A stretch of DNA of 29,076 nucleotides from a virus (Duplodnaviria > Caudoviricetes): the IMG/VR virus record IMGVR_UViG_3300022822_000068, positions 1 through 29,076 of that record; one strand, written 5' to 3'. The position numbers and the translations under genes were made by a program. Positions 1 to 29,076 of this stretch are shown here, piece by piece (the stretch's first letter is position 1; every line of letters starts with the position of its first letter). The notes under the pieces were generated by a model that was not told the origin of the DNA, ran no database searches, and saw nothing but the letters and a program-made list of their open reading frames with translations.

Positions 1-10
1 TTTTAGTTTT

Positions 11-41
11 CCCAATCTATTTATTTAGGTTGGGTTTTTTT
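11..41 (+). terminator. Rho-independent terminator of an upstream unit
   Basis: CCCAATCTA (11-19) pairs with TAGGTTGGG (26-34, one G-U), 6-nt loop, followed by T7. Confidence 0.7.
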
Positions 42-93
42 GTATTCTGAAAAATTTTTTGGGTTACTTGTAGGATTGTTGGTGTAAAAGTAA

Positions 94-151
94 TATATTT
101 GTGATTATTATATAAGTTCTTTGCTTGCTTATATTACTTTTAGTATCTTTA
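94..151 (+). promoter_or_regulatory. Bacteroidota-type -7 promoter boxes upstream of HNH gene
   Basis: TATATTTG at 94-101 matches TAnnTTTG; near-match TATCTTTA at 144-151 with TTG about 20 nt upstream. Confidence 0.45.
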
Positions 152-155
152 CATT

Positions 156-614
156 ATGAAAAAAATAAATAAAAATTATTCAATAGACAATAATGGTGTG
201 GTAATAAATACAACTAGTGGCAAAACATTAAAACATAGTTTAAGTAATGGTTATTTAATTGTTTCTATAGATCGAAAGGCTAAAAAACTTCACAGGTTGA
301 TTGCTATTGCCTTTATAGAAAACCCTAATAATTTTCCAATAATAAATCATATAGATGGTAATAAATTAAATAACAAAATTGACAATTTAGAATGGTGTAG
401 TTATTCTCAAAATATAAAACACGCTTATGATAATGGATTAAGGTTTCCAACAATAGGTAAATCAATAGGAACTAGTCATGGTCGTAGTCGGTTTAATGAT
501 TTAGATATTTTAGATATACGAAGTTCGAAATTAAGTAGAGTGGAGTTATCTTTGAAGTATAATTGTTCTGTTTCTATAATTAGACGGATATTATTAAGAA
601 TATCGTATAGGTAA
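156..614 (+). CDS. HNH homing endonuclease (HNH_3-like)
   Basis: Motif HRLIAIAFIENPNNFPIINHIDGNKLNNKIDNLEW; C-terminal HTH-like segment. Confidence 0.9.
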   Translation: MKKINKNYSIDNNGVVINTTSGKTLKHSLSNGYLIVSIDRKAKKLHRLIAIAFIENPNNFPIINHIDGNKLNNKIDNLEWCSYSQNIKHAYDNGLRFPTIGKSIGTSHGRSRFNDLDILDIRSSKLSRVELSLKYNCSVSIIRRILLRISYR

Positions 615-660
615 AAATTTGGACAAAGAACTTTTAAATTAACAATTAAATATAAATAAT

Positions 661-840
661 ATGAGTAAAGATTTGAAAAAAGTAGAGGAAGTACAGTCAG
701 TATTAGGCGATAATGAACAAAAAGCATTAGGTGTTTTGATTCAAGCGGTTAAGATAGCAACAACAAAGGGTTCTTTTGAGTTGGATGATGCTGTTGTTAT
801 AGGCAACGCAAAGAATATTATGGAAAAATTAATTAAGTAG
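661..840 (+). CDS. Hypothetical protein, 59 aa (absent from ORF track)
   Basis: Manual translation MSKDLKKVEEVQSVLGDNEQKALGVLIQAVKIATTKGSFELDDAVVIGNAKNIMEKLIK*; A-rich leader; fills the gap between genes. Confidence 0.75.
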   Translation: MSKDLKKVEEVQSVLGDNEQKALGVLIQAVKIATTKGSFELDDAVVIGNAKNIMEKLIK

Positions 841-843
841 TAT

Positions 844-1167
844 ATGAGTATAGTAAAAGTTTTAGACTTTTTTAGATACGAGTTAGCTTTGGAAGATACT
901 AGTGGTGAGGATTTCGCTACTAGTATTGGAATGAGTTACGCAAGTTACAAGAATGTAATTCGAGATGGCTCTTTGGTAGTTCCTAAGTGGGTTTTGGCTT
1001 ATTTGTTGGGTAAAGGGTATTACTTTGAGGGTAATTGTTTGTTGGAAAAAAAATCCGATGCTTCGCATCAGGTGTGTGTTTGTAATGCAGATGACGAGTT
1101 GGTTTCGGATTTCAGTAGCGATGCTTATGATTCTGCTAAGTATGATTATAAATACGATAACGAGTAG
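844..1167 (+). CDS. Hypothetical protein, possible N-terminal HTH DNA-binding domain
   Basis: 107-aa ORF; SGEDFATSIGMSYASYKNVIRDG resembles an XRE-type HTH; acidic C-terminal tail. Confidence 0.55.
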   Translation: MSIVKVLDFFRYELALEDTSGEDFATSIGMSYASYKNVIRDGSLVVPKWVLAYLLGKGYYFEGNCLLEKKSDASHQVCVCNADDELVSDFSSDAYDSAKYDYKYDNE

Positions 1168-1170
1168 TTA

Positions 1171-1377
1171 ATGAGGGTGTTTGTTTTAGTTTTATTATTT
1201 ACATTTTCATCATGCCTTACGGCAGAAGAGGATGTTGTTTATTGCGACTGTACGGAGGTAATGTATTATTTAGACAAAAGAGCCACCGTTACTGAATTAG
1301 AGGGTTGTTATAGTGATTTTGAGATACAAGACTTTAACTACCTTGATGGTAGGATTAAAAGAATAACATGTAAGTAA
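1171..1377 (+). CDS. Small putative lipoprotein
   Basis: MRVFVLVLLFTFSSC = basic residue, hydrophobic core, lipobox-like SSC; four further Cys. Confidence 0.6.
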   Translation: MRVFVLVLLFTFSSCLTAEEDVVYCDCTEVMYYLDKRATVTELEGCYSDFEIQDFNYLDGRIKRITCK

Positions 1378-1381
1378 AAAT

Positions 1382-1459
1382 ATGAATATGAACGGAATAG
1401 TTTTAATATTAGCAACACTTTTAGTTATAGAGTTTTTAAGATGTTACCAAGATAAATAG
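1382..1459 (+). CDS. Possible small membrane peptide, 25 aa
   Basis: Manual translation MNMNGIVLILATLLVIEFLRCYQDK*; fills the intergenic gap. Confidence 0.4.
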   Translation: MNMNGIVLILATLLVIEFLRCYQDK

Positions 1460-1461
1460 TT

Positions 1462-1686
1462 ATGACTGTAGAAAAAAAAGCGAAAGATTTAGTAAATAAG
1501 TTTTTAAGATTATCTGAAACATGTAGTTGTTTAGAGTATAATTGTATTTGCTTTACTGTTTATAAAGATAAGGCAAAGAAAATGTCTTTAATATCAATAA
1601 AAGAAATAATGGAAACACAGGATAATGTTTGGGAGAATACAATAGAATATTGGAATAGTGTTAAAAAAGAGGTTGTTAAATTGTAA
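1462..1686 (+). CDS. Hypothetical protein, paralogue of 4865..5077
   Basis: Shared pattern MT...K.K.LV..F.RL ... AKK..LI...EI ... W..VKKE..KL. Confidence 0.75.
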   Translation: MTVEKKAKDLVNKFLRLSETCSCLEYNCICFTVYKDKAKKMSLISIKEIMETQDNVWENTIEYWNSVKKEVVKL

Positions 1687-1746
1687 TATTAATATTTATT
1701 TGCCATTGTTTTTAATAAATTAAAAATACAACAAATAAAAAAATTA

Positions 1747-1754
1747 TATCTTTG
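1747..1754 (+). promoter_or_regulatory. Bacteroidota -7 promoter box
   Basis: TATCTTTG 22 nt before the ATG at 1777. Confidence 0.6.
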
Positions 1755-1776
1755 TTCAAAATAATACAAAGCAATA

Positions 1777-3651
1777 ATGGCTAAAAAAATTTATATTTCA
1801 GGTGCTTCATTTATAGTGCAAGACACTATTAATAATGTTGTAGATATCAATGAACCATCAAAAGACATATACTTTGACAATAGTATGTTGAATCGTGGAT
1901 TTATTTCAATTACACAAAAGGATGGCTCAAGGAGCGTAGATAGTTCAATTGGTGCTAAGATACTAATTAGTGATGCTCAAGATGAATCAGGTAACGAATT
2001 TACATTAGATTCTTTTAGAGAGTTTATGAACTCCGAAGTAGTTTTTACAGGAGATACTGTTTATAACAAAATTAGTAAATCTAACAGTACCGCTACGTTG
2101 TTGGATTCCAACGAAGAGTTTATAGGTAAATGGGAAAACGTAGTTGCATGGACTTCTGTTTCTATTGCAGTATTAGGAAGCATGGAGACTGATGGTACTT
2201 TGTTTTTTGACTTATCTACAAATGGTGGTGAAACTTTTGTTCCTTTAGCAACACCAGTAGCTAATACAAACTTTAATTTACCTAAGATTCTAAATATTGT
2301 AGAATCACATGTTAGAATTAGGTACGTTAATGGAACAACTGAACAAACAGGTTCTTTCTCAATTCAAACAAAATATAGTAAGGGTCAACAAATTGCGTTA
2401 CTAGAAACTGTTGATGGATTGGTTAATGGTGAAACACCAACAACTGTAATAAAATCAGTAGGAGTTGGTCAAGAGCCAAATAATAGCTACTCTAATAGCA
2501 AAAGTACAGGTGTAGACCCTTCAAATAGCACTATAGTAGCACTAGGTTCTAACGAAGTATTTACTGGTGAATGGATTTCTACACAAGGTTTTCATGGAGT
2601 AATTGTACAAGCTTCTGGAACTGTAGATGGACAAGGTGGTGTGTTGAATTTAGAGTTTTCTAACGATATGGTAAATCTGACAGGTGGTGCTGGGATTTCA
2701 ATTAAAGTTGTTGATTTAACAACAAACAGACCAAATACTGTAGGTGTAGTTGATAAATTCTTTAGGGTAAAATACGTAAATAATGGCATTGCTCAAACAA
2801 CTTTCTCTATAAACACAATTTTAAGTACAGAAAGGTATGATTTAACATCTAATACCAAGCAAATATTAAATGATAATGAAGACGTAAGATTAGTTAGAAC
2901 TGTATCTGATTTAAATACAGATAGAAACACTGGTCTATTAAGCTATGAAGAATCAAAAAGAAAAACAGGTATTAACAATGCAGTAGGTATATCACCTCAA
3001 GCTATTTGGAGTTATAGTGAGAATTGGATTCCAAATGAAATATCCAATGAGAAATTAAGAGTGAAATCAGGAGGTAACTTAAACGATACTAGTGACGGAT
3101 CTGGCGCAAGAACTATTGAGGTTACTTTCCTTGATGAAAATTTATTAGAAGTTACAGAAACATTAACATTACAAGGTTCTTCTGCAAGTGCAACAACTTC
3201 TGCTAATTGCTTTAGACTAAATGAAGGGATTGTAAAAACGGTAGGTACTTATACAGGAGCAAATACAGGTGATATTGTTTTAGAACTAACAGGAGGTAAT
3301 ATTATGGGTAATATTGCTGCTGACATAGGAAACTTGCATCAAGCGATAACTACAATACCATCTAACAAGACGGTTTACATAACAGATATTTATGTATCGG
3401 TTGGTCAATCGAATAGTGCTGATGTTAAATTGTTTTTTGCAAATCAATCTGATGATGTTACATCTCCTTTTAACTCTAAAATATTAGAATGGAGTATTTC
3501 TGATTTTTCTGGTGCTGAATTATTTAAGTTTGACACACATTTAAAAGTTAATCCAAAAACAGATATATGGTTTGAAGGACTTAGAATCACAGGAGGATTA
3601 ACCGCAAGAGTAAGTGTAGGTATTAATTATTACACTATATTAAATAATTAA
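1777..3651 (+). CDS. 624-aa beta-rich putative virion accessory protein with two internal repeats
   Basis: Gly/Ser/Thr/Asn-rich; duplicated motif SNST...L.SNE.F.G.W ... R..YVN....QT..FSI.T. Confidence 0.6.
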   Translation: MAKKIYISGASFIVQDTINNVVDINEPSKDIYFDNSMLNRGFISITQKDGSRSVDSSIGAKILISDAQDESGNEFTLDSFREFMNSEVVFTGDTVYNKISKSNSTATLLDSNEEFIGKWENVVAWTSVSIAVLGSMETDGTLFFDLSTNGGETFVPLATPVANTNFNLPKILNIVESHVRIRYVNGTTEQTGSFSIQTKYSKGQQIALLETVDGLVNGETPTTVIKSVGVGQEPNNSYSNSKSTGVDPSNSTIVALGSNEVFTGEWISTQGFHGVIVQASGTVDGQGGVLNLEFSNDMVNLTGGAGISIKVVDLTTNRPNTVGVVDKFFRVKYVNNGIAQTTFSINTILSTERYDLTSNTKQILNDNEDVRLVRTVSDLNTDRNTGLLSYEESKRKTGINNAVGISPQAIWSYSENWIPNEISNEKLRVKSGGNLNDTSDGSGARTIEVTFLDENLLEVTETLTLQGSSASATTSANCFRLNEGIVKTVGTYTGANTGDIVLELTGGNIMGNIAADIGNLHQAITTIPSNKTVYITDIYVSVGQSNSADVKLFFANQSDDVTSPFNSKILEWSISDFSGAELFKFDTHLKVNPKTDIWFEGLRITGGLTARVSVGINYYTILNN

Positions 3652-3677
3652 TACAGTACAATTAATTATTATTTATT

Positions 3678-3725
3678 AAAAAAGGTTGTTTTTGTTGCTT
3701 TATGTAACATAGCGACCTTTTTATT
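3678..3725 (+). terminator. Rho-independent terminator, possibly bidirectional
   Basis: AAAGGTTGTT..TGTTGC-loop-GTAACA..AGCGACCTTT hairpin with an A-run before and T-run after. Confidence 0.6.
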
Positions 3726-3769
3726 GTTATATAAGTTAAGTTTTTTCTTTTTTTATTGAATTATTCTGC

Positions 3770-3777
3770 TAACTTTG
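3770..3777 (+). promoter_or_regulatory. Bacteroidota -7 promoter box
   Basis: TAACTTTG after the terminator and upstream of the operon starting at 3845. Confidence 0.55.
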
Positions 3778-3844
3778 TATTTGTAGAGATATGCTACTTA
3801 TTACAATCTGTTAATATTCAAATATTTAAACTAAAATATAAACT

Positions 3845-4243
3845 ATGAAAATACTTTGGTTAGATGATTTAAGAAATCCTTTTTTAAATGACGAAGGAAG
3901 ACTACCAAAAGAAAAAGGAACTATTTATTGGGTGTTAGATTACAATCAATTTGTTTCTTGGATAGATAAAAACGGACTTCCTGATATTATATCTTTTGAC
4001 CATGACTTAGCAGAAGAACACTACACCCCCGAATACTTTTGGAACGATTACGATGAAAGCAAAAAGTTTCAAGAATGGAAAAGTGGTAATTACAAAGAGC
4101 ATACAGGAGAGATTTGCGCTAAATGGCTTGTTCAGTATTGCGTTATTAATAAATTACAACTTCCTAAATGCTATGTTCACTCTGCAAACCCTGTAGGTGC
4201 TGATTTTATTTTAAATGCTTTAAAAAACTATAAAAATGATTAA
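3845..4243 (+). CDS. Cyclic-phosphate-processing receiver domain protein (cREC-like)
   Basis: Motifs ILWLDDLRNP, IISFDHDL, HSANPVG typical of this stand-alone divergent REC family. Confidence 0.75.
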   Translation: MKILWLDDLRNPFLNDEGRLPKEKGTIYWVLDYNQFVSWIDKNGLPDIISFDHDLAEEHYTPEYFWNDYDESKKFQEWKSGNYKEHTGEICAKWLVQYCVINKLQLPKCYVHSANPVGADFILNALKNYKND

Positions 4244-4535
4244 GAAACTATTTAATTGGATTAAAAAATTAATTAAAGAGAAAGATGGTAAGATTCATAA
4301 TTATCATCAATTTAAAAATACTTATGTTAAATATGGTAATAACCAACCTAAAATAAAGTTAAGGTCTCATTTATCTAAGTTGGCAAGTAATCTCAATGAC
4401 ATAAACTACAAAGGATATGCTCAAAACAGAATAAGTCTAATTGAAGAGTTTGAGTACGGAGGTTTAAAATCTGTTGGTAAGTTTGCGGATAACGAAATAA
4501 ACATATTTGTAGAGAAATCTAAAGAAAAAAGATAA
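4236..4535 (+). CDS. Hypothetical protein
   Basis: 99-aa ORF overlapping its neighbours (translational coupling). Confidence 0.65.
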   Translation: MIKKLFNWIKKLIKEKDGKIHNYHQFKNTYVKYGNNQPKIKLRSHLSKLASNLNDINYKGYAQNRISLIEEFEYGGLKSVGKFADNEINIFVEKSKEKR

Positions 4536-4861
4536 TGGGAAACATACAAAATGATTTTTTTGACAAGGTAGTTACGGACACTTTAGTTGATATAAAGGAA
4601 TTGCTTTTAGTAAAAGGAAAGGAATACCAAAGAAACAACGATGTTTACCATAACTTTAATCAAGGAGCAAGAGTTAAGGGCATTACACCAGAAAAAGCAC
4701 TTGATGGATTTCTTTTAAAACACGAGATTTCTATTATGGATATGACAAACGATATAGATAAAGGAATACTGCCATCTATTGAAAAGGTAGAAGAGAAATT
4801 TAATGATAACTTAATTTATTTGCTTATAAAAAAAGCAATGATACTAAACAGACTAAGATAA
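4535..4861 (+). CDS. All-alpha NTP-PPase-like / nucleotide-modification-associated (DUF1599/Nmad1-like) protein
   Basis: KGKEY...D.YHNF ... LKH ... EKFND...YL pattern; helical; near MazG gene. Confidence 0.5.
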   Translation: MGNIQNDFFDKVVTDTLVDIKELLLVKGKEYQRNNDVYHNFNQGARVKGITPEKALDGFLLKHEISIMDMTNDIDKGILPSIEKVEEKFNDNLIYLLIKKAMILNRLR

Positions 4862-4864
4862 GGT

Positions 4865-5077
4865 ATGACACCAAAACAAAAATCAAAACAATTAGTTGAT
4901 AGTTTTTTTAGATTAACAAGTGTTAAAGACAATATAGTAGATGTTATAAAAGACTCGGCTATAGCAAAAAAATCTGCTTTAATATGTGTAAATGAGATAA
5001 TTCAAAGTCAAGAAGATTATGGAGGAAATAACATCTATTCTTGGAAAAAAGTTAAGAAAGAAATAATTAAACTATAA
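4865..5077 (+). CDS. Hypothetical protein, paralogue of 1462..1686
   Basis: Aligns end to end with the 1462..1686 product. Confidence 0.75.
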   Translation: MTPKQKSKQLVDSFFRLTSVKDNIVDVIKDSAIAKKSALICVNEIIQSQEDYGGNNIYSWKKVKKEIIKL

Positions 5078-5088
5078 ACAAGTTACAA

Positions 5089-5445
5089 ATGGAGAACAAT
5101 TTTAAAGAATTAAACGAAAGAGTAATTAATTGGGCAGATGGAAAAGGAATTTTACAGAAAGCAACACCAATATCACAGATTCATAAAACAATAGAAGAGG
5201 TTGAAGAGACTTTAGAAGCCCTTTATGCACAATCTTTAAATCAGGAAACTTACATAACCCACAAAGGAGATAATAAGTCAACAAAGGAAGAGATTTTAGA
5301 TGGATTTGGAGATATTTTAGTTACAATTCTTATTGGTTGTAAGATGCAAGAAATAAACCCCTTAAAAGCACTTGAATTAGCTTTAGATATTATCGAGAAA
5401 AGAAAAGGCTCTATGAAGAATGGAGTTTTTGTAAAACAAGATTAA
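5089..5445 (+). CDS. mazG: MazG-like nucleotide pyrophosphohydrolase
   Basis: WADGKGI ... KTIEEVEE ... EILDGFGDILVT ... IEKRKG: EExxE and DxxGD metal-binding motifs. Confidence 0.85.
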   Translation: MENNFKELNERVINWADGKGILQKATPISQIHKTIEEVEETLEALYAQSLNQETYITHKGDNKSTKEEILDGFGDILVTILIGCKMQEINPLKALELALDIIEKRKGSMKNGVFVKQD

Positions 5446-5446
5446 T

Positions 5447-5566
5447 ATGATAAAGTTTATAAAAGCATTTAGATTTAAGCCGTTTTTAATACTGTTATAC
5501 CCTTTAATATGCGTAATTTACACAACGGCTAGTTTATTACTTTATTTATACAGTAAAATTATTTAA
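5447..5566 (+). CDS. Small single-pass membrane protein, 39 aa (absent from ORF track)
   Basis: Manual translation MIKFIKAFRFKPFLILLYPLICVIYTTASLLLYLYSKII*; fills the gap with tight spacing. Confidence 0.5.
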   Translation: MIKFIKAFRFKPFLILLYPLICVIYTTASLLLYLYSKII

Positions 5567-5568
5567 CA

Positions 5569-5766
5569 ATGACAGAAAATATTAAAGAAGATTTATATCA
5601 GATTTACAGAGAGAAATTTGGAGTTGAAGATTTTATAATTTGCCCTTTGAAAAAAGAGTTTGATAAAATCATGTTATTAAAATACGAAATGATGCCGTAC
5701 TTTTTGGTCTGTGAATTAATAGATATGGGGGTTGACATTACAGACGGAAATGACGAATTGTTTTAA
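5569..5766 (+). CDS. Hypothetical protein
   Basis: 65-aa ORF directly before the terminase. Confidence 0.6.
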   Translation: MTENIKEDLYQIYREKFGVEDFIICPLKKEFDKIMLLKYEMMPYFLVCELIDMGVDITDGNDELF

Positions 5767-5774
5767 AAATAAAT

Positions 5775-7283
5775 ATGAATAACGATATTAGTCAACTACT
5801 TAACACATTAGATCCTTTGTCATTGAGAATTAATCTTTTCAAGCAAGGGGTTTTTGATTTTATTGTAGAAGGTGTTGCTGCTAATAGCGAAGGTGATTTT
5901 CAAGAAGGTAAAAACGCTTCACACGAAAAACAACGTAGAGCCTTAGAGATATTAACAGACAATGAGCATGATGAGTTTTTATATGGAGGTGCAGCAGGAG
6001 GTGCTAAGTCTTGGACAGGTGCTTCTTGGTTAGTATTTGCTTGCTTGGCATATCCTGACACTAATTGGTTTATTGCACGTAACCAATTAAAAGATTTATT
6101 AGATTCTGTATTGAAAACAATAAACAAAGTTTGTAAAGAATACGATATTGAAGATTACAATTTTAATGCACAAAAAAATTACATTAAGTTTGGAAACGGA
6201 AGCGTTATTAATTTTATAGAGGTAAAGTACAAGCCATCAGATCCAATGTATGAAGATTTAGGTTCAACAGAATACACAGGTGGATGGATAGAGGAGATTG
6301 GTGAGGTTCACGAAATGGCTGCTATTGTTTTAGGCACAAGGATTGGAAGACACTTAAATTCAAAATACGGATTAAAGAAAAAAATGTTTATGACCTGTAA
6401 CCCTAAACAGAATTGGGGTAAAATTAAATTTTACGATAAGCATAAGAACGGAAGTCTTTATGAAGAGAATAAAATATTAATGGACAATGGTAGAAAAAGG
6501 ATTCAAAGAATATACTTAAACTGTCTTGTTGTAGAAAACCCTTTCATTGAGCAAGATTACATTGATGGATTAATGGCAAAAGCATTAGACCATAAACCTA
6601 CTTTTGAAAGGCTTTTTAAAGGTAATTGGGATTATGAGGACAATCCATATCAATTAGCGGAACAGGAAATGATTGAAGCAATTTACAACAATGACCATGT
6701 TTCTAAAACAAAAGTAAAAGGATATATTACTGCGGATATTGCAGGTCAAGGTAGTGATAAAGCGGTCATTGGGTATTGGAAAGGGTGGGAATTAGTAGAA
6801 ATTGTTGAGTTTGATAAATCTACTGCATCTGAATTAATAAATGCAATTAAAGTATTAAGGTTTAAATACAGAGTTCCTCAACATAGAGTGGTTGTAGATG
6901 CAGATGGTTTAGGATGGGGTGTTGTTTCGTCTATCGGAGCAAAGTCTTTTAAAAACAACGCACAAGCAATTAAAGTAGGTAAAGAAGTGCCTAATTACAA
7001 AAACCTACAGACACAATGTCTTTATTTAGTTGCTGATAAGATAAATCAAGGGGAACTATATATAAGTGCTGATTTAAGTACAGACCAAAAACAATACATT
7101 AATCAAGAATTGGCACAAATACAAGCAAAAGGAGACCATGACCCTGAAAAGAAACTAGAATGTAAGGGTAAAGCACAAATAAAGCAAGACATAGGTCGTT
7201 CTCCAGATTATAGAGATATGATATTTATGAGAGTATTTTTTGATTTAAAGAAAACTATAAGTTTAGTTACTAATTGGAGTTAA
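5775..7283 (+). CDS. terL: Terminase large subunit
   Basis: Walker A YGGAAGGAKS, Walker B GGWIEE, coupling motif TCNP, RNase H-like nuclease ITADIAGQGSD ... VVVDADGLG ... SPDYRD. Confidence 0.95.
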   Translation: MNNDISQLLNTLDPLSLRINLFKQGVFDFIVEGVAANSEGDFQEGKNASHEKQRRALEILTDNEHDEFLYGGAAGGAKSWTGASWLVFACLAYPDTNWFIARNQLKDLLDSVLKTINKVCKEYDIEDYNFNAQKNYIKFGNGSVINFIEVKYKPSDPMYEDLGSTEYTGGWIEEIGEVHEMAAIVLGTRIGRHLNSKYGLKKKMFMTCNPKQNWGKIKFYDKHKNGSLYEENKILMDNGRKRIQRIYLNCLVVENPFIEQDYIDGLMAKALDHKPTFERLFKGNWDYEDNPYQLAEQEMIEAIYNNDHVSKTKVKGYITADIAGQGSDKAVIGYWKGWELVEIVEFDKSTASELINAIKVLRFKYRVPQHRVVVDADGLGWGVVSSIGAKSFKNNAQAIKVGKEVPNYKNLQTQCLYLVADKINQGELYISADLSTDQKQYINQELAQIQAKGDHDPEKKLECKGKAQIKQDIGRSPDYRDMIFMRVFFDLKKTISLVTNWS

Positions 7284-7292
7284 AATAAAATT

Positions 7293-8021
7293 ATGATAGA
7301 TTTAAGATTAGGCAATTGCTTAGAAGTAATGAAAACGATTGAAAGTGGTTCTATTGATTCTATTATAACAGACCCACCATATGGAACAACTGCTTGTAAG
7401 TGGGATAGCGTTATAGACTTTGATTTGATGTGGGAACAACTTAACAGAGTAATTAAACCGAACGGTTCAATTGTTTTATTTGGAAGTGAACCTTTTAGTT
7501 CTGCTTTAAGAATGAGTAATATTAAAAATTATAAATATGATTGGGTGTGGGAAAAAACACAAGCGACAGGACATTTAAACGCTAAAAAACAACCATTAAA
7601 AAGTAATGAATTAATATCTGTATTTTATAAAAAACAATGCACTTACAATCCTCAAAAATCACAAGGACACAAACCTATGAATAGTGGTGTTAGAAAACTT
7701 TTGGTACAAAATAAAACAGAAGTTTATGGCAAAGCAACAAAAGAATTACCTTTTGGTGGAAACACAGATAGATTTCCAAGAACAAATATAATTTTTAAAA
7801 GCGATAAACAAACAAACTACAAACACCCAACACAAAAACCTTTATTATTAATAGAGTATCTTATAAAAACATACACCAACAGAAACGAAACGGTTTTAGA
7901 TTTCACTATGGGAAGTGGAACAACTATGGTAGCATGTAAAAACTTAAATAGAAACGGTATTGGCATAGAAATGGATAAGGATTATTTTAATATAGCAAAA
8001 GAAAGATTAAATAATGTTTAA
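7293..8021 (+). CDS. Orphan N6-adenine/N4-cytosine DNA methyltransferase (beta class)
   Basis: Catalytic TDPPY near the N-terminus; HPTQKP; SAM-binding VLDFTMGSGTT near the C-terminus. Confidence 0.95.
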   Translation: MIDLRLGNCLEVMKTIESGSIDSIITDPPYGTTACKWDSVIDFDLMWEQLNRVIKPNGSIVLFGSEPFSSALRMSNIKNYKYDWVWEKTQATGHLNAKKQPLKSNELISVFYKKQCTYNPQKSQGHKPMNSGVRKLLVQNKTEVYGKATKELPFGGNTDRFPRTNIIFKSDKQTNYKHPTQKPLLLIEYLIKTYTNRNETVLDFTMGSGTTMVACKNLNRNGIGIEMDKDYFNIAKERLNNV

Positions 8022-8065
8022 TTTTAAAAAATATGTATTAAATCTATACATTAAATAATTATTAC

Positions 8066-8073
8066 TATCTTTG
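8066..8073 (+). promoter_or_regulatory. Bacteroidota -7 promoter box upstream of portal/head operon
   Basis: TATCTTTG 20 nt before the ATG at 8094. Confidence 0.6.
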
Positions 8074-8093
8074 TAAGATAATAGTACTCTTAT

Positions 8094-9818
8094 ATGTCTA
8101 AAGAATTTATTGAAGCTAAATATAATAGTAATTCGCTTGACGTTGCAGTTAGGCAATATAATCAACTCTCATATTTTCTTCAATCACAGGTTTCAGAAGA
8201 TGTCAGAGAGGATTACTTTGAAAAATATGTAGAAAGAGGTCACTATACTAATGATATATTTCTTAATTGGGTAAAAAGCGTTTTCAAGACAGATAACTTT
8301 TTGTCTTTCGCTAAATATTACAGAAACCCAAACCCATCATCTAAACTTATTAATACAAGAATAAAAGAACCATTAAGTAGAGTTTTCTTTTCAGAAGACA
8401 GTTACTTTAATTACGTTGTTAATCAACAGTATATTGAGTTCCCACAAGAATTAAATGATAATTTTGAAGAAAGACTATTTGATGCTGTATTGTTTAGATA
8501 CAATGATATAATTGTACACGATTTATTTGAAAACAACAATCCTTACAGAGAGTTTGTTTCTATTAAAAATGTTGTTTCAATTAAAATGAACCATCAAAAA
8601 ATATCACAAATAGCTTACACCGCTACTGCAAACATTGACGGAGAAGAGGTTGTAGGTTATGCATACATTGATGATAATAAATATTGCTTTTTTAACAAAG
8701 AAAAAGATTTAGTTAAAGAAGAAAATCACGATTTAGGTTTTTGCCCTGCTACATTTGTGGTAGATAGTTCTTTCGGGAACGATATGATAATAAAAGAATC
8801 TACTTTTTCTTATTTAAAAGCTGACTTTGAAGAGTATTGCTTTTTAAAGACTTTACAAAGAATGGTAGATGCTAATGGTACTTTGCCTATAACCGTAAAG
8901 ATAAAGACTAATGAAAAGTCTAATCAATACGAAGACTTTGATAACAGAAGTGGTGAGCCAATGTCTATAGACCAAATAGGTAGTCAGGTTTCTAATGAAG
9001 TACGTTCTACATCAGGTAGTGGAAAAGGCTCTGTTTTACAGGCAGGTAGTGTTATAGAAACACCTCCTATTGAAAAGACAGATGGAAGCATAGATACTGA
9101 ATTTAACAAGAACTTTTTAACCTTTCATTACGCTCCAATTGAAGCATTAGAGTTTTTGGATAAAAGGATAAAATCTGTAGAAAAAGATATTATATTAAGT
9201 TCTATCGGAGATTTTTCAGAAGGTTCTGCTAAGGGTTCGAAAAGTGATGTAGAGATAAAATCTAGTGATATTGTTTCTAAACAAGATAAATTAAGGTTTT
9301 TATCTAATACTTTAAGTTCTTCTAGGGCTTTAAGTGATAAAGTAATGTTATCTTTAGCTTACGGTAAAGACAATGTAAAAGTAGATGTGTTTTATGGAAG
9401 TGATTTCTTTTTAGAAACTCAAGACAAGCTTTATGAGATGTTTCAAAACTCTCCCAATGCTATTGAGCGTAAAAACATTTTAATTAGATTGTCGCAACGT
9501 AGAAACATGTTTAACAAGGAGAAATCAAAGAGAGAAGTGTTGCTTTATAAGTTAATGCCATATACGAGTGATAAAGACTTTGAATTAGCAGTTGATAATG
9601 GAAGAATATCAGATGTTAACTTTGAATACCAATCAAGATTTTCTTATTGGGTTTCAAAGTTTGAATCTACTTATGGGAATATAGTTATATTCTATGATAA
9701 TTTAGGAAAAGCAAAAGAAAGTGAAAAGATTATCTCAATAGATAATTTAATAAACAGTTTAATAATAACTAATACTAATTTTAATAAAATAACCAATGGG
9801 AAAGAAACCAATAGTTAA
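8094..9818 (+). CDS. Putative portal protein
   Basis: 574 aa, between terminase and scaffold/capsid genes; call from size and synteny. Confidence 0.7.
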   Translation: MSKEFIEAKYNSNSLDVAVRQYNQLSYFLQSQVSEDVREDYFEKYVERGHYTNDIFLNWVKSVFKTDNFLSFAKYYRNPNPSSKLINTRIKEPLSRVFFSEDSYFNYVVNQQYIEFPQELNDNFEERLFDAVLFRYNDIIVHDLFENNNPYREFVSIKNVVSIKMNHQKISQIAYTATANIDGEEVVGYAYIDDNKYCFFNKEKDLVKEENHDLGFCPATFVVDSSFGNDMIIKESTFSYLKADFEEYCFLKTLQRMVDANGTLPITVKIKTNEKSNQYEDFDNRSGEPMSIDQIGSQVSNEVRSTSGSGKGSVLQAGSVIETPPIEKTDGSIDTEFNKNFLTFHYAPIEALEFLDKRIKSVEKDIILSSIGDFSEGSAKGSKSDVEIKSSDIVSKQDKLRFLSNTLSSSRALSDKVMLSLAYGKDNVKVDVFYGSDFFLETQDKLYEMFQNSPNAIERKNILIRLSQRRNMFNKEKSKREVLLYKLMPYTSDKDFELAVDNGRISDVNFEYQSRFSYWVSKFESTYGNIVIFYDNLGKAKESEKIISIDNLINSLIITNTNFNKITNGKETNS

Positions 9819-10314
9819 GTTAAGAGTGTTTAGAGGTAAATCTCTAAGTTTTAATGAAGATAGAACAATTCAAAATGAAAACCAACTAATATCCGTAGAG
9901 CATGGAACTATACTATGGAAATTAACAATGAAAAATCTACCTATCAATGGTTACTGTAAAGTATCTGTAGAGAAAGTATTTATTGATGATAATGGTGAGT
10001 GGAAAGAAGATGTTGATAATGTAGGTATTTATGAAGCAGAGATTAAATCCGCTTTAAACCCTAAGCCAGATGTTGCTAAAACAGTAGACCAATTAAGAAT
10101 TGAGGAATTAGAATCTCAAAACAAAGCTATGATGGCTAAAATGGATGCTTTTATGAAATCATCTACTTCTAATAAAAAAGAGCCTTTAGTTGAAGATAAT
10201 TCTAATCTTAAAGAGTTGCAGTTGGAGTATTTTACTTTAAAAGGTAAAAAGCCACATCACATGATGAAAGAAGAAAAGTTAATTGAAGAAATTGACAAAT
10301 TAAAAAACGTATAA
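9796..10314 (+). CDS. Head-module hypothetical protein with C-terminal HeH/LEM-like helical motif
   Basis: Coiled-coil middle; C-terminal LQLEYFTLKGKKPHHMMKEEKLIEEI. Confidence 0.55.
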   Translation: MGKKPIVKLRVFRGKSLSFNEDRTIQNENQLISVEHGTILWKLTMKNLPINGYCKVSVEKVFIDDNGEWKEDVDNVGIYEAEIKSALNPKPDVAKTVDQLRIEELESQNKAMMAKMDAFMKSSTSNKKEPLVEDNSNLKELQLEYFTLKGKKPHHMMKEEKLIEEIDKLKNV

Positions 10315-10341
10315 TAACAATTTAGATACATAAAAAGAATT

Positions 10342-11235
10342 ATGGAATTTACACAAGAATTTATTACAGAAAACGGATTAACAGAAGAGCAAGTAACAGC
10401 AGTTACTGGGAAGTTTACAAGCGAATTTATACCAAACTTGAAAAAGGAGTACGATGGAGTTGCTAATACAAATGCAGAAGGCATCTTAACTGGTGCTAGT
10501 AATTATGCAAAAGAGAAATTAGGATTTGATTTTGATAGAGATCAAGGAGAGAAAGTTGGAGATTATTTAAAAAGAGCATTAGATTCTAAATTTAGTTCAA
10601 CTCAATCAGCTTTAGATTTAAGGCAAACTGAAATCAATGAAAAGTTAGCAAACTTTAAAGGTGGTGATGAATACAAGTTGCAATTGGAAGAAATGAAAAG
10701 TTCAAAAGACTTGTTATTGCAAAGAGTTGCTAAGTTAGAGCCTTTAGAGGGTATGGATGAGAAGTATCAAGGAGCAACAACTGAATTAAGTAAGTTAAAA
10801 ACAGAAGTAGCTTATGGTTCGGTTAAGCCTAATTTTCCAAGTGACGTAAATAAGTTTGAAGCAAAAGCACAATGGGATTCTTTTAAGAAAGATATTGAGC
10901 AAAAGTACAATATTGAATTAGTAGACGGAAAGCCCGTTGCTATTGATAAAGAAAACGAACACAAAAGATTTGACTTAGAAGAATTAGTAAGTCAAGATAA
11001 AAACATCTCTGAATTGTTAAAGGGCAGACAACAAGGAGGAACGGGTGCAAGACAATTAGATTACAAAGAGGTAGAAGGAGTGCCATTTAAGATTCCTGAA
11101 AACGCTACTAGTGAAGATTTAAGTTTAATAGTGAGAGAACAAGTATTAAAAGAAGTCAGCGATATCACAAGTAAAGAATACTCTAAGAGATTTGGTGAAT
11201 TGTACGCAAAAGTGAGATTAGCCCAAAAAAAATAG
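10342..11235 (+). CDS. Putative capsid scaffolding protein
   Basis: Charged, coiled-coil-rich 297 aa with a QQGGTG linker, immediately upstream of the capsid gene. Confidence 0.65.
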   Translation: MEFTQEFITENGLTEEQVTAVTGKFTSEFIPNLKKEYDGVANTNAEGILTGASNYAKEKLGFDFDRDQGEKVGDYLKRALDSKFSSTQSALDLRQTEINEKLANFKGGDEYKLQLEEMKSSKDLLLQRVAKLEPLEGMDEKYQGATTELSKLKTEVAYGSVKPNFPSDVNKFEAKAQWDSFKKDIEQKYNIELVDGKPVAIDKENEHKRFDLEELVSQDKNISELLKGRQQGGTGARQLDYKEVEGVPFKIPENATSEDLSLIVREQVLKEVSDITSKEYSKRFGELYAKVRLAQKK

Positions 11236-11256
11236 CGAAAGACCGCAAATAGTGAA

Positions 11257-12373
11257 CATAATTATTAATTTTAAATTTTAAACAAATGAGTTTTTTAAAC
11301 GGAACATTATTGAATGACTTGCAGTCTGACCAAGCTACAAATGAAAAGTATTTTTCAGAACTTGGTGTTATTGATGCAGTAAAAGCTTCAACACCAAGCG
11401 CAAATTACATTCCACCAAGTATTAAGGCTTCTTTAGCTAGTATGTCTTCATTGAGAAATGCAGAAATACCAGTTATTAAAGACCAAGCAGTAACAGTTGT
11501 TACAACTCCAGGATTTGAGTATATTCCTTCAAATCTTCCAGAAAGTGACAAGTACTTTTTCCAACCATACGATGTATTTAGTGGAATGAGACATTATCCT
11601 TCTGCAAATGCAAACAACATGTTGGATTCTGAATTTCAAAGTAGAGAGGTACTTAAAAACGTACTTTACGAAATGGGTAACACAGTTGAAGGTATTTTAT
11701 TGACAAGCCTTGATTCTCGTAAAACACAAGTATTAGGATCTACTGAACAAGTTTCGGCTTCAACAGGAGATTATGCTTTTGATACAACACCAGATATCTT
11801 AAAGGTTAAAAAAGCAGCACAAGAAGAAACTATGTTTTATTCTTTGGAAGCTTTAATGGCTGCTAACGAGGTTGCAGGTAACTATAGAATTGTTACTAAC
11901 AGAGCAGGTTTAGCTAGACAAAAAGCAGAAGCTTTAAAGTACGGAGCAGGAAATGAGAAAAACCTACAAGCTTTAAACTTTTTTGGAGCAGACAGGATGC
12001 ATGAATCAGGTAATATTTCTTCATCAGCTAAATTTGATGGGTATTTATTAAGAGATGGTTCTATTGGATGTGTAGAGAACTTTCCAGAAGACTTTAGAGC
12101 AGGAACAGAATTTTCAGGTAAAAAATGGAGTGTTTCTGATATGGATTTACCTTTCGTAAACATGAGAGCAAATATCTTTACAGACAAAAACGCTACTGAT
12201 GCAACATCTTTAATTACAAGCGGTACAGATTCTAACTTAATTATGACTCATTTCGAGGAAATGGCTATTTGGGTAAGATTTTACGTTGTTTACAGATATA
12301 ACTCTGATTTAGGTACTAGAGTTAACGACATCGTTAAGGTTCAAGGTCTTTTATCATAATTATTAATTTTAAA
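11257..12373 (+). repeat. 19-bp direct repeat CATAATTATTAATTTTAAA (11257-11275 and 12355-12373)
   Basis: Identical copies in the leaders of the major capsid gene and the next gene. Confidence 0.8.
11286..12359 (+). CDS. Putative major capsid protein
   Basis: 357 aa after the scaffold; size and position fit an HK97-fold capsid protein; synteny-based. Confidence 0.75.
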   Translation: MSFLNGTLLNDLQSDQATNEKYFSELGVIDAVKASTPSANYIPPSIKASLASMSSLRNAEIPVIKDQAVTVVTTPGFEYIPSNLPESDKYFFQPYDVFSGMRHYPSANANNMLDSEFQSREVLKNVLYEMGNTVEGILLTSLDSRKTQVLGSTEQVSASTGDYAFDTTPDILKVKKAAQEETMFYSLEALMAANEVAGNYRIVTNRAGLARQKAEALKYGAGNEKNLQALNFFGADRMHESGNISSSAKFDGYLLRDGSIGCVENFPEDFRAGTEFSGKKWSVSDMDLPFVNMRANIFTDKNATDATSLITSGTDSNLIMTHFEEMAIWVRFYVVYRYNSDLGTRVNDIVKVQGLLS

Positions 12374-12383
12374 AACATAAACA

Positions 12384-12803
12384 ATGAGTGCAAATTATAA
12401 AACAGACGTATTAGGTAGTAATGCACCTATTAAAAAGTCTTTAATAGAAACAATTGTAGCAAGTGTTGCTTTAAATGCAACAGATGGTGGTACTAAGTTT
12501 TTGGTATCAACAGATGCGTTAGTAATAACGCTTCCTGCTACTAAAAAAGGAGTTGAGTTTACAATTATAAATAGTGGTGCAGACGGAAACAACGTTGTTA
12601 CTATTTCTCCACAAGCTGGTGATGCTATTATTGGTAGTATTGCAAATTCTGCTGCTGATTCAGTTTCGGGTGGTGCAGATGGTAAGGACATTATAAACAC
12701 TAAGTCTACTGCTAATAAAGGTGATAGAATCACTTTAATTGGAGATGGAGATGCAGGTTGGTATATTGTTGATGGAGTAGGGATTTGGGCATCACAAGCA
12801 TAA
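12384..12803 (+). CDS. Putative capsid decoration / head fibre protein
   Basis: Gly/Ala-rich beta protein (ITLPA...G.EFTIIN ... GD.ITL.GDG..GWYI) after the capsid gene, sharing its leader motif. Confidence 0.55.
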   Translation: MSANYKTDVLGSNAPIKKSLIETIVASVALNATDGGTKFLVSTDALVITLPATKKGVEFTIINSGADGNNVVTISPQAGDAIIGSIANSAADSVSGGADGKDIINTKSTANKGDRITLIGDGDAGWYIVDGVGIWASQA

Positions 12804-12826
12804 CTAGTAAATAACAAATAGGTCAC

Positions 12827-13957
12827 ATGGTTTTAGGAATTTCAGAAGATTATACAGTAGATATCGAGTTTGACTCAAATTTGACAAATATCCCAAGTTC
12901 GGGATTGTATATAAATAGTGGGGTACATCCATCTATAACTAATGAAAATATTTTGGAATTTCTACCAAAGACCGTTATTACTTTTGCTGAATGGAGCAGT
13001 TCAAAAACCTATGCAGTCTTTACTGAAACACGAAACAAAAAGGACATTGTTTTACATGACAGTAAAATTTATCAATCTATAAAATCAGGAGTTAATCAAA
13101 ATCCAAGTGATGAAGATTCTGAATATTGGTTAGAAAGCAATATGGAATCTTTAAAGATTAAGAATTTTATAGAAAAAGTAAAAGACAGAGTTTATACTGA
13201 TTTATCATTAGATAAAAGGTTAATAAATAACCAATTTATATATGATAATGGTAAAAACCCTACTACTTTACTGAACAACTATGCAGGTTGGGTAATTGAA
13301 CCGAAAGGAAGCGACTATGTTTCTTTCAGGATAAATCAAATATCAATACAAAAAGACGGAACGACACCGATTAATTTGTATATTATTAATCAAAACACCC
13401 TTGTAGATACAATAACAATAACTCCGAATAATGGTGAGTTAAATTTTGTTAATACAGATATCGTTTTAAGCGGTAAAGGTGCTTTTAAATTATTAATAGA
13501 TAGTACTGATGTTTATGTAGGTAATGGAAACGTAGACCCTAAAAGGTTTGATGGATTTGTTGCATACACTGCAATCGGAACAGGAGATTCACCTGAAAGT
13601 TCTAAATACACTTATAGCACTTATGGCAATGGCATAGGGTTAAATATAACAGCGTATTTAGATTCTAAAGTTTATATTGATAATAACTTGTCTAATTTCG
13701 GCTCATTTATAAGGGCTACATTTGAGTATATGGTTTTCCAAATGTTTATGCATAATTCTAGTAACGCAAGTAATAGAGTGCAAAGACTACAGATGGCTGA
13801 CAATATTCTTATGGCTGAACTAAAAGAGGTTAAAGCAGATACGGTTGTTAGTAGATATATGAATGAAAAAAGTAAAGCGATTAAGATGTTAGAAAAAACA
13901 TTTGACACGCAATTAAAAGGTCAAGGAGGATTAACCACAGAAATAGGCTCTTTATAA
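12827..13957 (+). CDS. Putative head-tail adaptor with inserted CBM5/12-like module
   Basis: Synteny; internal EWSSSKTY...IVLHDSKIYQSIK...NP......YW segment. Confidence 0.5.
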   Translation: MVLGISEDYTVDIEFDSNLTNIPSSGLYINSGVHPSITNENILEFLPKTVITFAEWSSSKTYAVFTETRNKKDIVLHDSKIYQSIKSGVNQNPSDEDSEYWLESNMESLKIKNFIEKVKDRVYTDLSLDKRLINNQFIYDNGKNPTTLLNNYAGWVIEPKGSDYVSFRINQISIQKDGTTPINLYIINQNTLVDTITITPNNGELNFVNTDIVLSGKGAFKLLIDSTDVYVGNGNVDPKRFDGFVAYTAIGTGDSPESSKYTYSTYGNGIGLNITAYLDSKVYIDNNLSNFGSFIRATFEYMVFQMFMHNSSNASNRVQRLQMADNILMAELKEVKADTVVSRYMNEKSKAIKMLEKTFDTQLKGQGGLTTEIGSL

Positions 13958-14533
13958 ATGAATAATCTATTAACGTCAGCAGAGGGATTAAGTTTAGCTA
14001 TTCAATCAATTCAAGAAGAATTGTATGATGCTTTACCTGATTTTTGGTCAGGAGATATTGAGGGATTTGGAAAGGTATATAAAAACATTGAGAATAGTTT
14101 TAATGATATACCCACGTACTACAAATCTGCTAAAATATTTATTCCAGAAGTTTACAATTCTAATACTGGTAATTATGAAGATGTTTATTACAATGACAGA
14201 AAATCTTGTGTATTTTGCTTTTTAATAAGCGACAAAGACGAAACGGAAGACCAAATTTTATTTAAAAATAAGGTTAAAGTTGTTTTCATGGTAGACTTGA
14301 AAAAGATATACCCAAGTGAAAAAGAAAGGCAAGACGCAAAAGCACAAAAAGATGTTATTGATATATTAAGGAATATTAATGGTAGTTATGAAATAAATGA
14401 AATAGAAAGAGGTATTGATAATGTTTTTAATCAATATACTACTTCTAAAATTAGGTTTAACGACCTTCAACCTTTGCATGCTTTTTCTGTAAACATAGAC
14501 CTAGAATATTATTTAACCGATAAATGCATATAA
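13958..14533 (+). CDS. Putative tail terminator / head-tail joining protein
   Basis: 191 aa between adaptor and tail tube; C-terminal beta strand FSVNIDLEY. Confidence 0.5.
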   Translation: MNNLLTSAEGLSLAIQSIQEELYDALPDFWSGDIEGFGKVYKNIENSFNDIPTYYKSAKIFIPEVYNSNTGNYEDVYYNDRKSCVFCFLISDKDETEDQILFKNKVKVVFMVDLKKIYPSEKERQDAKAQKDVIDILRNINGSYEINEIERGIDNVFNQYTTSKIRFNDLQPLHAFSVNIDLEYYLTDKCI

Positions 14534-14534
14534 T

Positions 14535-14744
14535 ATGGAGAAAAAGAAAGGTTCTACAGTAACTAAATCAAAACCAAAAAAGGTTATTGAGAAAGTTGTA
14601 GAAAAAGTAAGACCTAAATTAGTTAAGAAAAAGTACACTTTAATAAATAATATTTCTGTAAATGGAAGTGTTTATAAAAAAGGTAGTACATTTGAACTAA
14701 CCAAAGAAGGGAAACAATATTTTAAACAACAATTTTATATTTAA
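14535..14744 (+). CDS. Small basic hypothetical protein
   Basis: Lys-rich 69 aa before the tail tube gene. Confidence 0.65.
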   Translation: MEKKKGSTVTKSKPKKVIEKVVEKVRPKLVKKKYTLINNISVNGSVYKKGSTFELTKEGKQYFKQQFYI

Positions 14745-14750
14745 AAAACA

Positions 14751-15677
14751 ATGGCAACAATAGCACAAATAACAAATTTAATAGATTGCGGTTTAGCTGC
14801 AACTTATGGTACAGGTAGTATTGGTTGTAAGGCATTTTTCAGAAATGTATCTTCGGCTTGGCTAACCCAAAGAGGTTTTAAATTCGATAAAGCAGAGGTT
14901 TTAGACGAAGAGTATATTCAAAAATTACAGGCAGAAGGAAAATTGGTAATCCTAAAAGGAATTACTGCTTTTACTGATAATTCAGAGGATATGGTTACAG
15001 AAACCTATGACGATGGAACAGAGCAATTAGTAAGAAAAGGAAAGTATAAATTCTTAATTGAGTTTGTAAATGGACTTTACTACCAAGCTGCTTTAAATTC
15101 TTTAAACTCACAAGAAGTTTATGATGTTTCTTTAGTTGATAGCGATAACAACATTTTAGGAACAATGGCACAAGATGGATCTGTTAAAGGTCTTTCAGCA
15201 GGTATGATTCAAGTATCTAAATATACTTTTGCAACAGGTTCAGCGGGTTCTAAACAAGGATTAAATATTCAGTTAACAGACCCTAATGAATTAGATGATG
15301 AATTTTCTTTTATTAGCGGAAAGTCTTTAGCACCTTACAAACCTAAAAATGCAGATGGTATTAATGAAGTTGTATTGGCTTACACAACTGCACCAGCAGA
15401 CGGGGCAACTTCTTTAGTAGTTAAAGCAACTATCAAACAAGGCGGTGGTTCTTTTAGTGGAGCAGTAGTTGGAGATTTCTTACTTACAGTAGACGGAGTA
15501 ACTACAAACCCAACTGCACTATCAGAGGTTTCAGGAACATATACGTTAACCGTATCTTCTAAATCTACAAATGAGGTTTTAGATTTAAGCATATATGATG
15601 TTTCAGAAAACAGAGATGTAATTGAGTTAGATAACGCTCTTTACAAGTCAAATACTTTATCTGCAACCGTAGTTTGA
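14751..15677 (+). CDS. Putative major tail tube protein (short form)
   Basis: 308 aa, beta-rich, Ig-like C-terminal part; lies between neck genes and tape measure; ends in TGA. Confidence 0.7.
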   Translation: MATIAQITNLIDCGLAATYGTGSIGCKAFFRNVSSAWLTQRGFKFDKAEVLDEEYIQKLQAEGKLVILKGITAFTDNSEDMVTETYDDGTEQLVRKGKYKFLIEFVNGLYYQAALNSLNSQEVYDVSLVDSDNNILGTMAQDGSVKGLSAGMIQVSKYTFATGSAGSKQGLNIQLTDPNELDDEFSFISGKSLAPYKPKNADGINEVVLAYTTAPADGATSLVVKATIKQGGGSFSGAVVGDFLLTVDGVTTNPTALSEVSGTYTLTVSSKSTNEVLDLSIYDVSENRDVIELDNALYKSNTLSATVV

Positions 15678-16388
15678 GTTCCAGTTCCAACTTTGCTTGA
15701 TGCTGCGATAGCTTACTATAAGTTCGATGAAACTTCTGGAACGTCACTAAAAGACGAAAAAGGAAGTCACAACGGAACTATTAATAACAATCCAACATTA
15801 AATGAAGACGGACTAATTGGTAGGGCTATTCGCTTCGGCAATGGTTCTAGCGACCAATCGGTTAGCTTGTCAGATAGTAATGACTTTAGCTTTACGAATG
15901 GGGTGAGCGATAAGCCTTTCAGTATTAGTACTTGGGTAAAACCTTCTGCTAGTTTCGGAAGTATGGTAGCTAAGTATTCTAATACTAATTCTGATAGAGA
16001 ATATAAATTATACGCTTCAAGTGGAACCGTATTCTTTACTATTCATTCGGAAGGTTCTGAGTCTGATAGACTACTTGTTAGGACAGACGATTCTCCTTTT
16101 GCATCAGATAGTACTTGGAGAAACATAATAGTTACTTATGATGGAAGTAGTTTAGAAGGTGGTTTATTAATGTATTACAACGGAGGTCTACAGGAATCAG
16201 GATTCGCTATAGGTAATTACGTTAAAATGATTAATACCAACCAAGATGTTATTATAGCAAATCAAACAGGAAATTCAAATGTTAGCTTGAACGCAGAAGT
16301 TGATGAGACAGCTATATTTAATAGAGTATTAACTCAATCAGAAGTTAATGAGATTTACAATGGGGGTTCAGGAATGAGTCTTGACTAA
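15678..16388 (+). CDS. LamG/concanavalin A-like lectin domain, probably a readthrough extension of the tail tube protein
   Basis: AYYKFDETSG..., FSISTWVK, WRNIIVTYDG, VDETAIFNRVLTQSEV are LamG_3 motifs; in frame with the tail tube gene directly after its TGA; only a TTG start (15693) near the 5' end. Confidence 0.8.
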   Translation, partial: VPVPTLLDAAIAYYKFDETSGTSLKDEKGSHNGTINNNPTLNEDGLIGRAIRFGNGSSDQSVSLSDSNDFSFTNGVSDKPFSISTWVKPSASFGSMVAKYSNTNSDREYKLYASSGTVFFTIHSEGSESDRLLVRTDDSPFASDSTWRNIIVTYDGSSLEGGLLMYYNGGLQESGFAIGNYVKMINTNQDVIIANQTGNSNVSLNAEVDETAIFNRVLTQSEVNEIYNGGSGMSLD

Positions 16389-16407
16389 TGTTGTAATTTT
16401 AATTTTT

Positions 16408-16438
16408 AAAGCACCTAATTAACGTTAGGTGCTTTTTT
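16408..16438 (+). terminator. Rho-independent terminator of the head-neck-tube operon
   Basis: AAAGCACCTAA-TTAACG-TTAGGTGCTTT perfect stem followed by a T run. Confidence 0.85.
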
Positions 16439-16452
16439 ATGTAAAAATGTTA

Positions 16453-16460
16453 TATCTTTA
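16453..16460 (+). promoter_or_regulatory. Possible -7 promoter box for the phosphoesterase gene
   Basis: TATCTTTA (one mismatch to TAnnTTTG) between the terminator and the ATG at 16474. Confidence 0.4.
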
Positions 16461-16473
16461 TAAAAAATAATAC

Positions 16474-17805
16474 ATGAAAAAAATTCGTAAAAGACTTTAC
16501 CCTAATGAAGCAACTTTATTAGGATTAGATTTAAACAACAATGACATAGGAAGAGAAACTGCCAGATATCGTTTAGAGGTTTTTCAAGTAGAAATAATAG
16601 ATAATTTAAGAAAAGAACAAAAATGCAAAAAACAAAAAGTTACACAAAAAAATCAAAATCAACTAAACCAAAACCAAAACCAAAACCAAGTAAAAAATAC
16701 TAGTAAGACAAGTGCAAACGATTATAAAGAAGAAGAGTTTTTCTTATCTGCATACGATAGAGAAACAAAGAGCATTTTAAGTATTGAGGATTTCTGTAAA
16801 AAATACAATCAACCTTTTGAGAATTTAAGTTCTCATAAATTTTTACCGTACCACTACAAAGAACCTTCTTACAATATTGTTTTTAAACCTCAATTAGCAA
16901 TAAATGATCAATTAGATACTTTTGATTTTGATGAAATTATAAAAAAACATATTAAACCCATAAAGCAAAAACAATATTTTGCAAAAATAGGTGACAAAGA
17001 TTTTGATTCATTAACTGTCACAGATGTTCATATAGGTATGGATTCTGACATTGACAACAATACAATGTATGAAAAGGAGTGGAATAAAGAGGAGTTACTT
17101 AAAAGTGCTGACTTAGTCATTAAGGAAACATTAAAGGAGCAAGAAAGTAGTATTTTATACTTAGATGATTTAGGAGATTTGTTAGATGGTTTTAATGCAC
17201 AGACAACAAGAGGAGGACATGAATTACCTCAAAACATGACAAATGAGCAATGCTTTGATGCTGCTTTAGAATTTAAACTTAGAATACTGTATGGTTTAAT
17301 AAATAATTACGATACTATACATTTTAACAATATTTGCAATGACAATCATTCAGGAGCGTTTGGGTATTTTGTAAACGAAGCATTTAAAAAAATAGCAGAG
17401 ATACAATTTAAAGATAAAGTTACTGTAACAAATCATAGAAAATTTATAAACCACTATTTCGTAGGAGATATTTGTTTTTTAATTTCACACGGTAAAGATG
17501 ACAAAAGTTTGAAGTTTGGTTTTAAACCTCATTTAGATTTAAAAGGTGCTGATAAGATAGACCAATATTGTAAGCAATACGGTATTTACAAGACCGCTAA
17601 GCTAATAATATTTAAAAAAGGTGATAGTCATCAAGCGTTATTTGATATGTGTACTTCTGACGATTTCTATTACTTTAATTACCCTGCATTATCACCAAGT
17701 TCTAATTGGATTAAAAATAATTTTAAATTAGGTAGAAGAGGATTTATAAATGAATCTTTTAAAGGCTTAAAAAACTATTTAAAACCTAATTTTATAATAA
17801 AATAA
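16474..17805 (+). CDS. Calcineurin-like metallophosphoesterase with N-terminal extension
   Basis: Motifs TDVHIG, LGDLLDG, NDNH, SHG, GDSH in canonical order. Confidence 0.8.
   Translation: MKKIRKRLYPNEATLLGLDLNNNDIGRETARYRLEVFQVEIIDNLRKEQKCKKQKVTQKNQNQLNQNQNQNQVKNTSKTSANDYKEEEFFLSAYDRETKSILSIEDFCKKYNQPFENLSSHKFLPYHYKEPSYNIVFKPQLAINDQLDTFDFDEIIKKHIKPIKQKQYFAKIGDKDFDSLTVTDVHIGMDSDIDNNTMYEKEWNKEELLKSADLVIKETLKEQESSILYLDDLGDLLDGFNAQTTRGGHELPQNMTNEQCFDAALEFKLRILYGLINNYDTIHFNNICNDNHSGAFGYFVNEAFKKIAEIQFKDKVTVTNHRKFINHYFVGDICFLISHGKDDKSLKFGFKPHLDLKGADKIDQYCKQYGIYKTAKLIIFKKGDSHQALFDMCTSDDFYYFNYPALSPSSNWIKNNFKLGRRGFINESFKGLKNYLKPNFIIK
16651..16689 (+). repeat. In-frame hexamer repeat encoding an NQ tract
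   Basis: AATCAA x2, then AACCAA x4 perfect (16666-16689). Confidence 0.8.
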
Positions 17806-17855
17806 CCCTATAATTAAGTTTATCGTGTTAAAAACCGAATTTAACAATACATATT

Positions 17856-18311
17856 ATGACAGTTGTTGAGCCTTATTTAATTAATCTTGATGTTATTGAG
17901 CGAGAACTTCCCAATGTAGCTAAACAAGCGGTCATTGAAAACAAGGAAAATATAATGAATATTCTTAAATATTCTCAATTGGAATTAGGAATAAAGTCAG
18001 ACGGAAGTGATGCAGGTGTGTATAGTAATTTAACATCACAGTTTGCAATTGGGCAAGATGTTGTTAAGCCCAAAAATGCAGGAGATCCATATAACTTTCA
18101 ATGGAGTGGAGGTACTTTTGCCTTTATGGATGTTAAAACCGATGGTAAAGGAGAGTTTGACATATTTTCTACAAGTGGAAAACAGGAATTACTTGAAGAA
18201 ATATACGGAGAATTGTTTGATTTAACAGAAGAACACAATGAATTTGTTAATATGCAGATAATATTACCATACCTACAAGAATATATTTTAAAAAATATAG
18301 TAAAAGTTTAA
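17856..18311 (+). CDS. Putative tail completion / neck morphogenesis protein
   Basis: 151 aa; QLELGIKSDG...Y ... YNFQWSGGTF pattern resembles virion morphogenesis proteins; synteny. Confidence 0.45.
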   Translation: MTVVEPYLINLDVIERELPNVAKQAVIENKENIMNILKYSQLELGIKSDGSDAGVYSNLTSQFAIGQDVVKPKNAGDPYNFQWSGGTFAFMDVKTDGKGEFDIFSTSGKQELLEEIYGELFDLTEEHNEFVNMQIILPYLQEYILKNIVKV

Positions 18312-18327
18312 TGTTGTAAATTTTACC

Positions 18328-18413
18328 TATCTTTGTTTTTAGCAAATCATTTTAAAGGATTTACGAATCTATTACAATTTAAAATATTTAACGACTCTAG
18401 TTAAAGACTGCTA
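18328..18413 (+). promoter_or_regulatory. -7 promoter box followed by a structured 5' leader
   Basis: TATCTTTG 18328-18335; nested complementary segments 18340-18413. Confidence 0.5.
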
Positions 18414-18442
18414 TTCTTATTAAAAAACCTAAAAACTTATCA

Positions 18443-19069
18443 ATGAGCGAAACACGTTATTACAGAAATTGTAATGAATTATCTGTTTACAATTTTCATA
18501 AAATATTAGAAACAAATAACTACGCATATTTAGTGGTAGGATTTGACGAATACGAGAAGATTAATATAAATGAAAAAGAAGCAAGTGATGTTTGGAATTT
18601 AATTTACGAAGAATACTGCAAACTAACAGAGGACAATAAGAGTTTATTATATTTTGCAATTTTTCAAGAATTACTTTATTTAAAAACAAGATTTGAAGTT
18701 GCTACCACACTACTAAAACAATTATCAAACGGAATAGATGATAAAACAGTTGTGTTAAAGTACATTAATGCATTAAGAGTTTGGAAGTATAAAATAAACA
18801 AAGATAAGCCTTTAGATGAAGAATTAGATAGGATGGTTAATCAATTAAAAGCTAGCACAAACAAAATACAGATAAAACAATCTGAACTAGAAGACTTAAA
18901 TGTTAATAATAGTGATAAATTGTCTCTCATTGAGCAAGTTGTTAAACTTGAACTTGCATTAGGTAAAAACGAAATAGATATTAAAAAAACGGTAGTATCA
19001 AAATACATAGCTTTATTTAAAGAAGTAAAGCTTATTAACGAAGCAAGAAGTAAACAAAACAATAAGTAA
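18443..19069 (+). CDS. Putative tail assembly chaperone
   Basis: Helical 208 aa whose stop overlaps the tape measure start (TAATG). Confidence 0.5.
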   Translation: MSETRYYRNCNELSVYNFHKILETNNYAYLVVGFDEYEKININEKEASDVWNLIYEEYCKLTEDNKSLLYFAIFQELLYLKTRFEVATTLLKQLSNGIDDKTVVLKYINALRVWKYKINKDKPLDEELDRMVNQLKASTNKIQIKQSELEDLNVNNSDKLSLIEQVVKLELALGKNEIDIKKTVVSKYIALFKEVKLINEARSKQNNK

Positions 19070-22041
19070 TGAGTAATTCGACAGAACAAGCAATAAAATT
19101 AGCAGCAGAAGGAATTGCTAGGTTAAAAACAGAAATGACTGGTTTAAATACTGTTATTTTACAAGGTGCTACAAACTTAAACAGCATGTTGACTTCTGAT
19201 AAGTCTTCTTTTAAGGAGTTAAATGAATTAATTTTAAAGGTAAATAACTCTACTGCTAAATTAAATGAGAACTCTAAAAAAAAGATTGCAGTTGATAGTC
19301 AAATAAAAGTTAAACAAAACGAATTAGCAAAATCTTTTCAGTCTTTACAAAAACAAAGAGAAAAAGAAGGTCAACAAGTAACAAAGTTAAACAAGGCAAG
19401 ATTAATAGAAGCAGATGCAATTGAGCGGAATAAAAAAGCACTTCAAAATCAGAAGAAAGCGGTCATTGAATTATCAAGACCTTTTAACCAACTAATAGCA
19501 AAACACAAACTAGCAAAAAAGGTTTTACAAGATTTAACAGTTAGTCAAGGAAAAAACACTAGAGCAACTAAAAAGGCTCAAAAAGAGTACGATAGATTAA
19601 ATGAAAAAGTAAACTTAGCTAATAAAGCAACGTCTAACTTTAGTAAAACAGGCTTAGGAGGAATGGCTCGTGGATTTAGAAATCTTTTAGGTGCGTTTGG
19701 AGTAATAGGAGGTATTCAGTTATTTGCACAATTTGCAAAACAAGGATTTGATTTAGCACGTAAGTTAGATAGTCTTAATTTTACAATGAAGGCAGTTATT
19801 GGTAATGCTGAAATACTAAGAAGAACTCAACTATTTTTAGCAGAAACTGCTGAAAAATATGGAGCATCTATACTTACATTAACAGAAAGATATAATAAAT
19901 TTTACACGGCAGCAAGGCAAAGTGGTGTTACATTAAAAGATACCGAAGCTATTTTTAAATCATTTACAAAGTCAGCAGGTTTCTTGGGTTTACGTTCTCA
20001 CGAATTAGAAGGGGTGTTTTTAGCATTAGAACAGATGCTTTCCAAAGGTAAAGTAACAACAGAAGAATTACGTAGACAGTTAGGAGAGAGGTTGCCAGGA
20101 GCATTTGGTGTAATGGCTCAAACCGTTCAAAAGTTAAATCCAGATATTGAAGTTACAGTTGCAACTTTAGATAAAATGCTTAGAGCAGGATCAATATTGT
20201 CAGCAGAAGTTTTACCTGAATTTGCAAAACAATATGAAAAATCTATTGGTATTGAGCAAAAAGATGCTGTTGAAACCTTAAATGCTTCCATTGAAAGAAT
20301 GTCTAATTCATGGGTTAAGTTTGTTGGTGATTTAACAAATAGTGAGGGAAGTATAAGTAAAGTTCTAATGTTTACAATAGGACTAGTTGGTGGATTAGTT
20401 GATGGTTTAAACTTGTTAAATGAAACACAAGAAGACTTTAATTCATCATTAGAGAATAAAGCTTTTGTTAGTCAAGGTAAATATTTTGATGGTTTAGGTG
20501 AAAAAGCATCTAATTACGCTAAGATTACAAAAGAAAATGCAGAAAAAAGAATAAAACAAATTACAAAAGAGATAGAGTTTAATAATAATTTACTAAAATT
20601 ATTTAAAACAGATTACCCTGCTTATTATAAATTAAGTAGAGAGCATAATAAATCAACAACACAGGCTAATAAAGAAAATAAAAAATTAAATAATAGACTA
20701 GCTACTCAAAACGGAATATTAAAAGCAGCTAATATTTACGCAACAGAATCTAATGAGAATAAAGAAGATGCAATAAATAAAGACAGAACAATGGCTGTTG
20801 TTTTAGCTGAAAAACAAAAACTACAAGATTCTTTAAATAAATCAACAAAAGAAGAGGCACAAGGTATTTTAAATAAAATAAATATTTTAGATCAAGAATT
20901 AAAGGCTTGGACTAGACTAAAAAGATTAAAGGTAGAAAGTTTTGACTTAGAGGCTAATGGAATTGACCTTTCAGAAAAAAAATTATCAGCTTATCAAAAA
21001 ACATTATTAAAATGGACTGATACTATGAAAAATGCAGAATCAGTCCCTAAACTAGAGCCATTAACAGATAGGGAGCAATCTAAATTAGACGCATATAACA
21101 AAAGCCTAACTGAATCATTGGTTAGACTTGATGAATTTGAGCAGTATAAAGATATTTTTAAAGGTGTTATGGGAACTTTTGGAGATGAATTTGACATAGA
21201 TGTATCTAAGTTTGATTTTATATTTGATAGTTTAGGAGATAAAACAGATGATTTGTTTGATACTGATAAAATTGGACAATGGGCGGATTTATCAAAAGAA
21301 CTAATTGGAAGTGTTTTAGACGCTAGTTTACAGAGTTACGACATTGAACTACAAACTGCTCAAAGAAATAGAGACTTAATTCTTGAAAATGATTTAGCAA
21401 CATCTGAACAAAAAGAAGCTGCTAGAAAAAAGTTTGACGAGAAAGAAAGAGATATAAACAACAGAAAGGCAAAACAAGAACGGAAAAACTCTTTAATTAA
21501 AATTGGTATAGATACATCTGTTGCAGTAGTAAAAACTTTTGCCGAAATGGGGTTTGTAGCGGGTCTTCCTTTTGCCGCCTTAATGGCAGGAGTAGGTATA
21601 GCACAGGCAGCAATAGTTGCGTCACAGCCATTACCACAGTTTGAAAAAGGTACAGGAAATGCACCTAAAGGTATGGCAATTACAGATGAAAAAGGAGCAG
21701 AAATACATACAGATAAAAAAGGTAATATAAAAGATTTAGGAAGCAATAAAGGGGCAAGACAGAAATACTTAGAAAAAGGAGATAAGATATTTACAGCAGA
21801 TCAATCTAAAAATATGTTAGAAGGTTTTGATGAAAACAACTTACAACAAGCTATCTTTGAAATGAACATGTTTGGAAATGGAAACATACTAAACGATAAC
21901 GTTGTTGACAAGGCATTATTAAATAAAATGGATGCATTAGCCTCTAGCAACGAAATGGTCTGGAGAGAAGTTAAGAAATTAGCATCAAGACCTATATCTA
22001 TAAACAATAAAGTAGAAATTAAAAACGAAAGAGCGTATTAA
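19069..22041 (+). CDS. Tail tape measure protein
   Basis: 990 aa, extended helical; motif LEQMLSKGKVTTEELRRQLGERLPGAF; hydrophobic segments. Confidence 0.92.
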   Translation: MSNSTEQAIKLAAEGIARLKTEMTGLNTVILQGATNLNSMLTSDKSSFKELNELILKVNNSTAKLNENSKKKIAVDSQIKVKQNELAKSFQSLQKQREKEGQQVTKLNKARLIEADAIERNKKALQNQKKAVIELSRPFNQLIAKHKLAKKVLQDLTVSQGKNTRATKKAQKEYDRLNEKVNLANKATSNFSKTGLGGMARGFRNLLGAFGVIGGIQLFAQFAKQGFDLARKLDSLNFTMKAVIGNAEILRRTQLFLAETAEKYGASILTLTERYNKFYTAARQSGVTLKDTEAIFKSFTKSAGFLGLRSHELEGVFLALEQMLSKGKVTTEELRRQLGERLPGAFGVMAQTVQKLNPDIEVTVATLDKMLRAGSILSAEVLPEFAKQYEKSIGIEQKDAVETLNASIERMSNSWVKFVGDLTNSEGSISKVLMFTIGLVGGLVDGLNLLNETQEDFNSSLENKAFVSQGKYFDGLGEKASNYAKITKENAEKRIKQITKEIEFNNNLLKLFKTDYPAYYKLSREHNKSTTQANKENKKLNNRLATQNGILKAANIYATESNENKEDAINKDRTMAVVLAEKQKLQDSLNKSTKEEAQGILNKINILDQELKAWTRLKRLKVESFDLEANGIDLSEKKLSAYQKTLLKWTDTMKNAESVPKLEPLTDREQSKLDAYNKSLTESLVRLDEFEQYKDIFKGVMGTFGDEFDIDVSKFDFIFDSLGDKTDDLFDTDKIGQWADLSKELIGSVLDASLQSYDIELQTAQRNRDLILENDLATSEQKEAARKKFDEKERDINNRKAKQERKNSLIKIGIDTSVAVVKTFAEMGFVAGLPFAALMAGVGIAQAAIVASQPLPQFEKGTGNAPKGMAITDEKGAEIHTDKKGNIKDLGSNKGARQKYLEKGDKIFTADQSKNMLEGFDENNLQQAIFEMNMFGNGNILNDNVVDKALLNKMDALASSNEMVWREVKKLASRPISINNKVEIKNERAY

Positions 22042-24275
22042 TGGATAATTTAGAAAGGATTAGAAGCGTACAGTACGAGTTATTTTCTCAAAAATTTGGT
22101 AACTTAATTATTCAAGAACCTAAAGGTTGGAGTAGCGACACGGAAAGTTTTAAAAGAGATGCTGATAGTAGGGGTATTACTTCTAAAATAGATGTTGATT
22201 TAGAGTTTTTTGGAAACGCATCTAAATATTTAAGAGATGTTTATAACACTTTAGGAATTGAAGAACGAGTTGTTTTAACAAAATACGAAAAAAATAAGTT
22301 TTCTTTAAGTGAGGAGTGGGCTATAAAGTATGTTCAAGAGTTGGACTTAACTACTTATAAAATAATATCAAGGACAGGAAACGTTAGTGTTAACGCAAGG
22401 GAAGGTGGTTTGTTTTCGGATATAAAAATTAGAGAGAGTGACGAGTATGATTTATTAGACAACTTATCCGCTGATGAAATTGATTTAGGGTTATTAAAAA
22501 CACAGGTATTTCAACCACTAGGAAGAAAATTATTTGTAGAAAGCAAATTAGAGGGTGGTTATACTGGTTATCGTATAAATGGATTTCCTCACAAAGCAGT
22601 AAGTGGTACTAATGATGAAACATCAAGACCGATACCTTTAGAGGTAGTTTACAATTCAAACCCTAAAGACCTTGTAAATCCTTTTAATTCTGATATAAGT
22701 TCAAACTTAACAACACCTCATACTTTGTCTTATGAAATTGGAGAAGAATTACAAAGTAGTGATTTATTTTTCTTTAGAGCAGAGCAAGATATTTCCTTGA
22801 GTTTAAAGTTAGACTTAAAATATAAAATAACACAAATACAGAAATTAAGGTCTGAAATACAAGATTTTTCTGTAAACTTAATAAAAACAAATAAAGTTGT
22901 TGAATCTGATTTAATAAAATCTGTAACTACTTTAATGACTTTTACAGATTTTACTTTAAACGTAGATAAGATTTATGATGATGTATTTGATGTTACTTTA
23001 TTAAAAGATGAAAGTTTAGCGTTAGTATTTACTTTTAAATCATCTTACGATGGTGGTGGTTCAAGAGGGTTTGTAAACTTTTATTTAAACGTTTTAAAAA
23101 GTATTCTTGTAGTTCAAGATAAAACTAAATATGAAGATGATGTTACTATTAGTAGATGCATTAAACCTTTAGAGTTTTTTAATAGATTAATAGCTAAGAT
23201 TACTGGTAAAAACGGATTAGTAAAGTCTAGTATATTTGAAAATGGAGGTGAATATGAATTTACTGTTATTGATAATGGGTTATTTGCAAGAGGATTTCCT
23301 GATTCTTACCCAAATGGAAATGAGCAGGAGCAAAGAATACAGTTAAAATCTTCATTTAAAAATGCATTTGAAAGTTTTAATTACTTAGAGCCTTTATGTT
23401 GGTATACCGAATTTATAGGTAATAAAGAATATATTAGAATAGAGAAAGCCACTTACACACAACAAAACTTTATAGGAATTAAATTAGGTAATGTAGATAA
23501 TATAGAATACGAAAGTTCTAAAATGGATTACTTTTCCAAAATAGAAATAGGACACGATAAAAGCCTAGATTATGAGGAAATAAATGGTTTAGACGAAACT
23601 AATGGTAAAAGCGAATTTAGTACCTTTGTAACTAAGAACATATCAGCTTACTCTGTTCTTTCAAAATTTAGGACAGATTCGGTAGGTTATGAATTAACAA
23701 GAAGATTGCCTTTTAAATTATACCCGAAAGAAGACAGTAAAAGAGATAGTGATATTTGGATTCACGATGCTTATTCTCTGCCATCTGGGGTTATAACTCA
23801 TAAAAAATGGGATTATGAAGGCAGATTCACAAGTAAACCAATAGGAATATATGACCCTAATAGTGCATGGAATTTGTGGTTAAGTCCAATGAATAGATTG
23901 TACTATGGTCATTCCTATAGTGTAAAAAGAGGTCTTTACCATTACGGTAACAAAAGGATAAGGTTTAACTCTAGTAATGCGAATCAAAATCTAATAACGG
24001 AAAAAAACGGACTTGTTCTTTCTGAAAGCGGAAGTATTAAAATATCGGATATTCCCAAAGCAAGAGTTGAAGCTACTATGATTAATTTTAACTTTAACAT
24101 GAATCAGAGTATTGAAAATATGTTCAAGGGAACAACTAAAATTGAAGGGGTTAATATTAAAAATTACTTTGGTTTAATAGAGTATATTGAAAGAGGTGTG
24201 AAAAAATACGGAAGATTAGTTACTTTAGAAAGTTCTGATGAAGCTAAAATAACATTAATAAAAGCAAGATTATAA
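22041..24275 (+). CDS. Tail tip / baseplate hub protein (putative)
   Basis: 744 aa coupled directly downstream of the tape measure; beta-rich. Confidence 0.6.
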   Translation: MDNLERIRSVQYELFSQKFGNLIIQEPKGWSSDTESFKRDADSRGITSKIDVDLEFFGNASKYLRDVYNTLGIEERVVLTKYEKNKFSLSEEWAIKYVQELDLTTYKIISRTGNVSVNAREGGLFSDIKIRESDEYDLLDNLSADEIDLGLLKTQVFQPLGRKLFVESKLEGGYTGYRINGFPHKAVSGTNDETSRPIPLEVVYNSNPKDLVNPFNSDISSNLTTPHTLSYEIGEELQSSDLFFFRAEQDISLSLKLDLKYKITQIQKLRSEIQDFSVNLIKTNKVVESDLIKSVTTLMTFTDFTLNVDKIYDDVFDVTLLKDESLALVFTFKSSYDGGGSRGFVNFYLNVLKSILVVQDKTKYEDDVTISRCIKPLEFFNRLIAKITGKNGLVKSSIFENGGEYEFTVIDNGLFARGFPDSYPNGNEQEQRIQLKSSFKNAFESFNYLEPLCWYTEFIGNKEYIRIEKATYTQQNFIGIKLGNVDNIEYESSKMDYFSKIEIGHDKSLDYEEINGLDETNGKSEFSTFVTKNISAYSVLSKFRTDSVGYELTRRLPFKLYPKEDSKRDSDIWIHDAYSLPSGVITHKKWDYEGRFTSKPIGIYDPNSAWNLWLSPMNRLYYGHSYSVKRGLYHYGNKRIRFNSSNANQNLITEKNGLVLSESGSIKISDIPKARVEATMINFNFNMNQSIENMFKGTTKIEGVNIKNYFGLIEYIERGVKKYGRLVTLESSDEAKITLIKARL

Positions 24276-26869
24276 TGGCAAGTACTTTAATTTTAACTTT
24301 TAGTGAAACTACGGATGTTTTATTAAATGAAACAATATTTGTAAGAATAAATGACGGAGTTTCCGTAATTAACTTGCAAGAAGTCTTTAAAACACAAAGA
24401 TTTAGAGTAGGTCAATCCCCTATACCAGACCCTTATGACCCTGTTATTGCGGCTCAAAACTTTTCATTTGCATGGAGGTTGGATTACTACAATACTGGTA
24501 GTAACGGCTCTTTAGACGCTACATCTGACTCCAATATTGTAACGATAACACTTAACAATAGTGATTGGCAAATAGAAGAACCAACAGGAACTTCAATTTC
24601 AAACAACAGCATTACCTACTCTATAAATAATGAAGCGGTAACTGTAGAGAAATCATTAACCATAGATGAGTATGCAACAAATCCTTCAAATAAGTGTACT
24701 AAAGCAAATGTAACATTAACCGCTAAAGGGGGTGACAATTCATATAATATATACATAGATAATGTTTTAGTAGCTTCCGATGAAGAAAGCCCATTTACTT
24801 TAGTTGTAGATAGAGGTAGGCAAAGCTCTATTAGAGTTGTAGATATGTCAAATACGAATATAGGGTCTGTTGTCACTCAATCTTTAAGGCGTTTAATCAG
24901 CAACGACATAAGTGCGTCTATATTGAACACTTCAAATGGTGCTACAATTAACGTATCTGTTACATTTATATCTTCTGAAATATCATCTTACGAATACTCT
25001 TTAGACGATGTAACATATCAAGATTCAAATACATTTACAGGTCAAGAAAATGGATCTTATACTATTTACGTTAAAGATGGTTTTGGGTGTGTTACTGAAA
25101 GACAGATAATTGTTGACGGAAGTACTGCTGTTACAGAAACAATATTTGATGTTTCAGAGATAAACTCTTTAAGGTTTTCTAAGTATGATTTAGGTAAAAA
25201 GAACCAAAAAAACACATTAAGCAACAACGAGTTAAGGTTAAAAAACTACACTTATTATCAACAATTCTTAGAAAATGATGTTATTACAACTCAATTTAAA
25301 ACAAATGCAAAGTATATAAACTGTTTTTCTTTTAATAAAAACACAAGAAAAACATTATCTAAAGAAAACGAAATATTATGGAGTGGAGATAAGGAGAATG
25401 AGGTATGGTTTAATAAAGGATTAGATATAACAGATAATAGAACCGTAGCCAACGGAGATAATCAACACTACTTAAGTCAGGATATTTTAAAAAACCAAGA
25501 AAAAACAATATACACTACTTCTTTTAGATTTAAACCACAGGAATACAATGTAATATCTTTATTAGTAATAAATACAGAGGGTAGTAACGGTGATTATCAA
25601 ACTAAATTCGATTCAAGAGATAATTCTTTTAATGAAGATTTTATTTTTGGAGGTATGACTTTTATAGAACAAGGTTTCTCGATAGAGGATGATGGATTTA
25701 TAAGGGTTTTTGTAACCTTAGATATGGGTTCTTCTACCAAGTTTCAGTCTAGGTTTATGATAGCAGATGATTCTTATAGCACTTCTTTTTCAGGAACAAG
25801 TGTTAACGGTATTTATACTAGTGGTCTTTTAATGAAAGACTTTCAAGTTCAAACAGGAAATCTAGGCGAGTATGTACAAACAGGCTCTAGTAAAATTAAG
25901 ACAGAGTCTAGTTTTGGGGATTTATTGACTACTATTAAAAAAACCAATAATATTGGTCTTAAACAAAAGTCTACAAGTACTTACTTTGACTTAGGTAACG
26001 GCAGAAGTGGAATATACTTTGGAGTTGTTGATTTATTAGATTATTTAACAGACGAATTTGTAGAAACTGTTAATTATGGTTTTGCACTACCTCAATGGGC
26101 TAGTGTAGAAGGTGCTTTGGTAACAATAGATGGAATTGGTCAAGTACCAATAGATGGTATATCTTATTCAGAAACGTACAGTAGCTTTGTTTTGCAATTT
26201 AACATTGCATATACAGGAAGCAATATAAATAATAAAATAATTTCAGCAGAATATAATTTACAACCTTATGAGATTTACGAATTTAATGTAAATGTAACAG
26301 ATGATTTTAATGTAGTTATTGAAGCAGGTGTTAGTAGCAATGATATAGATTTTACATACATATCTGAATGTGTGAAAAAGGTAGAAGACAGTGAGTTTCT
26401 TTTCGATATAACATATTGGGATGAAGAAAACAAAGGGGCAATGAACTATCAAACAGGGATAAGACACAAGTTAAGACTTAATGGTTATCAAGACTACATA
26501 GGAGAACAGGAAACACAGGGCTATAATGGAGACAAGGAGTTTTACGTAACAGATAATGTTGTTTATGATGTTCAGAAATTTACATTTAATAGACTAAGTA
26601 GTCAAATGGCAAGTAAGTTGAGATTGGTCGTTGCTCATAGTAACATACTTATAAACGGTCTTTTTTATAAATTATCAGAAGCACCAGATGTAAGTGGAGA
26701 TGGAAATTTTAATTTAAAAATATTTTCCGTAAATTTGAAGCAAAGTGGAGAGCAATTCTTGACAACGGAACAAGAGAATATTACAAACACACCAGAAGAC
26801 GCAGAATTAATCATTGCATTAGCTTCTGCAAAAGAAAAAGGAATTTTATCTTGGACTAAAAATTATTAA
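24275..26869 (+). CDS. Tail tip protein with SprB-like repeats and an inserted carbohydrate-binding-like domain
   Basis: YEYSLDDVTYQDSNTFTGQENGSYTIYVKDGFGC; internal NEILWS...W ... QTGNLGEYVQTG module. Confidence 0.6.
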   Translation: MASTLILTFSETTDVLLNETIFVRINDGVSVINLQEVFKTQRFRVGQSPIPDPYDPVIAAQNFSFAWRLDYYNTGSNGSLDATSDSNIVTITLNNSDWQIEEPTGTSISNNSITYSINNEAVTVEKSLTIDEYATNPSNKCTKANVTLTAKGGDNSYNIYIDNVLVASDEESPFTLVVDRGRQSSIRVVDMSNTNIGSVVTQSLRRLISNDISASILNTSNGATINVSVTFISSEISSYEYSLDDVTYQDSNTFTGQENGSYTIYVKDGFGCVTERQIIVDGSTAVTETIFDVSEINSLRFSKYDLGKKNQKNTLSNNELRLKNYTYYQQFLENDVITTQFKTNAKYINCFSFNKNTRKTLSKENEILWSGDKENEVWFNKGLDITDNRTVANGDNQHYLSQDILKNQEKTIYTTSFRFKPQEYNVISLLVINTEGSNGDYQTKFDSRDNSFNEDFIFGGMTFIEQGFSIEDDGFIRVFVTLDMGSSTKFQSRFMIADDSYSTSFSGTSVNGIYTSGLLMKDFQVQTGNLGEYVQTGSSKIKTESSFGDLLTTIKKTNNIGLKQKSTSTYFDLGNGRSGIYFGVVDLLDYLTDEFVETVNYGFALPQWASVEGALVTIDGIGQVPIDGISYSETYSSFVLQFNIAYTGSNINNKIISAEYNLQPYEIYEFNVNVTDDFNVVIEAGVSSNDIDFTYISECVKKVEDSEFLFDITYWDEENKGAMNYQTGIRHKLRLNGYQDYIGEQETQGYNGDKEFYVTDNVVYDVQKFTFNRLSSQMASKLRLVVAHSNILINGLFYKLSEAPDVSGDGNFNLKIFSVNLKQSGEQFLTTEQENITNTPEDAELIIALASAKEKGILSWTKNY

Positions 26870-26870
26870 T

Positions 26871-29076
26871 ATGGCAACAGACACTCAATTAGCACAAATA
26901 TTACAAATAATTGGAAACTCTAAATTATTTAGCGAATTATCAGAACAAACTGTACTAACAGACGATAGTTTTTTTGCAAGTATAAATACGGGTACAGAAG
27001 ATGCTAAGAAAATAAAAATACCTTTATTAAGAGGATTTAGCGGAGATTGGAACGCAGATACAAATACACCTAATCTATCAAATGGATCAGGTGTTTCTGG
27101 AACTGTTTATAAAATTAATGTTGCAGGTAGTCAGGATTTAGGAAATGGAACTGTAGATTATGTTGTAGATCAACTTATATATTATAATAGTTCTCAATGG
27201 GTGAAACTAAGTCAATCTAAAATATCTGACATAACGGGTCTTCGAGAGGAACTAGATACTCTTCAAGAAAATATTGACGCAGAAGCTATTACTAGAGGTG
27301 ACGCAGATACAACTTTACAAACAAACATTAACAACGTAGAGCAAAGCCTTGAAGATAATGTTCAAGCTGAACAAGATGCAAGGATTGCAGAAGATATTGT
27401 TTTACAGGAAAACATAGATACAGAATCAACCACTAGAAGTGATGCAGATGTAGCCTTACAGGGCAATATAGATGCAGAAGCTTCTACTAGACAAAGTTCA
27501 GATACTACTTTACAATCTAACATTGATTTAAAAATAGATATTGCAAGTATTGTAGACAACGTAACCGCTGGGGGTTCTGGCGTTCCTTTATCAGCAGAAC
27601 AAGGAAAAGTGCTAAAAGCTGAAATACTAGCCTTAGAGGGTTCTTTAATACCGCAAGGCAATTGGGATGCAGACACAAATACGCCAGATATTTCAGGAAC
27701 GACTGAAACAGGTTATTTTTGGATAGTATCGATTGAAGGTTCCACAGATATTGGTGGAATTACTGATTGGAAAGTAAATGATTGGGTAATAAAAACCGCT
27801 GATGGTTTTGCTAAAATTGACAATACTGATAAAGTTATTAGTGTATCTGGTAAAATTGGTGAAGTTGTTTTAGCTAAAGCAGATGTAGGATTGTCTAATG
27901 TAGATAATACAACGGATGCAAATAAACCTATTTCAACCGCACAACAAAACGCCTTAGATTTAAAAGCAAATTTAGCGGGAGGTAACACTATAACAGGAGA
28001 ACAAAAACATAATAATTCAGGAACAGGAACAGCAATAGATGTAAATAATACAAGTACAGGTACGGGTATTGATGTATTAAACAATTTAGGAGGTTTTGGT
28101 TTATATGTAAATAATAACGGAACAGGAAGTGCTATTGAGGTAGCGGGTACAAGTTCGGGTTTTAATTTCGTTGGAAAAGACAATGCGGTAAACACTTTTA
28201 CAGTAGATAAAGAGGGTAATGTTATAGGTTTAAGTTTTTCTGGAGATGGTTCTTTATTGACCAATATGCCTGTAAGTTCGGCACAACAAACCGCTTTAGA
28301 TTTAAAAGCAAATAAAGCTTCACCAAGTTTTACAGGAGATGCCACCTTTGAGAGTAATATTAATACTGCTGGTGACGGTAATTTTAACGATTTAATTGTT
28401 GGTAGAGCAGAAAGCGGTGGAACCGATAGTGGTAATTTATATTTTTCCGAAGATAGGGATTTTGCTTGGGGGGTTGTTGGTTTTGGAGGTTTTCGTTTTA
28501 ATTTAAATGGTGCAACAAACGACTTAAAATTTCAATCAAGGGTTGGCACATCAACGGCAAAAGATATTTTTACAGTTAATAGAGATAATGCTGACTTTCT
28601 TGTTCATAATGACTTCGAAACAACAGGCAACGCCACTTTTGGGGGTGATGTAGAAATAGACAAAGGTGATTTAAGTAGGTTGAGGATTTCAGGGAATGGA
28701 AATAATGGTGCTGATAACGAGTTTGGGACTATTGAATTTTTCAACAAAGATACATCTGGTTCTTCTCCTAACGTAGCTTCTTCAATAAAAGCTTTATCTT
28801 CATCTTCTACAGGTTCAGGTGGGTTTTTAACCTTCTCTACAAGTGTAGGAAATGAAGCGGAGGGAACTGATGCAATCGAAAGGATGCGTATTGATGCAAA
28901 CGGCGATTTCGACTTCAAGTCAGGCAACGCCACTTTTGGGGGTGATGTATCTTTATTGTCAGGTTACACTTCTACAGGTGTATATCCTGTAGAAAAAGGT
29001 ATTACGTTTCAAACAACGAACGGAAGTAGTGTATGGAAAACAGGTGAGATATTAGGTTATGTAAAAGCAAACAATG
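26871..29076 (+). CDS. Tail fibre / receptor-binding protein, 3' partial (absent from ORF track, runs off window)
   Basis: Open from ATG 26871 to window end: MATDTQLAQILQII...; two W(N/D)ADTNTP domains, 18-aa coiled-coil repeats, KADVGLSNVDNTTDANKPISTAQQNALDLK fibre motif, ERMRIDANG. Confidence 0.9.
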   Translation, partial: MATDTQLAQILQIIGNSKLFSELSEQTVLTDDSFFASINTGTEDAKKIKIPLLRGFSGDWNADTNTPNLSNGSGVSGTVYKINVAGSQDLGNGTVDYVVDQLIYYNSSQWVKLSQSKISDITGLREELDTLQENIDAEAITRGDADTTLQTNINNVEQSLEDNVQAEQDARIAEDIVLQENIDTESTTRSDADVALQGNIDAEASTRQSSDTTLQSNIDLKIDIASIVDNVTAGGSGVPLSAEQGKVLKAEILALEGSLIPQGNWDADTNTPDISGTTETGYFWIVSIEGSTDIGGITDWKVNDWVIKTADGFAKIDNTDKVISVSGKIGEVVLAKADVGLSNVDNTTDANKPISTAQQNALDLKANLAGGNTITGEQKHNNSGTGTAIDVNNTSTGTGIDVLNNLGGFGLYVNNNGTGSAIEVAGTSSGFNFVGKDNAVNTFTVDKEGNVIGLSFSGDGSLLTNMPVSSAQQTALDLKANKASPSFTGDATFESNINTAGDGNFNDLIVGRAESGGTDSGNLYFSEDRDFAWGVVGFGGFRFNLNGATNDLKFQSRVGTSTAKDIFTVNRDNADFLVHNDFETTGNATFGGDVEIDKGDLSRLRISGNGNNGADNEFGTIEFFNKDTSGSSPNVASSIKALSSSSTGSGGFLTFSTSVGNEAEGTDAIERMRIDANGDFDFKSGNATFGGDVSLLSGYTSTGVYPVEKGITFQTTNGSSVWKTGEILGYVKANN
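27939..28313 (+). repeat. 33-bp near-identical direct repeat (27939-27971 and 28281-28313)
   Basis: GCACAACAAA(A/C)CGC(C/T)TTAGATTTAAAAGCAAAT, 31/33 identical, 342 bp apart (in frame). Confidence 0.85.
28624..28949 (+). repeat. 29-bp perfect direct repeat (28624-28652 and 28921-28949)
   Basis: CAGGCAACGCCACTTTTGGGGGTGATGTA twice, 297 bp apart (in frame), encoding GNATFGGDV. Confidence 0.9.

Follow-up and report, generated by a model that had tools for sequence, protein, structure and literature searches.

The window (the whole stretch of 29,076 nucleotides that was analysed) carries terminase and portal genes, and so belongs to a tailed DNA phage. At the locus of interest a tail tube gene is followed by TGA, a linker of five codons, a LamG coding stretch, TAA and a terminator, in one frame and on one strand. 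The features and their positions are summarized in Table 1.

Table 1. Features of the tail tube–LamG locus (positions in the window; L124 is the second carrier described below)
Feature	Position	Strand	Basis or remark
Gene of the tail tube (major tail) protein, 308 aa; a tube domain, then a beta-rich (Ig-like) one at the C-terminus	14751..15674	+	Fold search, gene order
GTT TGA G (last Val codon, UGA stop, +4 G)	15672..15678	+	Unchanged in L124; left boundary of the cassette
Five-codon linker VPVPT (EDIPT in L124)	15678..15692	+	Equal length in both carriers, with differences at 7 of the first 9 bases
Predicted extended stem-loop, candidate readthrough stimulator	15686..15812 (core 15692-15806)	+	Folding of both carriers
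LamG (Laminin_G_3, concanavalin A-like) domain, ends TAA	15693..16388	+	Pfam; 72% identical, gap-free, to L124:2995-3702
39-base block, 13 codons, identical in both carriers	15858..15896 (L124 3175-3213)	+	Permutation p 0.003
Intrinsic terminator-like hairpin	16408..16435	+	Directly after the tube stop in cassette-free relatives

The upstream gene had been taken for a tail tube in an earlier note on this DNA, and a fold search backs that identity. An AlphaFold model of the protein (pLDDT 81.9) has tail chains of lambda gpV, T5 and Chi as its top five Foldseek rows, with E values from 7.8e-6 to 5.4e-5. The best match is lambda gpV (E = 7.8e-6), while the TM scores of the top five reach just 0.25–0.28 over the two-domain model. 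The neighbouring genes have portal, head and tail PHROG matches. A protein of Polaribacter phages P12002L/S matches the window tube at 51% and lies in the same gene order, which in P12002L runs ahead of an annotated tape measure gene. Since these are the nearest cultured relatives, the host of the window phage is probably flavobacterial. The C-terminus of the tube evidently tolerates extension, as a distant relative of 406 aa (P0139) has a He_PIG-like Ig domain (Pfam match below cut-off) fused at the same end by sense codons. Among the best 150 tube representatives one is longer than 325 aa. No fused tube was found at 546–2000 aa, a search range that leaves out a form of 545 aa.

The junction reads ACC GTA GTT TGA GTT CCA GTT CCA ACT TTG CTT GAT. 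From the TGA at 15675-15677 onward, 236 in-frame codons stay open up to the TAA at 16386-16388, and the +1 and +2 frames close after 10 and 6 codons. The single TGA between tube and LamG in one frame is thus as the earlier note had it. So is its remark that all other called genes end in TAA or TAG, which is true of the 28 others among the 29 complete plus-strand ORFs picked as genes (TAA 26, TAG 2, TGA 1, the last being the tube gene). The terminator also lies after LamG as had been said; a hairpin scan, in which the overall number of sites was not above that in shuffles, gave no terminator hairpin between tube and LamG. From the junction the product would have 308 aa on stopping at the TGA, 545 aa on reading through it and 543 aa on hopping over it.

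The TGA is a secure reading. No other letter is present at the site in the contigs of all four runs that span the whole stretch, although these runs are possibly the source of the window and contigs lose rare variants. TGA is also read in two further assemblies (L001 and L064). All 38 near relatives of the tube have 305–311 aa, so that the TGA lies at the normal end of the family. We therefore rejected a sequencing error or fresh nonsense mutation, the TGA being present in three assemblies.

Downstream of the TGA, Laminin_G_3 of Pfam matches with E = 4.6e-17, above cut-off. By its fold class the extension appears to be of the adhesion or carbohydrate-binding type. In viral contigs this LamG stretch has one close relative, 72% identical (L124/L125), which follows a 184-aa gene that is itself behind a capsid-like gene. 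Its junction reads ACT GTT TGA GAG GAT ATA CCA ACA CTG CTT GAT. The same unit of TGA, linker and LamG is therefore present behind a different tube. Again 236 in-frame codons are open after the TGA, a length equal to that of the window, and the other frames close after 10 and 6 codons as they do there. A frameshift was therefore rejected, there being no open shifted frame in either carrier. The two LamG sequences align free of gaps with dN = 0.19 and dS = 1.05 (dN/dS = 0.18), and they must therefore be working coding sequence under purifying selection. Codons 1–63, which precede the first ATG, GTG or TTG in L124, have dN/dS = 0.23. In the window the first ATG after the stop is codon 96.

The tubes of the two carriers are dissimilar. 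The window tube and the 184-aa protein have no profile similarity (hhalign probability 2%). A model of the latter (pLDDT 63) matches the SPP1 tail tube with Z = 7.5 and rmsd 4.0 over 126 aligned residues; tubes and Hcp dominate its structure matches, with Z under 8 on a moderate model. Nonlabens phage P12024S (L352) has two distinct matches to the 184-aa tube, separated by about 3 kb, and so has each of two genomes, G498 and G665 (loci L357-L360). These are possibly two tube-fold paralogues.

We have read the stop codons of both tube families. Of the 122 loci of the 308-aa family (L001-L122), 12 are short of the C-terminus and 4 lack a stop, and the 106 usable loci give 71 distinct ends. These comprise 60 TAA, 10 TAG and a single TGA, the window's own. 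For the 184-aa family the best 80 of 383 loci were taken. Two are without a stop, and the remaining 78 give 54 distinct ends, 53 with TAA and one, that of the L124 phage, with TGA. TGA therefore occurs among the tube ends read only in the two carriers of the cassette. The in-frame TGA that the earlier note proposed to look for in homologous loci is conserved to that extent, in the second carrier; cassette-free relatives end in TAA or TAG. Tube relatives were also present in 4 and 2 genomes of two samples of 401 genomes each. Nine tube loci were obtained from these, of which three were dropped, and all six in the correct frame end in TAA. L042 was rejected as a carrier because the 116 open codons after its TAA include the ATG of the next gene.

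The edges of the cassette are seen in a close sibling of the window phage, present as one contig of depth 5.6 in run X6. It differs from the window in 17 letters over 15207-15673 (467 positions, ~96% identical), and departs after 15673. There its tube ends GTA TAG, and after 25 other letters it rejoins the window at 16408, at the terminator. The sibling thus has the same terminator and is without the LamG stretch. LamG is therefore an optional insert, with the stop codon as its left edge. It follows that the native stop itself is exchanged when the cassette is swapped, something not needed for a free-standing gene. Cassette-free relatives have a terminator-like hairpin some tens of bases after the tube stop, and by eye the hairpins of L002 and L067 resemble the one behind LamG in the window.

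The terminator of L124 is, by eye, like the type of the 308-aa family and unlike the one found in its kin; beyond it the sequence is again that of the kin. This suggests that TGA, LamG and terminator moved together from the 308-aa family into the L124 lineage. The TGA common to both carriers is shared by descent and counts as one origin kept through a dS of about 1, not as two. The two phages do exchange DNA, given that 502 bases at 92.6% are common to a tail-fibre-like gene of both (G001 8847-9348, G002 16852-17353), and the exchange hints at a common host. In the window this match lies at about 27500-28000; the head and tube genes of the carriers are dissimilar.

Viral contigs gave no carrier beyond the two phages, whether searched with the LamG protein (11 loci), a LamG alignment (22 loci), a pattern of GTTTGA plus LamG (107 loci), a DNA motif common to both (3 loci) or a pattern for the 184-aa family (119 loci). 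The last of these gave 81 distinct ends (TAA 75, TAG 3, TGA 3), and two of the three TGA ends are not of tube genes, as judged by eye. GenBank phages likewise gave no further carrier, the match in Peternella_1 lying within a gene of 679 codons.

The RNA behind the UGA is predicted to fold. A stretch of 121 bases starting at 15690 folds with z = −3.7, and its counterpart in L124 with z = −3.1. The two carriers folded separately have 22 pairs in common in the same register. A consensus fold of the two has 34 pairs, five of which are changed on both sides. A helix of three pairs comes first, 8 nt from the stop, with the main helix at 14 nt, and the fold ends at base 138. In the basal helix +18 to +25 pair with +125 to +132 (U of UGA = +1). 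Of these pairs, two carry changes in both partners and two in one partner, and a mismatch has turned into a pair, in a place where the protein differs.

Several controls bear on this prediction. Synonymous permutation of the stretch gave 3 and 14 of 1000. Scanning along the cassette, z was below −3 in both carriers in one of 40 folding windows, and none of 170 joint synonymous permutations reached the common pairs or the summed energy (taking the maximum over 10 windows). Taken one at a time, 5 of 130 folding windows over ordinary coding sequence also attain z = −3. A control in which the pair was shuffled gave 19 of 500, and the consensus energy is weak at −10.6 kcal/mol. The position folded was initially picked after a fold had been seen. 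Near the site Rfam gave no match besides one chance hit. Resting on a comparison of two sequences, the stem-loop is a good lead for a stimulator of readthrough, not proof of one.

UGA is little used in these phages. In the 49.8-kb phage contig that matches the window (G001, rated 99% complete) one of 61 ORFs has another TGA stop, and in G002 one of 21, both as ATGA overlaps with the next gene. In Flavobacterium johnsoniae UGA makes up 7% of stops, and coverage of prfB is four- to eightfold below that of prfA (PMC10798248). UGA is therefore plausibly the slowest stop in flavobacterial hosts.

We think it probable that LamG forms an exchangeable cassette and is expressed through readthrough of the UGA, which would give a minor tube subunit of 545 aa. 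Readthrough adding LamG to the tube was one of two routes proposed in the earlier note. As a proposed mechanism it is well supported by comparison, namely by the second carrier, by purifying selection, by replacement of the stop at the cassette edge and by the TTG not being kept. A low level of RF2 in the flavobacterial host, as the F. johnsoniae literature would suggest, could make UGA a weak stop, and the predicted stem-loop from 8–14 nt after it may slow termination. A near-cognate tRNA, most likely that of Trp, might then be used in a few percent of events, judging by Q-beta. The junction peptide of the readthrough product would be SNTLSATVV-X-VPVPTLLDAAIAYYK, in which X could be W, C, R or another residue. 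Long subunits could co-assemble with short ones as optional, low-copy, glycan-binding decorations. Transfer of the cassette from phage to phage would occur by recombination, with crossovers at the last Val codon and at the terminator, and would replace the native TAA or TAG. The base at +4 is G in both carriers, whereas the leaky context named in reviews has C.

A broader proposal is somewhat short of an even chance. It holds that the cassette is a mobile recoding module, comprising a leaky UGA, its own RNA stimulator, a lectin domain and a terminator, that can be placed onto the last codon of any tube gene, with a rate possibly tied to RF2 of the host. If that were true, a phage newly receiving it would at once gain a low-copy glycan-binding decoration, and stop-codon readthrough stimulated by RNA structure would operate on bacterial ribosomes in a tailed DNA phage.

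The main rival is that LamG is a separate gene, for which ribosomes that have finished the tube re-initiate at TTG 15693 (CTG in L124); this would yield little free protein, maybe bound to the virion non-covalently. Both codons are permitted starts. In both carriers the base at −3 is A, a determinant that promotes initiation in F. johnsoniae (PMC6847099). Scored with a matrix built on the starts of the window itself, the TTG context reaches a low −6.1, yet four of the 29 real ATG starts are lower still. Gene callers annotate LamG in this way (P0039, P0203), and stand-alone LamG genes of 230–260 aa that begin near the same place are common. Yet the 28 other called genes all begin with ATG, and the 30 bases 5′ of the TTG have 53% A+T compared with 67–93% before the 28 ATG starts, confirming the remark in the earlier note that an A/T-rich leader is missing. 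Codon 6 after the stop differs between the carriers, a change that is silent if both codons are read as Leu. The 15-base spacer has diverged in 7 of its first 9 bases and yet keeps frame, length and Pro-Thr. The start codon is also paired within the predicted stem in both carriers, and the native stop has been swapped for TGA exactly at the edge of the cassette. We therefore regard a separate start as unlikely, if clearly ahead of the other alternatives.

A further alternative is that a minority allele, carrying the sense codon TGG at this site, is the sole source of the long form, or that the cassette is silent cargo between such events. The protein collection does hold fused proteins with W at the junction, P0205 (545 aa) and P0211 (421 aa). 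These are otherwise letter-identical to the TGA-bearing genes, however, and come from short contigs (4501 and 3542 bases). All identical tube loci fetched read TGA, and the contigs of the four runs are without the variant. Nor is dN/dS = 0.18 expected of silent cargo. The two entries are most likely gene calls made with genetic code table 4 on short contigs, and we consider the allele improbable. If they are such calls, entries of this kind could reveal more cases of readthrough.

A stop hop was the second route of the earlier note. Peptidyl-tRNA-Val would leave GTT, skip the UGA and land on the next GTT to give 543 aa, and the stop is indeed bracketed by identical GTT codons in the window. 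The bracketing loses its force, however, as GTT is the commonest Val codon there (276 of 8475 codons, 3.3%) and the downstream one is absent from L124. In L124 GAG follows the TGA and the first in-frame Val codon comes at about codon 34, so that a hop is not conserved and was set aside as very improbable. According to a 2016 review, no natural in-frame stop hop was known (PMC5009743).

Least probable of all is that UGA is reassigned or specially decoded (a code 4/25 genome, a phage suppressor tRNA or selenocysteine): the frame is open under TGA = W, which alone shows nothing, while a single plus-strand open frame of at least 80 codons ends in TGA, TGG is used 74 times, the other TGAs of G001 and G002 act as stops in ATGA overlaps, and there is no tRNA gene in G001 (99% complete), G002 or G003.

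Recoded tail decorations of tailed phages have been described as frameshift products, and in-frame readthrough is textbook knowledge for Q-beta. In lactococcal phages of the 936 group, TpeX places a carbohydrate-binding module on a share of the major tail proteins (MTPs), and one TpeX bound host cells (PMC6669499). As at our locus, the extension follows an Ig-like domain, in TpeX one of the adhesin kind, and occurs in part of the group; TpeX is, however, BppA-like and made by programmed frameshift, whereas the window extension is LamG, in frame behind UGA, and found on two dissimilar tubes. SPP1 has short and long tube subunits (gp17.1 and gp17.1*) at 3:1, the FN3 domain of the latter being dispensable and proposed to bind cell-wall carbohydrate (PMC8718954). 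Two tube subunits from one gene are proven in SPP1 virions and proposed for the window, but gp17.1* arises by ribosomal frameshift and adds an FN3 domain of about 100 aa, in contrast to LamG in frame 0.

The coat protein of Q-beta is extended to A1, a minor virion protein, by about 5% readthrough of a single UGA (PMC7026636, Table 1). There too one in-frame UGA separates a major structural gene from a conserved coding extension. Q-beta is a single-stranded RNA phage, however, and that table lists A1 as needed for infectious particles, while the LamG cassette is absent from siblings. In alphaviruses and Virgaviridae a 3′ stem 7–9 nt after UGA, spanning about 100–140 nt and marked by compensatory changes, raises readthrough up to 10-fold (PMC3159437). 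The spacing and extent of the predicted window fold are similar. Those viruses use eukaryotic ribosomes and mostly UGA-C, whereas the window has bacterial ribosomes, UGA-G and a fold predicted from two sequences.

We found no report of a structural protein of tailed DNA phages made by readthrough in the open-licence literature. If LamG is added to the tube in this way, readthrough would be a third route for these phages. It would be invisible to gene callers, which split the locus in two or mis-call the genetic code. Unrelated phages of one habitat could swap adhesion modules and leave the essential tube unharmed. The two carriers together with the cassette-free sibling are a clean set for comparison supplied by nature. 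With the predicted stem-loop, stimulation of bacterial readthrough by 3′ RNA structure becomes directly testable in F. johnsoniae, for which reporters exist.

Some smaller observations remain. The identical 39-base block stands out from the rest of the LamG stretches, which are 75% identical, and it is also present as a separate 39-base contig of higher depth. It would be either a recent gene conversion between both phages or a distal RNA-level element. RNA-library contigs (X5, X7) contain pieces of the LamG stretch, none across the junction, and were left out of the evidence. Downstream of the tube terminator and ahead of the next tail gene, an ORF of 443 aa at 16474-17805 is weakly matched by a DNA repair exonuclease of PHROG. 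The corresponding slot of P12002L is filled by an HNH endonuclease, and from this comparison it appears to be a variable insertion site.
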